Below, piece by piece: positions 1 to 64,000 of a DNA stretch of 64,000 bases. Source of the stretch: Nanobdellota archaeon (GTDB taxonomy: Archaea > Nanobdellota > Nanobdellia > Pacearchaeales > GW2011-AR1); NCBI GenBank assembly GCA_030647125.1, contig JAUSKC010000013.1:2249-66248 (forward strand), read 5' to 3'. The stretch's first letter is position 1, and each line of letters opens with the position of its first letter. The notes below the pieces were generated by a model. It was not told the DNA's origin, ran no database searches, and saw nothing but the letters and a program-made list of their open reading frames with translations. The translations under genes were made by a program, and so were the position numbers.

Positions 1-723
1 AAATTCGGCCGGTTCGATCCATACCAGCCAATTGCGCAGCAAATCGATCTTCCTCCAACTTTAATAAATCGTTTCGATATAATTTTTACTCTGCGTGACA
101 TTCCAGACGCATCAAAAGATGAAAGAATTGCTATGCATGTTTTGCGCGAGCACAAGTCCGATACAAAAACAACAGTTATTCCAGTGGAATTATTCAGAAA
201 ATACGTCGCGTATGCCAAGCAAAGAATAAAACCCGAACTTTCTGAAGAAGCAATTTTAGAATTAAAAAAATTTTATGTTGATTTAAGAAACGCGCCTGTT
301 TCATCAGAATCAGGAATGCGTCCAATTCCAATTTCAGCCCGTCAATTAAACGCTTTGATAAGAATGTCAGAAGCAATGGCAAAAATAAAGTTAAATAAAA
401 ACGTGTCGAAAGAAGACGCCAAAGTTTCTATAGAAATTATGAAATATTATCTTATGCAAGTTGGATACGATTACGAATCTAAGACATTCGACATAGACAG
501 ATTTACAACCTCGATGGCATCCTCTCAAAGGTCAAAGGTCTTTTTAGTGCGAGACATAATAACTTCATTGGAAGAAAAATTAGGAAAATTAATTCCGGTT
601 GAAGAAGTCGAAAATGCGCTTGATGGAAAAATGACAAAAGCCGAAATTGAAGAGGCATTAACAAAATTAAAATCATCTGGGGATGTCTTCAATCCGCGTA
701 GGGGCTACGTGCAGAAAACTTAA
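1..723 (+). CDS. mcm: MCM replicative helicase, C-terminal part (5' end lies outside window)
   Basis: Frame 1 is open from nt 1 (KFGRFDPYQPIAQQIDLPPTLINRFDIIFTLRD...), continuous with the listed ORF 133..723; ...RQLNALIRMSEAMAKIKL matches the MCM AAA+ lid/C-terminal winged-helix region. Confidence 0.85.
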   Translation, partial: KFGRFDPYQPIAQQIDLPPTLINRFDIIFTLRDIPDASKDERIAMHVLREHKSDTKTTVIPVELFRKYVAYAKQRIKPELSEEAILELKKFYVDLRNAPVSSESGMRPIPISARQLNALIRMSEAMAKIKLNKNVSKEDAKVSIEIMKYYLMQVGYDYESKTFDIDRFTTSMASSQRSKVFLVRDIITSLEEKLGKLIPVEEVENALDGKMTKAEIEEALTKLKSSGDVFNPRRGYVQKT

Positions 724-803
724 CCTCATAAAAACTTATAAATAAACTAAGTTTTTCCAAATTACAAAGGAAGTTGAATGTCAAGAAACCTTAGTGTCTT
801 ACA

Positions 804-1436
804 ATGGCAATAGAAACACAGCAATTCAAAAGAAACGTTGCATATAAATTCCGAATCGGAGATTTGCTAATTGGAAAACCTGTATTAGATGGAGAAAAAT
901 TCACCTTCTTGGAATTGGGAAACAAACAAATTGTAAGAGTAAATATCATTGGAAACATAGTAGACCGTTATGATTCTCAAGGCGAAAAGAAATACACTTT
1001 CTTAACTTTGGATGACGGTTCAGGACAAATTTCATTAAAAACATTTGGAGATGACATAGAAAAATTCAAAAACTTCACACAAGGCCTAACTGTTGCAATC
1101 ATTGGCGTCTTAAGATACTTCAACAATCAACTCTATATCTCTCCAGAAATAATAAAAGAACAAGACCCAAAATATTTACTCGTGAGAAAACTTGAACTAG
1201 AAAAAGAACGCTCTTCAAATTTCACACCTATGCAAAGAGAGCAAATAACCGCTGTAAGAGATAACATCTTGGATAAAATAAGAGATGCAGAAAACGCCGG
1301 AGGAATTGACAAAGAGGACTTGATAATGCAGCTCCGCAATTTCTCACCAGACATAATAAATCAAGAGATAAAAAAACTTCTTGAAGACGGAATTATATTC
1401 GAACCGCGCCCAGGTAAAGTTAGATGGTTGGGATAA
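804..1436 (+). CDS. RPA32-like ssDNA-binding protein (OB fold + C-terminal winged helix)
   Basis: N-terminal OB-fold-like pattern (FRIGDLLIGKPVLDGEKFTFLELGN...LTLDDGSGQISLKTFGDD) and C-terminal wH-like segment; lies directly downstream of MCM. Confidence 0.5.
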   Translation: MAIETQQFKRNVAYKFRIGDLLIGKPVLDGEKFTFLELGNKQIVRVNIIGNIVDRYDSQGEKKYTFLTLDDGSGQISLKTFGDDIEKFKNFTQGLTVAIIGVLRYFNNQLYISPEIIKEQDPKYLLVRKLELEKERSSNFTPMQREQITAVRDNILDKIRDAENAGGIDKEDLIMQLRNFSPDIINQEIKKLLEDGIIFEPRPGKVRWLG

Positions 1437-1437
1437 C

Positions 1438-1953
1438 TTAATTTCTTATATCAAAATCTTGATAATCTATTTTAACCGGCTTGCCATTTTGAAGGAGTTG
1501 AACAAGTTCCGCTCTTCCCGAATTTGTAACATCAACTTCAACAGTAATATTTTGTGTTGGAATCTCAGCGTTCCTCTCAAAGAAATATTGTTCAATCCCA
1601 TATTCAACATTAGCTCTGTTACCATAAATATATGTGACCTTGCCCTTGATAAAATCCCCTTGCGAGGGTCTGCTTTTTGAACTATCAACAAGTCTCCAAA
1701 TCCCCTCGGCATCTTCTTTTAATTTAACATAAACAGTATCCCCTGATTCAAGATTAGTTGAATTTAATATAGATATCTCATAATTTATCTGCATATATTG
1801 CCCCCTTAATGGATCAAAAGGATCAACAGGCCTCGTATCAAGAACAATCTTCTTTCCAGTAAGGTGCGGCCATTCATTGTATAATAAAAAAGAAACAACT
1901 ACTAAAAGAACGACAAGCGACACAATAATTACAGATATTAATTGTTTTTTCAT
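1438..1953 (-). CDS. GDYXXLXY-domain protein, N-terminal membrane anchor
   Basis: N-terminal TM helix; motif GQYMQINY (GDYXXLXY-like); 4-nt overlap with upstream membrane protein gene (operon). Confidence 0.55.
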   Translation of the reverse strand: MKKQLISVIIVSLVVLLVVVSFLLYNEWPHLTGKKIVLDTRPVDPFDPLRGQYMQINYEISILNSTNLESGDTVYVKLKEDAEGIWRLVDSSKSRPSQGDFIKGKVTYIYGNRANVEYGIEQYFFERNAEIPTQNITVEVDVTNSGRAELVQLLQNGKPVKIDYQDFDIRN

Positions 1954-3569
1954 ATTTCTTGTTGAGCCTCAATTATAAGATTTTTTCTCCATTTTGGAAT
2001 TAACCATGCTCCTAAAATTAATATCATTCCACCCAATATTGCCAGTATACTAAAAGCAAGATAACCTGAAAAATTCATCCAAAATCCAATATATCTAGAA
2101 ATAATTTCTAATATAAATGCTATTAATCCAAGATTAATTATCTTAGTTGAACCTACAAATTGGCCATACCATAAAATTAAGATAATAAATCCTATAAAAA
2201 ATACATTTATAATTAACCATAAAACCCAAACTCCAAAAGGCATTAAATTATCTTCTCCAATAATACTTCCTATATAACCTCCTGCACCCCAGCTACAACC
2301 AGTTTCACTTAAACAACTATCTTTTTGATTATTATGAGTTCTACAAGTATTGTATAAAGAGTCAGATGCAAGTTCTTTATATTCCCTTTCACATCTTCCT
2401 CCAATCAAAATACATTTCGCCCCAGAAGGAGCAGAATTACAAGAGGATTCATTTAAGTTATAACAATCAAATTCCTGACAATAGCCTGCATTAGGAACAT
2501 TTGCATTATTTTGAGATTGCCATTTACAGCCCAATGTTGAAAGAGCTGCATTACACAGAGATTCCGTATCATAATTATAACAATTTTGAATCTCACAATA
2601 ACCTACTCCATTATCTCGCACAATCCACCCACAATTAAGATCAGCAGGTGCGCTATTGCATTCAGCCAATTTTTCAAAATTGTAACACTGTGTAGGAGAA
2701 CATGCACCAATCGCGCCTGCTGCAGATTTAGTGAACAATGCAAGAATAAAAAGAAGTATAAACACTCCAATAAATATCAATATTTCCTTAACATTCAATT
2801 CTCTTTTGCTTGCAGCAAATAAAATGGAAAGAATAAAAATAGCATAAGAAATCACTATAAATAAAATTAAGAATAAAGAAAACGCGCTTGCATCAAATTC
2901 ATAAGCTCCTAAAAGAGGTTGTATGCTCTGAAAACTAAGAATATAAAAGATAACAAGGAAATAAAACACTGTCCAAAATCTATACAAATTTGCAAAAGGA
3001 TGTTTTATTGCTTTATGAAAGATATTCAACCCATATAATAAAAGCCCCATGGTTAAAAATATAAAAACAAAAATTATAACCATCGCACTACCATCACGAA
3101 TTGCGTCTTCAACAGTAACCATATACTGCATAATCAACCACGGAAAAAAAAGAACAATTCCACCAAGTAAATTTTCTGGGGAATTTAACACATAAGCAAT
3201 AAAAATTAAAAAAAACCAACAAAAAAGAAAAAGCCAGGTCACCCCTTGAAGAGTAACATTAGTTGAATAAATTTGAGCAATTAGAAAAACACTTAAAACA
3301 TACAGGCCGCCCCCAAGTAAAATTAAAGCTCTTGCAATATATTCATGCTCTTGTGTTCTGATTAAAACTCCAACAATAAAAGCAAGTAAAGTAGAAAAAA
3401 CTAAAATAGACACTTTAAGAAAATCTGGAATATCATGCCAATTGTAAGCAATAATCCACGCAACCCCAACGAGAACCAAAATAGCCCCAATAATCGAAAC
3501 TATATTCAAGAAGAAAGACCCTTTCTTATCATTCTTTATCCATGTCATAATAAAAATAAGTTTCTGCAC
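1950..3569 (-). CDS. polytopic membrane protein (DUF2157-like) with ~150-aa Cys-rich extracytoplasmic insert
   Basis: Multiple hydrophobic helices at both ends; central segment CSPTQCYNFEKLAECNSAPADLNCGW...CEREYKELASDSLYNTC with ~25 Cys; paired with a GDYXXLXY gene as typical for DUF2157. Confidence 0.5.
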   Translation of the reverse strand: MQKLIFIMTWIKNDKKGSFFLNIVSIIGAILVLVGVAWIIAYNWHDIPDFLKVSILVFSTLLAFIVGVLIRTQEHEYIARALILLGGGLYVLSVFLIAQIYSTNVTLQGVTWLFLFCWFFLIFIAYVLNSPENLLGGIVLFFPWLIMQYMVTVEDAIRDGSAMVIIFVFIFLTMGLLLYGLNIFHKAIKHPFANLYRFWTVFYFLVIFYILSFQSIQPLLGAYEFDASAFSLFLILFIVISYAIFILSILFAASKRELNVKEILIFIGVFILLFILALFTKSAAGAIGACSPTQCYNFEKLAECNSAPADLNCGWIVRDNGVGYCEIQNCYNYDTESLCNAALSTLGCKWQSQNNANVPNAGYCQEFDCYNLNESSCNSAPSGAKCILIGGRCEREYKELASDSLYNTCRTHNNQKDSCLSETGCSWGAGGYIGSIIGEDNLMPFGVWVLWLIINVFFIGFIILILWYGQFVGSTKIINLGLIAFILEIISRYIGFWMNFSGYLAFSILAILGGMILILGAWLIPKWRKNLIIEAQQEI

Positions 3570-4095
3570 TTTTTAAATTTGTTGAAAAATCAAAACTATT
3601 CAAGATTGTGCCTTCTTTCGGCCTCTGCAATAATATCAATAAAAAGAGAAGAGAATAAACCAAATGCGCTGGCAAACAGACCAAAAACATCCAAAAAATC
3701 TACTTGTATTAATTGTAATGTAAGATAAATAAAAATAAAGAACTCAATAATCTTAGAAAATATCTTTAATCTGTCAATAGAAATCATTTTATAAAAGACT
3801 TCTAATTATTGCAAAGACCAGCAAAGCAAGAGCCAGAAACCCAATAATCCAAGCAACCCATTGCAAAACAGAAATCTTCTCTTTCTTTGGCATAAACAAT
3901 AAAAGAGTTTGTTCTTTTTAAATTTGTCCTCTCTTACGCATTTTATCAAAATTCAATCTATAATAATTAGAAAAAATCAAAGCCGCAATTCCTGCATGAA
4001 TAAACTTTCATAGGAAAATCTAATCTCCCATTTTTAAAAGAATCAATAATTTTATTCATAAAAATTCAAAGAGAAATTAATATTTAATTTTATTG

Positions 4096-4395
4096 TTATT
4101 CTTGATATCTCTTCTTAACAGTTACTTCTTCTTTAAGAACACCTTCATAAGCCTTAGCCAATTGAACCGCCATGTCAAAATAAACAGGACTATAAACGCT
4201 TACTCTTGGATGAATTAAATTGCCAAAATGAATAATTGGAGATCTTTCCTGTCCTCTATACACTCCTATATAATCACTGGAATCTTGAGTTGTTAAAAAC
4301 CCATTACCCACAAGTTCCTTAGTAAGTTCAACTAAACGACTATAATTATCCCTTTCTTGAATATCTTCTTTTGTTAAACCTTCTATTTTAACCAT
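4096..4395 (-). CDS. hypothetical protein
   Basis: 99-aa ORF in otherwise non-coding space, good RBS-like context; no recognisable motif. Confidence 0.3.
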   Translation of the reverse strand: MVKIEGLTKEDIQERDNYSRLVELTKELVGNGFLTTQDSSDYIGVYRGQERSPIIHFGNLIHPRVSVYSPVYFDMAVQLAKAYEGVLKEEVTVKKRYQE

Positions 4396-4455
4396 CTATT
4401 TTTAATAAAATACTTATTTATAAAAATTTATATACTATCTCAAAAACAGATTATC

Positions 4456-4866
4456 ATGGAAAGCTACGAACAAATGCTCAATGACGCGTTCTCAAAAATA
4501 AAGCAGCCGCAAGGAACTGGCGAACGTTTTGAAATCCCTACAGCCGAAGGCCGATTTGAAGGGAAAAAAACAATCATAACAAATTTCGCGCAGTTAGTTG
4601 ATATTTTAAGAAGGCCAAAAGAACACTTTGCAAAATTTCTTTCAAAAGAAACAGCAACTCAAACGCAAATAGACGGAGACCGTCTAATATTAAACAACAA
4701 AGTCCCTTCTTCAAAGATAAATCAAAAAATTGAACAATACACAAAAGAGTTCGTTCTTTGCAATGAATGTGGAAAACCCGACACTGAATTAACAAAAGAA
4801 GACAGAATAACAATAAAACACTGTCTTGCATGCGGCGCAAAGCACCCCGTAAGATCAAAAATTTAA
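4456..4866 (+). CDS. eif2b: translation initiation factor aIF-2 beta subunit
   Basis: C-terminal zinc ribbon CNECGKPDTEL...HCLACGA and conserved aIF2-beta core (ILRRPKEHFAKFLSKE). Confidence 0.85.
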   Translation: MESYEQMLNDAFSKIKQPQGTGERFEIPTAEGRFEGKKTIITNFAQLVDILRRPKEHFAKFLSKETATQTQIDGDRLILNNKVPSSKINQKIEQYTKEFVLCNECGKPDTELTKEDRITIKHCLACGAKHPVRSKI

Positions 4867-4969
4867 TTGCACAAACTAGTTTTCTCGCACAATAACCTTT
4901 AAATAAACACCTTTTCTACTAAAATTAGATTCATTGAATCCTAAGCAATAAAATAAAGAAGGAGGAAAA

Positions 4970-5110
4970 ATGGAAGCATACTGTGTTAAGTGTAAAGCAA
5001 AAAGAGAGATGAAAGACGGAAAAGAGTCAAAAACCGTTAAAGGCGTACGCATGATGAAAGGCAAGTGCCCTAAATGTGATACAACAATGTGCCGAATTCT
5101 CGGCAAGTAA
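4970..5110 (+). CDS. small zinc-ribbon protein (46 aa)
   Basis: ATG preceded by AAGGAGG; MEAYCVKCKAKREMKDGKESKTVKGVRMMKGKCPKCDTTMCRILGK with two CxxC pairs; below the 60-aa ORF cutoff, so absent from the track. Confidence 0.5.
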   Translation: MEAYCVKCKAKREMKDGKESKTVKGVRMMKGKCPKCDTTMCRILGK

Positions 5111-5181
5111 ACAATTTATTTTTATTTTTTACTATCTTTTTTAATCACAAAACTTAAAACCCCCAATCTTTTTCTCCAATT

Positions 5182-5481
5182 ATGATTTCAGTAAAAATTC
5201 ATAGATCTTACAGAGAGGTTGTTGCAATTGCCGATTCTGACTTAATTGGAAAAATCTTTGAAGAGGGAAACTTGCAGCTCAACGTCAAAGAAAATTTCTA
5301 CAAAGACAAAGAGCTTAATTTTGAAGAGGCAGTTGAGTTAATGATAGACCAAAAAAAAGAAGACGCAACTTTCAATATTATTGGGAAAAACGCAGTCAGC
5401 GCCGCGCTTGAAGCAGGAATCATATCTGAAGAAGGAATAAACGAAGTTCAGGACATTCCGTTCGCACTTGTACTTCTTTAA
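5182..5481 (+). CDS. DUF424-like small protein
   Basis: MISVKIHRSYREVVAIADSDLIGK... pattern resembles archaeal DUF424 family. Confidence 0.4.
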   Translation: MISVKIHRSYREVVAIADSDLIGKIFEEGNLQLNVKENFYKDKELNFEEAVELMIDQKKEDATFNIIGKNAVSAALEAGIISEEGINEVQDIPFALVLL

Positions 5482-5520
5482 TCTAAAAAAACTTATAAAC
5501 CATATTTAAATCCATTTATT

Positions 5521-5874
5521 ATGCCTGAAGAATTTAATGACGAAGAATCAGAAGAAAATTTAGAAAATAGTTCTGAAAACGGAGAAATAAAAATCCGAGT
5601 AAAGCTTCCAAGAGGGGAAGAAGTAATTGGAATTATAGAACAGCGTCTTGGAGGAAATAAAATGCTTGTTAATTGTCTTGATGGAAAAACTAGAAATTGT
5701 AGAGTTCCAGGCAGATTGAAAAGGCAATTGTGGTTAAGGCCTGGAGACGTCGTCATAATAGAACCTTGGGAACTAGACAAAGAAAAAGGCGATGTAATCT
5801 TCAAATACCGCCCCGGACAAGTCGACTGGCTCAGAAGAAAAGGATATTTGGAAGCAAAATCAAATGAATTTTGA
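5521..5874 (+). CDS. eif1a: translation initiation factor aIF-1A
   Basis: S1-like OB fold VKLPRGEEVIGIIEQRLGGNKMLVNCLDGKTRNCRVPGRLKRQLWLRPGDVVII is canonical eIF-1A. Confidence 0.9.
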   Translation: MPEEFNDEESEENLENSSENGEIKIRVKLPRGEEVIGIIEQRLGGNKMLVNCLDGKTRNCRVPGRLKRQLWLRPGDVVIIEPWELDKEKGDVIFKYRPGQVDWLRRKGYLEAKSNEF

Positions 5875-5908
5875 TAAAACTTATAACCTTTAATTTATTC
5901 TAAATAAC

Positions 5909-6436
5909 ATGATAAAAATTATTGCAGAAAAACCAAAAAGAATTTTGCTCTTGGAAAAACAGCTTGAAAGCGAACTCAAAGTCAAGATTTCAAACAAAGG
6001 AAGAGAATTCTCATTAGACGGAACTCCTGAAAGAGAATATTTTGCAGAAAAAATTATTTTAGCAATTGACTTTGGTTTTGAACATTCAGACGCAATGCTT
6101 CTCAACGACGAAGATTTCCTTTTTGAAGTTTTAAACATAAAGGAATACACAAAAAAAGATAATTTGGAAAGAATAAGAGGAAGAATAATAGGAACAGAAA
6201 GAAAAACTCTTGATACTTTGGAACAACTTACAGATTGTTTTTTCCAATTAAGAAATAATCAAGTTGCAATTATAGGCCCATCAGAAAGAATAAAATACGC
6301 GGAAGAAGCAATAATAAATTTAGTCAAAGGAACAAAACAGGCAAATGTGTATGCCCGTTTGGAAAAACACAGGCCAGAGCCAATTCTTGACCTTGGCTTA
6401 AAAGAAAAATTCAAAAAAGCAAATAAAAACTTTTAA
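5909..6436 (+). CDS. KH-domain RNA-binding protein (Dim2/Pno1-like)
   Basis: Two KH-like segments with GxxG-type loops (IIGTERKTLDTLEQ, IIGPSERIKYAEE); the eIF2beta/aIF1A/Dim2 neighbourhood is typical in archaea. Confidence 0.6.
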   Translation: MIKIIAEKPKRILLLEKQLESELKVKISNKGREFSLDGTPEREYFAEKIILAIDFGFEHSDAMLLNDEDFLFEVLNIKEYTKKDNLERIRGRIIGTERKTLDTLEQLTDCFFQLRNNQVAIIGPSERIKYAEEAIINLVKGTKQANVYARLEKHRPEPILDLGLKEKFKKANKNF

Positions 6437-6462
6437 ATATCAATTCTCCGCAGATTATTTAT

Positions 6463-6535
6463 GTCCCGGTAGCTCAGTCGGTAGAGCACATGACTGTTAA
6501 TCATGGGGTCGTAGGTTCGAGTCCTGCTCGGGACG
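6463..6535 (+). tRNA. tRNA-Asn(GTT)
   Basis: 73-nt cloverleaf: acceptor GTCCCGG/TCGGGAC, anticodon stem CATGA/TCATG, loop CTGTTAA, T-loop TTCGAGT; TATA-like TTTTAAATAT centred ~28 nt upstream. Confidence 0.85.
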
Positions 6536-6572
6536 TTTTATAATTATAGAGGATAATTCTAAAGTTGAGAAA

Positions 6573-7472
6573 TCAATTTAACATTTTGTTATATGCTTGA
6601 GCTGCTTCTGCTTGATCTTTTGGCGTTGAACCAGCCCCATTTGGAAACATCAAAGCCCTGCCAACATTAACAATTAACCGTTCTCTACTGAATTGTTTTT
6701 TCAAAAGATCAACTTCACCGCCCTGAGCTCCAACACCTGGAACAAGAATTAATCCATTGTAAATTCCAGAAACATTTTGTATTTCATAACCTTTAATATG
6801 ATTTTTATCACTTGGAGCGCCAATAACTAATCCATCAACTCCAGCAGCTTCTGATCTTTTAGCTATATCAACATATTTTCTTACGCAAAGTTTATCATCT
6901 ATAAGTTTTAAATCAACACCAGCTGGAATAGGATAACTAGCTTCAATCCAAGAATTTTTTTCCTTTTCAAACTCAGGATTACTCATAATGCACATACTAA
7001 TTAATCCCAAATCGCGTTTATGTGCTTGTAAAGCTGCTTCTTCTAAATTTCCAGCAAATGGAGAAAAAGTCACAGCATCATAAGCTTTATCTTGTGTAAA
7101 ACAAAAACCACTATCATTAGTTGAACCAATATCTCTTCTCTTAGAATCTTCAATAACAACTAATCCTTTCGAATGAGCTAAATAAACAATTTCACCCAAA
7201 GATTCAACATCATCTATTCCTTCCCAATAATTTGTATTTGGCTTCAAAGCCACACAAAAAGGAGCAACAGCTTCGATATACTTTAAAGCCCAATCTCTTT
7301 TATTCACTCCTTTAGGCAATACGTCCTTTCCTTCTCTCGACCCATATTCAGCAGGATCTAACCCCGCACATAAAATGCTTCCTCCTTCCTGAACTCTTTC
7401 GATATATTTTTGTTGAAAATTGTTTTCCATTTTAATTAAGTCCCAATCTCCTTTTAACTTCATTTGAACCAT
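6573..7472 (-). CDS. pyrF: orotidine 5'-phosphate decarboxylase
   Basis: GLDP..., KPNTNYWEG, DxKRRDIGST motifs of OMP decarboxylase. Confidence 0.8.
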   Translation of the reverse strand: MVQMKLKGDWDLIKMENNFQQKYIERVQEGGSILCAGLDPAEYGSREGKDVLPKGVNKRDWALKYIEAVAPFCVALKPNTNYWEGIDDVESLGEIVYLAHSKGLVVIEDSKRRDIGSTNDSGFCFTQDKAYDAVTFSPFAGNLEEAALQAHKRDLGLISMCIMSNPEFEKEKNSWIEASYPIPAGVDLKLIDDKLCVRKYVDIAKRSEAAGVDGLVIGAPSDKNHIKGYEIQNVSGIYNGLILVPGVGAQGGEVDLLKKQFSRERLIVNVGRALMFPNGAGSTPKDQAEAAQAYNKMLN

Positions 7473-8127
7473 ACCTACTTAAATAATCTTTAACTGAACC
7501 CAAATATTCTGATTTAGTTTCTTCTAAATATTCTAAAATATCAAAAATAGAGATATAAGAAAGAACAGGAACTCCTGTGCTTTTAGTGAACAATTCCGTC
7601 GCGCTCACCCCATCATTTACAGATTCGCATCTGTCTAATAAAATATAACACCCATCAATAGAAACATTATTCGCTGCCGCTTTAATTAATTCAACTGCCT
7701 CTTGTTTTGTTTCACCTGTAGTAAGAACATCTTCAGTAATTATCACATGGTCATTATCTTTAATACTTCCAACAACTTTTGCCGACAAGCCACCTTTTGT
7801 TCCTTCACCATGATCTTTCACTTCTTTTCTGTCATAAGCATATCTAACATTTCTCCCGTAACTCCACAAGGAAGAAGCTGCCGCGCTGGACAAAGTTATT
7901 CCTTTGTATGCCGGACCAAATATCAAGCTGAGTTCTCTAGGAGAATCGTGTCTCTGAATCATAGAAGCAAAAACATTTCCAATATAAGAAATGCTTTCTC
8001 CGTCATCATAATTTCCTGCATTAAAAAACATTGGGGATATCCGCCCGCTTTTCAAACGAAACTCACCAAATCTTAAAACATCTTTTCGAATAGAAAACTC
8101 AATAAACTCTTTTTTATAATCATCCAT
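7432..8127 (-). CDS. pyrE: orotate phosphoribosyltransferase
   Basis: PRPP-binding motif VIITEDVLTTGET; overlaps pyrF start (operon). Confidence 0.75.
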   Translation of the reverse strand: MDDYKKEFIEFSIRKDVLRFGEFRLKSGRISPMFFNAGNYDDGESISYIGNVFASMIQRHDSPRELSLIFGPAYKGITLSSAAASSLWSYGRNVRYAYDRKEVKDHGEGTKGGLSAKVVGSIKDNDHVIITEDVLTTGETKQEAVELIKAAANNVSIDGCYILLDRCESVNDGVSATELFTKSTGVPVLSYISIFDILEYLEETKSEYLGSVKDYLSRYGSNEVKRRLGLN

Positions 8128-8484
8128 TATTCACAAAAAGAAAGTAATCGTTTATAAAAATTCTCGTTCTTAAAAACAAACATTTTTTAACCACTTTTAT
8201 CCAATAAATTTTATGAAAAAACAATTTTTCACACTATCAAAATGGGTAATAGTTTCAACAGTGATTTTATTCATTTTAAATGTAATTCTCATACTTCAAC
8301 TTATTCCTGTTCTTGAGTCTCAAACATTAAATGCTAAAATAGTAAATGCAATAGTTTCACCACCAAATTTTATAATAGAAGATCTTTTAGGAATTAACAG
8401 CATTAAATTTTTTGATATTTTAACTTGGATACTTCAATTTATTTACGATTACATTCTAATCCTTATCATAAGATATATAATAAA

Positions 8485-9594
8485 ATGAAAACCAAAATAT
8501 TGCTGGCAATGTCCGGAGGTGTCGATTCCAGTGTTGCTGCACTTTTATTAAAAAAGCAGGGCTATGAGATAATAGGAGCGTTCATGAAAAATTGGTCTGA
8601 CACAAAAGATCCTTTGACCGGAGAATGTAACTGGAGAAGCGAGCGCACCCAAGCAATAAAAATTGCTTCAATTCTTAACATCCCACTAATAACTTTGGAC
8701 TTTGAAAAGCAATACAAGTCCCAAGTTGTAGATGAAATGTTCAAAAAATATAAATTAGGAATAACTCCAAATCCCGACGTGGACTGCAATAACAAAGTAA
8801 AGTTCCCTTTATTATGGAAAGCTGCAAAAAAATTAAATTGTGATTTAATCGCAACAGGCCATTATGCTTGTATAAAAGAAATAAAAAACAAAATAGAACT
8901 GCACAGAGCAAAAGATGAATCAAAAGACCAATCATATTTTATTTACCGGTTAAAGGAGTTCGATCTTTCACACACTTTATTCCCTATAGGTAACTATACA
9001 AAAAAGCAAATTCGTGAAATAGCAGAAAAAAACAAATTTCCTAATTACAATAAAAAATCAACCGTAGGAATTTGCTTCATTGGAAAAGTAAATCTTAAGA
9101 ACTTTTTGAAAAATAAAATTAAGCCAAAAAAAGGCAACATATTAAATCCTGAAGGAAGAATAATAGGAACTCACGACGGAATTTATTATTATACAATAGG
9201 GCAAAGAATCGGCCCGAGATTCGGAATTAATATCAACAAAGGAATTTACGACTCAAACCCGTCCCAAATGAGTCGTTGGTATGTCGCAAAAAAAGATGTA
9301 AAAACAAACACACTAACAGCCGCTCCGGAAGGGCATAAAATATTATTAAGAAGAAATATAATAATAAAAGATGCACACTGGATTAACAATGAATTATCAA
9401 AAACAAAATCTCATAAGGTCTTTTCAAGAATACGCCAAGTTGGAGAATTAATTCCTTCAATTTTGAAATACAATTCAAAATCTAAAAAATGGAATGTAAC
9501 TCTAAACAAAGCAATAACCGGAATCAGCGAAGGCCAGGCAGTAGTTCTTTACCAAAAAACAAAATGCATTGGCGGCGGAGTGATATCTTTTTGA
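8485..9594 (+). CDS. mnmA: tRNA-specific 2-thiouridylase MnmA (bacterial-type)
   Basis: PP-loop SGGVDSSVAA, DPLTGECNWRSE, CNNKVKFPLL, ATGHYA; start moved to internal MKTKIL (nt 8485) because the upstream 20 codons overlap a hydrophobic ORF. Confidence 0.8.
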   Translation: MKTKILLAMSGGVDSSVAALLLKKQGYEIIGAFMKNWSDTKDPLTGECNWRSERTQAIKIASILNIPLITLDFEKQYKSQVVDEMFKKYKLGITPNPDVDCNNKVKFPLLWKAAKKLNCDLIATGHYACIKEIKNKIELHRAKDESKDQSYFIYRLKEFDLSHTLFPIGNYTKKQIREIAEKNKFPNYNKKSTVGICFIGKVNLKNFLKNKIKPKKGNILNPEGRIIGTHDGIYYYTIGQRIGPRFGININKGIYDSNPSQMSRWYVAKKDVKTNTLTAAPEGHKILLRRNIIIKDAHWINNELSKTKSHKVFSRIRQVGELIPSILKYNSKSKKWNVTLNKAITGISEGQAVVLYQKTKCIGGGVISF

Positions 9595-9632
9595 ATATAA
9601 AAAGTTAAATAATAAAGTTTTATACCAAATTA

Positions 9633-10235
9633 ATGAAAAATAAATTGGAAAGGTTTTGGCACTATTGGACTGACAAAATACATCTTTCGGATCACAAAGA
9701 AACACGATCATATCCCACATCTGGAGATGGTCACAGCTTCAGAGATAGTTATGAAACAGAAGAAATTATTACCCCTATTTACGGAACAAGATTAGGAACA
9801 CTAGTAACAGGGGTCATTACAACTGCCCTTTTTGCAGGATTAGGACTTCTCATTTATACTGGAATAAAAGATAAAAGATTACAAGAAAGATCATATGAAG
9901 AAAACAAATCACTCACAACAAAAGTATATTCAAAAGCTTGGGGGGATGATTACATCTTAAATGAAGAAGAAACGCGACAATTAATTAGGGACTTAAAAAT
10001 ACCTTATCCAGAAGAAAAACCGCTTAGCTATGCTAAAAAAAGTAAATGGAAACATTATTTTCCAAATGGAAGTTACCGTGAATTTGACCATATCACTACT
10101 CATACTCTTGAACTAGAACTTCACCCAACAACAAAAGGAGCTAACTGGGAAATCTCAAACATATTCCTTAAAGAAAATGAAAGAGGAGAAATAACTCATG
10201 AAGCACTTAAAAACTATATAAATAAAAATCAATAA
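9633..10235 (+). CDS. hypothetical membrane protein
   Basis: 200-aa ORF with one central TM helix (LGTLVTGVITTALFAGLGLLIYTGI). Confidence 0.3.
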   Translation: MKNKLERFWHYWTDKIHLSDHKETRSYPTSGDGHSFRDSYETEEIITPIYGTRLGTLVTGVITTALFAGLGLLIYTGIKDKRLQERSYEENKSLTTKVYSKAWGDDYILNEEETRQLIRDLKIPYPEEKPLSYAKKSKWKHYFPNGSYREFDHITTHTLELELHPTTKGANWEISNIFLKENERGEITHEALKNYINKNQ

Positions 10236-10274
10236 ACTCAAAACATTTTTAATCTGATGTTTCTTATATAAATC

Positions 10275-10838
10275 ATGGAATTAAAAACAGCAATTCAAAA
10301 ACGGCACAGCACCCACAAATTCTCATCAAAAAAACCTGACTGGAGAGATATTATTGAATCACTTGACTATTCGCGTTTCGCACCGATGGCCGGAGACATT
10401 TATAATTTAAAATGGATATTAATAGAAGACAAAGAAAAAATCCAAAAGATTGCGAAAGCTGCGCAGCAAAATTTCATTGCAACCGCGCACTACCTTGTCG
10501 TCGCTTGTTCAGAACCAAAACTAACAGTTAATGCTTACGGTGAGAGAGGAGAAAAATACACTCGCCAGCAAGCCGGAGCGGCAATTCAAAATTTCCTTCT
10601 TGCGTTAGAAGAAAGAGGCCTGGCAACTTGTTGGATAGGACATTTCGTTGATAATCAAATTCAAAATATCCTTCACATTCCAGGAGACATAGAAATAGAA
10701 GCAGTCTTCCCTATCGGATACGAATATCCTGGCATTCACAGAAGAAAAAGAAAAATCGAACTTGACAGAATAACTTATTATCATAAGTGGAAAGAAGAAA
10801 AAATGAGGCGCCCTCCAGAGCCAAGAAGAAACGCGTAA
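10275..10838 (+). CDS. nitroreductase-family protein
   Basis: Nitroreductase fold signatures (AIQKRHSTHKF, LATCWIGHF). Confidence 0.7.
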   Translation: MELKTAIQKRHSTHKFSSKKPDWRDIIESLDYSRFAPMAGDIYNLKWILIEDKEKIQKIAKAAQQNFIATAHYLVVACSEPKLTVNAYGERGEKYTRQQAGAAIQNFLLALEERGLATCWIGHFVDNQIQNILHIPGDIEIEAVFPIGYEYPGIHRRKRKIELDRITYYHKWKEEKMRRPPEPRRNA

Positions 10839-10875
10839 TTCTAAAAATAACAATCTTCCAATATAAAATTCTAAA

Positions 10876-11172
10876 TTAATAATCAACTATTTCCGGGAAA
10901 AAATAAGCCAGTATAAAGAAAAACAAAATAAAAGAAACAATTGAAATAATAATTTTAAAAGTAAGCCCCATTTTTTTATTAACGTTATTCAGAATAAAAA
11001 AAACAACTATACTTAACATAAAAGAAATAAGAAGATGCGGCATCAAAAATCTTAATTCACTATCAAACACAGTTACATATCTACCTATAGGCCCCCAGCA
11101 ACCTGTGACTGCCTTCCCGCCCAGCGGGCATCCTTCATGAAGTTCAATGAAACTCATACAAAACCTAGGCAA
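10876..11172 (-). CDS. hypothetical small membrane protein with N-terminal Cys motif
   Basis: CMSFIELHEGCPLGGKAVTGCWGPIG followed by two TM helices. Confidence 0.3.
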   Translation of the reverse strand: MPRFCMSFIELHEGCPLGGKAVTGCWGPIGRYVTVFDSELRFLMPHLLISFMLSIVVFFILNNVNKKMGLTFKIIISIVSFILFFFILAYFFPEIVDY

Positions 11173-11249
11173 CTATAAATTATAAACATTACTAATAAAT
11201 TAAAAAAATAAAAAGCCGAGGAAAAACCTCGGCATTAAAATAACTATAA

Positions 11250-12344
11250 TTATCTCCAAACCTCTATTCCAAGGTCTGAAATTTCTTTCGCAGGTGCTTT
11301 ATGACCACCGCGCATGAAGTCATCTCTATCTCTACCTAAGACATAAGGTGACTTAACACCAGTCATAATAGTTATTACTCGAACTTTACCAGCAAACTCT
11401 TTACTGATTCTTGCTCCAATAATAACGTTAGCATCAGAGCTCAAACTTTCCGAAACAGTTCTACCAATAATGTCAAACTCTTCCAATTTCAAATCAGGTC
11501 CGCAAGTTATATGAATCAATGCTCCAGTCGCACCCTTATAATCCACGTCAAGTAGAGGATGTGTAAGTGCCTGTTTTACTGCTTCATCAACTTTATTAGA
11601 ACTTGAATCACTTTCACCAATGCCAATAACTGCAACTCCACCGTCTTTCATGATTGCAGAAACATCTGCGTAATCAAGATTAATCAACGAAGGCAATGTA
11701 ATCGTCTCAACAATACCTTTAATCATCGTCGAAACCAACTCGTTAGCAACAGCAAAAGCTTGTTCAATTGGCAATTGTCCAGCAATATCAACTAATCTAT
11801 TATTATCCAAAACAATACATGTGTCTGTAACTTCCCTTAATTCTTGAAGACCAAATTCAGCTTTGTCTATTCTAGCTTTTTCAGCTTCGAAAGGCATAGT
11901 CACAACACCAATAACAACAGCTCCTGTTTCTTTTGCAATTTGAGCTACAACCGGTGCACTTCCTGTACCAGTTCCGCCACCCATTCCTGCAAGAACGAAA
12001 ACCATATCAGCGCCGCCAACAGCTTTTTTTATTTCAACCAATGCTTCTTTAGCTGCTTCTCTTCCTTTTTGAGGAACACCACCAGCTCCTAAACCTCTTG
12101 TGAGTTCTTTACCGATAAGAATTTTATCGTCGGCTTTTGAAACACTCAAGTGCAAAGCATCAGTATTAGCTGCGTAAACAGTAGCTCCTTGAACTCCTTT
12201 ATTAAAAAGCCAAGTAGTCATGTTACATCCGCAACCACCGCAACCAACAACTTTAATGTTAGCTTTACCAGCTCTTAACTCGTCAAAGTTAATGCTGTGC
12301 GTAGCGCTATTTTGAACCGCTTCTTTTGCAAAATCTAATACCAT
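11250..12344 (-). CDS. ftsZ: cell division GTPase FtsZ
   Basis: Tubulin signature GGGTGTGSAPVVA, GCGGCG N-terminal loop, full-length 364 aa; AGGAGG RBS upstream. Confidence 0.95.
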   Translation of the reverse strand: MVLDFAKEAVQNSATHSINFDELRAGKANIKVVGCGGCGCNMTTWLFNKGVQGATVYAANTDALHLSVSKADDKILIGKELTRGLGAGGVPQKGREAAKEALVEIKKAVGGADMVFVLAGMGGGTGTGSAPVVAQIAKETGAVVIGVVTMPFEAEKARIDKAEFGLQELREVTDTCIVLDNNRLVDIAGQLPIEQAFAVANELVSTMIKGIVETITLPSLINLDYADVSAIMKDGGVAVIGIGESDSSSNKVDEAVKQALTHPLLDVDYKGATGALIHITCGPDLKLEEFDIIGRTVSESLSSDANVIIGARISKEFAGKVRVITIMTGVKSPYVLGRDRDDFMRGGHKAPAKEISDLGIEVWR

Positions 12345-12621
12345 TCTTTTTTGTTTTACCTCCTTTCATCCATTTTGTTTATATAACTTCTACAAAGTTA
12401 TTTATTTTCATAGTCTAAAGTTTTTAAGCCTATTCGTGCTCGAAGATATAGTTTTTTCTCTCTATATCCAAAAGTTTAAATAGCTGACAAACTTCCAACT
12501 ATTAAGAAAAATACATAATCTCGATAGTTCATCTTTCCCCCGAATGATGAATTATCTTTTAAATTATAAGTTTTAACAAGTTGTTCTTTATATAGTTTAT
12601 GTTTAGAAAAAAAATTCTTAT

Positions 12622-13023
12622 TCAAACCTTAACCCTTTTTATTTCCTTAACCTTATCAAAATCAGAATCATCAGATATCATTGAATCACATCCATTTAAT
12701 ATTGCTGTAGCAGCATGAATAGCATCGCGCGGTTTTAATCCATATTTCTTAACTAATTCCTGCGCATAGCTAATAGTTTTTTTATTAACATCCAAAAAAA
12801 CCAAATTAGGAATAGATAAAAATTTCCTCCCTTCATCTATTGAATGCTCTTGCCCATAAAATTTTCTAATAACATGCACGATCTCATCCCAAGTCAAAAG
12901 GGAAGTGACTGCAGAAATTTTTTTATTAATAATCATTTTAATAAACCCTCGCGATTTGACAGAACGCGCATCTTTTTGGATAAGGGCGTGAACAAAGATA
13001 TTGCTATCAATATACTCGTTCAT
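12622..13023 (-). CDS. vapC: PIN-domain toxin (VapC-like)
   Basis: MNEYIDSNIFVHALI...; conserved acidic PIN residues; 17-nt overlap with upstream AbrB-type gene. Confidence 0.7.
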   Translation of the reverse strand: MNEYIDSNIFVHALIQKDARSVKSRGFIKMIINKKISAVTSLLTWDEIVHVIRKFYGQEHSIDEGRKFLSIPNLVFLDVNKKTISYAQELVKKYGLKPRDAIHAATAILNGCDSMISDDSDFDKVKEIKRVKV

Positions 13024-13255
13024 ATTCTTCGTCTAAGATTTTCTTTAATTCTTTGGTCGTAAGTCTCTTCTTCAATTTAGGCAGGCTAAAAAGATCTTCG
13101 AGGAATTTCTCAGTATCTTCTTCCTTTTTTAAAAGAACTTCATTATCTCTAACTTCAAAAACTACCTTTTTCCCATTATTTATACCAAGCATATCCCTAA
13201 TATCTTTAGGAATAACAACCTGTCCTTTCTCTCCAACATCTCTTACAATTCTCAT
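13007..13255 (-). CDS. vapB: AbrB/MazE/SpoVT-type antitoxin (VapB-like)
   Basis: Swapped-hairpin motif GEKGQVVIPKDIRDMLGINNGKKVVFEV. Confidence 0.6.
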   Translation of the reverse strand: MRIVRDVGEKGQVVIPKDIRDMLGINNGKKVVFEVRDNEVLLKKEEDTEKFLEDLFSLPKLKKRLTTKELKKILDEEYERVY

Positions 13256-13311
13256 AAGGTATTTAGTAGGAATTACTATTTAAACTTTTTCCTACCATTA
13301 ATTCCTACTTT

Positions 13312-13986
13312 CTAAATCTTCTTCAAAATTTTAACCTCAATTCCATTTTCTTCACAAATTTCTTTGAACTCTTCTGCATCAGATTCGGATCCAACAACAC
13401 TTCCATAATGCATTGGAATTGCTAAATTTGGTTTTATTATCGACGCTGCTTCCGCGGCCTCTTCAGCGCTCATAGTAAATCTCCCCCCAATAGGAAGCAA
13501 AGCAATAAATGTCTTGTCCGGCTGTTTATGCCCAGTAAGTTTCTGCATTTCCGGTATAACATCTGTATCACCGGCATGATAAATCACAACTCCATTTACT
13601 TTAACTAAATAACCCACCCAACCTTCTTCCTTAGGATGAAAACTTTTATCAACATTGTAAGCCGGAACTGTATAAATCCTAGTATCTCCAACTTCATATT
13701 CCTGCCCCGGCTCTACAATTTCAATTTTTATAGGAACATCAAAACGCATAATCTTGCTCTGGGCGTCAGCCGTACAAAAAACTCGCGTTCCTTCCTTAAC
13801 AATTTTATTTAAATCAACAATTGAACAATGATCTTGATGGCCGTGTGTAATCAAAATTATGTCTGCTTTTTCCATATCATCTTTTATATTAAAAGGATCT
13901 ATGTAAATTACTCTGGAATTTTTTATCAAAAACCCTGACTGCCCAAGCCACTCCAATTTTACCTCTCCAATTTCCATGTCCTCCAA
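13312..13986 (-). CDS. metallo-beta-lactamase-fold hydrolase
   Basis: ILITHGHQDHCS (HxHxDH) motif and downstream His/Asp ligands. Confidence 0.7.
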   Translation of the reverse strand: MEDMEIGEVKLEWLGQSGFLIKNSRVIYIDPFNIKDDMEKADIILITHGHQDHCSIVDLNKIVKEGTRVFCTADAQSKIMRFDVPIKIEIVEPGQEYEVGDTRIYTVPAYNVDKSFHPKEEGWVGYLVKVNGVVIYHAGDTDVIPEMQKLTGHKQPDKTFIALLPIGGRFTMSAEEAAEAASIIKPNLAIPMHYGSVVGSESDAEEFKEICEENGIEVKILKKI

Positions 13987-14162
13987 AAACCTCGAGTCCT
14001 TAAAAGGTTTATGAATAACAAGGGTTAGGATGGATTATTTCTATTAAAAATATTATAACGATTCCAAAAAGAGGTGATAATTATCGTTGAGGTGAGTGGA
14101 TAGGAGAATTAATAAAAAGTTAAAAGGAATAACCTTAAAAAAGAAAATTTACTAAAACAAAA

Positions 14163-14528
14163 ATGGGAAAAGAAAAGTTCTGGGGGAAAACGGCATCTAT
14201 TGATCTTCATGGCTGCAATGATTTAATTAAAAATCCAGAAAAGATAAAGGAATTTGTAATTAAATTATGTAAAGAAATAGATATGGAACGTCACGGTGAC
14301 GTAATAATTGACAGATTTGGTGACGGTAAATTAGAAGGATGGTCGTGTTTGCAGTTTATAGAGACATCTTCAATAACTTGTCATTTTGACGAGCAAATGG
14401 GAGAAACAAACCGCGCTTTCATTGATATTTTTTCATGCAAGGACTTTGATGAAAACAAAGCAGTTCAATTCAGCAAGAGGTTCTTCGACGCAAAGAATTT
14501 CAAAATAAGATGTTTTATCAGGGATTAA
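14163..14528 (+). CDS. speH: S-adenosylmethionine decarboxylase proenzyme (class 1, SpeH-like)
   Basis: LHGCNDLI and processing-site-like IETSSITCHFDEQ segment. Confidence 0.5.
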   Translation: MGKEKFWGKTASIDLHGCNDLIKNPEKIKEFVIKLCKEIDMERHGDVIIDRFGDGKLEGWSCLQFIETSSITCHFDEQMGETNRAFIDIFSCKDFDENKAVQFSKRFFDAKNFKIRCFIRD

Positions 14529-15844
14529 ATCTTTTCAAACATCTCTGCAATCTTCAGCATCTTTTCATCTTCAAACTTATTGCACATAATTTGCATACCT
14601 ACAGGAATTCCTTTAATTTTCCCAGAAGGAATAGAAACAGCGCAACATCCTGCAAGATTAGCCGGAATAGTTAAAGCATCATAACTATACATTTCTTCAA
14701 CTGATATTCTTTCCCCAATTTTGTGAGGAAGTCGCGGCACCGTCGGCAAGATAATGCAATCAACACTTTCAAACGCTTTAGAAAATTCATCTCCAATAAT
14801 TTTCTTTACTTTTAATGCTGTATTATAATATCTTCCTTTATATTCCGCTTTGCTAATTTCCGAACCTCCAAGAACACGGCGCAAAACTTCAGGTCCAGCA
14901 GCTTCTTCAATCTTTTTTCCATAACGTCTTCCATCAAACTTACGTGTCCCTGAAAAAAATTCAACATAAACCAAAGGATAATACGTCTCAACAGCTAATT
15001 CAATATTTTTAATCTTAACTTTTTTAATTTCAAATCCATACTTTTTCCTTGCATCTTCAACTTTCTCATCAAATAATTTTCTTATCTCTGGTTCAACATT
15101 CAACCCGCTAATATCAAGAACCCCTACTTTAATTTTCTTGTTGGGGTGGGTGGTCGGGGAGTGGACGGAGGGATTGTTATCCATTATAGAATCCTTTTCA
15201 TCTTTTCCTTTAATTACTGAAAGCATTAAACCAGCGTCGGAAACGTCCGATGCCAAAGGCCCAATTTGATCCAAAGACATTGATAAATCAATTAACCCAT
15301 AACGTGAAACACTTCCATAAGAAGGCTTAAGTCCGACGACGCCGCAATGAGATGCAGGATTTCTAATTGAGCCGCCAGTATCACTTCCCAAAGATATATC
15401 AACAAATCCAGCAGCAACGGCAGCAGCGCTTCCCGAAGATGAACCCCCAGGAATTTTTCCGATAGCAGACGGATTTTGCACCGGTCCAAAAGCGGACGTC
15501 TCTCCAGAACCTCCGCTTGCAAACTCATCCATATTCAGCATTCCAATAATAAGCCCATCTTCTTTTTTTATTTTAGAAACAACAAAAGCGTCATACGGAG
15601 CAACATAATCCTCAAGAACTTTTGATGCGCATGAAATCTTCATCCCATGAACATTTATATTTGCCTTTATTCCAATAATTTTTCCTGCAAGTTTTCCGCC
15701 AACACCTTTTTTTATTCTTTCATCAATTCGCTTCGCTTCTTCAATTAATTCCTTTTCAGAACGCAACTCTAAAAATATATTTAACTTTTTATTTTCTTTT
15801 TTAATGAGTTCAAGTTTTTGCTGTAAGTTTTGTAACGTGCTCAT
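14525..15844 (-). CDS. gatA: Glu/Asp-tRNA amidotransferase subunit A (amidase)
   Basis: Amidase signature GGSSSGSAAAVAAGFVDISLGSDTGGSIRNPAS. Confidence 0.9.
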   Translation of the reverse strand: MSTLQNLQQKLELIKKENKKLNIFLELRSEKELIEEAKRIDERIKKGVGGKLAGKIIGIKANINVHGMKISCASKVLEDYVAPYDAFVVSKIKKEDGLIIGMLNMDEFASGGSGETSAFGPVQNPSAIGKIPGGSSSGSAAAVAAGFVDISLGSDTGGSIRNPASHCGVVGLKPSYGSVSRYGLIDLSMSLDQIGPLASDVSDAGLMLSVIKGKDEKDSIMDNNPSVHSPTTHPNKKIKVGVLDISGLNVEPEIRKLFDEKVEDARKKYGFEIKKVKIKNIELAVETYYPLVYVEFFSGTRKFDGRRYGKKIEEAAGPEVLRRVLGGSEISKAEYKGRYYNTALKVKKIIGDEFSKAFESVDCIILPTVPRLPHKIGERISVEEMYSYDALTIPANLAGCCAVSIPSGKIKGIPVGMQIMCNKFEDEKMLKIAEMFEKI

Positions 15845-16245
15845 TTAATATCCCCCTTTTCTATTAAAAATTTTATATTGGGTGCAACTTTATATTTTCC
15901 TTTTTTAATTTCTCTTATATCAAGCCACTTAACTTCTTGCGTCGGAGGAATTGGTCTAACATCTTTTTTATTTAACAATTTAGCAAGATAATGTATAAGC
16001 AAGATAACCATCTTCTCTCCTGTTTGAGGATTTTTCCAAATAATCATTGGATTCAAAGGTCTAATTATTTCTATTTCAGCATTATTCTCTTCTTTAGTTT
16101 CTCTATGGCATGCCTCTTCTAAACTTTCAACCCCCTCTTCAACTGTTCCGCCAGGCAATTTATAAAAATCATCTTTATTATCTTTATTTACAAGTAACTT
16201 TCCCTCTTCTATTATCACAGGACCCGAAGCAATTATATATTTCAT
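15841..16245 (-). CDS. Nudix hydrolase
   Basis: Nudix box GGTVEEGVESLEEACHRETKEE. Confidence 0.75.
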   Translation of the reverse strand: MKYIIASGPVIIEEGKLLVNKDNKDDFYKLPGGTVEEGVESLEEACHRETKEENNAEIEIIRPLNPMIIWKNPQTGEKMVILLIHYLAKLLNKKDVRPIPPTQEVKWLDIREIKKGKYKVAPNIKFLIEKGDIK

Positions 16246-16475
16246 CTTACTCTTTTCTCAACCCCGTACAATCTTGTTAAATATTCTAATCCTATTTTAT
16301 ATTCTTCTGAACCAGAATCAAATCTTTTTTCTAATCTGGTTTTATGGTGTTTAAATCTAGCAACACGATCAGAACTTTCCCTCAAAAAATCCATTGAGGG
16401 GAAGAGTCTACTATCACAGAAATGATCTCTCAATCCTTCAGACATTCCCCTATAAAGCTCTTCTAATTCTACCAT
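16242..16475 (-). CDS. hypothetical protein
   Basis: 77-aa ORF translationally coupled between gatC-like and Nudix genes. Confidence 0.25.
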   Translation of the reverse strand: MVELEELYRGMSEGLRDHFCDSRLFPSMDFLRESSDRVARFKHHKTRLEKRFDSGSEEYKIGLEYLTRLYGVEKRVR

Positions 16476-16732
16476 CCTTTCTTCTCCGCAATTATAAAGT
16501 CCTTATTTTTATTAGGCGCATTTGAAAACATAATTTCTCTGTCAATAGGAACTTTTTCAGCCGAACCTTCTTTTCTCTCGCCGTTTCCTCGTTCAATCAT
16601 AGGTTCTTCTACTCTATCAAGGCCTAATTTCTCCAATTTTGAAGAAAAAGAATCCATAATCTTCTTTGATTCTTTTTTTATCTGTTCTTTTTCAGGTTCA
16701 GAAACCTTCTTCCATAAAAACCCTTCAGTCAT
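16469..16732 (-). CDS. gatC: probable Glu/Asp-tRNA amidotransferase subunit C
   Basis: C-terminal ...ERKEGSAEKVPIDREIMFSNAPNKNKDFIIAEK resembles the GatC R.D...REE.L.NAP...F.VP tail; same operon direction as gatA. Confidence 0.5.
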   Translation of the reverse strand: MTEGFLWKKVSEPEKEQIKKESKKIMDSFSSKLEKLGLDRVEEPMIERGNGERKEGSAEKVPIDREIMFSNAPNKNKDFIIAEKKGW

Positions 16733-16734
16733 AA

Positions 16735-17628
16735 TTAACCAATAAACCTCATACTTTTAATTTTTCCTATTCTATCATCAACTTCAACAATCGCCGCCTT
16801 TCCTTTTTCTCCATCTCCTGGATTGATAATAGGAACTCCATATAATTTTTTCATCCCTCTGTATTCATGCATATGTCCGCAAAAAACAGAAACAGGTTTA
16901 TATTTCTTAATCGCTTCTGAATAAAATCTGACACCAGCACTCTCTCTATCCATTGGATTATTTTTATCTTTAATTATATCAAAAATTCCTTTCGGTGGAT
17001 AATGAAAAACAAAAATCTTAGGCAGTTTTTTATCTGTCTTCTTTAGCAAACTAAAAAACTTTGTCCTCATTTTAAGATGTCTTTTATACCTTTTCATAAT
17101 ATCTTCACGTTCACTTTTAAATGTCTTTTTCTTAAAAAACGCATCAATATCCATATACCCGCCAAACCCAATAATATCAAAACCACCAAATTCTTTTTTA
17201 CCATAATTAATTATATTAACATTTTTCAATTTCTTCAGAAACAAGGCGTTCTTTTCTTTTCTTTTCTCTTTAAAATAAGGGGTGCTGTACCAATCATCAT
17301 CTGTATTGCCAAACACAATATAAGTTGGCTTATTTAACGAATCCAAAGTTTTCAAAACTTTCTTTGTCATTTCAAAATCTTTTTTTAATAAATATTTTAA
17401 CTTCTTCTTTCCAAAGAACTCTTCTGGAGAAATTCTTTCATCCCCTCGCTTTAATCGCCTGAACAAATCTAGGATATACGGCCGCCATTCGTTAATTCCC
17501 CCATAATCTCCAACACCAACAATTAAATCAAAATCTTCTTTTTCCAACTTACTTTTCAGCTTCGAAGGAAAAACTCCTTGAAAATCTCCACAAACCAAAA
17601 TCCTAACCATAAATAAAAAAGTTATCAC
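16735..17628 (-). CDS. calcineurin-like metallophosphoesterase
   Basis: ILVCGDFQG, GDYGG, GNTDD, HMHEY motifs. Confidence 0.65.
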   Translation of the reverse strand: MITFLFMVRILVCGDFQGVFPSKLKSKLEKEDFDLIVGVGDYGGINEWRPYILDLFRRLKRGDERISPEEFFGKKKLKYLLKKDFEMTKKVLKTLDSLNKPTYIVFGNTDDDWYSTPYFKEKRKEKNALFLKKLKNVNIINYGKKEFGGFDIIGFGGYMDIDAFFKKKTFKSEREDIMKRYKRHLKMRTKFFSLLKKTDKKLPKIFVFHYPPKGIFDIIKDKNNPMDRESAGVRFYSEAIKKYKPVSVFCGHMHEYRGMKKLYGVPIINPGDGEKGKAAIVEVDDRIGKIKSMRFIG

Positions 17629-17700
17629 AAACTTAAAAACCTAACTACTATCTAAAAACATTAAAAATTATTTAAAAAATAAAAATAAAAATAAATTTAT

Positions 17701-17802
17701 TTACCAATCTGCTTCGTCATCGCTTGAGTCATCTTCATCATCGTCATCTTCATCTTCATCTTCTGACTCATCAATCTTTTTGTCTTCTTCACTCTTAGGC
17801 AT
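17701..17802 (-). CDS. small highly acidic peptide (33 aa)
   Basis: ATG after TAGGAG; MPKSEEDKKIDESEDEDEDDDDEDDSSDDEADW; below ORF-track cutoff. Confidence 0.3.
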   Translation of the reverse strand: MPKSEEDKKIDESEDEDEDDDDEDDSSDDEADW

Positions 17803-17891
17803 TTTACAACTCCTATTTTAATTAAAACCTACTAATCCAAATTGTTTTTAAACGTTTCTATAATCTTTTCAATAACAAAAACATTTAAGAA

Positions 17892-19280
17892 CTATTTCTT
17901 CGAACTCTTGGGCTTTGAATTCTTTTTCACAATCTCTATATGCGTTTCTTTCAGTTGAATCGGCTCAACTTCCGAAGGTGAACCGTCCATTGGATTTTGC
18001 GCGGCCTTATTTTTTGGAAATGCAATTACTTCTCTTATATCATTAAATCCTAACATCAATGCAACCAATCTGTCAAAACCTAAACCCATTCCGCCGTGAA
18101 CAGGCCCACCATATTCGTAAGCGTCAAGCAAAAAACCAAATTTCTTTCGTGCGGACTCTTTGCTCATCCCTATAATTTTCATAACTTTCTCTTGTAATTC
18201 AGGATTGTTAATTCGAATGCTTCCCGAACCAAGTTCAGTTCCATTAAGTACAAGGTCAAACAAATCCCCCAAAACTTTCCCTGGTTCTTTTTCTAAATAT
18301 TTTATATGTTCTTTTTTAGGCGAAGTGAAAATGTGATGTTCCGGCTCCCATTTTTTTTCATCTTTATTATAAGAAAACAATGGAAAATCAACAACCCAGC
18401 AAAATGCAAATTCTTTTGGATTGCTTTTGTCTTTTCTCAAGTCTGGCTTATCCGTTCCGTATTTTTTCTTTGCTTCTTCATGAGTTAGAATTTTAAAATC
18501 ACTAAGTTGAATTCCTAAAATCTTTTTAAAAATATGTTTATACAATCCCTCAACAAATCCTAAAATATCTTTCTGTTCAACAAAACTCATTTCCAAATCC
18601 ATTTGCGTATGTTCTGGCTGTCTGTCTGCCCTCAAATCTTCATCTCGCAAACAGCGCGCGAACTGATAATATTTGTCAAACCCCGCAATCATTAAAATTT
18701 GTTTATACAACTGCGGCGATTGAGGCAATGCATAAAACTTTCCTTCATTAACACGAGAAGGAACAATATAATCACGTGCGCCTTCCGGCGTCGGCTTAAC
18801 AAGCAAAGGCGTTTCAATTTCCAAGAAATCGTTCTCAATAAAATACTCTCTCGCTGCTTGAGCGACTTTAGCTCTGAATGCCAAATTTCTTTGCATCTCC
18901 GGCCTTCTTAAATCCAAGAAACGATATTTCATTCTTATATCATCCCCTGCAACTTCATTCTCATTAATTTTTATAGGTGGAACTTTCGCCTCGTTGATAA
19001 TCTCAATTTTCTCGGCAAAAACTTCAATTTCTCCCGTATGCAATTCCTTATTTTCAGTCCCTGGCTTTCTATTCTTAACTTCCCCAGAAACAGAAACAAC
19101 AAATTCATTCCTTAATCCGTGCTCACCCTTGAAAACAATCTGCATTTTCCCATACCTGTCACGCAAATCAATAAAACTAATTTTTCCATGCTCGCGAATA
19201 GTATCAACCCATCCACAAAGTTTAACTTTCTTCCCAACATCTTTTCGTGTCAGTTCTCCACAAGTATGCGTCCTTAACAT
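17892..19280 (-). CDS. aspS: aspartyl-tRNA synthetase (archaeal type)
   Basis: N-terminal OB anticodon-binding domain, class II motifs (FRDE..., GGMGLGFDRLVALM); ends with a genuine TAG stop. Confidence 0.9.
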   Translation of the reverse strand: MLRTHTCGELTRKDVGKKVKLCGWVDTIREHGKISFIDLRDRYGKMQIVFKGEHGLRNEFVVSVSGEVKNRKPGTENKELHTGEIEVFAEKIEIINEAKVPPIKINENEVAGDDIRMKYRFLDLRRPEMQRNLAFRAKVAQAAREYFIENDFLEIETPLLVKPTPEGARDYIVPSRVNEGKFYALPQSPQLYKQILMIAGFDKYYQFARCLRDEDLRADRQPEHTQMDLEMSFVEQKDILGFVEGLYKHIFKKILGIQLSDFKILTHEEAKKKYGTDKPDLRKDKSNPKEFAFCWVVDFPLFSYNKDEKKWEPEHHIFTSPKKEHIKYLEKEPGKVLGDLFDLVLNGTELGSGSIRINNPELQEKVMKIIGMSKESARKKFGFLLDAYEYGGPVHGGMGLGFDRLVALMLGFNDIREVIAFPKNKAAQNPMDGSPSEVEPIQLKETHIEIVKKNSKPKSSKK

Positions 19281-19613
19281 AATAAATCAATAAACAAGTA
19301 ATTTATAAATTTAATTAGAATCTAAAGAAGAATCAAGCCCTTTCTGTTTCATCCTTTGTTCCCTCATTAACTTTCGCCCGGCCTCAATATATCCCCTTGG
19401 AGTATAAAAAATAATTGTCTCAGTTTCCTGCCGTGGCAAACTTTCTCTTTCACCCTGTTTAACATTACTATAATCCTTTCTAAAAAGCCGCACAAATCTA
19501 CTTAAATAATCCATAAAAACAATAATCATTTATTATTCTTAAAGATTTATATTTATTTTAAAATAGATAATAAAAAACATAAAAAGATTTAAACATAAAA
19601 GTTCTACAAAGTT

Positions 19614-20006
19614 ATGGTATATAGTTTGGAACTTCTTTCTACAGCAGTAAATGAAGGTTATATGCCAGATATAGAGGGGTTAGCTAAAAAAATTGATGAA
19701 CCAAAATTATCTATAGTGGGTTTAGATGAAGTATTAAAATTCATAGCAAATTATGAACCAATGTGGCATGAGGTGGGCAATCAAGATCTTGAAAGACAAT
19801 TAGAAACATTCAAAGGAAAACAACCATTATATTTAGATAGTGAACATACTCAAAGAAATCCTAATTTAAATCATTCGGATTATTTGTTTGTGTTTAAAGA
19901 GTTCATGAAAACATGGGCAGCACGTAAAAACAAAGGATCTCCAGAAGAGAATTGGTATCAAATGCAGGAAGAATTGGCAGATCTAATTTTTGAGAGTTAT
20001 AGATAA
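19614..20006 (+). CDS. hypothetical protein
   Basis: 130-aa ORF in its own intergenic slot. Confidence 0.3.
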   Translation: MVYSLELLSTAVNEGYMPDIEGLAKKIDEPKLSIVGLDEVLKFIANYEPMWHEVGNQDLERQLETFKGKQPLYLDSEHTQRNPNLNHSDYLFVFKEFMKTWAARKNKGSPEENWYQMQEELADLIFESYR

Positions 20007-20010
20007 ATAA

Positions 20011-21519
20011 TTATTTCAATAACTTTTCAATAATCTGCATCGCATCTTTCCCAGAAATCTTGCCTTTAAACTCTTTCATCACCAAACCCATATAAGCATT
20101 AGCATTCAATCCTGGCTTGCTCTTTATTATCTTATGAATTTTCTCTTCAACATATTCAGTATTAATCTTCTAAATTTTTAATGCATCCTCCAAACTTTCA
20201 CCAGAAACAATTTTCTCAAAAACATTCCGAACATCGCTTTCCTCAAGTTTCCCTTCTCTAACTTTCTCCAAGACATCAGAAATAACTTCTTTACCAAATT
20301 TCTTTTCAACATCGAACTCGTTTAAATTTTCCCTCACAGCAATTTCCGTCGGAAGAACAAGCAAAACCTTGGCAACAAAATTTGCATTAGGATAAATCTT
20401 CATCAACTCTCCAAACTCTTTAACTTGATTTCTCTTGAAAAGCAATTTAATCATTTCCTCATTAAGTCCTTCCCGTCTTAAGTCCTCTTCAATTTCCACT
20501 TTTAATTTAGGCAACGTCTTCTTTGCTTCATTAATCAAATCCCTATGTATCTTTAACAAAGGTAAATCCGTTTCAGGATACATACGAGCAGCCCCGGGCA
20601 TTGGCCTTAAAAATTCACTCGTTCCGTCTGGCAAAGCGCGTCGCACTTCAGAAACAACTTTCATTTTTCCAAGAATTAATCTTTCTTGTCTTTCAATTTC
20701 TTTGTTAACAGTAGTAATCATCATTGAAGGATCTTGAAAACCTTTTATTTCAATTCGTGCGCCTTTTGAAATAGAAACATTAACATCTTGTCTTATAGTT
20801 CCAATTCCTCTTTTAACTTTACACGAACGTAAAATCTCTCCAATTTTTAGCGCAGCTTCACGAACTTGCGCAGCACTTTTCAAATCCGGCGCGGTAGCAA
20901 TTTCAACTAAAGGAATTCCCAATCTATCTAACCTATAACGCACTTCTTTCTCATTTTCAAAGATCTTTCGCGCAGAGTCCTCTTCCAAACAAATTGTGTC
21001 AATTCTAACTTTTCCTTCAGACGTTTCAATATAACCATCACGAGCAATTAAAACCGTCCTTTGAAATCCGGAAGTGTTAGAACCATCAACAACTGTCTTT
21101 CTCATAATTTGTGTCAATGTCTGTATCTCACAATTCAAAAGCAAAGCAATTTGCAACGCAATTTTGAGCGCCTCTTCATTAATTTGATACGGCGGCTCTT
21201 CATCTAATTCAACCAGCGACGTCGTTCCAGAATGAACTTCATAAACAAACTCTTTATCTAAAGAAACTTGATAGAGTGCAGCTTCATCAACTTCACCAGA
21301 TTCTCCAGCAACGGCATGAAGTTTTCTCCTTACAAGATAATTCGGCTCATCACTTCTCAAAATGGAAGGCGCACGAGAAAATAATTTATGAGTGTCAAGT
21401 TGCTGATGAATTTCTAGCCCTGCTTTAAAACCGAGATTTTTATAATCGAGGTTTTTTGCTGAAAAATCTTTTGATTTTTCTTGCTTAAAACCTAATTTAG
21501 TATAATCTTCTTTATCCAT
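20011..21519 (-). CDS. gatE: Glu-tRNA(Gln) amidotransferase subunit E with in-frame TAG at 20170..20172 (C-terminal tail continues to 20011)
   Basis: N-terminal LGFKAGLEIHQQLDTHKLF matches GatE; after ...EDALKI-TAG the same frame continues KINTEYVEEKIHKIIKSKPGLNANAYMGLVMKEFKGKISGKDAMQIIEKLLK, i.e. the conserved GatB/YqeY-type tail. Confidence 0.8.
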
Positions 21520-21550
21520 AATAAAAAGAAAATAAAAGAATTAATAAAAG

Positions 21551-22129
21551 TTACTTATGAGCATCTAACCCTAAATAAGTAACCAATCCGCCATTCTCTC
21601 CTCTAAAAAACTGTACATCATCAAAAAGTAAATGCATAGTAGATAATCCTAATCCTTGATTTTCAGGATAAGGTCGGGATTTATCAGAAAATTTATAAAA
21701 ACTTGTAATTAAAGGATAAGTCGATTGTCTAAACCTTAATATATACGGAACAAAGTCCTGATTAATTACTCCTCCTTCATCTCCAATAAGAAATAATGCA
21801 GAATCTTCAGAAATTTTGGAAGCAAGGAGAATTTTCTTAGTTTTATCTTTGTGATTTCCATGTTGGTATGCATTCCTTACAGCTTCATGAACTCCTGCAA
21901 GAATCTTTCGTGGAAATCTCTGATCTCTAAGCCCATCTCCAAATTGATAACTATGTGAATATAATCCTTTTTCAGAAGAGGGATAAAAAGATTTATCCTC
22001 AAAATCAGGTGAGATAACTATAGGTGGAATTTTAAGTTGTGATAAAATAACATCTTTAGTAAACATTTCTCTAACTAAAGAATTCCTAAAATCTAAATTC
22101 AAAAGTTCATTATCATGAATATGTCTCAT
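21551..22129 (-). CDS. stand-alone GHKL/HATPase_c-like ATP-binding protein
   Basis: N-box HEAVRNAYQHGN, G1 IGDEGGV, G2 NQGLGLSTM in order. Confidence 0.5.
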   Translation of the reverse strand: MRHIHDNELLNLDFRNSLVREMFTKDVILSQLKIPPIVISPDFEDKSFYPSSEKGLYSHSYQFGDGLRDQRFPRKILAGVHEAVRNAYQHGNHKDKTKKILLASKISEDSALFLIGDEGGVINQDFVPYILRFRQSTYPLITSFYKFSDKSRPYPENQGLGLSTMHLLFDDVQFFRGENGGLVTYLGLDAHK

Positions 22130-22218
22130 AATAAAATAACTATTTCACATCTTAAAAACCTTTCTAAAGTAACCCCTTATAAGTTACAACCAAACACGAA
22201 GAATCAAAGAATCAAAAA

Positions 22219-23502
22219 TCACCCTTCAAGCATTTTATTAAACTCATGAGCAAAGTTATGAAGCATTTTCTCTTTTACAACTTCTTTGCTTTTTGCCCAC
22301 TCACTATGCCCTAAAATCCATCCTAATTTTACCAAGGCCGCTTCACTCAACATGTCTTCAAGGTAAATTATTCCTGTCTCCAAAAGTTCTCTTCCATTAC
22401 TATATACTAAAGGATCAACTCGGCCGTTAATGCACTGTGATGTCGCACAAACCACAATTTTTTTCTGAACTTCTTTTAACTTTTTAGTCCATCCATGTCT
22501 TGCTCTTGATGTAGGCGCGTGACCAAGACCAGACATTTCAAGAACTAAGCCTTTGTAACCATTTTTAACATAATAATCTAGGACGTTGGCCTCTTGTCCA
22601 GGATAAATTTTCAAAAGCCCAACTTTCTCTTCAAATTTATTATCAACCTTAACTTTGCTATTATTTCTCCTATTAAAATTACTCATAATTTCAATTCCAT
22701 CTTGAGTAACTTTAGCAAATGGTTTCCCGTTAACAACTTTAAAGGCGTCCCTTCTTGAAGTATGCAACTTTCTTACTTTAGTTCCAGGCATAGCATAACA
22801 AAATTCATCACTTTCATTTGCATGTCCAACAAGCATAACTTCAGCAATCTCAGAAGTTGCAGCAACCGCAGCGCATACTAAATTTAAATTAGCGTCGCTG
22901 CTAGCACGATCAATTGACCTTTGTGAATAAGTTAATACAACTGGCTTGTTTAACTTCCCTAAGAAAAAACTCAAGGCCGCGGAAGTATAATGCAAAAAGT
23001 CAGTCCCGTGAGTAATAATAACTCCTTGAATATTTGTATCATTTAATAATTCAGAAACAACTTTAGCAATTTTTTGCCAGTCCTTGTAATCCATGTCTTC
23101 TGAGGCCTTCATAAACGGTCGCTCCAAACGAAGAACGTTCACTTTATCAAAGATTCCTGGATAATATTTAAATAAACTTTCAGGTGTGTCAAGCCAATCA
23201 ACTCCTCCTTTCTTCGGATTTAAGCGAGCTGCAATTGTTCCTCCAGTAATTACCATAGCAATATTTGGCTTTCCACTTGACTTTTTCAATTCAACTTTTT
23301 CTTCAGCATCGCGCGCTTTTTCAACAAGTTTAATCTCCAAAATTTCTTTTCTCGGAAAGCCAATATTATACCCATTTCCAAGCTTAAGCAAAACAATATT
23401 CTTGTCAGACTCGGGCGATTCAATCAAAGTCCCTTCATAAATTTCTTTAACGAAGTGAATTTCAACTTCGTCCCCTGCCTTAATTCCAGAATCAATTTTC
23501 AT
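22219..23502 (-). CDS. gatD: Glu-tRNA(Gln) amidotransferase subunit D (asparaginase-like)
   Basis: Asparaginase-type motifs VITGGTIA, VIITHGTD; start moved to internal MKIDSGIKAGDEV (cat at 23500..23502) since the upstream 12 codons are hydrophobic junk. Confidence 0.85.
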   Translation of the reverse strand: MKIDSGIKAGDEVEIHFVKEIYEGTLIESPESDKNIVLLKLGNGYNIGFPRKEILEIKLVEKARDAEEKVELKKSSGKPNIAMVITGGTIAARLNPKKGGVDWLDTPESLFKYYPGIFDKVNVLRLERPFMKASEDMDYKDWQKIAKVVSELLNDTNIQGVIITHGTDFLHYTSAALSFFLGKLNKPVVLTYSQRSIDRASSDANLNLVCAAVAATSEIAEVMLVGHANESDEFCYAMPGTKVRKLHTSRRDAFKVVNGKPFAKVTQDGIEIMSNFNRRNNSKVKVDNKFEEKVGLLKIYPGQEANVLDYYVKNGYKGLVLEMSGLGHAPTSRARHGWTKKLKEVQKKIVVCATSQCINGRVDPLVYSNGRELLETGIIYLEDMLSEAALVKLGWILGHSEWAKSKEVVKEKMLHNFAHEFNKMLEG

Positions 23503-23642
23503 ATCCAAAACAAAAATTCCAACTATAAAAAGTTTCATCTTTAATGTTTCTTCAATATTTCTTCAATGCCAAATCAGAATAGTTACTCCGTGTAAGTAAC
23601 TACAATAGAAACATTTATAAATGCCTAAAACGGGAAATAAAC

Positions 23643-23987
23643 ATGACAAACATAGGAAAAGGAATCACAGGTGGATTAGTATTAGCTTTGCTATCAGTTG
23701 GAACATTCTCTTTAGTAAAAGGAACTGAAATGGCTTCAGAAAGACAAGCAAGATCAGAATTAAGAGAAGTAATTGACACTCCAGAGGAAAGGGTAAGATT
23801 AGCAACAATGTTGGAAAATCAACCAGAAACATGGTATGTCTTAAACAAATTAAAAAAACAATATCCTTCTCTAAAAAATTCTGACCAGAATAGAATAGTT
23901 TACGAATTGGACCAATTAAGAAATTATGATTTAGGAAAAATGAATCAAGATGACTACAATGTTCATGTAGCTGCAAGAGATTTTTAA
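23643..23987 (+). CDS. hypothetical protein with N-terminal signal/anchor
   Basis: 114-aa ORF, N-terminal hydrophobic segment. Confidence 0.3.
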   Translation: MTNIGKGITGGLVLALLSVGTFSLVKGTEMASERQARSELREVIDTPEERVRLATMLENQPETWYVLNKLKKQYPSLKNSDQNRIVYELDQLRNYDLGKMNQDDYNVHVAARDF

Positions 23988-24028
23988 TCCCTAAAAACCT
24001 TAATAAATCCTTTTTATCTTTCTAATTA

Positions 24029-25384
24029 ATGGTTAAGATTGGTTTGGAAATTCACGGTTATCTTGAAACAAAAGAAAAATTATTCTGTTCGTGTGTTGCC
24101 GAGCACGGAGCAAAATTCTCAAAACCAAATACAAACATATGTCCAATATGTACCGGACAACCCGGAAGCAAACCAATGTTACCAAACGCGGCAGCAATAG
24201 ACAAAGCAATTCAAATTGCATTAATTTTAAACTGCAAAATAAATGAAAAATTAATCTGGCAAAGAAAACATTACTCTTGGCCTGATCTGCCAAAAGGTTA
24301 TCAAAATACTTTATCCGGTCCTCATGCATTCCCTATAGGTATTAACGGAAAATTTGAAGGAATAAAAATTACTGAAGTTCATCTTGAAGAAGACCCTGCT
24401 GCTTGGAATCCAAAAACTGGAGAAATCGATTACAATCGTTCCGGCTCTCCATTAATAGAAATTGTTACAGAACCTGACTTCACATCCTCATCACAAGTTG
24501 TTGAATGGTTGATAACTCTAAAATCAACTTTGTCTTACATAAAAGCTTTGGACCGTTCTTCCGGACTAAAAGCAGATGTAAACGTTTCCATAAGCGGCGG
24601 AGCAAGAGTTGAAATAAAGAATGTAAATTCTATTTCAAACATAAAAACCGCTATAGAGCATGAACTCGCGCGTCAAGAACGTTCTCTTCCAAAAAAACAA
24701 GAAACACGCGCATTTAATGAGTTAGACAACACTACGACCCACATGCGTTTTAAAGAAGAAGCAGAGGATTATCGTTTCATTTCAGATCCCGACTTGCCTA
24801 TAATAAAAATAGATTCTAAAACAATAAAAAGAATAAAAGAAAATCTTCCAGAGACACCAAAAGAAAAATTAAACAAATTAATAAAAAAATACAAGATACC
24901 AAAGGACTCAACAGAGGTTTTGACAAAGAATTTGGACATGGTTGAATTATTTGAAATCGTCTCCTCCCGTATTTCACCACAACTGGCCTTAAATTGGATA
25001 ACCATAGAACTTCAAAGGGTTTTAAATTACAATAAGAAACTTTTGGATGAAGTTGAAATTATCCCCGAACATATTATAGAACTTTTAGAGTTAGTTCAAA
25101 CTAAGAAAATAACTGAATTAAAAGCAAAAGAAATCTTGAATAAGTTCGTCCCAAAATCCTTTTCACCACTTTCAGAAGCAACAAAAAACGCTACAATTTC
25201 AGATGAGAAAGAAATAGAAAAGATTGCATTAAAAGTAATTTCCGAAAACAAAAAAGCTGTTAATGATTACAAAGCAGGCGAAGAAAAAGCAATTAATTTC
25301 TTAATAGGCCAAGTCATGCGCATCTCAAACAAGCGCGCGGACTTTGCAACAGCAAAAAGAATTCTAGAAAAGAACTTAAAATAA
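24029..25384 (+). CDS. gatB: Asp/Glu-tRNA amidotransferase subunit B
   Basis: IGLEIHGYLETKEKLFCSC start; complete C-terminal helical tail ...INFLIGQVMRISNKRADFATAKRILEKNLK. Confidence 0.85.
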   Translation: MVKIGLEIHGYLETKEKLFCSCVAEHGAKFSKPNTNICPICTGQPGSKPMLPNAAAIDKAIQIALILNCKINEKLIWQRKHYSWPDLPKGYQNTLSGPHAFPIGINGKFEGIKITEVHLEEDPAAWNPKTGEIDYNRSGSPLIEIVTEPDFTSSSQVVEWLITLKSTLSYIKALDRSSGLKADVNVSISGGARVEIKNVNSISNIKTAIEHELARQERSLPKKQETRAFNELDNTTTHMRFKEEAEDYRFISDPDLPIIKIDSKTIKRIKENLPETPKEKLNKLIKKYKIPKDSTEVLTKNLDMVELFEIVSSRISPQLALNWITIELQRVLNYNKKLLDEVEIIPEHIIELLELVQTKKITELKAKEILNKFVPKSFSPLSEATKNATISDEKEIEKIALKVISENKKAVNDYKAGEEKAINFLIGQVMRISNKRADFATAKRILEKNLK

Positions 25385-26533
25385 TTAAACCAACTTTAAA
25401 ATATTCAATAATTCATAAACAACCCCCGAAACAAAAATCAATCCTATAATCCATAAAATTATAGAAGGAATTTTAAGTTCATACTCTGGTTTTCTATTCC
25501 CTTTTTTGCGCGCACGCGCAAACATTAGCAAAATCAAAATCCCAATAGAACCCCCGGAAATTACTCCTCCAATAGATAAAATCTTAATAAAAGAATCAAA
25601 TCCTATAAAATTCAAAAAGATAAAAAGAACCAAAGGCAAAAGTGTAACATAAAGCCACGACTTTTTCCAACTCTCTCCGTAATCCAATCCAAACATATCT
25701 TTCAAGGCCACAGACAAAGCAACATATGAAGTCCCCATAGTTACAATTCCAAGAAGAACAACAAACTTCCCTAATGAAAAAGTGGATATTTCACTTACAT
25801 CATTTCCATAAACTCCGACGATAACAAAAGAAAAGACTGTATAAACAATCATTGCAATAACCAAACCTAATATTAAAGATCTCTTTACTAATCTTTCACT
25901 GCCTTTCAAATGCCTTTCAACTTCAGGCATGGCAGTAAAACCAAGATAAGAAAAAAGAACAACCCCAAAAGGAACAAAAAAATTGTTAAAATAAATTGGC
26001 TTAAAATTATCAAAATCAACTCTCGGAAGATTAATCAAAGAAACTATCACAATCAATCCTAAAAATACTATTGAGCCATAATCCAAGAATTTTTTCATTT
26101 CCCTGACTCCATGAGAAATTATAAAAAACATAAAAACCCAAAGTCCTATTCCGAAAAACAAAACATACTTTACTTCCCCAAAGAAAAGAAAGCTTAATGA
26201 TTCGCTGACTCCAAAAAGATAAGCCAAAACCGCGGAATAAACTTCAAAAAGCAAAGCATAAAACATAAAGATTTTCCCTTTGCTTCCCAAATAAATGCTT
26301 GCATAGCCAGTAAGCTGATGCTCTCCTTTTGTTCTCAAAGAAACTTCACCAAGCATTAAAAACAAAAACAAAACCATTAAACCAACAAAAAGAATATAAA
26401 ACATTCCTATAGCAAAGCCAGATTTAACAATTACTGAAGGAATTCCAAGGAAACCTGCACCAATCACAGTTCCAATCATAATTGCTACCGCTGTAAATGT
26501 CTTTTTGAAATCACTCTTTTGTTCCATCTTCAT
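25385..26533 (-). CDS. polytopic transporter (amino-acid/polyamine permease-like)
   Basis: ~11 hydrophobic helices, AIMIGTVIGAGFLGIP motif; start trimmed to MKMEQ (cat at 26531..26533) because the annotated N-terminus overlaps a tRNA gene. Confidence 0.5.
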   Translation of the reverse strand: MKMEQKSDFKKTFTAVAIMIGTVIGAGFLGIPSVIVKSGFAIGMFYILFVGLMVLFLFLMLGEVSLRTKGEHQLTGYASIYLGSKGKIFMFYALLFEVYSAVLAYLFGVSESLSFLFFGEVKYVLFFGIGLWVFMFFIISHGVREMKKFLDYGSIVFLGLIVIVSLINLPRVDFDNFKPIYFNNFFVPFGVVLFSYLGFTAMPEVERHLKGSERLVKRSLILGLVIAMIVYTVFSFVIVGVYGNDVSEISTFSLGKFVVLLGIVTMGTSYVALSVALKDMFGLDYGESWKKSWLYVTLLPLVLFIFLNFIGFDSFIKILSIGGVISGGSIGILILLMFARARKKGNRKPEYELKIPSIILWIIGLIFVSGVVYELLNILKLV

Positions 26534-26535
26534 AA

Positions 26536-26607
26536 CGAGCCCGGGAGGAATCGAACCCCCATCATCAGGGCCGAAACCTGACATTCTATCCGTTAAACTA
26601 CGGGCCC
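26536..26607 (-). tRNA. tRNA-Arg(TCG)
   Basis: 72-nt cloverleaf on minus strand: acceptor GGGCCCG/CGGGCTC, anticodon stem TCAGG/CCTGA, loop TTTCGGC, T-loop TTCGATT. Confidence 0.8.
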
Positions 26608-26807
26608 TTGCAAAAACCAAAAATCTAAACTTTTTAATGTTTGAGGTTTAAGATATTAATAAAATAAACTTGGTCTTTGTAAATATTATCTTTAATAAAA
26701 AAAGAGGTGATAATTATCATTGGGATGAATAATTGGGGAGTGGAAGGGGGGATAAGTAAAACAAAATTATTCACATAATTTTTATACCCATATTTCTTCA
26801 TTAATAA

Positions 26808-27665
26808 ATGGCCTTGAAAAAACATCACAAAATTCTTATTGGAAGTTTCACAACAATTGTAATTATCTTTATGATCGCTTCCGGAATTTTAATTTACATG
26901 CTTTACTCTGACTTAAACATTAAATATAATGAAATAAATCAGAATATTGAATCTTACCAATTATTAACAACATCCCAAATAAATGAGCTTACAAAAAATA
27001 TTCAGCAAACCCAGTTATCTGTCTCATCTATAAATCAAACTTTTAACAATCAAATTGATTTGTTAAGGGCCTCTACAAGTTCCGACTTTTCAAAAATAAT
27101 TGGAGAGGCAGTTAAATCAGTTGTAACAGTAAGAACAGACGTCGCTCAAGCGACAGGATTTATAATTGATGAAAGTGGCTATGTAGTTACAAATGCGCAC
27201 GTTCTCTCGGGAGGCCATCAACTAATGACTATTGACTACAATCAGCAAGAAAGAACCACAAGATTAATTGGTTACGATAAAGATTTGGACATTGCTTTGC
27301 TTAAACTTCCAAAAGGAGATTATGATTACTTAACTCTCGCCGATTCTGATCAAGTGGAAGTTGGACAAAAAGTTATTGCAATAGGAAATCCTTTGGGCTT
27401 GCAATTCTCTGTTTCAGAAGGAATTGTCTCAGCAGTAAATAGACAAGGTAGCAATGCCTTAGATGCATACATACAAACCGATGCCGCATTAAATCCTGGA
27501 AATTCAGGCGGTCCGCTAATTGACTCAAACGGTGAAGTCATAGGAATCAACAATTTTAAAATATCATCAGGAGAATCATTAGGTTTTTCATTAGAATCAA
27601 ACTACATAAAAGAAGCAGTAAATCGAATAGCGCAGCAACAATTAAATCAAACTTTAATTAACTAA
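26808..27665 (+). CDS. membrane-anchored trypsin-like (S1C/HtrA-type) serine protease
   Basis: N-terminal TM; catalytic triad contexts TNAHVL, DIALLKL, GNSGGPL. Confidence 0.8.
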   Translation: MALKKHHKILIGSFTTIVIIFMIASGILIYMLYSDLNIKYNEINQNIESYQLLTTSQINELTKNIQQTQLSVSSINQTFNNQIDLLRASTSSDFSKIIGEAVKSVVTVRTDVAQATGFIIDESGYVVTNAHVLSGGHQLMTIDYNQQERTTRLIGYDKDLDIALLKLPKGDYDYLTLADSDQVEVGQKVIAIGNPLGLQFSVSEGIVSAVNRQGSNALDAYIQTDAALNPGNSGGPLIDSNGEVIGINNFKISSGESLGFSLESNYIKEAVNRIAQQQLNQTLIN

Positions 27666-27710
27666 AAATTTAAAAACCACATAATTCTAAAAACCAAATG
27701 GAGAGCAAAA

Positions 27711-28022
27711 TTGCTGGTCAAACAAGGCCTGATTATATTCCTTGTCGAATACGCGCGTTTATCTAGTTCTAGCTCAATAAAAGAAGCGATAGAATCAATA
27801 TTTTCAATTGCAGTGTATGATTATTTAGGAAGTCACGCCAACGAACTTGATGGAGAAAAATCGCGACTTGAAGCAATTGCACAAGAATTCTTAAAACTTG
27901 AAGAAAGAACAGAAACTAGGAAATTAATACTTGAAATAACTAAAGGAAAACATAAGAAATTATACCAAAAACTCAAACCCTTTTTACTTCCTTTGATATA
28001 CGAAGACAGAAATAAAGATTAA
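27711..28022 (+). CDS. hypothetical protein
   Basis: 103-aa ORF preceding proS. Confidence 0.25.
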   Translation: MLVKQGLIIFLVEYARLSSSSSIKEAIESIFSIAVYDYLGSHANELDGEKSRLEAIAQEFLKLEERTETRKLILEITKGKHKKLYQKLKPFLLPLIYEDRNKD

Positions 28023-28052
28023 TTTTAAATAAGAACAAAACATAGCAAGACA

Positions 28053-29474
28053 ATGAAAAAAGAAACACAAGGAATAACTGTAAAAAAAGAAAACCTTGTT
28101 GATTGGTATTCTGAAGTTGTTCAAAAAGCTGAGCTCGCTGATTACGCACCAATAAAGGGCTTCATGATTATAAGGCCAAATGCATATTCAATATGGCAAA
28201 ACATTCAAGATTATTTTAATAAAGTCTTAGAAAAAAAAGGAGTAAGAAATGCTTACTTTCCTCTTTTAATCCCAGAATCATTTTTTAAAAAAGAAGCAAA
28301 ACATGCAGAGGGTTTTAATCCAGAACTAGCTTACATTAAAAATACCGACGAAGGGGAGAAACTTGCCTTGCGCCCAACTTCTGAAACTATCATGTATGAT
28401 TCATATTCAAAATGGATTCGTTCCTGGAGAGACCTACCATTAAAAATTAATCAATGGTGTAACGTCATTCGCTGGGAAGTTAAACAAACAAAACCTTTCT
28501 TAAGAACTCGTGAATTCTTATGGCAGGAAGGACATTGTGTTTTTTCAACCGAAAACGAAGCGGAAGAAAATATGAATGAAATGGCTGAAGAATATAAAAA
28601 AATGGTAGAAGAAATTTTAGCAATTCCTGTTTTAATTGGTAAGAAATCTGAAGGAGAAAAATTTGCAGGGGCGCAAACAACAATGACAATAGAATCCTTA
28701 ATGCCCGACGGAAAGGCCTTGCAAATGGGCACCTCTCATAATTTAGGACAAAACTTTGCAAAGGCCTTCAATGTAAAATTCAAAGACCAAAATGAAAAAG
28801 AACAATACGGATGGCAAACATCATGGGGATTTTCAACCAGACTTATTGGCGCATTAACAATGGTGCATGGCGACGATAAAGGCCTTGTCCTGCCTCCAAA
28901 GATTGCACATAATAAATTAGTAATAATTCCAATACTATTCGACAAAACATCTGAAAAGGTCTTGAAGAAATCAAAAGAAATAGAAAAGAAACTAGCAAAA
29001 TTCAATCCAATAGCTGATTACAGAACTGATTACTCTCCTGGTTGGAAATATCATGAATGGGAAATGAAAGGAATTCCATTAAGAATAGAAATAGGCCCTA
29101 ATGACTTAGCAAAAAAACAAGTTGTTATAGTAAGACGCGATACAAATGAAAAGATCTCAGTTCCAGAAAAGAATATAGAAAAAGAAGTTCCAAAACTTCT
29201 TGATGAAATTCAGAAAAACTTATTTAACAAAGCAAAGAAATTCCTTGACTCAAGAATTGACAAGGCAGAAACATTAAAAGAGCTAAAAGAAAAAATTAAA
29301 TTAGGAAAAATAGTAAAGGCATATTTCATAGACGATGGCAAAACCGAAGATTACATAAAAGAAGCAACAGAAGGATCTACATCCCGTCTTATTGAATTTT
29401 CAAAAACAGCAGGAATATGCATTCACACCGGCCAAAAAACAAACACTATAGGTTATTTCTCAAAATCATATTAG
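28053..29474 (+). CDS. proS: prolyl-tRNA synthetase (archaeal/eukaryotic type)
   Basis: Class II motifs, WQEGHCVF, C-terminal zinc-binding-domain-like tail. Confidence 0.9.
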   Translation: MKKETQGITVKKENLVDWYSEVVQKAELADYAPIKGFMIIRPNAYSIWQNIQDYFNKVLEKKGVRNAYFPLLIPESFFKKEAKHAEGFNPELAYIKNTDEGEKLALRPTSETIMYDSYSKWIRSWRDLPLKINQWCNVIRWEVKQTKPFLRTREFLWQEGHCVFSTENEAEENMNEMAEEYKKMVEEILAIPVLIGKKSEGEKFAGAQTTMTIESLMPDGKALQMGTSHNLGQNFAKAFNVKFKDQNEKEQYGWQTSWGFSTRLIGALTMVHGDDKGLVLPPKIAHNKLVIIPILFDKTSEKVLKKSKEIEKKLAKFNPIADYRTDYSPGWKYHEWEMKGIPLRIEIGPNDLAKKQVVIVRRDTNEKISVPEKNIEKEVPKLLDEIQKNLFNKAKKFLDSRIDKAETLKELKEKIKLGKIVKAYFIDDGKTEDYIKEATEGSTSRLIEFSKTAGICIHTGQKTNTIGYFSKSY

Positions 29475-29919
29475 CACACAAAACCCTTTAACATAACACT
29501 CGTTATTGAAATAACGAGGACGTTCCTCATTCAGCTAATCTTTACCGTGACCGTTCAAAGTCAAAACCAAGTCGTGCTCCATTCTAAGAGTCACTTCCAA
29601 AAGCCGGTTCAATTCTCTTTCAACAGCTGTTCTTTCTTGTGTTTCCATTTCTTCTTTTTCCATTTTCAGGTTTTTCCATATCCCTTGATGGAATAAAATT
29701 TCTCTGAATTAAGCTAGAATCTTTCCTCAACTTAATCCAGAATTTTATATCCGAACTAAATCAAGGTTGTTTTAATTTTAGGACAGACCAAGCTAAAGCC
29801 GACATACATATTCCATCTATGCGCCTTAAACTTAGCTTCCATAACAAGGATAAAACATTTCACTTTTTATACTTTTCCATAATTGATTAATTAGTATAGA
29901 GTAGTAAAAGAAATTTTCA

Positions 29920-30363
29920 CTAATTCAAACATTTAGGAAGTTTAACTTTATTTCTTTTCCTTCTTGTGATAAAACTATAAATTAAATCTGTAAAACATTC
30001 AACTTCTCCATCTTCCAAACTAACTCTTTTGAACCTTTTATTTGATTCTTCAACAGATTTTACTCTTTGTGAAAATCCTTTACTCAAATCTTTACCTGAA
30101 AAATAAGGTTTTTTATCTTTTTCAAAAGGAATAATCATCACTCTTCCTTCTAATGTTTCAATAACATCTCCCCTACCTAAACGAATTCCGTTATCATTAC
30201 TTATTATTACTGCAGCAAGATCGTAAATATTATACATAGAAAAAATTGTACCGTCCTCGCATTCAAAATAATAAGAATAAGGATGCCCATCTTCTTCATC
30301 GACAGGAAGTTTCTTATACAGAACGTAAGTGTCTCGTCTCACAAATGCCCAACAAAAAAACAC
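29920..30363 (-). CDS. hypothetical protein
   Basis: 147-aa ORF upstream of the DHH gene on the same strand. Confidence 0.3.
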   Translation of the reverse strand: MFFCWAFVRRDTYVLYKKLPVDEEDGHPYSYYFECEDGTIFSMYNIYDLAAVIISNDNGIRLGRGDVIETLEGRVMIIPFEKDKKPYFSGKDLSKGFSQRVKSVEESNKRFKRVSLEDGEVECFTDLIYSFITRRKRNKVKLPKCLN

Positions 30364-30393
30364 TATATATAGATTATTATAAAAAAGTAGATA

Positions 30394-31437
30394 TCAAATC
30401 CCTTTTTCAATTCTCTCTCTAAATAATTCTAAATCCTCCAAGCGCACTTTCGCCCCGACGGCATCTTCATGCCCTCCCCCAGTTGCGCCTTCTAATCCAT
30501 CAATCGCTTTAAGAATAACCTTCTTAACGTTTTTCCCTCGAACAGAAATATTTGCTTTAATTCCTGTAACATAAACAACAATAACTATTTTTTCTGGAAA
30601 CAAGTACATTAATTCATTTGACAAATCAGAACTTATGCTCAAATCCCCTCCATACTGGAAAAACAAAATCTTATTTTCTTTATTGTAAACCTCTTTTGCT
30701 TTTTCAATTAATTTTCTATAACGCACCTCAATTTGGTCGAACTTGCTATGCATAGAATAATTTTTATTATTTGATTCTAGAACATCTCCCGGACTTCGCG
30801 CTTTCATAAGATATTTTATCATTGAAACAACATTTGTCGTGCTGTCTTTCAAGCCAAAATTAAAAATTCGCGCAACTCTTCCAATTTCAGTGGTGTAAAA
30901 AACTTCAAAAGCATTTTTTGTCTTAACTCCCAATTCAGGGAAGTTCTTTAAAAAATCCTTGTAAAAGGAAGGCATATAACTGTCAGAAATGCACCCTACA
31001 ACCGCAATCCACAAGTCCTCTTTTCTTGTTTTTTTAACAACTTGCCAGCACAAAGCCGTCGTCGGTTCAGAACTCTTTTTCTTGTTCAAAACTGGATTAT
31101 AATAATGCACAAATTCAGGAACAACAGAATCAACATCATGATGATCAATCCACACAACAGGGATATTAACTTTTTCAACTTCATCAAAAAATTCCTTTGA
31201 CACAAGCGGCTTATCAAGAATAAAAATATAATCAGCTTTTAATTCCACAACTCTCCTAAAATAATCCTTAGACATTTCCGGGAACGAACGAACTGGAACT
31301 CCCTTGCCTCTTCCTAAAAACCTTTGCAGCAGCAAAAAAGCGCTTAGTCCATCCGCATCATTGTCAAAAAAGAAAACTGGATTTTGCGCTTTGGCCAAAT
31401 GCCCGTTAATTTCATCAACTTGTTTTTTCGTTAACAT
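30394..31437 (-). CDS. stand-alone DHH-DHHA1 phosphoesterase (NrnA/Pde2-like)
   Basis: DHH motifs FFFDNDADGLSA and WIDHHDV; DHHA1 GGGH motif ATGGGHEDAVGAKV. Confidence 0.75.
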   Translation of the reverse strand: MLTKKQVDEINGHLAKAQNPVFFFDNDADGLSAFLLLQRFLGRGKGVPVRSFPEMSKDYFRRVVELKADYIFILDKPLVSKEFFDEVEKVNIPVVWIDHHDVDSVVPEFVHYYNPVLNKKKSSEPTTALCWQVVKKTRKEDLWIAVVGCISDSYMPSFYKDFLKNFPELGVKTKNAFEVFYTTEIGRVARIFNFGLKDSTTNVVSMIKYLMKARSPGDVLESNNKNYSMHSKFDQIEVRYRKLIEKAKEVYNKENKILFFQYGGDLSISSDLSNELMYLFPEKIVIVVYVTGIKANISVRGKNVKKVILKAIDGLEGATGGGHEDAVGAKVRLEDLELFRERIEKGI

Positions 31438-32540
31438 TATATCTTCTTACCAACCATAATCTTTTCTTTCAAGCTGTTAATCTCTTTATTGAAAAATTCA
31501 ACCATCTCTTCGCTTCCAAAGATTTCCAAAAGCTCGTCGTTATCAGCTGCTAGAGTTCTGTCAAGCGTTTTGAACTTTGAAATTAAAGCGGTTGTATATC
31601 GCTCAAGCAAATTTGTTCTCCCCAAGATTCTCAAGCCCGAAGGACTGACTGATTCGTCATGCAGCTCTTCAAAAAGCATTCGTGAAATATTATTACTCTC
31701 GAGCAGAAAATCAAAATTAAATTTATCTAAAGTATTCGCCTTATTATTCCATTCATTTCCAAAATAATCTTTTAAAAGAATTTCCTCCTCTTTTCCTAAA
31801 TTTCCTGTCAATTCTTTAAGTCGCATACTTACAATCATCCCTTCCTTTCCAAGTTCAATCAAATATCTTTTTACAATTTCAGAAATTCTTTTTATAATTT
31901 CAAGTCGCTGCAAAACATTCGAAACATCTTCTATAGTTACCAACCCATTAATTTCAAGAATGTTAAAATTAGACATTAAATCATTAAAAGTCTCCCTTTG
32001 TTTTTCCAGAATTTGCAACGTCTCAGCCGCTCTTCTTAAAATTTCAGAGCTGTGATCAAGTTCATATTTCATATCACTATAATACAAAGAAATTTTATTT
32101 TTTCTTTCAGAGACAGCAATTACAATTGTTTTTGCTTTCTTCGCGGTCCTTTCAGCCGCCTTATGCCGCGTTCCCGTCTCTCTCGTCGGAATGTCAACTC
32201 CAGGGAAAAGCAAGGTATTTCCAAATAAAATTCTTTTTCCGTCATTGCTTAAAATTATTGCCCCATCCATCTTGCACAATTCAACCAACTTTTGCGCGCT
32301 GAATTTTGAATTTATTTTAAAACCCCCATCTGCAAGATCAAGAACATTTCCATTGTCAAAGACAATCAGCGCACCCATTCTTGCTCTTAACAAATCATCC
32401 AACCCCGTCCTTAATGAAGTTCCTGGCGCGAACATCTTAAGCACGTCGACAAAGTCCTTTTCTTTTTCAAAATTCTTAAGAGGATTCTCTGTAACAACAA
32501 TCTCCTGCACCTCTTTAATATCAGAATTATTTTCTTCCAT
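31437..32540 (-). CDS. disA: DisA-like diadenylate cyclase (DAC domain + C-terminal helical region)
   Basis: DAC motifs DGAIILSNDG and GTRHKAAERTA with TIVIAVSE; 1-nt overlap with the DHH gene. Confidence 0.7.
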   Translation of the reverse strand: MEENNSDIKEVQEIVVTENPLKNFEKEKDFVDVLKMFAPGTSLRTGLDDLLRARMGALIVFDNGNVLDLADGGFKINSKFSAQKLVELCKMDGAIILSNDGKRILFGNTLLFPGVDIPTRETGTRHKAAERTAKKAKTIVIAVSERKNKISLYYSDMKYELDHSSEILRRAAETLQILEKQRETFNDLMSNFNILEINGLVTIEDVSNVLQRLEIIKRISEIVKRYLIELGKEGMIVSMRLKELTGNLGKEEEILLKDYFGNEWNNKANTLDKFNFDFLLESNNISRMLFEELHDESVSPSGLRILGRTNLLERYTTALISKFKTLDRTLAADNDELLEIFGSEEMVEFFNKEINSLKEKIMVGKKI

Positions 32541-32615
32541 AATAAATTCAATAGTCCCTTATATTTAAATTTTATTAAACTTAAACCTTAAAAACGCATT
32601 CTAACTAAAAAAATC

Positions 32616-33617
32616 ATGGATTTGAAGAAAAAAATTGAAAATGCAAGAAAAGCCGTCTTCAAAAAAGCTGAGCAAGTACAAGGAGTCAAGATTCAAGGCC
32701 CGGATTTTAACAAAGAACTTTCAACAGAAGAAATTCTCAACTCTTACGAAGGAATAGGTTTCCAGGCATCAAATTTGGCGAAAGCAATAAAACTAGTTAA
32801 AAAAATGCGCGAAGAAAAAGCGACAATCTTTCTTGCGTACACTTCAGGGATGATAAGTTCAGGAATTAGGGATGTAATCCGTTACCTCGTGCAAAACAAG
32901 TTTGTCGACGTTCTTATAACAACCACTGGCGGTCTGGAAGAGGACTTGATAAAATGCTTAAAGCCGTTTGTCCTAGGAAAATTCGACGAGCCAGGAAAGA
33001 ATTTAAGAGAAAAAGGAGTTAACAGAATTGGAAATATCTTCGTGCCAAACGATCGTTATGTAATGTACGAGGATTGGATAAACCCCCAACTAAAAGAAAT
33101 TCTAAAAATGCAGAAATCAGGCGAAAACATAACTCCTTCAAAAATTGTCTCGTTTTTGGGAGAAAAGATAAACAATCCCGAATCGGTCTATTACTGGGCT
33201 GCAAAAAATAAAATTCCTGTCTTCATGCCTGCTCCTTTAGATGGTTCAACTGGAGACATGGTTTATTTCTTTAAGCAGTCAAATCCTGAATTCAAAATTG
33301 ACGTAACGGATGATTTAAAACAATTAATTGATATTGCAATAAACGCTGACAAAACAGGAATGATAATTTTAGGTGCAGGAGTAATAAAACACGCTGTCTG
33401 CAATGCAAACCTTTTCCGTGATGGAGCGGACTACGCTGTTTACATAAACGCCGCGCAAGAATTTGACGGCTCCGACTCGGGAGCAACTCCTGAAGAAGCG
33501 ATCTCATGGGGTAAAATCAAAGGCAACAAAGATAATTACGTAAAGATCTATTCAGATGCAACTCTTGTTTTTCCTTTAATTGTCGCATCAGCATTCAATA
33601 AGAGTAGTAAAAAATAA
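32616..33617 (+). CDS. dys: deoxyhypusine synthase
   Basis: GGLEEDLIKC, ILGAGVIKH and C-terminal ISWGKIK catalytic-lysine region. Confidence 0.8.
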   Translation: MDLKKKIENARKAVFKKAEQVQGVKIQGPDFNKELSTEEILNSYEGIGFQASNLAKAIKLVKKMREEKATIFLAYTSGMISSGIRDVIRYLVQNKFVDVLITTTGGLEEDLIKCLKPFVLGKFDEPGKNLREKGVNRIGNIFVPNDRYVMYEDWINPQLKEILKMQKSGENITPSKIVSFLGEKINNPESVYYWAAKNKIPVFMPAPLDGSTGDMVYFFKQSNPEFKIDVTDDLKQLIDIAINADKTGMIILGAGVIKHAVCNANLFRDGADYAVYINAAQEFDGSDSGATPEEAISWGKIKGNKDNYVKIYSDATLVFPLIVASAFNKSSKK

Positions 33618-33671
33618 CCCATATTAAAGCAACAAAATCTTTTTAAACACAAATCAATCACTAGTTTTACA

Positions 33672-33872
33672 ATGAACAAATGGGCTGAAATACTAGTCGG
33701 ATTAATTCTGATTGCAGCAGCAATTCTCGTATGGGGATTCTCACCTCAATGGGGAAGCTTCTGGAATTTTGGAAACGCAGCATGGGAATTTTTCAAAGGA
33801 GGATTAATTTGGTTTGTAATCCTCATTGGACTTTTATTCCTTATGCTCGGAATTTCTGATTTAAAAGAATAA
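33672..33872 (+). CDS. small two-helix membrane protein
   Basis: 66-aa ORF, two hydrophobic helices. Confidence 0.25.
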   Translation: MNKWAEILVGLILIAAAILVWGFSPQWGSFWNFGNAAWEFFKGGLIWFVILIGLLFLMLGISDLKE

Positions 33873-33907
33873 TTCTAAAAATCTAAAAAATAAAATAGAT
33901 AATCTTC

Positions 33908-34120
33908 TTACTGAAAAGTTCTTATCAAAACCCAAACTCCGCCAATTGCAATCAATAAATAAATTATTGCAGCAACCCAAGGCAATCCACTAAGAAACAA
34001 ACTTACCAAATCCCAACTATAATCAATTGCGCCAAAACTTTTCAAACCAACTAAACCCCAGTTTAAAGCGCCGACCGCGGCAAGAATCATTAAAGTTTTA
34101 TCTAACCAACCCATCTTCAC
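33908..34120 (-). CDS. DUF378-family small membrane protein
   Basis: LDKTLMILAAVGALNWGLVGL motif typical of DUF378. Confidence 0.5.
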   Translation of the reverse strand: MKMGWLDKTLMILAAVGALNWGLVGLKSFGAIDYSWDLVSLFLSGLPWVAAIIYLLIAIGGVWVLIRTFQ

Positions 34121-34168
34121 ACTCCTAAATTAACTATAAATTAACAAAAATAAAAAAACCAAATTTGT

Positions 34169-34315
34169 TTACTCTGAACCAAATCCGCCAATTACCGCTA
34201 AAACACCACCAACCAAAGGTAGCCAGTAATGGTTATTAGCATCAGTTGCGACAAATTGACCAACAACAGCAACAATACCACCAACAACAGCAGTCCATTT
34301 TCCCCACGCAGCCAT
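34169..34315 (-). CDS. small glycine-zipper membrane peptide (48 aa)
   Basis: MAAWGKWTAVVGGIVAVVGQFVATDANNHYWLPLVGGVLAVIGGFGSE; below ORF-track cutoff. Confidence 0.3.
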   Translation of the reverse strand: MAAWGKWTAVVGGIVAVVGQFVATDANNHYWLPLVGGVLAVIGGFGSE

Positions 34316-34377
34316 CTTATTTAACCTCCATTTTAATTTTATTAAAAATAATAAGAAAAACCCATATATAAATATAA

Positions 34378-34986
34378 CTAATTTCCAGCAATACTAATTA
34401 AAATTCCTTCAATTATCGCAGCGACAATCAAAAGAGGAATCACAATTAAAATAAAAACCCTTAATGAATTAACAAAATAATATTTCCAATCTTTGTCGTT
34501 TCTTTCGATAAAGAACAATCCAAGCCGCAAGCCAAGCCCAAATGAAATGAAAACTGCAGGCAATTCAAAAATTCCATGAGGAAAAAGCCGCCACAAACTA
34601 AAAATGCTTTCTTTTCCTATTACAATCTTCGACACAAATCCCAATAAATAACCATTAAACACCGTCGCTAAAAACGGAAACAATCCTAAAAGTGCCCCAA
34701 AAACAATTCCAAAGAAACTCGCCTGCAAATTATTCCAAAAGATAAATCCAATCAAATCAAGCCCTTTCAACCCTTCTGTTTTCGCAACAAGCTCTTTCAA
34801 AACATCCATAAGTTTCCCTTCAAGTCCAAAAGGCACCGGGAAGAACAATCCAATTAAAGAAAAAAGAAAAAACAGGATTACAATACTCCAAATATATTTT
34901 TGTGATTCTTTAATATAATTCCAAGAAAGTTTATATTGGCCTAATAAAGAAGTTTTTTTCTTTTTTAAGATTCTTTTATTTGCCAT
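34378..34986 (-). CDS. SpoIIM-like/DUF95 membrane protein
   Basis: Several TM helices with conserved ELPAVFISFGLGLRLG-type segment. Confidence 0.4.
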   Translation of the reverse strand: MANKRILKKKKTSLLGQYKLSWNYIKESQKYIWSIVILFFLFSLIGLFFPVPFGLEGKLMDVLKELVAKTEGLKGLDLIGFIFWNNLQASFFGIVFGALLGLFPFLATVFNGYLLGFVSKIVIGKESIFSLWRLFPHGIFELPAVFISFGLGLRLGLFFIERNDKDWKYYFVNSLRVFILIVIPLLIVAAIIEGILISIAGN

Positions 34987-35070
34987 AAATTAATTTAGTA
35001 AAAATCATTTATTAATGTTGTTAATTAATATTATCAAATTCTAAAAAAGAGGGGATGATATATAAATTAT

Positions 35071-35757
35071 TTAACTAAACATTTTTGAAATATTCTTAAC
35101 TTTATTTGGATATTTGTTTCTTAAATAAATTCCGTAAATCAAACCAACAATTAAACCGCCGAAATGTGCTGTGTTTCCAATTGGAATTTGCTGTCCTCCG
35201 AAAGCAATCGGAGTAACTGAAATTAACCAAAGCAAAACCAAAAGCCCGGGCGCAGCATATTTCATTTTGACAGGAATCGGAATGAACATTACATAAACTG
35301 GAAGATCTGGAGTAATAAGAACTAACATCCCCACCAAAGCAAAAATTGCCCCTGACGCACCCACCGCATAAGCAGACATATCTGAAGTGAAAAACATTGA
35401 AGATAAAACAAAAAATAATCCAGCCAAAATTCCTGAAATCATATAAAACCAAAAGTATCTCTTTCTTCCTATAATTCTTTCAACTAAGCCGCCTATAAAA
35501 AATAACGAGATCATATTTGCAAACAAATGAAAAAAACCCCCGTGCATAAACATACTAGTCAAGAATGTCCAAAGATATTTTCCTTGCAGAATATTAGACG
35601 GACGAAGAGCAATGTAATCAATTGGAATCTTCCCTGTAAGAACTAAAACACTGAACAAACCAAAACAAAGAACGGTTACTAAAATTAAAATAGCGTTAAC
35701 ACTCAAAATAGAAAAAATATTTCTCTTTCGTTGTGGATAAATTTGATAAATAGCCAT
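35071..35757 (-). CDS. rhomboid-family intramembrane serine protease
   Basis: MFMHGGFFHLFANM (HxxxN), GASGAIFALVG (GxSG), downstream His in the last TM. Confidence 0.8.
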   Translation of the reverse strand: MAIYQIYPQRKRNIFSILSVNAILILVTVLCFGLFSVLVLTGKIPIDYIALRPSNILQGKYLWTFLTSMFMHGGFFHLFANMISLFFIGGLVERIIGRKRYFWFYMISGILAGLFFVLSSMFFTSDMSAYAVGASGAIFALVGMLVLITPDLPVYVMFIPIPVKMKYAAPGLLVLLWLISVTPIAFGGQQIPIGNTAHFGGLIVGLIYGIYLRNKYPNKVKNISKMFS

Positions 35758-35789
35758 ATTAATTATTACAAAAGAATAATTTTAAACCT

Positions 35790-36542
35790 TCACTTTTTTT
35801 TCTTTTTAATTTTACTAGTTTTCTTTGCCGATTTCTTTGAATTTTTCTTACTATTTTTCACTTGTTTTTTAGGAACTTTCTTTTCAATTTTCTTAGCTTT
35901 TTCCCGAATAGCATCTCTTTCAGCTTTCTTCTCCGCTTTTTTTACAGCCTTTTGTTTTTCTTCTTTTTTTACTTCTTTGTCCCTTTCCTTTCCCTTTTTT
36001 CCTTTTTCAATTTCAATTTCAACATCAATTCCTTTAAGTTCTTCCTTCAATTTTTCTTTTTTCCTTTCAAGATCTTTCAAAACTTTTGTATTGTCATGAA
36101 TAACAAGCAGCTTCCCACTTTCAGGACAGATAAAATTATAAGACAATGCTACTTCTTCAGTATATTCAACGCCGGTAATTTCAGAATAATAATACGTTTT
36201 GTTTTCCCTACTTTCAATTTGTCTGTCAATATTCTCTATTTTTCTTTGCATCATTCCTTTCAAAAATTCTAATGCTTTCAGAACTTCAATTCTCCAAAAG
36301 TAAGTATACCATCCTTTTTTCTTGTCCTTTTTTCTCATAGACGAAACAAGGCCATGTTCCGAAAGTTTATACAAAAGATTTCGCGTCTGATTTATTGTGA
36401 TATCAAGTTTTTTAGCAATTATAAATTCATTAACATGTTTCTTGCTGTCTAATAAATCTGCTATGGTCTCATACTGTTTTCCTATAACTGTCGCAACAAC
36501 TTCCTGGAGAATAATTTTTAACATTGTATTTTCAAAATTCAT
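35790..36542 (-). CDS. tfe: transcription factor E alpha (TFE/TFIIE-alpha-like) with Lys-rich C-terminal tail
   Basis: Winged helix with hallmark GWYTYFW; degenerate Zn-ribbon region (only one Cys, FICPESG); tail KKIEKKVPKKQVKNSKKNSKK... Confidence 0.7.
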   Translation of the reverse strand: MNFENTMLKIILQEVVATVIGKQYETIADLLDSKKHVNEFIIAKKLDITINQTRNLLYKLSEHGLVSSMRKKDKKKGWYTYFWRIEVLKALEFLKGMMQRKIENIDRQIESRENKTYYYSEITGVEYTEEVALSYNFICPESGKLLVIHDNTKVLKDLERKKEKLKEELKGIDVEIEIEKGKKGKERDKEVKKEEKQKAVKKAEKKAERDAIREKAKKIEKKVPKKQVKNSKKNSKKSAKKTSKIKKKKK

Positions 36543-36633
36543 TAATATAAAAACTTTACTTTATACACTAAAAAAATAAAAGTTTAAAAACATATGTTCT
36601 GTATCATACATATTAAAAAGAGAGTTTTAAAAA

Positions 36634-37236
36634 ATGGGGTTATTCGGGAAAAAAGAATCTGAAAGGAACATAAACGAGGAGGACCAAGCTCCTTCCTTGC
36701 CACGCCTGCCAGAGCTGCCGTCACTACCCGATTTTCCAGACGACAATTACAATAAAGAACCGCTGCAGCAACTTCCTTCTTATCCTTCAAACGCAACCGC
36801 TGATGCTTTCTCTCAAAACGCGATCAAAGACGCCATTGAAGGGGAAGAAGAGGAATGGAATGCTTCAGGTAATTCTACCGAGTATAGTCACGAAGAAATG
36901 CCTGAAGCTTCAAAAAAAATGAAAACAAAGGAAATACCAATGGTAAAAGGATTTAGCAAAAAATCAACTTACCAAATACCAAAAGGATTCAGCGAGGCAG
37001 CAAGAAAAGTAAAGGAAATAGAACCAATATTTATTCGCTTGGATAAATTTGAGGACTCACTAAAAGTTTTTCATGATACTCATGAAAAAATAAATGAAAT
37101 AGAAAAAATGCTCCATGAAATAAAGGCCTTAAAAGAGGAAGAAGAAAAAGAAATTGAATATTGGGAACAGGAATTAATAAACACAAAATCCCAAATAGAA
37201 AAAATCAACGACGATTTGTTTTCTAAGGTCGAATAA
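36634..37236 (+). CDS. hypothetical acidic coiled-coil protein
   Basis: 200-aa ORF, Pro-rich N-terminus, charged helical C-terminus. Confidence 0.3.
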   Translation: MGLFGKKESERNINEEDQAPSLPRLPELPSLPDFPDDNYNKEPLQQLPSYPSNATADAFSQNAIKDAIEGEEEEWNASGNSTEYSHEEMPEASKKMKTKEIPMVKGFSKKSTYQIPKGFSEAARKVKEIEPIFIRLDKFEDSLKVFHDTHEKINEIEKMLHEIKALKEEEEKEIEYWEQELINTKSQIEKINDDLFSKVE

Positions 37237-37237
37237 A

Positions 37238-37630
37238 ATGTCAGAGCAAAATCCAATTTATGTAATGTTTGAATACGAAGAAGCACTAAATAAAAAAAAG
37301 AATTTTCTCTTAATCGAGCAAAATCTTCTAAAAATTGCATTAACAATAAAAAACTACAAACTCTTACGTCTAGAGGAATTAAAAACAAAAGCAAAAATGC
37401 AGAAAACTTTGAGAGAAGTTCTAACCAATCTAACAAAACTCACTAATGACTTGCCTAAGATAAAAACTCCAAATGTTCTAAAGCATCATTTTGAACAATA
37501 TGAATCTGTTGAAGAGCAAAAGATCTCACCAAGAGAAAAGATAAAGACATCAAAAGAAATTAATGAAGACGAAGATATTGAATCCCAGATTCGTGAAATT
37601 CAAAACAAGCTAAAGCAGTTGAGGATTTAG
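37238..37630 (+). CDS. hypothetical coiled-coil protein
   Basis: Starts 2 nt after previous stop (coupled). Confidence 0.3.
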   Translation: MSEQNPIYVMFEYEEALNKKKNFLLIEQNLLKIALTIKNYKLLRLEELKTKAKMQKTLREVLTNLTKLTNDLPKIKTPNVLKHHFEQYESVEEQKISPREKIKTSKEINEDEDIESQIREIQNKLKQLRI

Positions 37631-37760
37631 ATAATTCTTTTGAAAGTTGACAATTAATAAACATCAGCAATCAAACGAAAAAGAGGTGATAAAATACATT
37701 AGGAGGACTAAATTACAACCAAGACATTATTTTTATAAACTAAATACTCATTTCTAAATT

Positions 37761-39548
37761 ATGATAACTCGTCAAGAATTAATAAAGAAATATATTGAAT
37801 TTTTTAAGCATAAAGGGCATAAGCACATCCCTTCTGCATCGCTTATTCCTGAAAATGACCCTACAGTTTTATTCACAACAGCAGGAATGCACCCTTTAGT
37901 TCCTTTTCTTTTAGGACAATCACATCCTTTGGGAAAACGCCTTGTATCAGTTCAAAAATGTATCAGAACAGGCGACATTGAAGAAGTAGGGGACAAAGTT
38001 CATCACACTTTTTTTGAAATGTTGGGCAACTGGTCTTTAGGGGATTATTTTAAAGAAGACGCAATAAAATTCTCTTTCGAGTTCCTGACAAAAGAACTAA
38101 AAATTCCTTTAGAAAAATTAGCAGTAACTTGCTTTGTTGGAGATAAAAACGCAGGAAAAGATATTGAGTCCTCAAAAATCTGGAAATCTCTAGGAATCAA
38201 AGATGAAAGAATTGCTTTCTTGCCTAAAGAAAAAAATTGGTGGGGTCCCGCTGGCTTAACAGGCCCGTGTGGTCCTGATACAGAAATGTTTTATTGGAAG
38301 TCCAAAACAAAAAAAGTTCCAAAGGTCTTCAATCCTGAAGATGAAAATTGGGTTGAAATTTGGAATGATGTTTTTATGCAATACAACAAAAACAAATCCG
38401 GAAAGTACGAGCCATTAAAACAAAAAAATGTTGATACTGGAATGGGAGTTGAAAGAACTTTAACAATCTTAAATGAATTGGAAGACAATTATCAAAGTTC
38501 AATCTTCAAACCAATAATTTCTGAAATTGAAAAGATATCAAAAAAGAAATACAAATCATCAGATTCTGACGACGATAAGTCAATGAGAATTGTAGCAGAC
38601 CATATTAGAACAGCAACATTTATACTTGGAGAAGAAAAACACCTAACGCCTTCTAACACCGACCAAGGTTACGTTTTAAGAAGATTAATCCGAAGAGCAA
38701 TCCGTTTTGGAAGACAACTTGGCATAAAAGAAAATTTCACTTCACAAATTTCAAAAATAATAGTTCATGAATATACAGACTATCCAGAATTAGCAAGAAA
38801 TCACAAGTCAATAACTTCCGCACTTGATGAAGAAGAATTGCGTTTCCTTGAAACGCTTGAAAAAGGCCTAAAAAAGTTTAACCAATTTGTAGAGGAATTC
38901 AAAAAAATAATTCCCGGAAAAGAAGCTTTCTTATTATTTCAGTCATACGGATTTCCAATTGAAATGACTCAAGAACTAGCCGATGAAAAAGGAATTGAAG
39001 TCGACTTGGAAGAATATAATGAAGAATTCAAGAAACATCAAGATCTATCACGAACAATGTCCGCCGGCCGTTTCAAATCCGGACTTGCTGACGATTCAGA
39101 GGCAACTAAAAAACTTCACACTGCAACACACTTGCTAAATGAAGCGCTAAGACAAGTTCTAAAAGATAACAACATAAAACAGCGCGGTTCTAACATAACT
39201 CCAGAACGTTTGCGTTTTGACTTTAACTTTTCAAGAAAATTAACAGATGACGAACTAAAAAAAGTTGAGCAATGGGTAAATGACAAAATAAAAAAATCTC
39301 TTCCAGTAACAAGAGAAGAAATTCCTTTGACACAAGCAATGGCATCAGGAGCACAATCAGAATTCGGCTCAAAATATCCTGAACTAGTGTCTGTTTACAC
39401 AATAGGAAATCCAAAATCATTTATTTCAAAAGAAATCTGCACAGGCCCCCACGTTTCAAACACTTCAGAAATTGGGAATTTCAGAATAATAAAAGAAGAA
39501 TCCAGCGCAGCTGGAATCCGTCGTATCAAAGCAGTTATAAGTAATTAA
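37761..39548 (+). CDS. alaS: alanyl-tRNA synthetase, bacterial-type catalytic + editing domains, lacking C-Ala domain
   Basis: FTTAGMHPLVP (bacterial FTNAGM-type), WGPAG, editing HTATHLLNEALRQVL; ends right after the editing domain (...AGIRRIKAVISN). Confidence 0.85.
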   Translation: MITRQELIKKYIEFFKHKGHKHIPSASLIPENDPTVLFTTAGMHPLVPFLLGQSHPLGKRLVSVQKCIRTGDIEEVGDKVHHTFFEMLGNWSLGDYFKEDAIKFSFEFLTKELKIPLEKLAVTCFVGDKNAGKDIESSKIWKSLGIKDERIAFLPKEKNWWGPAGLTGPCGPDTEMFYWKSKTKKVPKVFNPEDENWVEIWNDVFMQYNKNKSGKYEPLKQKNVDTGMGVERTLTILNELEDNYQSSIFKPIISEIEKISKKKYKSSDSDDDKSMRIVADHIRTATFILGEEKHLTPSNTDQGYVLRRLIRRAIRFGRQLGIKENFTSQISKIIVHEYTDYPELARNHKSITSALDEEELRFLETLEKGLKKFNQFVEEFKKIIPGKEAFLLFQSYGFPIEMTQELADEKGIEVDLEEYNEEFKKHQDLSRTMSAGRFKSGLADDSEATKKLHTATHLLNEALRQVLKDNNIKQRGSNITPERLRFDFNFSRKLTDDELKKVEQWVNDKIKKSLPVTREEIPLTQAMASGAQSEFGSKYPELVSVYTIGNPKSFISKEICTGPHVSNTSEIGNFRIIKEESSAAGIRRIKAVISN

Positions 39549-39553
39549 AATCT

Positions 39554-39997
39554 CTAAAGAGCAACTACAACTTCATTAAGATGATGACTATAATACTTTT
39601 GAGCTTCTTCTTCAGCTTGATCTAAAATAGCTCTAATCCATCCATTACTCTCTTCTTTATGTAGTTCTGCATAATTTCTAGCATACCATATATCAAACCG
39701 AGTTATTTGACCAGAATCATTATAACCTTCTTCAGCACTATCCAAATCAGAATAATTATTATAAATCATAAAACCACTAAGCCATATAGCTTGGTGCAAC
39801 ATTCTATGATGTAAACCAAGAGGAATAGCGGAATCAATTCTTCCAATTAAATTAGAATGATAAAATTCAACTTCATTTTTAGAAGCCCTAGGAGTATCCC
39901 TAATCTCTCCCATTATTTTCATAAATTCTCTTGTAATTTCAGAATTAACATTCATATTATAAAAAATCAAAGTTAAGAACTTAATAAATATTTGCAA
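39554..39997 (-). CDS. hypothetical protein (possible HEPN-like Rx4-6H motif)
   Basis: 147 aa; RNYAELH segment fits Rx4-6H but no further support. Confidence 0.25.
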   Translation of the reverse strand: MQIFIKFLTLIFYNMNVNSEITREFMKIMGEIRDTPRASKNEVEFYHSNLIGRIDSAIPLGLHHRMLHQAIWLSGFMIYNNYSDLDSAEEGYNDSGQITRFDIWYARNYAELHKEESNGWIRAILDQAEEEAQKYYSHHLNEVVVAL

Positions 39998-40009
39998 TAT
40001 TCCTAAAAA

Positions 40010-43000
40010 TCATTCCAAATAAATCCCCGGCTTGCCCGGCTTAACTTTTTTGCTTTTTCCGTCCGGATCATATTTATCTTTATCATTAACAGCATAAACT
40101 TTTATATCAAGACCTGTTCGTTTTTTCAACTCATCAACGCTATCAACAAAATTCTTCTTTTCGTTAGGCAAAACATAAACCCAACATTTTGAAACTTCTT
40201 TTCCTTCCCGTTCTTTTATAATTTTAACAACGTGATTTATATCTTCAACAAGCTTTGCAACATCTTGCTCTTGCTTTTCCAAACTCTCATTAATCTTCGC
40301 TTCTTCAACTTTAGGCCATTCAGATGAAGAAATCAGACCAACACCTCCTATTTTCTCCCACATTTCTTCAGCTATGTGCGGGCAAAAAAGAGACAAAAGT
40401 TTCAAACCCTTTTCCAAAACTAATCTATCAGTTTCCAGAGGCAAAGAATTAAACAATTCCCTGACTTTTATAATTGCTAAGTTATATTTGAAATTTTCAA
40501 TCTGGTTCGTCATTTCTTTAATAATCTTATTCAATTTGCTTTCAATTTTAGCGTCTGATTTCTTAACAATCTTAACATTTTGAAAATAATCATAAACTTT
40601 ATTCAAGAATTTGAAGCTTCCAACAAGAACATTCTCATCCCAAAGAGTATCATTTTCAGGAGAAGCCAAACTCATTAAAGCCAAACGCAAAGAGTCCGCG
40701 CCATACTTCTTAATAATATCCAAAGGATTAATCACATTACCTAACGACTTTGACATCTTCTGCCCATCAGCGCCATGCAAAAGCCCTTGATTAAACAATT
40801 TAATAAACGGCTCATCAATTTCAGGAATCAAATCTAAATCCCTCAAGGCCTTTGTAAAAAAACGCGCGTAAATCAAATGCATCGTCGCATGTTCCGCGCC
40901 TCCAATATATTGATCAACAGGCATCCAGTATTTTACTTTATCAATTTCAAAAGGTTTTTTTGAATTTTCCGAGTCCAGATATCTCAAATAATACCAACTC
41001 GAATCAAAGAAAGTATCCATCGTGTCCGTCTCTCGTTTGGCTTTTCCATTACATGAAGGACATTTTACATTAATCCATTTTTCATTTGTTTTCAAAGGAT
41101 TTCCTTTTCCAAATTTAACTTTTTCAGGAAGAACAATAGGCAAGTCACTTTCTTTAATAGGAATAATTCCACACTTATCACAATAAACAACTGGAATAGG
41201 AGTTCCCCAATAACGCTGACGTGAAACCAACCAATCTCTTAATTTAAAATTAACAACCTTGCGTCCTAATTTTTTCTTTATTAAAAATTTAGTAATTTCT
41301 TCTTTAGCTTTTTCACTTTCCACTTCATCAAATTCATCCGAATTAATTAACCATCCTTCTCCAGTATAAGCTTTCGACTCTTTTGTAAAATCAATTTCTC
41401 CTTCCCTTGGCTGAATCACTGCCTTAATTTCAATATTGTATTTTCTTGCAAACAAATAATCCCTTTGGTCGTGAGCAGGCACAGCCATAACCATTCCACT
41501 CCCATAATCAGCGACGACAAAATTGCCGGCATAAACCGGAACTTTTTTATTATTTACAGGGTTTACAGCATAACTTCCTGTAAAGACACCTTCTTTGTCA
41601 AGTTCTTCAAGTTGTTTTTCAGAAACGCCTTTTAATTTTTTCAAGAATTTTTCTACTTCTTTCTTTTGTTTGTTAGAAACTAATTCCATAAGTCGCGGAT
41701 GCTGCGCTGAAACAACCATAAAAGTCACTCCGTAAATAGTATCTGGCCTTGTCGTAAATATAGACCACTTTTCATTTCCAATAATTTCATTTAAAAGTTC
41801 AGGAAATTCTCCTGTTCCCATATCATATATAGTATAATGCCCATGATTTTTTAATTCAATAATTTCGCCGCCCAAAGAATCATGAAAGATCTTAACGCTT
41901 TTCTTACCATCGGCTTCCTCATTATTTGCAGTAAAAATAATTACTTCACCAACTCTATCTTTAATTCCCAAGTCAATATTATAATCATAAAAATCTTTTG
42001 GAGCATTACCAGATTTAGCAATTTTCCAAGGTGCGACTAAAATTAGTTTTTTAATTTTCTTTTTAGTATCACCAAGCCATCTTACTAAAAATGCACAGCC
42101 GCAACTATGTCCAATTAAAACAGAATTCTCATCTATTTTATTTTTTTCGAATTCTTTCTTCCAATTATAATAATCAGCTTTCCAGGCCTCGGGCATTAAA
42201 GGAGAAAAAACCTTAATCTTTCTTTCCTCAAGTTTCTTTTTAATCCAAGGAATCCAATGTTTATCATAAGTTCTTTTTTCTTGAGAATACTCCGCTTTTT
42301 CAGCAGACGGACAACCATGAACAATCACAACATTAGAAAGTTTATTTGAATTTTCAATCTCAAACAAAATCTCCGTCCCTTCCGAACGTCCAATCCAATT
42401 CTTCTGCATCAACTTAATTCTTTCAGGCCAATATAACTTGTCAACCTTATCCAAAAGCTCGTCAGCATAATTTGTCGTTTTGATAAACCATTGTTCAAGT
42501 TGCTTGATTTCAACAGGTGTTTCAGGATGTCTCCAGCAACAACCACCATGAACTTGCTCATTCGCTAAAACCGTCTCACATTTACCACACCAATTAACCG
42601 GCGACTTTTTTCTATAAATTAAACCTTTTTCATAAAGTTTAAGAAAAAAATATTGATTCCATTTATAATATTCCGGCTTTGACGTCACAATCATTTTACT
42701 CCAATCGTAACTCAATCCTAACTTATGCTGTTGATTTACAAAATTTTTTATAGAATTTTCAGTGTACTTTCTAGGATGTTCCCCTGCTTTTATCGCCGCA
42801 TTTTCAGCAGGCAATCCAAAAGCATCGTAACCCATTGGATAAAGAACATTCATCCCTTGCATTCTCTTGAAGCGCGCATAAATATCCCCTATAGTATAAT
42901 TCAAAGCATGGCCCATATGCAGTCCAGCTGCCGATGGATACGGAAACATTTCAAGAACATAAAACTTCTTTTTCTTTTTCGTGCCTGCGGCGTCCGGGGA

Positions 43001-43072
43001 TACTTCAAAGACCTTCTTTTTTTCCCACTTACTCTGCCATTTTGTTTCTATCTTTTTAAAATCATAAACCAT
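40010..43072 (-). CDS. leuS: leucyl-tRNA synthetase (archaeal type) with inserted RBBP9/YdeN-like serine-hydrolase domain
   Basis: HMGH, KMSKS-type (KMSKSLGN), CP1 editing FTTRPDTIYGVTFMV; a ~180-aa alpha/beta-hydrolase module (VVIVHGCPSA...HWIPWIKKKLEE...IGHSCGCAF...LVAPW...HGHY) sits between GRSEGTEI and FTTRPDT. Confidence 0.9.
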   Translation of the reverse strand: MVYDFKKIETKWQSKWEKKKVFEVSPDAAGTKKKKKFYVLEMFPYPSAAGLHMGHALNYTIGDIYARFKRMQGMNVLYPMGYDAFGLPAENAAIKAGEHPRKYTENSIKNFVNQQHKLGLSYDWSKMIVTSKPEYYKWNQYFFLKLYEKGLIYRKKSPVNWCGKCETVLANEQVHGGCCWRHPETPVEIKQLEQWFIKTTNYADELLDKVDKLYWPERIKLMQKNWIGRSEGTEILFEIENSNKLSNVVIVHGCPSAEKAEYSQEKRTYDKHWIPWIKKKLEERKIKVFSPLMPEAWKADYYNWKKEFEKNKIDENSVLIGHSCGCAFLVRWLGDTKKKIKKLILVAPWKIAKSGNAPKDFYDYNIDLGIKDRVGEVIIFTANNEEADGKKSVKIFHDSLGGEIIELKNHGHYTIYDMGTGEFPELLNEIIGNEKWSIFTTRPDTIYGVTFMVVSAQHPRLMELVSNKQKKEVEKFLKKLKGVSEKQLEELDKEGVFTGSYAVNPVNNKKVPVYAGNFVVADYGSGMVMAVPAHDQRDYLFARKYNIEIKAVIQPREGEIDFTKESKAYTGEGWLINSDEFDEVESEKAKEEITKFLIKKKLGRKVVNFKLRDWLVSRQRYWGTPIPVVYCDKCGIIPIKESDLPIVLPEKVKFGKGNPLKTNEKWINVKCPSCNGKAKRETDTMDTFFDSSWYYLRYLDSENSKKPFEIDKVKYWMPVDQYIGGAEHATMHLIYARFFTKALRDLDLIPEIDEPFIKLFNQGLLHGADGQKMSKSLGNVINPLDIIKKYGADSLRLALMSLASPENDTLWDENVLVGSFKFLNKVYDYFQNVKIVKKSDAKIESKLNKIIKEMTNQIENFKYNLAIIKVRELFNSLPLETDRLVLEKGLKLLSLFCPHIAEEMWEKIGGVGLISSSEWPKVEEAKINESLEKQEQDVAKLVEDINHVVKIIKEREGKEVSKCWVYVLPNEKKNFVDSVDELKKRTGLDIKVYAVNDKDKYDPDGKSKKVKPGKPGIYLE

Positions 43073-43146
43073 ATCAAAGCAAGAAAATCTTAATTTAAAT
43101 TACTTTCCAAAAGAACATTTAAATAACAAAATATACTATTACAACT

Positions 43147-43668
43147 ATGAACAAAATACACGCGCACCTTTCAGGAAACTCTGTGACTTCAAATTCATCA
43201 GACGCTTACACTTTGCAGCAAAAAAGTTCGTTTGGCGAGCGAGTTGAAAATAAAGTGCAATACTCCGCAGTCGAGGCCTTATATTTAGCAGAAAGAAATA
43301 AACTTGAAATATTCGACTCAAAAAATAAAAGTTTATCCATAGATCATTTGCAAAAAAGATTCCAGCAAATTGACAAGAAATTCAAATTAAAATATATTGT
43401 CTTCAAGGACTTACGAAATAAAGGTTACATTGTAAAAACTGCATTAAAATTTGGGGCGGAATTCCGTGTCTATCCAAAAGGAAGTTCTCCAGGCAAAACC
43501 CACTCAAAATGGATTGTTTTCACAGACCACGAATCAAAGAGCTTTAACTGGCATGAATTTTCTTCAAAAAATAGGGTTGCACACTCCACAAAAAAGAATC
43601 TCTTGCTTGCAATTGTTGATGAAGAATCAGATGTCACATATTATGAGATTAAATGGATTAAACCATAA
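43147..43668 (+). CDS. endA: tRNA-splicing endonuclease subunit
   Basis: Catalytic C-terminal domain KYIVFKDLRNKGYIVKTALKFGAEFRVYPKG...HSKWIV. Confidence 0.8.
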   Translation: MNKIHAHLSGNSVTSNSSDAYTLQQKSSFGERVENKVQYSAVEALYLAERNKLEIFDSKNKSLSIDHLQKRFQQIDKKFKLKYIVFKDLRNKGYIVKTALKFGAEFRVYPKGSSPGKTHSKWIVFTDHESKSFNWHEFSSKNRVAHSTKKNLLLAIVDEESDVTYYEIKWIKP

Positions 43669-43769
43669 ACAACATTGAAAATGTTTTTGTCATCATAACA
43701 AGCTTTAAAACATCAAAGATGTTTTCGTCATCAGGAAAGCTTTATAATTATTCTATATCTTCCTAATTT

Positions 43770-44675
43770 ATGGGACGCGATGCAACACTGATAAAAGATA
43801 AAATAATGAGCACGCTAAAATACAGAGGTCCGTCTCTGCCCGTGCATATTGCAAACGCAACCGGCCAAAGCATGCTCTTCTCAGGAGCATTTCTTTCAGA
43901 ACTTCTCGCGGAAAAAAAGATAAAAATCTCAGACATGAAAGTAGGTTCATCGCCAATTTACTTTCTTGAAGGACAAGAGCCGCAGCTTGAAAATTTTACA
44001 AAATACTTGAAGGGCAAGGAAAGGGAGGCTTTTGAAATATTAAAAGAAAAAAAATTCCTTAGGGATAAAAATCTGTCACCAGTAATTCGTATAGCTCTCC
44101 GCTCAATAAAGGACTTTGCAGTCCCTCTAAAATACAATGAAGAAATTTATTGGAAATATTATACAATTCCAACTTCAACTTTCAGTCCTGATATTTTTGC
44201 GCCAGAAAGAATTCATATAAAACAACCTGAGGAAAAAATAGTAAAACAAGAAACTGAAGAAAAAGAGGTGATAACATCGTCAGAGGAGGAAAAAGAGGTA
44301 ATAATATTACCAGAAGAAAAACCTAAAATTCACAAAACAAAAAAGCAAGCAAAGAAAAAGAAAACAGCAAAACAAGATGACAAATTTTTTAACAAAGTGA
44401 AAGACTATTTATCAAGCAAATCAATTGAAATCATCGGAATGGAGGGAATGACAAAAAATGATTTGACTTTAAAAGTCAAGGCAAAAAATAAAGAGAAGTT
44501 ATTAATTGCTTATAACAAGAAAAAAATTAGTGAGACAGAAATAATTAGAGCTCATAAAAAAGCTGAAGAAGCCAGATTGCCTTATATTATCTTAACAATG
44601 GGAGAAACACCTAAGAAAACAATAAGTTTAATGGACGCTCTAAAAACATTGGAAACAATAGAAAAAATTGAATAA
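43770..44675 (+). CDS. hypothetical protein, N-terminal winged-helix-like, Lys-rich linker
   Basis: 301 aa; leaderless-type TATA (CTTTATAAT) ~26 nt upstream of the ATG; preceded by the inverted-repeat element family. Confidence 0.35.
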   Translation: MGRDATLIKDKIMSTLKYRGPSLPVHIANATGQSMLFSGAFLSELLAEKKIKISDMKVGSSPIYFLEGQEPQLENFTKYLKGKEREAFEILKEKKFLRDKNLSPVIRIALRSIKDFAVPLKYNEEIYWKYYTIPTSTFSPDIFAPERIHIKQPEEKIVKQETEEKEVITSSEEEKEVIILPEEKPKIHKTKKQAKKKKTAKQDDKFFNKVKDYLSSKSIEIIGMEGMTKNDLTLKVKAKNKEKLLIAYNKKKISETEIIRAHKKAEEARLPYIILTMGETPKKTISLMDALKTLETIEKIE

Positions 44676-44711
44676 CCAAAGGTTTTTAAGGGAAAGTCAC
44701 AATTCAAAAAT

Positions 44712-44921
44712 ATGGGAAAGATTAAAGGAAAAATGGTAAAAAGAGCCTCAGAACAATTTATAAAATTAGGCGTGCCTTTTACATATGAATTTGAATTCAA
44801 TAAAAAAGTTCTTGGAAATGAAATGCCATCAAAAAAAATTCGTAATCAAACTGCTGGCTATCTTGCACGATTAAAAAAGATGGAATCAAAAAAGAAGGTA
44901 AAAATAGAAAAAATATTGTAA
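44712..44921 (+). CDS. rps17e: ribosomal protein S17e
   Basis: MGKIKGKMVKRASEQFI...SKKIRNQTAGYLARLKK matches the S17e N-terminal consensus. Confidence 0.8.
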   Translation: MGKIKGKMVKRASEQFIKLGVPFTYEFEFNKKVLGNEMPSKKIRNQTAGYLARLKKMESKKKVKIEKIL

Positions 44922-45118
44922 AATAATTCTATCATAAACTATTTAAACTTCAACTGCATAAGAAACTTATGAAAAGCTTTGATAAATCTGTTTTAGGCAT
45001 GATTTTATCTGAGCTAGTGGTCTCGTACTAATTGTGCGGGGCTATAAATTCTAAAATTTTATGGATTTTCAGCCCTTTTGCTTAAGACGTGACCGCCGCA
45101 AACTATAAGGAGGAAAAA

Positions 45119-45331
45119 ATGAAAGAATACAACCTAGAAACGTACAAAACTTTTTACGTCCCATCAAAAGATGGAAATGGAAGAACACAACCCTATTCCG
45201 AAGCTGAAAATGATTGGAAAGTAATGATGGACAAACAGGAAGAAGCATTAAGAAGTTTTAACATAATAGAAGCTAGAATGCCAGAAAAACCGAGACCGGC
45301 ACTAGAAAGAACAATAACGGAAAGAGAATAA
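45119..45331 (+). CDS. hypothetical protein
   Basis: Start set at MKEYNLE directly after AAGGAGGAAAAA RBS. Confidence 0.3.
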   Translation: MKEYNLETYKTFYVPSKDGNGRTQPYSEAENDWKVMMDKQEEALRSFNIIEARMPEKPRPALERTITERE

Positions 45332-45556
45332 TTATTTTTTATTTAATTTATCTATTTTCTTTTCTATTCTTTTTATATCATTGCTCATTTCTTCTAAAAG
45401 TTTTCTTCTTTTTCTATTGAAATATAAAGTAGCTATTTCTGCAATTATAAAAAATAGAATAACAACACCTACTGCTTGCAGAAACAAAACCACATTTCCC
45501 AAACTGATAATTAAATCAGGCAAATCTGCAGGTACGTTACTAATTTCAACAACCAT
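45332..45556 (-). CDS. hypothetical single-pass membrane protein
   Basis: TM helix plus charged coiled-coil tail. Confidence 0.3.
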   Translation of the reverse strand: MVVEISNVPADLPDLIISLGNVVLFLQAVGVVILFFIIAEIATLYFNRKRRKLLEEMSNDIKRIEKKIDKLNKK

Positions 45557-45597
45557 ATATAAAAATAGGGTGGATATTATTTAAACCTAACCACTAA

Positions 45598-45750
45598 CCT
45601 CAAACCTTTAAAACAACTTGTTTGTTTTCGTCTTCCTTATTTCCTTAAAACAATTTATTGTTTTCGTCAGTCAGGAAACCTTTAAAACAACTTGTTTGTT
45701 TTCGTCATCCAGAAAACCTTTTAAATATTGTTTCTCGTTTCATTTGTTAT
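45598..45750. repeat. four tandem ~37-nt units (two exact 31-nt copies) each with an AT-rich 7-bp inverted repeat, upstream of tRNA(CAT)
   Basis: AAACCTTTAAAACAACTTGTTTGTTTTCGTC at 45602..45632 and 45676..45706, degenerate copies between and after; hairpin AAAACAA-cttgt-TTGTTTT. Confidence 0.7.
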
Positions 45751-45799
45751 GGCTCTGTAGCTCAGAGGAAAACCCTCGTTCGCTACATCGCTAAACAAT

Positions 45800-45871
45800 G
45801 GCTCTGTAGCTCAGCGGTAGAGCGCGGCTCTCATAAGGCCGAGGCCGGGAGGTCAGCACTCCTCAGAGCCA
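45800..45871 (+). tRNA. tRNA(CAT) (Met or Ile2) with non-canonical T-loop
   Basis: Acceptor GGCTCTG/CAGAGCC, D-arm GCTCAGCGGTAGAGC, anticodon stem CGGCT/GGCCG with loop CTCATAA; T-loop reads GTCAGCA rather than TTCRANT. Confidence 0.6.
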
Positions 45872-46273
45872 TTATTTATTAACAAAAATCCTAAACCCAT
45901 CATCTTCCTTCCTCGGCAAGATATGAAAATGCACATGATTAACTTCTTGTCCACCTGCCTTAAAATTATTAGAAACAACATTAAAACCTTCACATTTCAA
46001 TTCCTTACCAAGTTTAGCGTAAGTATTCTTAACACAATCAATTAATTCTGTTCCTAACGACGACGGCATATCAAGAACATTTTTAAAATGCTTTTTTGAA
46101 ATAACTAAAGAATGGCCCTCCACCTTTGGATGAGCATCTTTTATCGAAAAGAAATTTTCATTTTCATAAATTCGTGGAACACGAACTTCACCAAAAGCAA
46201 TCTTACAAAATATACAATCATCCATAAAAAACAAAGAAACTAGAAATATAAAAACCTTATCATAAAAAACCAC
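45872..46273 (-). CDS. HIT-family hydrolase
   Basis: Histidine triad NHVHFHILPR. Confidence 0.8.
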   Translation of the reverse strand: MVFYDKVFIFLVSLFFMDDCIFCKIAFGEVRVPRIYENENFFSIKDAHPKVEGHSLVISKKHFKNVLDMPSSLGTELIDCVKNTYAKLGKELKCEGFNVVSNNFKAGGQEVNHVHFHILPRKEDDGFRIFVNK

Positions 46274-46483
46274 AAAACAATAAAAAAAATAAAAAACAAT
46301 TTAAAGAGTTTATCTCTTTTTCTTTTTAGCTGCCTTTTTCTTTGCCATATTTTAAATCACCTCTTTTTTTACTAATAAAATTAATGATTGTTCATTTATA
46401 AAATTTATCTTTTACAAAAATTTCACAAGATTATAAAAAAGATTAGAAATAAAATCACCGTCGGTAAAATAAAACAACACAAT

Positions 46484-48370
46484 TTAAACCAATTTCCCAG
46501 AATCTTCAAACTCCTTTTCTCCATCAATTAACTGTCTTAACACATTTTTCAAATCTTTTATCTTTACTCTTATTTGTTTTGTAGTATCACGCTCGCGAAT
46601 AGTAACATCTTGTTGTTTTGTTGAATCCTCGTCGATAGTTATGCAATATGGAGTCCCAGCCTCATCATTTCGAGCGTATCTCCTTCCAATGCTACCACTT
46701 TTATCATAAATAACATTCCACTCTTTTCTCAAATCTTCCAAGATTTCGCGGCAAATATCTTCATATTCATCTTTTTTTATTATAGGAAATATTGCGGCCT
46801 TAACTGGTGCCAACCTTGGATTTAATTTTAAAATAACATTCTGCCTTTTCTCGTCGGGAGAATAAGCGCTAAACATAAAAACCAAAAACGCCCTTTCAAA
46901 TCCCAATGATGGTTCACATACTACTTGAGGCAAAATCTTCTTACCGGTTTTCTCGTCCAGAATGTGTAAATCCTTTCCAGAGAATTTTTCATGTTGAGAC
47001 AAATCAAAATTCCCCCTATCTGCAAAGCCTAAAAGTTCTTTCCACCCGAAAGGAAATTCATATTCTAAATCCCATGTGTCTTGAGAATAATGCGCTTTCT
47101 CTTCCGAAACATGCTGCCTTATTCTGAATTTATCTTTATTTGCGCCAAGAGAAATAAACCACAAATATTCATTTGCTATCCAATAAGCATGCCATTTGTT
47201 TTTTATAACATGTGATTCAAGCGCCTCTTTTAATTTCATTTTCCTCGCGTCCTCATTCCCCTTTTGCATCTCCGAAGAATAAATCATAATTTCCACATCA
47301 GGAATTTTATAAGGGCATTCATCTTCAGGATTTACAAAATACTCAATTTCCATTTGTTCAAATTCCCTACATCTAAATAAAAAATCTCTCGGGGCAATTT
47401 CATTTCTAAAAGCCTTTCCTTGCTGCGCAATTCCACACGGAAGTTTCAATCGTGCATTGTCAAAAACAAGTTTGAAATCAGCAAATATCAACTGCGCAGT
47501 TTCCGGCCTCAAATATGCCTTTACAGAATCTTCAACAACAGGGCCAACTTGCGTCGTGAACATCGGATTAAATTCTCCTTTAATTTCATAATTAGAATTA
47601 TTTTCATATTTCTTCACTTCGTATTTATCAACTTTAAACTTCTCCTTTGTTTTTTTATTTACAACTGCGACATCAACAAAACTTGCAACATGCCCACTCG
47701 CTTCCCAAACTTTCGGGTTCGTCACAATCGCTCCGTCAATTCCCACAATATCATCCCGTTGATAAACATGATATTTCCACCATTCATTTTTCAAGTTCTT
47801 TTTCATTTCAGCCCCAAGAACTCCAAAATCCCAAAATCCAGACAGACCCCCATAAATCTCCCCAGAAGGATAAACAAATCCTTTTCTTTTACAAAATGCA
47901 GCCATTTCATCAACTGATATTTCAGAACTATTTTTTACCTTGTTATTTCCTATAAGATTATTTCTTGGTTTATAATTTATAAGAAATTCCTTACCTAAAT
48001 CTGTAAGAAAGTAACCACCATCTCTATTATCTTTTTTAATATAATTTTTATCAGCCAACTTATTTAATATTAAACTAACTTCAGATTTATCGAGAGATAA
48101 TTCTTTACCAATAAATTCTGGATAACCTATATGATCATCACACATATAAACTATCTTATATGCAATTTCCTCATCGATTATAATATCTTTATCTTCTATT
48201 TTTGTTTTCTTGTTAACCATATTTTCAAATTTCCGTTTGGCTTCTTCCTTGTTTTTGCCCAGGTACGCGACGTTTTTAGATTTAACTTTTTCCCCTTCTC
48301 TTACTGACTCGCGCATATAATAATATTCCCCGCCGTTGATTTTCTTCCGGACTATGTAAGCCATAAACAA
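46484..48370 (-). CDS. glyS: glycyl-tRNA synthetase (archaeal/eukaryotic class II) with ~140-aa N-terminal extension
   Basis: RKGFVYPSGEIYGGLSGFWDFGVLGAEMKKN core; N-terminal MFMAYIVRKKINGGEYYYMRES...wHTH-like segment precedes it in frame. Confidence 0.9.
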   Translation of the reverse strand: MFMAYIVRKKINGGEYYYMRESVREGEKVKSKNVAYLGKNKEEAKRKFENMVNKKTKIEDKDIIIDEEIAYKIVYMCDDHIGYPEFIGKELSLDKSEVSLILNKLADKNYIKKDNRDGGYFLTDLGKEFLINYKPRNNLIGNNKVKNSSEISVDEMAAFCKRKGFVYPSGEIYGGLSGFWDFGVLGAEMKKNLKNEWWKYHVYQRDDIVGIDGAIVTNPKVWEASGHVASFVDVAVVNKKTKEKFKVDKYEVKKYENNSNYEIKGEFNPMFTTQVGPVVEDSVKAYLRPETAQLIFADFKLVFDNARLKLPCGIAQQGKAFRNEIAPRDFLFRCREFEQMEIEYFVNPEDECPYKIPDVEIMIYSSEMQKGNEDARKMKLKEALESHVIKNKWHAYWIANEYLWFISLGANKDKFRIRQHVSEEKAHYSQDTWDLEYEFPFGWKELLGFADRGNFDLSQHEKFSGKDLHILDEKTGKKILPQVVCEPSLGFERAFLVFMFSAYSPDEKRQNVILKLNPRLAPVKAAIFPIIKKDEYEDICREILEDLRKEWNVIYDKSGSIGRRYARNDEAGTPYCITIDEDSTKQQDVTIRERDTTKQIRVKIKDLKNVLRQLIDGEKEFEDSGKLV

Positions 48371-48435
48371 AACACGAAAAACTATTTTAAAGATTTATGC
48401 AAATATTTAAAACCGCAAAAAGATAATAACTAAAC

Positions 48436-48657
48436 ATGGGATTCCTTGATTCAATAGAAAAAACAGTCAACACAGTAACAAGAACTACAAATGTTGTAGA
48501 TAGAGGAACCGCGCAAGCAAAAAAGGTCAAAGGTATGGCCTCAAGTGCAGCAAAGGCTTTAGCCAAAAAATGCAAAATTTGTAAAGCTGAACTAAAATCA
48601 GATTTGGAAAAGCAAAAAGGTATTTGTTCTAACTGCGCATTAAAGAATATGAAATGA
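48436..48657 (+). CDS. small zinc-ribbon protein
   Basis: C-terminal CKICKAEL...CSNC; preferred over the overlapping antisense ORF 48387..48683. Confidence 0.35.
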   Translation: MGFLDSIEKTVNTVTRTTNVVDRGTAQAKKVKGMASSAAKALAKKCKICKAELKSDLEKQKGICSNCALKNMK

Positions 48658-48664
48658 TTATTAA

Positions 48665-48982
48665 TTACTCTTTCTTTTCCCAACGATTATCATCACGGCC
48701 GTAACATTTATCCATCTTCCTTTTCCAGAACTCATCTAAATTAATTTTATGATAATTAGCCATACAAATCATCGCAAAGATAACATCACAAATTTCCTCT
48801 CCTACATCTGCAGTATCTTTATCTGACTTTTTGATTCTCGGGCCATACCTATTATTTATCTCTCTTGAAAGCTCACCCAGTTCTTCAGCTGCTTGCGCAA
48901 TAATTGCTAAAGGAGGATAATACCCAATCTTATACTGACTGACCCATTTATCAACATCTTTTTGAATATCTTCTAGCGACAT
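48665..48982 (-). CDS. MazG-like nucleotide pyrophosphohydrolase
   Basis: EELGELSREI...EEICDVIFAMICMAN all-alpha NTP-PPase motifs. Confidence 0.7.
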   Translation of the reverse strand: MSLEDIQKDVDKWVSQYKIGYYPPLAIIAQAAEELGELSREINNRYGPRIKKSDKDTADVGEEICDVIFAMICMANYHKINLDEFWKRKMDKCYGRDDNRWEKKE

Positions 48983-49035
48983 AAAAACAAAAAGCAGAAA
49001 TGGTTTTTATTAATTGTTATTATCAATTATATTAA

Positions 49036-49449
49036 TTATTCTCCAATAATCTTAATCAAAACTCTTTTTTTCCTTTGCCCGTCAAACTCCCCATAGAAAA
49101 TCTGTTCCCACGGCCCGAAATCCAATTTTCCTTTTGTAATCGCGCACGTAACTTCCCTTCCCATAACCGTTCTCCATAAATGCGAATAAGCATTATTTTC
49201 TCCAGTTAAATTATGATTATACTTTCCGTCGACAGGCGCAAGCTTTTCAAGCCATTCTATAAAATCTTTTTTTAATCCTTTTTCTTCATCGTTTATAAAA
49301 ACCGACGACGTTATATGCATTGTATTAACAAGAACAATTCCTTCGCTTATTCCTGAGCTCCAAATCGCTTCCTGAACTTCCGCAGTTATATTGACAAACT
49401 CGTGCTTCTTCTTAGTTTCTAAAGTAAGGTAGCGAGTGTATGATCTCAT
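49036..49449 (-). CDS. YjbQ/UPF0047-family protein
   Basis: Conserved [16 protein letters not shown] and downstream His-containing segment. Confidence 0.75.
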
Positions 49450-49450
49450 A

Positions 49451-49523
49451 AGCGTAGACCCGGAATTGAACCGGGGGATATTCGGGCTGCAACCGAACGC
49501 GTTAACCTCTTCGCCATCTACGC
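49451..49523 (-). tRNA. tRNA-Cys(GCA)
   Basis: Minus-strand cloverleaf: acceptor GCGTAGA/TCTACGC, anticodon stem TTCGG/CCGAA, loop TTGCAGC, T-arm CCCGG-TTCAATT-CCGGG. Confidence 0.8.
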
Positions 49524-49668
49524 ATTTATGATTTTCCTAAATCCAACTCTTATTTAAAGATATTGATGAACTTAATAGAAACATTTTAAATAGATATTTT
49601 TAATTGATATTCTATGCCCTGATTCGGCCAAGCATGGACGAAGCAGGGTGAACGAATGAAATTCGTAA

Positions 49669-49743
<75 letters not shown>

Positions 49744-49751
49744 TACTTAAA

Positions 49752-50651
49752 TCAAACCTTAACTTCCATTAAATCTCGCGCAAGCTCAGAATTTTTAAAT
49801 TTCTTTCGCGCTTCTTCCAGAATAATTTTTGGGTTATTATAACGAGGACTCAAGTGAGTCAAATAAACTTTCCCGACTTGCGCCTTCTTGGCAATTTCTG
49901 CAACTTGCGAAGCAGTCATATGCTTTTTTTCTTCAGCATGATCTTTCAATTCATCAGAAAAACTCGTTTCAATAATTAGGACGTCCGCCTCTTTAACAAA
50001 TGGAACAATTTTTGCATTTATCTTTGTATCCATAACTATAGAAACTTTCTTTCCTTTTTCCAAGTAGGTTAGCTCCTTGAATTTTAACTTCTTCCCGTCA
50101 ACGAGAGCATCTTTTCCTTCTTTTAATTTTTGCAAATGCGGCCCGGCCATAATTTTTAATTTTCCTAATTTATTCTTATCAATCCTTCTTTGCCCTTTCA
50201 AAACAAAATTGTATGCATTGCAAGGCGGCCCGTGCTCCATCCTTCTTGACTCTATGAAAAATTCTTTTTCATCAAGTGCAACACCATCTTTAACTTCATG
50301 AATTTCAAGGTCTATATTCTCAGCAAAAACAAAAACCTCAAACATTTTTTTAATAAAATTCTTAGTTCCTTCCGGTCCGTAAATTTCTAATTTTTTATTA
50401 TACCCAGACGAAGCCAATGTTTGTATCAAACCAGGCAAACCGAGAACATGATCTCCATGCCAATGACTTATGAAAATTTTATCAACCTTCCCTGGATTCA
50501 AATTAGCATATCTAAATTGTCTTTGTGTTCCCTCGCCGCAATCAAATAAAAACCCGTTTCCATCATACTCCAAAAACGTCGCAGGGGTATTTCTTGCTTT
50601 CGATGGAATAGAACTTCCCGTACCCAAGAATATTAATTTAATTTCTTTCAT
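49752..50651 (-). CDS. rnz: ribonuclease Z (tRNA 3' endonuclease)
   Basis: MBL motif ISHWHGDHVLGLPG and RNase Z N-terminal FLGTGSSIPS. Confidence 0.85.
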   Translation of the reverse strand: MKEIKLIFLGTGSSIPSKARNTPATFLEYDGNGFLFDCGEGTQRQFRYANLNPGKVDKIFISHWHGDHVLGLPGLIQTLASSGYNKKLEIYGPEGTKNFIKKMFEVFVFAENIDLEIHEVKDGVALDEKEFFIESRRMEHGPPCNAYNFVLKGQRRIDKNKLGKLKIMAGPHLQKLKEGKDALVDGKKLKFKELTYLEKGKKVSIVMDTKINAKIVPFVKEADVLIIETSFSDELKDHAEEKKHMTASQVAEIAKKAQVGKVYLTHLSPRYNNPKIILEEARKKFKNSELARDLMEVKV

Positions 50652-50750
50652 AATTTATAGAAAGAAAATCTATTTTTATAACTTCCCAAAGTTCCGACTA
50701 TCATCAACACGCTAAGAAACATACCCTAGCGAAATAAATGGGAAAAAAGC

Positions 50751-51002
50751 TTACTCTTTCTTTAAAGAAGTTGAAGCGGGGGAAATAAAAATTATCGTGT
50801 CTCCTCTCAAAAAAGTCAGACCGACGCTTCTTTTTATTTCATTGTTTTGCATTTCTTTCGTATTATCCAACACCAAGTTGATGTGGATATCAAAAGCCAA
50901 CAAAGTTCCAACGAACTGCTTGTCGCCTTTCAAATGCACTAAAACTTCTTTACCTTTAGAGTTGTTAAGCAAATCCAAAGGTCTTTCGATTCCGTTAACC
51001 AT
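50751..51002 (-). CDS. Sm-like archaeal protein (LSm)
   Basis: Sm1/Sm2 pattern (VLVHLKGDKQFVGTLLAFDIHINLVLD...RGDTIIFISP). Confidence 0.8.
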   Translation of the reverse strand: MVNGIERPLDLLNNSKGKEVLVHLKGDKQFVGTLLAFDIHINLVLDNTKEMQNNEIKRSVGLTFLRGDTIIFISPASTSLKKE

Positions 51003-51135
51003 AAAGTTGAATTATTTATTTTGTTTTTAAACATTTTGGTCCAAAATAAACCAAAACTTATTTAAACCAACCCTAGCATAAAATCTTACACGAAGTGGGT
51101 TGCAGGATTCATAAAAACCCGTTGGTGATTTTTAC

Positions 51136-51504
51136 ATGACAACACGAAAAGGAAGAAAAATCTCTGGAGGAAAGTACATCCAAAACAGAAAGAAGAAGAA
51201 ATACGAGCTAAAAGGTCAAAAGATAAATGTTAAACTTGGCGACGATAAAAGGAAAAATTATAGAACAATGGGTGGAAATCAAAAAACAAAATTGCTGAGA
51301 GCAAAAACAATTAACGTAAAGGTCTCTGAAAAGCAAATTAAGAAAGCTGAGATTCAGAATGTTCTTGAAACACCTTCAAACAGATTCCTTGCCCGTCAAA
51401 ATATTCTTACAAAAGGTACCATAGTTCTGACAAACCTTGGAAAGGTAAGAATAACAAACCGCCCGACGCAAGACGGTGTTCTTAATGGAACAATAATTTC
51501 ATAA
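51136..51504 (+). CDS. rps8e: ribosomal protein S8e
   Basis: MTTRKGRKISGGKYIQNRKKKKYELKGQ N-terminus typical of S8e. Confidence 0.85.
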   Translation: MTTRKGRKISGGKYIQNRKKKKYELKGQKINVKLGDDKRKNYRTMGGNQKTKLLRAKTINVKVSEKQIKKAEIQNVLETPSNRFLARQNILTKGTIVLTNLGKVRITNRPTQDGVLNGTIIS

Positions 51505-51546
51505 GTAATTCTAAAGGTTTATAAACACGTATATACATATGTATAT

Positions 51547-51789
51547 ATGAGAAAAACAAATAATACTAAAAAGGCAAATAAAAGAATTGAAATAACTAAA
51601 AAAGAAATAAAGATAAATCTGGAAAAATTGCATAAAGATGTTGAAAAAGCATACGATACAATGAGAAAAATTCTTCCTGAAGCAATACTAAAAAACCAGG
51701 AAGTTAGGCCTTTTGGAAACGCAGCGCATATAATTCTGCCGAAAGAATATATAAACAAAAAAGTAACAGTTATAGTTAAGAAGGACTAA
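51547..51789 (+). CDS. AbrB/MazE/SpoVT-like DNA-binding protein
   Basis: C-terminal VRPFGNAAHIILPKEYINKKVTVIV swapped-hairpin pattern; start codon embedded in an 18-nt perfect palindrome. Confidence 0.45.
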   Translation: MRKTNNTKKANKRIEITKKEIKINLEKLHKDVEKAYDTMRKILPEAILKNQEVRPFGNAAHIILPKEYINKKVTVIVKKD

Positions 51790-51851
51790 AATTTCTATAG
51801 AAACCTTTTTAAACCCAACTCCTTTATAAATTTTACGGAAATATATCTAAA

Positions 51852-52784
51852 ATGGCCTTCGTCAAAAAATGTCCTGAATGTGGAAGCATAAATTTAACAC
51901 ACGATTCTCATTTGGGAGAAATTGTCTGTAACGATTGTGGTTTTGTCGTCGAAGATCAAATGGTTGACACAGGTATTGACTTATCTGGAAAATTTGATAA
52001 ATCCGAGAAAAAAGGCCGTTCAGGAGCCCCAATTTCTATGCAAAAATTTGACAAGGGACTGACAACCAATGTCGGAGAAATTTCAGACATTTATCGTTTG
52101 GAACCAGGCCAAACAAGAAAATTCTTGCGTCTTAAGAAATGGCAAGAACGTGTCTCAACTTCTATTGAAAGAAATCTTCGTCTTGCAATGGCTGAATTAA
52201 GAGTCATCGCTTCTTATCTAAACTTACCTAATGTTGTGCGAGACGAAGCAGCAAGAATTTATAATTATGTTCTTCAAAGAGGGCTTGTCCGAGGACGTTC
52301 TATGGAATCAGTAATTGCAGCTTGCTTGTACGCTGCCTGCCGTTCTTATAACATCCCAAGAACTTTGGATGAAATGGCAACTGCATCCGACGTCGAAAGA
52401 AAAGAAATAGGCCGAACTTACAGATTTATAATAAGAAAATTAGGGATAACTGTAAAACAATCCTCTCCAAAGGACTACATCTCACGTTTTTCATCTGTCC
52501 TTAAACTTTCTCCAAAAACACAAAACGATGCATTAAAGGTCTTGAGGGACGCTGAAGAAGTTGAACTTACTTCAGGACGTGGCCCTGCAGGAATAGCAGC
52601 TGCAGCTTTATACGTTGCTGCATTAATGAACGATGAAAAGAAAACACAAAGAGAAGTTGCCGACATTGCAGGAATAACTGAAGTTACAATTCGTAACAGA
52701 TACAAAGAATTAATTGAGCGCTTAAAACTTGAAGATAAAATAAAGCAAAAAGAACGCGAGTTAGAAACAAAGAAAAAGAAATAA
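51852..52784 (+). CDS. tfb: transcription initiation factor TFB (TFIIB)
   Basis: N-terminal Zn ribbon CPECGS...CNDCG, two cyclin-fold repeats. Confidence 0.9.
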   Translation: MAFVKKCPECGSINLTHDSHLGEIVCNDCGFVVEDQMVDTGIDLSGKFDKSEKKGRSGAPISMQKFDKGLTTNVGEISDIYRLEPGQTRKFLRLKKWQERVSTSIERNLRLAMAELRVIASYLNLPNVVRDEAARIYNYVLQRGLVRGRSMESVIAACLYAACRSYNIPRTLDEMATASDVERKEIGRTYRFIIRKLGITVKQSSPKDYISRFSSVLKLSPKTQNDALKVLRDAEEVELTSGRGPAGIAAAALYVAALMNDEKKTQREVADIAGITEVTIRNRYKELIERLKLEDKIKQKERELETKKKK

Positions 52785-52827
52785 CACTAAGTTTTTATAC
52801 TTCTTAAAAGAATTAAATTTAATCTTT

Positions 52828-52907
52828 GCGGCATTCAACGGAGGCAATTAAAAAATGCCGCTGAACAGTGCTTTGAGGAAGTTCGAAAGAAACCAGTGGG
52901 TGTCTTT
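52828..52907 (+). repeat. conserved hairpin-containing element, copy A
   Basis: Hairpin GCGGCATT-(caacggaggcaattaaaa)-AATGCCGC, then ...CAGTGCTTTGAGGAAGTTCGAAAGAAACCAGTGGGTGTCTTT; 42/44-nt identical to copy B. Confidence 0.6.
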
Positions 52908-52910
52908 CAT

Positions 52911-52994
52911 GCGGGTGTGCCGGAGCGGTCAAACGGGCTGGATTTAGGCTCCAGTAGCTTAGTGCTTGCGCAGGTTCGATTCCTGTCATCCGCA
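52911..52994 (+). tRNA. tRNA-Leu(TAG)
   Basis: 84 nt with long variable arm; acceptor GCGGGTG/CATCCGC, anticodon stem CTGGA/TCCAG, loop TTTAGGC, T-loop TTCGATT. Confidence 0.8.
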
Positions 52995-53059
52995 CTTGTT
53001 TTAACTAATTAATGACTACAGTAATAAACTTTATAAATAAAGAATGAGATAGAAAACAA

Positions 53060-54382
53060 ATGATATTCAAAAGAAAAACCAAAACAAGAAATTATTTTTT
53101 CCCAAAAAAAATGAGTGGCATAAAAAAAGCAGCTATAGGGGCATTGGCTCTTGGAGCAACAGGATTAGGATTATGGATTTATAGTATAAATTCAGATTTC
53201 GAAAAACATTTCGGAAACCATCAAAGCATACAAAGAATAGATTACTCTTCACAAATTCCCTCTTCTCTTAAAGGATTAAATTTTCCTCAAAAATACGACG
53301 CATTAACTTCACACTCACAAGAAAAAACAACATCACACTCTCTTGAACAAAAAGTTGCACTAGCAAAACCAACTCCAACTTATACTCCAATACCAGAGCC
53401 AACAACAACGCCTAAGACAGAACCAACTCTTAAATATATTATATTAAAAACAGCAAATAAAAGCCTTACATCACCTTCAATACCTCCAGTAGTTTTACCG
53501 ACGCCAAAACCGACAGTAACTCCTACTCCAACACCAATGGCAACTCCTATTCCAACTTATACTCCCACTCCTAGAGCTACACCAACGCCAAGTCTTACAC
53601 CAATTCCAACACCAACGCCAACACCTATTCCTTCAAAAGAAAAAACAAATGGGCCTTCAATTTACACAGTTGCCCTAGCAAATATTGCAGCGGTAAAGGA
53701 ATTAGCACAAAGAGGAAATGAAAGAGTAAAAGAAACATTCTCTTATCTAGGAAAAAAACTAAAAGAAACAGAAGATAACAGGTATAACATAAACAGAAAA
53801 GACATAAGATTATCTACTGAAACAACAAATAGTGTTATTGTAGGAGAACCTAACAGAGTAATGGGAACTCCTTATTTCTATCAATCTATAGGAGAAAATG
53901 GAGTTTCAGTCAATGGAAAGAAAGTTGAAAAAGGATTAGAATTTTTAGCAAGAGAATATGATGAAAATCTTGAAATAATTAGAAATGGGAAAGATATTGA
54001 CTTTGATAGTCCAAGGAAACTTGTTTACGTTCCAATATCAAAAGATGAAAAGGGAATTTGGCATGTCGATTATGACTCTCAATTAGAAGAACATGATATT
54101 TATACTGCAAGACCAATAACTGATAAAGATGTAAAAGATTTTATAGTAATTCCAAAACACGAAAATGATTTGTTAACAGATAAAGATGCAAAGCCAAAAG
54201 AAAAATCATTTTATCTATTTGCAAACGGAACAAGAATTAGCATTCCTGAAATAAAAAGCCCGTCGGGAAATGATTACATCCCACAACATATCTTAATTCC
54301 TAAACCTGCAAAAGAGGTCTATCAGCCAGCAACAGGAAAAATAGGAAAAAGAGGAAATGTCTACATTCCTGTATTACAATAA
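53060..54382 (+). CDS. membrane-anchored secreted protein with Pro/Thr-rich linker
   Basis: N-terminal TM (AAIGALALGATGLGLWIY), ~90-aa PT linker (PTPTYTPIPEPTTTPKTEPT...), ~250-aa C-terminal globular region. Confidence 0.5.
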   Translation: MIFKRKTKTRNYFFPKKMSGIKKAAIGALALGATGLGLWIYSINSDFEKHFGNHQSIQRIDYSSQIPSSLKGLNFPQKYDALTSHSQEKTTSHSLEQKVALAKPTPTYTPIPEPTTTPKTEPTLKYIILKTANKSLTSPSIPPVVLPTPKPTVTPTPTPMATPIPTYTPTPRATPTPSLTPIPTPTPTPIPSKEKTNGPSIYTVALANIAAVKELAQRGNERVKETFSYLGKKLKETEDNRYNINRKDIRLSTETTNSVIVGEPNRVMGTPYFYQSIGENGVSVNGKKVEKGLEFLAREYDENLEIIRNGKDIDFDSPRKLVYVPISKDEKGIWHVDYDSQLEEHDIYTARPITDKDVKDFIVIPKHENDLLTDKDAKPKEKSFYLFANGTRISIPEIKSPSGNDYIPQHILIPKPAKEVYQPATGKIGKRGNVYIPVLQ

Positions 54383-54390
54383 CTAAGCCA

Positions 54391-57300
54391 CTAAACTATT
54401 TGGGTAACCGAATTCGTTGCACTAGAACTATACTCATTATAATACTTAATAACATTAGGGACATGAGTACTTTTTGCACGGATTAACTTTTCTTCCTTAA
54501 CCTTCCCATTTAAATTTTGTACACATTGATCATAATTAATAAAAGTTCCACCAACTTTACAATTACTAACAACAACAGAAGGACCGACATTGTAAGCTAA
54601 AGCCAAAATTCTTGGATTAGTTATTTGATAATTACTCCTTAAACAAGAAACATAACAAGTTCCAACTAAAATATTTCTCCTGTTAGCAATTCCATTAATA
54701 TCAGTCGTACTAGCAAATTGTGAAAGCAATTGCGCTCTGCTCGTAGACAAAGTAGAATAACCTATATTACTCAAATCAGCCGAACATGAAGGAACACAAA
54801 TCCCATCGATAGAATGAGTATTAAGATTAACAAAATCACTTAACATGCCATCTTCTTTTGCAGGAGTCAACTGCATTAAACCGATATCAGGAGTGCTTGC
54901 TGGATTCCAATCACTCTCTTGTGTTATTAAGGCCCTCACAAAATTTGCATTAACATTATATTTACCAGTTACTTCAATAACATAACTTGTCAAAGCGCTT
55001 TCAACATCACTATTGCTCGTAGAAATACGAACATTCTGACTATCAGAACTTAAAACATCATAATTTAAATTAATGCTATCAAAACTTGAAGTAGTTGCAG
55101 TTACTCCTCCACTAGTTCCTGTTTCAGTCGTCGTTCCGCTCGTCTGCGAATTAACAATCATATCAACAACTCCAAGCAAATCAGAATTTGTAACACTTGA
55201 ACTAAAAGTATTAGAAGTAACAGGAATATCTTTCAAATTCTCCCCATCATCAACTTTCCAGACCCCATCATAATAAAAATGATAACTTGTTGAACCGGAA
55301 GTCGCGCTAAAATAAAAGTCCCCTATGCCCAAACTTTGCGAACTTACAATTATATTTGCAATAGATTGTTTATTTTCATTAGTTAAACCAACAAAAGGAT
55401 CAGAAAATGTTCCACTTCCCGTAGTCGACACACCGCCGCCAACTTGATTTGTACTTAGTATGGTCTGTTGTGAAATAGCTTTATTATTTTCATCCTCAAA
55501 ATCCTGCGTCGCCAAAATTCCATAAGCTACTGCTCTCAAGAACAATATCTGTACCTTATTTGTATCCAACAACGATTGAGAAATTAAATTCTCAGTAATG
55601 TAACTTATTTTTTCAGCCGGACTCATTGCATTAATTTTATTCAATTCCATGTTTATATCAAATGAACTCGTCTGACCCAAAGCATTTATAACACTCGAAG
55701 ATAAACCTTGCAATGTATCGTTCTCAATTCCTATTCCTTTAATTGCTTGCTTAACGCTTTGCGTATCAATATAACAATTTAATCCTGCCGTCCCGCAACT
55801 TCCAACTTGAACCCAACGAGCATTTGCCCCTCCATCCAAAGGATCAGTTCCTTTTCCTGGGCTTGAAGTAGAACACACACGAACAATTCCTTGATTGTAC
55901 AATTGCGGATTCAAAACTTGATTCGCGCCTTCTTGAACATTTGGCTGAACTAAACTATAAACACTCGGCGTTCCTGAAACACACTCTTGTTCAGTTTTTA
56001 CTGTCTGCGTCGCTTGCTCTTTCAAATACTGATCATTCAAATAATTCAAAGCAAATGAAGTTGTAACTTTTTGGAAGCCGCAATCATCTTTTCCGTTGAC
56101 AGAAATACACATCTGTTGATATCCTGTCGGAGCAAGAATATCTTTTGTTTCTGATGCCGAGCCGCCACGTTTAATATAACCAGAATCAACAACTAAAAGT
56201 TGATTTGTCTGGTAATAAGAGCTTCCAACTGGCGCCTTCAAGTAAACTTGGAAATAAGCACCTTGATCATTTCCAGAATAAATATGATAAAAGACCTTAT
56301 ACTGCGAAGTTGAAGGCACTGTAGCCGTTGTGTAAGGAATTTCGCTGAACCATCCTTGATATTGATTTGGTGAATCAGGAGCAAGCAAGTTATCTAAGAA
56401 TTTTCCACTATTAGGGTAATTTGCCGACGCGAACGCCTTACAAACTGTGCTTCCAACTTCATTTGTCGACCTAGCTTGGAACGCCTTATACGATTGAGCT
56501 CCATAATAATTAACCATATAATCAATTGAATTCTGCGCATTTGTCCAAGCACTTTGAATTCCTAAATATTCTCCACCGCCATGCGACGTCTTTCCTGAAA
56601 CAACTTCCAAAAGTTTCGGAACTAAAAGATTTGCAACTGGAATTGATTGTCTCCACAAAAATTCACACATATAAATACTATTAATCTCGTCACAAATTCC
56701 AACAGTTCTCCCAGTATCTAAATTATCTTGCAAACACATTTGATAATCTTTCATTACAGAAATTAAATCATCAACTCCTGCTTTAACTCCAGTTAAACAA
56801 ATAGGAACTTTAACTTCCGGGAAATTAGGCAAGCAAAGAGCGACACTTCCTATAATTCCGGATTGAATAACATTATCAACATGGTACGAACCACCTAAAT
56901 CACATCTTGAAGATGGACAAATTACCGGGTCGCAAACATTAAATAATAAATTACAATTTGCAGGACTCATGAAATCAGTGCATTCAATATCCGGAACATT
57001 TGTAGCTGGATTTCCAACTTTAATTGTCTGTCCGTTAATAACAACTTGAGTTACTCCTGCCTTGTATTGTCTGCTAGCTTGAGTAATTGCATTTATCGCT
57101 TGCCTTACTAAACTTTGAGTTTGCCCTTCAGTAAGCCCTGGGAAAGATCCGTAAATCGCTCCAGTTCCAGGATTAAATTCTGTGCAAGTGTCATCGCCAA
57201 ATCCTGAATCAGCTTGTGCTCTCCCATTAGCACCAACATTACAAAGCAAGAAACTTGCAGGAGCTCCTGATTGATCATACGTCGCTGTAGCTCCTCCAAC

Positions 57301-60300
57301 ACCAGCAATGTTAGCCAAAGCGCCAGGCAAAGTCTGTTTAGTATAAGTATACCACCCATTGCTCAAATCAAATGGAACTTGTGCAGGCATTCCTTTGTAA
57401 GGTGCTGTTTCAAAATACTTTACTTGTGCATCAATAAATTTATTATTATAACTTGAACTATCATACTTTACAAAAACAGGATATCTTGATTTCACAAGCT
57501 TAGTATTTTCATCGCTTGCAGCTCCGCCAGCTAAATCATAAACATTATCTGGAACATAATTTCCATTCCCAGCATCCTTCAAACTGACAATATATTCTCC
57601 ACTACTTACAATGGCTCCTGCAACAGGCGTTCCAGAAATTATTCCATAACTATTCGCTCCTGCAACTGCTCCATTATAAACTCCTGGCTTCAAATCTTTA
57701 TCCACAAAAACATTAAAGTTAAGTCCGTTTATTCCTTTGCCCGCAGCTTCACTTACACTATTTGTTATCTTTGTATATGTCTCGCTTCGTGTCTGAATTG
57801 TTTTTAACGTCGAATACAAATTCGCTTTGGCAATTTGTTCTAATTCAGGACTAGGATTGTTTGCCAAAACCGCATTCCACGTCGATATATCTCGAGCTTC
57901 GCTTAACTGAACTTGCCCATCACTATACCCTTTTTGTGTAAAAACACTTTTTACTTCGGCAACATCAATATTATTATTTTGATTATTAGGATCTGTAATA
58001 ACTGCAGGCAAACCACTTGCAATTTGTTGTAATTGTGTTCCTGCATTGCTGTCAGTTACAGGATTTTTACTATACTCTGTAATAATTTGGCTTAATTTAT
58101 CAACATCAGTATTTATCTCGTCATTATTTTCAAGCAGACACGTGCTTACACTAGAATATTTTTTCTGGCTGAATAATTGTTGACATTTAGAATTCCATCC
58201 TCCAGGCCCAGTCATCACGTTTTGTCTAGCAATTGCTTTTCCTCCAGTATTGCTTATGAAATTTGAAACTGTCAAGAAAGCCCCCGTCGTCAAACACGCT
58301 GCCTTAAACCCTGTAACAACTGTTCCAAGATTCTTAGAAATTCCTTCCCATTTGGCAATGCTTTGATTCAAATTATTAATTTTAGATTGAATCTGATCCG
58401 GCGCAAGTTGAATTGCCCGCTTTTCAATTCCAAGTTTAAAACTAAAATTCGCTTGTGAATTAACATTATTTATTTCAGGAATTAAAGATACCTTTGCAAC
58501 TTTATGCAGATTAATTCCTGTTAAAATAATTGTTTTATCCCCAACAGCAACGGCTTTGTTCTTTTGAAGAATAAGATTCTGATTAGACGCAAATCCTGCT
58601 TTATCATCTTTTATAGTTGAAACAGCCTTAACACTTACAGTCGCCGTATTATCATCTAAATTAACTAACTGAATAAATTCGCCGCTGGAAGAATCTTCAT
58701 GCTTTTGTTCCTTTCCAAGTTGCACACTTTCACTCCCAAACAATATATTCGCGCTGTAATCATTCGGCGACGGCTCAACAACATCATTTAATCCAATTGT
58801 CGTAGCAACTCCATTAATCAATAATGTTTTTGAACTTGCTGCCCCATTTGACAAAGCTAAAGTGTCTCCGCACTGATTTTGAACTTGAACTAATAAAGGC
58901 GATGTTGAATAAAGTTGCACGAAACGTCCGCAAAGTTCAGTTGCTTTAGAATATTCATGAACTCCAAATGCAAGTTTTATTGCAGCAAACAAAGAACTCT
59001 CTCCATAAGTTACTCCTCCATTATTTACACTTCCATAAGAACTGACTATTCTATTATAATCACTCAATGCCTTAAAAAAATTGCTTCCTTGCTTATTGCT
59101 GAAATCAAATTTATTAACTCCAGTAGAATATCCCACAACTTTTAAATCACTTCCAAAAACACTCGTCGATAATTTAATCTTTGGATCAACTGTCTGCGCC
59201 GCTCCAAAAGGAACAACTTCTCCTCCCAATATACTAAAAGAAGAAATATCTCCTGCTCTAAATTTAGAATTAATTGTATTTGTAATTGTGCTTAAAGTTG
59301 AGGCCTCTAAATTTGAATTTGTTGTCTCATAAAGATAAACATACAAATCACCTGTGTTCATAGAATCAAGATTTGGTTTTCCACTAGCATCCTTTGAATA
59401 AGAACCAGTATAAACTAAATATGCATTCTGGCCATTTATAGAATGAACTAACTCGCCAACATTCTTCACAATAGGATTGCCCCCTACATCAAGTTTCACC
59501 GACGGACTTGTTATCAAATCAAAACTCTGACTTCCACTATCAGTTGTACATCTTACACTTACTCTCTTATTCAACCCTTGTTTTAGGACATTATAGGCCT
59601 GGCATCTATTTTCTGCAAAACTTTGTCCTTCTGACAAATCAAATACATTTCCATTGATTTCTACTTTTGCAATTGTGCCCGGATTTTGTATATCATCTAA
59701 ATGAACTCTCATATAAGCATTACAATAAAATCCTGGAATTGCAATCTGGCCAGAACTTGCTCCCTTTTGCAAAGTCACACTATAAGTTCTTTGTGTCTTA
59801 TCAGCATAAACAGAAATTGTCGCGTCGTTATTTGTAACATCATTCACTCTCAAATATCCTCTCCCATTCCAAAATCCATACCCAACAAAATTATTATTCC
59901 AATCACTTTCACTTAAAACCGGAAGAACGTATTGTGATTGACCTATGCCAAACGCTTTTTGAATATCATAACGAATCGTCGCTGTCAAGTTTCCTTCGAC
60001 AAAATCTGGCATTGCAGATTCATTTTGTTGTTGTTTCAAAACAATAACTGCATAACCAACATTGCTCAAAACAGGAGAATTTAATAAAGTCCCGCTTGAA
60101 TACGACAAAGCAGCCCTTGCAGGATAAAATCCTATTCCTGAAATAGCAGCCGGCCTTTGTGTTCCTGAAGAAAAACCAATATCCATATGCTCAATTGCCT
60201 TAACGTCAATTAATGGATTTATTTTAGTTGCAACTATCGGACAAAAAACAGGAACATTTTCTTCTTCTAGCAAATCGCTTCTTACCACCATTGGTGTACA

Positions 60301-64000: not shown

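Follow-up and report, generated by a model that had tools for sequence, protein, structure and literature searches.

An apparently undescribed structured repeat of ~80 nt at gene and tRNA boundaries in DPANN archaea

Copies of the element in a Nanobdellota contig

The window analyzed here is a 64,000-nt stretch of a Nanobdellota archaeon contig, in which three copies of a structured element (A, B, and C) adjoin tRNA-Leu(UAG), the ribosomal protein S3Ae gene, and tRNA-Thr(UGU), respectively (Table 1). The three copies first predicted here proved to be real and all lie on the + strand; the looser pattern GAGGCAATN{20,45}AGGAANNTCRAAARAAAYC matches exactly A, B, and C in the window, and the 42-nt tail matches A and B only, with a chance expectation of 0 for either search. 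Copy A is a member of an 89-nt subfamily with a GGCAT-type hairpin 1, its pseudoknot 5′ strand departs from that of the family (CTGAAC versus the usual CGTTC), and the 5′ end of tRNA-Leu(UAG) lies 2 nt past its hairpin 2. Copy C had been taken for a mere hairpin ~50 nt before tRNA-Thr, but it is complete, if diverged, and its end falls 1 nt short of the tRNA (63695), with no pseudoknot evident in the canonical register; its orthologue at locus L007 shares its idiosyncrasies.

A fourth copy, a 5′-deleted relic, lies directly 5′ of the ATG (804) of an OB-fold gene. In an alignment with the orthologous locus L078, where the copy is complete, the two promoters match up, whereas ~46 nt comprising hairpin 1 and the pseudoknot strand are missing from the window. 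This relic was missed by the covariance model, also with filters off, and is visible through synteny only.

Promoters were scored with a position weight matrix (PWM) trained on 35 leaderless-gene promoters of the window (training median about 9), a score of at least 6 being reached at only 0.2% of window positions. BRE/TATA-like sites precede copies A and C, with predicted transcription starts at ~52821 and ~63609 (both PWM predictions), 7 and 10 nt upstream of the respective first hairpins. Copy B instead lies within the L44e-like/S3Ae transcription unit, its tail reaching 63036 and the S3Ae ATG following at 63038. Neither a TATA box at −27 nor a Shine-Dalgarno sequence precedes the S3Ae gene, whose promoter position scores −0.2, while the other genes of the window are nearly all leaderless with a TATA box 21 nt 5′ of the ATG. 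The original suggestion of an RNA leader fits all three copies, given the promoter-like sites at A and C and the placement of B within this unit.

Copy B is spanned by a 40-codon uORF that opens 2 nt past the L44e-like stop codon and closes with a TAA directly adjoining the S3Ae ATG. This arrangement is common to all S3Ae orthologues examined, with one in a different frame. With the uORF stop codon placed right at the S3Ae AUG, in an organism whose genes are otherwise leaderless, S3Ae would be translated by termination-reinitiation. The junction resembles those of termination-reinitiation uORFs (TAAAUG at copy B, AUGA or UAAUG elsewhere), and a purine-rich stretch and an AUG flanking a stable hairpin also recall the hairpin-in-spacer of phage T4 gene 38. 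Unlike in such uORF and structured leaders, however, the leader here is a conserved repeat common to unrelated genes and tRNAs, and the different frame in one orthologue indicates that the uORF peptide itself is not conserved.

Table 1. Coordinates of the element copies and neighboring features in the window.
Feature	Position	Strand	Details
Relic (5′-deleted fourth copy)	767..803	+	Linker AAGGAAGTT and degenerate hairpin 2 retained
BRE/TATA-like site 5′ of copy A	52785..52802	+	CACTAAGTTTTTATACTT; PWM score 7.5
Copy A	52828..52908	+	Covariance model 81.4 bits, E = 1.8e-15
Copy A hairpin 1	52828-52835 / 52854-52861	+	GCGGCATT / AATGCCGC; loop CAACGGAGGCAATTAAAA
Copy A hairpin-1 loop	52836-52853	+	Contains GGAGGCAAT
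Copy A purine-rich linker	52875-52884	+	GAGGAAGTTC
Copy A hairpin 2	52885-52894 / 52899-52908	+	Loop AGTG
tRNA-Leu(UAG)	52911..52995	+	ARAGORN, Rfam tRNA
uORF, 40 codons	62915..63037	+	MKNQ...AGVF*
Copy B	62959..63036	+	Covariance model 102.2 bits
Copy B hairpin 1	62959-62966 / 62981-62988	+	GCGATTTC / GAAATCGC
Copy B pseudoknot	62989-62992 / 63022-63025	+	CGTT with AGCG; family covariation
Copy B hairpin 2	63012-63021 / 63026-63035	+	
Ribosomal protein S3Ae gene	63038..63574	+	Pfam Ribosomal_S3Ae 1.3e-17
BRE/TATA-like site 5′ of copy C (strong)	63573..63590	+	AAAAACTCTTTTAAACCA; PWM score 10.1
Copy C (diverged)	63619..63693	+	Covariance model 59.6 bits, E = 8e-11
Copy C hairpin 1	63619-63625 / 63643-63649	+	GAGTTTC / GAAACTC
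Copy C hairpin 2	about 63672-63693	+	
tRNA-Thr(UGU)	63695..63768	+	ARAGORN, Rfam tRNA

An interspersed family in DPANN genomes

A pattern fitted to the three window copies was searched against species-representative genomes, metagenomes, and viral contigs. It matched 39 loci in the genomes, nearly all in Pacearchaeota, Woesearchaeota, or Nanoarchaeota MAGs, and 99 loci in the metagenomes, and had zero matches in the viral contigs, leaving viral carriage unsupported. A covariance-model search, a step suggested alongside the original prediction, returned 145 hits corresponding to 123 distinct copies, and the possibility that only the window copies exist is clearly contradicted by these numbers. 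There are several copies per genome, some copies form head-to-tail tandem arrays, and subfamilies with lengths of 85, 88, or 89 nt recur across genomes, a further sign of mobility.

The Rfam scan likewise suggested gave no match: no family of Rfam 15 reached its gathering threshold on the element, the window scan recovering 8 tRNAs only, and a permissive scan of 52780-52915 returned chance-level hits only (E ≥ 2, <15 bits). Neither ARAGORN nor the Rfam tRNA model found a cloverleaf in the element itself, calling only the adjacent genuine tRNAs, and we found no description of the element in the literature on DPANN repeats, ribozymes, and structured RNAs. Copies A, B, and C are members of an apparently undescribed ~80-nt interspersed family of Pacearchaeota/Woesearchaeota-type DPANN archaea.

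Copies A and B were originally also read as direct repeats bracketing a "secreted-protein island". Indeed, ~10 kb is flanked by the two copies, as att-type repeats left by integration of such an island would be. However, this island is without an integrase, more than 120 copies of the family are dispersed elsewhere, and several distant relatives share the gene order 626-aa gene, L44e-like gene, S3Ae, on which ground we reject the att reading. We consider equally scarce in credibility the proposal that the element is a small protein-coding gene (MRFHRRQLEIAVQCFEEVQKKPAGVF). Most copies have one open frame, often ATG-started, but compensating one-base insertions in the hairpin 1 arms, which leave the pairing intact, shift this frame and introduce stop codons, and another frame is used in one orthologue. 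The evidence already contradicts both readings.

A covarying fold with a pseudoknot

On the + strand, the element comprises hairpin 1 with a conserved loop (NNCGGAGGCAAUUA), a 4–5 nt pseudoknot strand, a purine-rich linker (GAGGAAGUUC), a 10-bp hairpin 2, and a conserved A, with the loop and linker sequences strongly conserved. In hairpin 1, double changes were observed at all 8 pairs. The second stem anticipated in the tail is real, spans 10 bp, and covaries: its basal pair is G-C in copy A and A-U in copy B (AU in 47 and GC in 31 copies of the family), and an inner pair is GC in 47 copies and AU in 37. The variable tail position (Y) was correctly seen in the loop of this stem, but its changes track those of the bases immediately 3′ of hairpin 1, with which the loop pairs in a 4–5 bp pseudoknot that the earlier description had missed. 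In diverged copies, the A/U-rich hairpin 2 is replaced by GCGAG/CUCGC with ATG adjacency kept. Paired cells amounted to 93% compared to 84% in shuffles, with 0 of 500 shuffles equally high, and this excess, together with the covariation in both stems and the pseudoknot, strongly confirms the proposed selection on structure. The minimum free energy (MFE) z-scores of the + strand (−1.5, −0.2, and 0.0) lend weak support alone; the structural evidence is comparative rather than thermodynamic.

The strand that folds can be assigned from the pseudoknot, in which a U.G wobble is conserved in 63 of 87 sequences, indicating that only the + strand folds. The minus strand was considered as the functional strand given its better MFE (z −3.7 and −2.0), yet the conserved U.G would turn into C.A there, and we rejected it. 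A palindromic protein-binding site, the other option raised at the outset, does not fit either, as the arms vary with pairing kept and the wobble can form on one strand only. Among antisense-context copies, 12 of 41 had all-Watson-Crick pseudoknots, compared to 4 of 50 sense copies; an enrichment of either-strand pseudoknots in antisense contexts was nevertheless rejected, with p = 0.2 for the key pair and most antisense copies keeping the wobble.

Placement at gene and RNA boundaries

The hairpin-2 end of the element always abuts a gene or RNA boundary precisely, and the hairpin-1 end bears a variable linker. In 42 copies, hairpin 2 ends 1–4 nt 5′ of a start codon; a uORF was found in 28 of these and, outside the window, a strong upstream promoter match in only 10. 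A further 5–6 copies precede tRNA 5′ ends, 13 lie antisense within tRNA introns at 37/38, 6 lie at convergent tRNA 3′ ends, and 1 lies at a 16S 3′ end, while in about 6 genes the element sits on the (convergent) stop codon. Five copies lie in frame within ORFs. These include the exonuclease domain of PolB (loci L013 and L006; insert peptide AISSEAIGNRRSAIRGSSKETNGCLS) and a site between the domains of an RsmB/F methyltransferase (L024); in both genes, the ORFs run on uninterrupted and Pfam domains extend across the insert. Relative to the neighboring gene, about 40% of copies run antisense. Orientation is unrelated to that of non-adjacent genes (48% same strand), used as a proxy for replication direction, and of 21 pairs of neighboring copies, 19 share an orientation, even with diverging flanking genes. 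The earlier description had overlooked this exact placement, the copies within ORFs and tRNA introns, the uORF through copy B, and a family distribution resembling that of a mobile element.

Two boundary-related readings do not fit. The GGAGG of the loop had been suggested to be Shine-Dalgarno-like, but no start codon lies at a working distance, save by accident in copy A. A bulge-helix-bulge intron does not account for the tRNA-intron copies, which are antisense, the exon helix being made by a separate linker of 9–23 nt. At the Gins51 copies, sequence inspection revealed a surrounding 8-bp helix without bulges.

The exact junction could be that of a cis-acting RNA punctuation mark, whereby the + strand RNA self-cleaves or guides a nuclease to cut 1–3 nt past hairpin 2, so that a leaderless mRNA or a tRNA would acquire its 5′ end by release from a longer transcript. 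The spacing of hairpin 2 to the ATG equals that to tRNA +1 (0–4 nt), genes so preceded are without a TATA box at −27 or a Shine-Dalgarno sequence, and fold and ATG adjacency are kept in diverged copies where sequence is not. The compact pseudoknot, with ~25 conserved unpaired bases and the conserved U.G, resembles a ribozyme or aptamer; in size, hairpin-plus-pseudoknot topology, conserved unpaired bases, and occurrence in many contexts, it is comparable to the pistol, hatchet, twister, and HDV-like ribozymes. Unlike these small ribozymes, which cut internally or 5′ rather than past the 3′ helix, the element has no Rfam match, with zero matches to a known self-cleaving class even at E ≤ 10, and occurs as intact sense copies in essential ORFs. 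In PolB and RsmB/F, constitutive cleavage would be ruinous unless translation prevents folding, and the ~40% of antisense copies count further against cleavage. Translation is already explained by uORFs ending on the main AUG, and a ribozyme is unneeded for the tRNA leaders, as archaea, DPANN included, have been reported to encode RNase P proteins (PMC6380272). On balance, we regard punctuation as unlikely, though not far-fetched.

The same features may be read as a multi-copy gene for a trans-acting small RNA, in which copies with their own promoter (A and C) would yield an ~90-nt RNA; tRNA 5′ processing would define its 3′ end, and its exposed loop (GGAGGCAAU) would act on another RNA or the ribosome. 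Co-transcripts of small RNAs and tRNAs are known in archaea, and both the promoter-like sites 7–10 nt 5′ of A and C and the strong conservation of loop and linker would suit such a gene. Many copies, however, lie inside ORFs or tRNA introns, or directly past upstream genes, where no promoter of their own is possible, the distance from promoter to hairpin 1 has no fixed value across the family, and such a gene would not account for why the 3′ end adjoins start and stop codons so exactly. We thus hold a small RNA gene to be improbable.

A cassette acting at the DNA level, with the tail as a BRE/TATA element and hairpin 2 plus a T run as a terminator, appears very improbable indeed. Its appeal lies in the TTCAAAAG or ATCGAAAA found at −29 to −22, the TATA position of ordinary genes, and in the T-rich run after hairpin 2 on both strands. 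The tails of the three copies, however, score −3.0, −0.2, and −4.7 (−36 to −19) compared to the training median of ~9; diverged copies with GAGCGCGAG...CUCGC keep the pairing and lose both the A/T box and the T run; native terminators are retained downstream at filled sites; and sense copies occur within ORFs. The tail as promoter and hairpin 2 as terminator were rejected on the PWM scores, the GC-rich variants, and the persisting native terminators.

Mobility and retention

The contexts described above (ATG, tRNA ends, introns, stop codons, and ORFs) are mutually incompatible, which we counted as a sign of mobility. At one site, the window and locus L089 are empty, with a TAA followed by a native terminator hairpin, whereas loci L002, L031, and L055 carry the element exactly at that TAA with the native terminator persisting downstream. 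The presence of the element varies among relatives, and the window contains a 5′-deleted relic. The family is thus multi-copy, dispersed, and non-coding, with filled and empty orthologous sites, in keeping with a MITE- or RPE-like element in the broad sense.

No autonomous parent, transposase, or reverse transcriptase was found beside any copy, and no split left-end/ORF/right-end arrangement was found in ~800 kb of flanks. Terminal inverted repeats are absent, the ends (TGCGATTTC... and ...GGTTTCTTTTA) not being inverted copies and pairing being internal to each end. There is no consistent target-site duplication; junction-anchored flanking repeats of at least 7 nt occur in only 16 of 112 copies versus 3.8 expected, measure 8–41 nt, and are confined to gene-end cases. 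At the left flank, no more than a loose preference for YTWT was apparent.

Once in place, copies appear to be retained. Orthologous sites are occupied across species (S3Ae, 7; SRP54, 4; tRNA-Lys intron, 8; Gins51, 6; FtsY, 5), with compensatory changes between the orthologous copies at these sites, and conservation is higher in the element (~82%) than in the S3Ae gene beside it (~71%). The fold is retained in orthologous copies even where it is antisense to the host transcript, as in the tRNA introns and Gins51. Such keeping of the fold in place, unlike the decay expected of a purely selfish element, points to function.

From this distribution, we infer an origin as a small non-autonomous mobile element, and the explanation that we favor, to which we would give about half of our confidence, is a structured element of mobile origin, RPE/MITE-like, that has been kept by selection, with A and C serving as leaders and B lying in a uORF. 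The family would have arisen and spread in the manner of RPEs, MITEs, and REPs; the element would tolerate translation, and copies would later have been fixed in place by selection on the fold. Copies A and C would be transcribed from their own TATA boxes as ~90-nt leaders on pre-tRNA-Leu and pre-tRNA-Thr, which RNase P-type 5′ maturation would have to strip, thereby releasing a structured small RNA, and the S3Ae gene behind copy B would be translated by the reinitiation set out above. The fold itself may be recognized by the mobilizing enzyme or may have a host function.

Rickettsia palindromic elements (RPEs) offer one of the closest parallels in organization, occurring between genes, inside RNA genes, and, as extra peptide loops, in frame within essential protein genes (PMC10969869). 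The element shares with them the form of a short, multi-copy, structured repeat in the same three settings with no transposase encoded, the likeness being one of organization, and also the in-frame insertion, here into PolB and the RsmB/F methyltransferase. Unlike the rickettsial RPEs (~100–150 nt), it is archaeal (DPANN) and ~80 nt long, has two hairpins plus a pseudoknot with conserved loops on one strand rather than a single long palindrome, and its copies mostly adjoin a start codon, a stop codon, or a tRNA end exactly instead of lying inside an ORF. Bacterial and archaeal MITEs and the REP/ERIC/Correia-type intergenic repeats are similarly dispersed and co-transcribed with their neighbors, with effects on expression, tandem clusters, and presence/absence variation. 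In contrast to these, the element has no terminal inverted repeats or regular target-site duplication, both of them marks of DDE-transposase-type MITEs, its stems covary where theirs are fixed protein-binding repeats, and its orthologous copies are conserved over long evolutionary distances.

The DPANN genomes are tiny and tightly packed, with next to nothing known of their non-coding RNA or mobile DNA. The element, which Rfam lacks, is well supported as a structured one, its more than 120 copies showing heavy covariation and a pseudoknot. It is placed with single-nucleotide precision at start and stop codons, tRNA ends, and tRNA splice sites, and is tolerated inside an essential DNA polymerase gene. 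If mobile, the element would be an archaeal counterpart of the in-frame repeats of Rickettsia and would show how organisms with leaderless genes cope with insertions between promoter and start codon, through uORF coupling; if it has a host function, be it in 5′-end formation, in ribosome loading, or as a signal on single-stranded DNA, this would represent a new regulatory principle for the lineage. In either case, the element is a ready-made marker and a defined experimental target.

The fold could also operate in DNA rather than RNA, with the hairpins and the "pseudoknot" formed in a strand-specific single-stranded DNA element of the IS200/IS605-type PATE or REP-like kind, served by a HUH transposase or acting as a host single-stranded-DNA signal. 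Like IS200/IS605 PATEs and REP/RAYT systems, the element has a subterminal hairpin at each end without inverted terminal repeats or regular target duplication, folds on one strand regardless of host gene orientation, and has co-oriented neighbors even where flanking genes diverge. That new insertions land at the 3′ end of older copies would also suit this account. Unlike these systems, it shows no clearly conserved target tetranucleotide in its left flank beyond the loose YTWT preference, no linked TnpA or TnpB-like partner or long parent element in the ~800 kb of flanks, and no link to gene strand, as orientation is unrelated to that of non-adjacent genes. Its hairpin loops are conserved, and for the pairing of the segment 3′ of hairpin 1 with the hairpin 2 loop, which differs from the guide/cleavage-site pairs of IS608, we know of no counterpart in the IS608 scheme. 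This account is, in our view, a doubtful one.

Counting against the favored mobile-origin explanation, besides the missing parent element, terminal inverted repeats, and target-site duplication, is that nucleotide-exact placement at start codons, stop codons, tRNA ends, and the intron site is unexplained by random insertion plus selection. An archaeal analogue of a SINE, a small mobile element borne by RNA, would address this, though we consider it quite improbable. In this scheme, an RNA-joining enzyme or reverse transcriptase would recognize the folded + strand RNA, the hairpin-2 3′ end would be joined to natural RNA or transcription termini, and the product would be copied back into the genome. 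Candidate termini would be the +1 of leaderless mRNAs and tRNAs, the 3′ ends of tRNAs and 16S, the 5′-exon end of spliced tRNAs, and stop-codon-proximal ends. Such a route would explain the nucleotide-exact junction at hairpin 2, the ragged hairpin-1 side with its extra linker bases, the occasional duplications of 8–41 nt at gene ends, and 5′-truncated relics such as that before the OB-fold gene.

Copies in the Window and Size of the Family

The presence of three copies of the element on the + strand of the window, as in the original prediction, was borne out (copies A, B, and C; table below). Copy C, previously taken for a mere hairpin ~50 nt before tRNA-Thr, proved to be a full, diverged copy. 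Zero chance matches are expected in the window for the 42-nt tail, and likewise for a looser pattern covering the three copies, and a covariance model run on the window with filters off recovered nothing beyond A, B, and C. The idea that A and B bracket an island was not supported, given the 626-aa gene, the L44e-like gene, and the S3Ae gene (assigned via Pfam) are syntenic in distant relatives.

Positions of the element copies and of a relic in the window
Feature	Position	Strand	Location	Basis
Copy A	52828-52908	+	Ends 2 nt before tRNA-Leu (52911)	
Copy B	62959-63036	+	Ends 1-2 nt before ATG of ribosomal protein S3Ae gene	
Copy C	63619-63693	+	Complete but diverged; ends 1 nt before tRNA-Thr	
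5'-deleted relic of a fourth copy	767-803		Directly before ATG (804) of OB-fold gene	Alignment with L078 (locus of a relative)

Using a search pattern fitted to A, B, and C only (GAGGCAATN{20,45}AGGAANNTCRAAARAAAYC), we identified 39 loci in a species-representative genome collection, hosted nearly exclusively by Pacearchaeota, Woesearchaeota, or Nanoarchaeota MAGs, and 99 loci in metagenomes, with no match to the pattern in viral contigs. One Nitrospirae match among the 39 loci is due to chance, and one 'Gastranaerophilales' contig, which bears an archaeal PolB, is probably mis-binned. The covariance model, built from 42 copies, gave 52 good matches in the first locus set and 93 in the second, comprising 123 distinct copies once duplicates were removed; the original observation is real and considerably larger than noted. 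Three subfamilies, of 85, 88, and 89 nt, are shared among genomes, in keeping with insertion. Nothing similar was present in Rfam 15, even at E <= 10, and full-text literature searches returned no description of the element.

Fold and Covariation

From 5' to 3', the element comprises hairpin 1, the 5' strand of a pseudoknot, a purine-rich linker, hairpin 2, and a conserved A, with the consensus tGCGAUUUC-nnCGGAGGCAAUUA-GAAAUCGC-CGUUC-(variable 8-10 nt)-GAGGAAGUUC-AAAAGAAACC-AGCG-GGUKUCUUUU-A. Thermodynamic folding of the + strand alone was unimpressive; support for structure therefore comes from comparing the copies, with pairs counted on a 93-sequence alignment. In this alignment, all 8 pairs of hairpin 1 show changes on both sides, and covariation is also seen in the basal pair (AU 47, GC 31) and an inner pair (GC 47, AU 37) of hairpin 2. 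Diverged copies have the A/U-rich hairpin 2 swapped for GCGAG...CUCGC, with pairing kept. We also noted a pseudoknot, missed in the original prediction, in which the 4-5 nt directly 3' of hairpin 1 pair with the hairpin-2 loop (first pair GC in 48, CG in 11, and UA in 11 sequences; second pair CG in 66 and UA in 6; third pair U.G in 63 and U-A in 11). Paired cells amounted to 93.2%, compared to 83.6% in shuffles, with the observed covariation matched by none of 500 shuffles, and pairing collapsed to 40-65% in slid registers. As the conserved U.G would become C.A on the opposite strand, the + strand is the folded strand. With just 4-5 nt in the loop of hairpin 2, either the invariant CC/GG top of this hairpin would have to open for the pseudoknot to form, or the two pairings may alternate. 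Within the window, the pseudoknot 5' strand of copy A departs from the family, and no obvious pseudoknot was found in the canonical register of copy C.

Most copies contain one open frame, which often begins with an ATG at the base of hairpin 1. A protein-coding reading was rejected on the 88-nt subfamily, where a one-base insertion in each hairpin-1 arm leaves the pairing intact but moves the frame and introduces stops, and on the use of a different frame in one S3Ae orthologue. A promoter reading looked attractive because TTCAAAAG falls where the BRE/TATA box of window genes sits. Scored with a position weight matrix (PWM) from 35 window promoters (median ~9), the tails of A, B, and C reached only -3.0, -0.2, and -4.7, respectively, and the GC-rich hairpin-2 variants have no A/T box and no T run; the promoter reading was likewise rejected.

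Placement and Signs of Insertion

The precise junction of the element is always the hairpin-2 end, with a non-conserved linker of 0-23 nt on the hairpin-1 side. In 42 copies, the ATG of a co-oriented gene lies 1-4 nt after the element end, and in 5-6 copies a co-oriented tRNA (Leu, Thr, Glu, Val) follows after 1-3 nt. The genes that follow copies, judged by eye with some checked via Pfam, are the housekeeping genes S3Ae, S10, L1, L44e, SRP54, TBP, RFC, Rad50, SMC, Spt5, aCPSF1-like, and RNase HI. A further 13 copies, all antisense, lie in tRNA introns at position 37/38 (tRNA Lys-CUU in 8 contigs; also Thr, Ser, Leu, and Asn), 6 adjoin a convergent tRNA 3' end, and 1 adjoins a convergent 16S rRNA 3' end. 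In at least 6 different genes, the TAA stop codon of a convergent gene is the complement of TTA in ...CUUUUA. Five copies sit inside ORFs, in frame and in sense orientation. An RsmB/F methyltransferase carries the element between its domains, and a family-B DNA polymerase carries it inside the exonuclease domain at two loci (L013, 4088-4172; L006, 1833-1917), where an intact, high-scoring copy adds ~27 residues before the YVEYV strand. Several copies form head-to-tail arrays.

Comparison of filled and empty sites among relatives points to insertion of the element and also bears on whether it is a terminator. In orthologues of the window gene at 11250-12344, the TAA is followed by the native terminator in the window and L089, while in L002, L031, and L055 the element sits precisely at the TAA, with the terminator beyond it; the native hairpin and T run thus remain downstream of the inserted element, and the terminator reading was rejected. 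The window's HtrA-like gene (26808) is preceded by a standard promoter, but the element is present at its L028 orthologue. At the relic, the promoter now lies directly in front of the purine-rich linker; at the L078 orthologue of gene 804, the same promoter is followed by a full copy. Retention is indicated by the occupation of orthologous sites across many species at S3Ae, SRP54, the tRNA-Lys intron, Gins51, and FtsY, with compensatory changes in hairpin 1 and the pseudoknot between orthologous copies and an identity of ~82% in the element vs. ~71% in the neighbouring S3Ae gene. This conservation persists even in copies whose folded strand runs antisense to the transcript of the host.

Duplicated gene ends of 8-41 nt flank some copies (~13), at Gins51, FtsY, and other genes. 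At Gins51 (L003, L005, L018, L027, L033, L036), the first 11 codons occur on either side of the element, adding a Shine-Dalgarno and a 46-codon uORF with an ATGA overlap at the real start. At FtsY (L025, L038, L033, L005, L010), the last 12 codons are duplicated on both sides, with the duplicates in L025 and L038 differing mostly at synonymous sites. An 8-nt inverted copy of the target lies beside antisense copies, and neighbouring copies are co-oriented in 19 of 21 pairs; element orientation bears no relation to the strand of non-adjacent genes. The gene-end duplications, inverted repeat, co-orientation, and exact placement at RNA boundaries suggest directional insertion via the hairpin-2 end, through single-stranded DNA or RNA; no partner enzyme or parent element was found in ~800 kb of flanking sequence. 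We regard it as best described as a new interspersed element of DPANN archaea with a strand-specific structure, resembling RPE and MITE in distribution but carrying an RNA-like fold under selection. This fold may serve the spread of the element or the host, in 5'-end formation, as a small RNA, or as a single-stranded-DNA signal.

Predicted Expression of the Window Copies

Nearly every protein gene in the window is leaderless: it lacks a Shine-Dalgarno and has a BRE/TATA box (aaaCTTTATAAA) with its last A 21 nt upstream of the ATG. Promoter-like sites precede copy A (52785-52802, PWM score 7.5, predicted start 52821) and, more strongly, copy C (63573-63590, score 10.1, predicted start 63609), which would make A and C ~90-nt leaders on pre-tRNA-Leu and pre-tRNA-Thr; most other window tRNAs have a TATA box positioned for little or no 5' leader. 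As archaeal genomes, DPANN included, are reported to encode RNase P proteins (PMC6380272), such leaders could be removed by ordinary 5' maturation.

Copy B, between the L44e-like gene and S3Ae, has no promoter-like site within 80 nt by PWM. A 40-codon uORF starts with an ATG 2 nt past the L44e-like stop, runs through B, and ends in a TAA directly before the S3Ae ATG; such a uORF is present at all S3Ae orthologues examined, with a non-conserved peptide. Likewise, 28 of the 42 start-codon copies are spanned by an ORF that begins with ATG and terminates at -3 to +12 relative to the main ATG, with TAAATG, ATGA, or TAATG as the usual overlaps. We read this arrangement as putative termination-reinitiation coupling, which would let a gene without a Shine-Dalgarno or leaderless start be translated; copy B would then be a transcribed leader read through by the coupling uORF. 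For antisense copies in 5' regions, at Gins51 and elsewhere, the linker instead supplies the main ATG with a Shine-Dalgarno.

Other Repeats in the Window

At 45751-45872, a 31-nt insert (AAAACCCTCGTTCGCTACATCGCTAAACAA) separates two occurrences of the first 15-18 nt of tRNA-Met (GGCTCTGTAGCTCAG); the canonical promoter precedes the first occurrence, which is partial. In L007, tRNA-Thr is interrupted after GCTCAG by a related insert (CCCCGTTCGCTATG), and the two may represent another small insertion element or an atypical intron. Upstream of tRNA-Met, a separate repeat family (AACCTTTAAAACAACTTGTTTGTTTTCGTCATCC...) is represented by three copies (43700-43759, 45603-45662, 45677-45736), two of which are tandem. 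The tRNA-Thr 3' end (CCTCTGCAGGCTTTGA, 63756-63771) is duplicated 57 nt downstream (63813-63828) with no element between. At 49609-49668, tRNA-Arg(UCU) lacks an upstream TATA box and instead comes after GC-rich sequence containing an inverted repeat (GCCCTG...CAGGGT). The motif AAAAAGAGGTGATAATTATC, which includes a Shine-Dalgarno-like GAGGTGAT, occurs in three intergenic positions (14048-14099, 26681-26732, 37678-37711). A 440-aa protein without a Pfam match contains a Pro/Thr-rich repeat of 12-nt period (53360-53631). Finally, the stretch from the tRNA-Val region to the L44e-like gene is ~5.8 kb longer in a close relative (L090, 4352-10132) than in the window (62420-62639).
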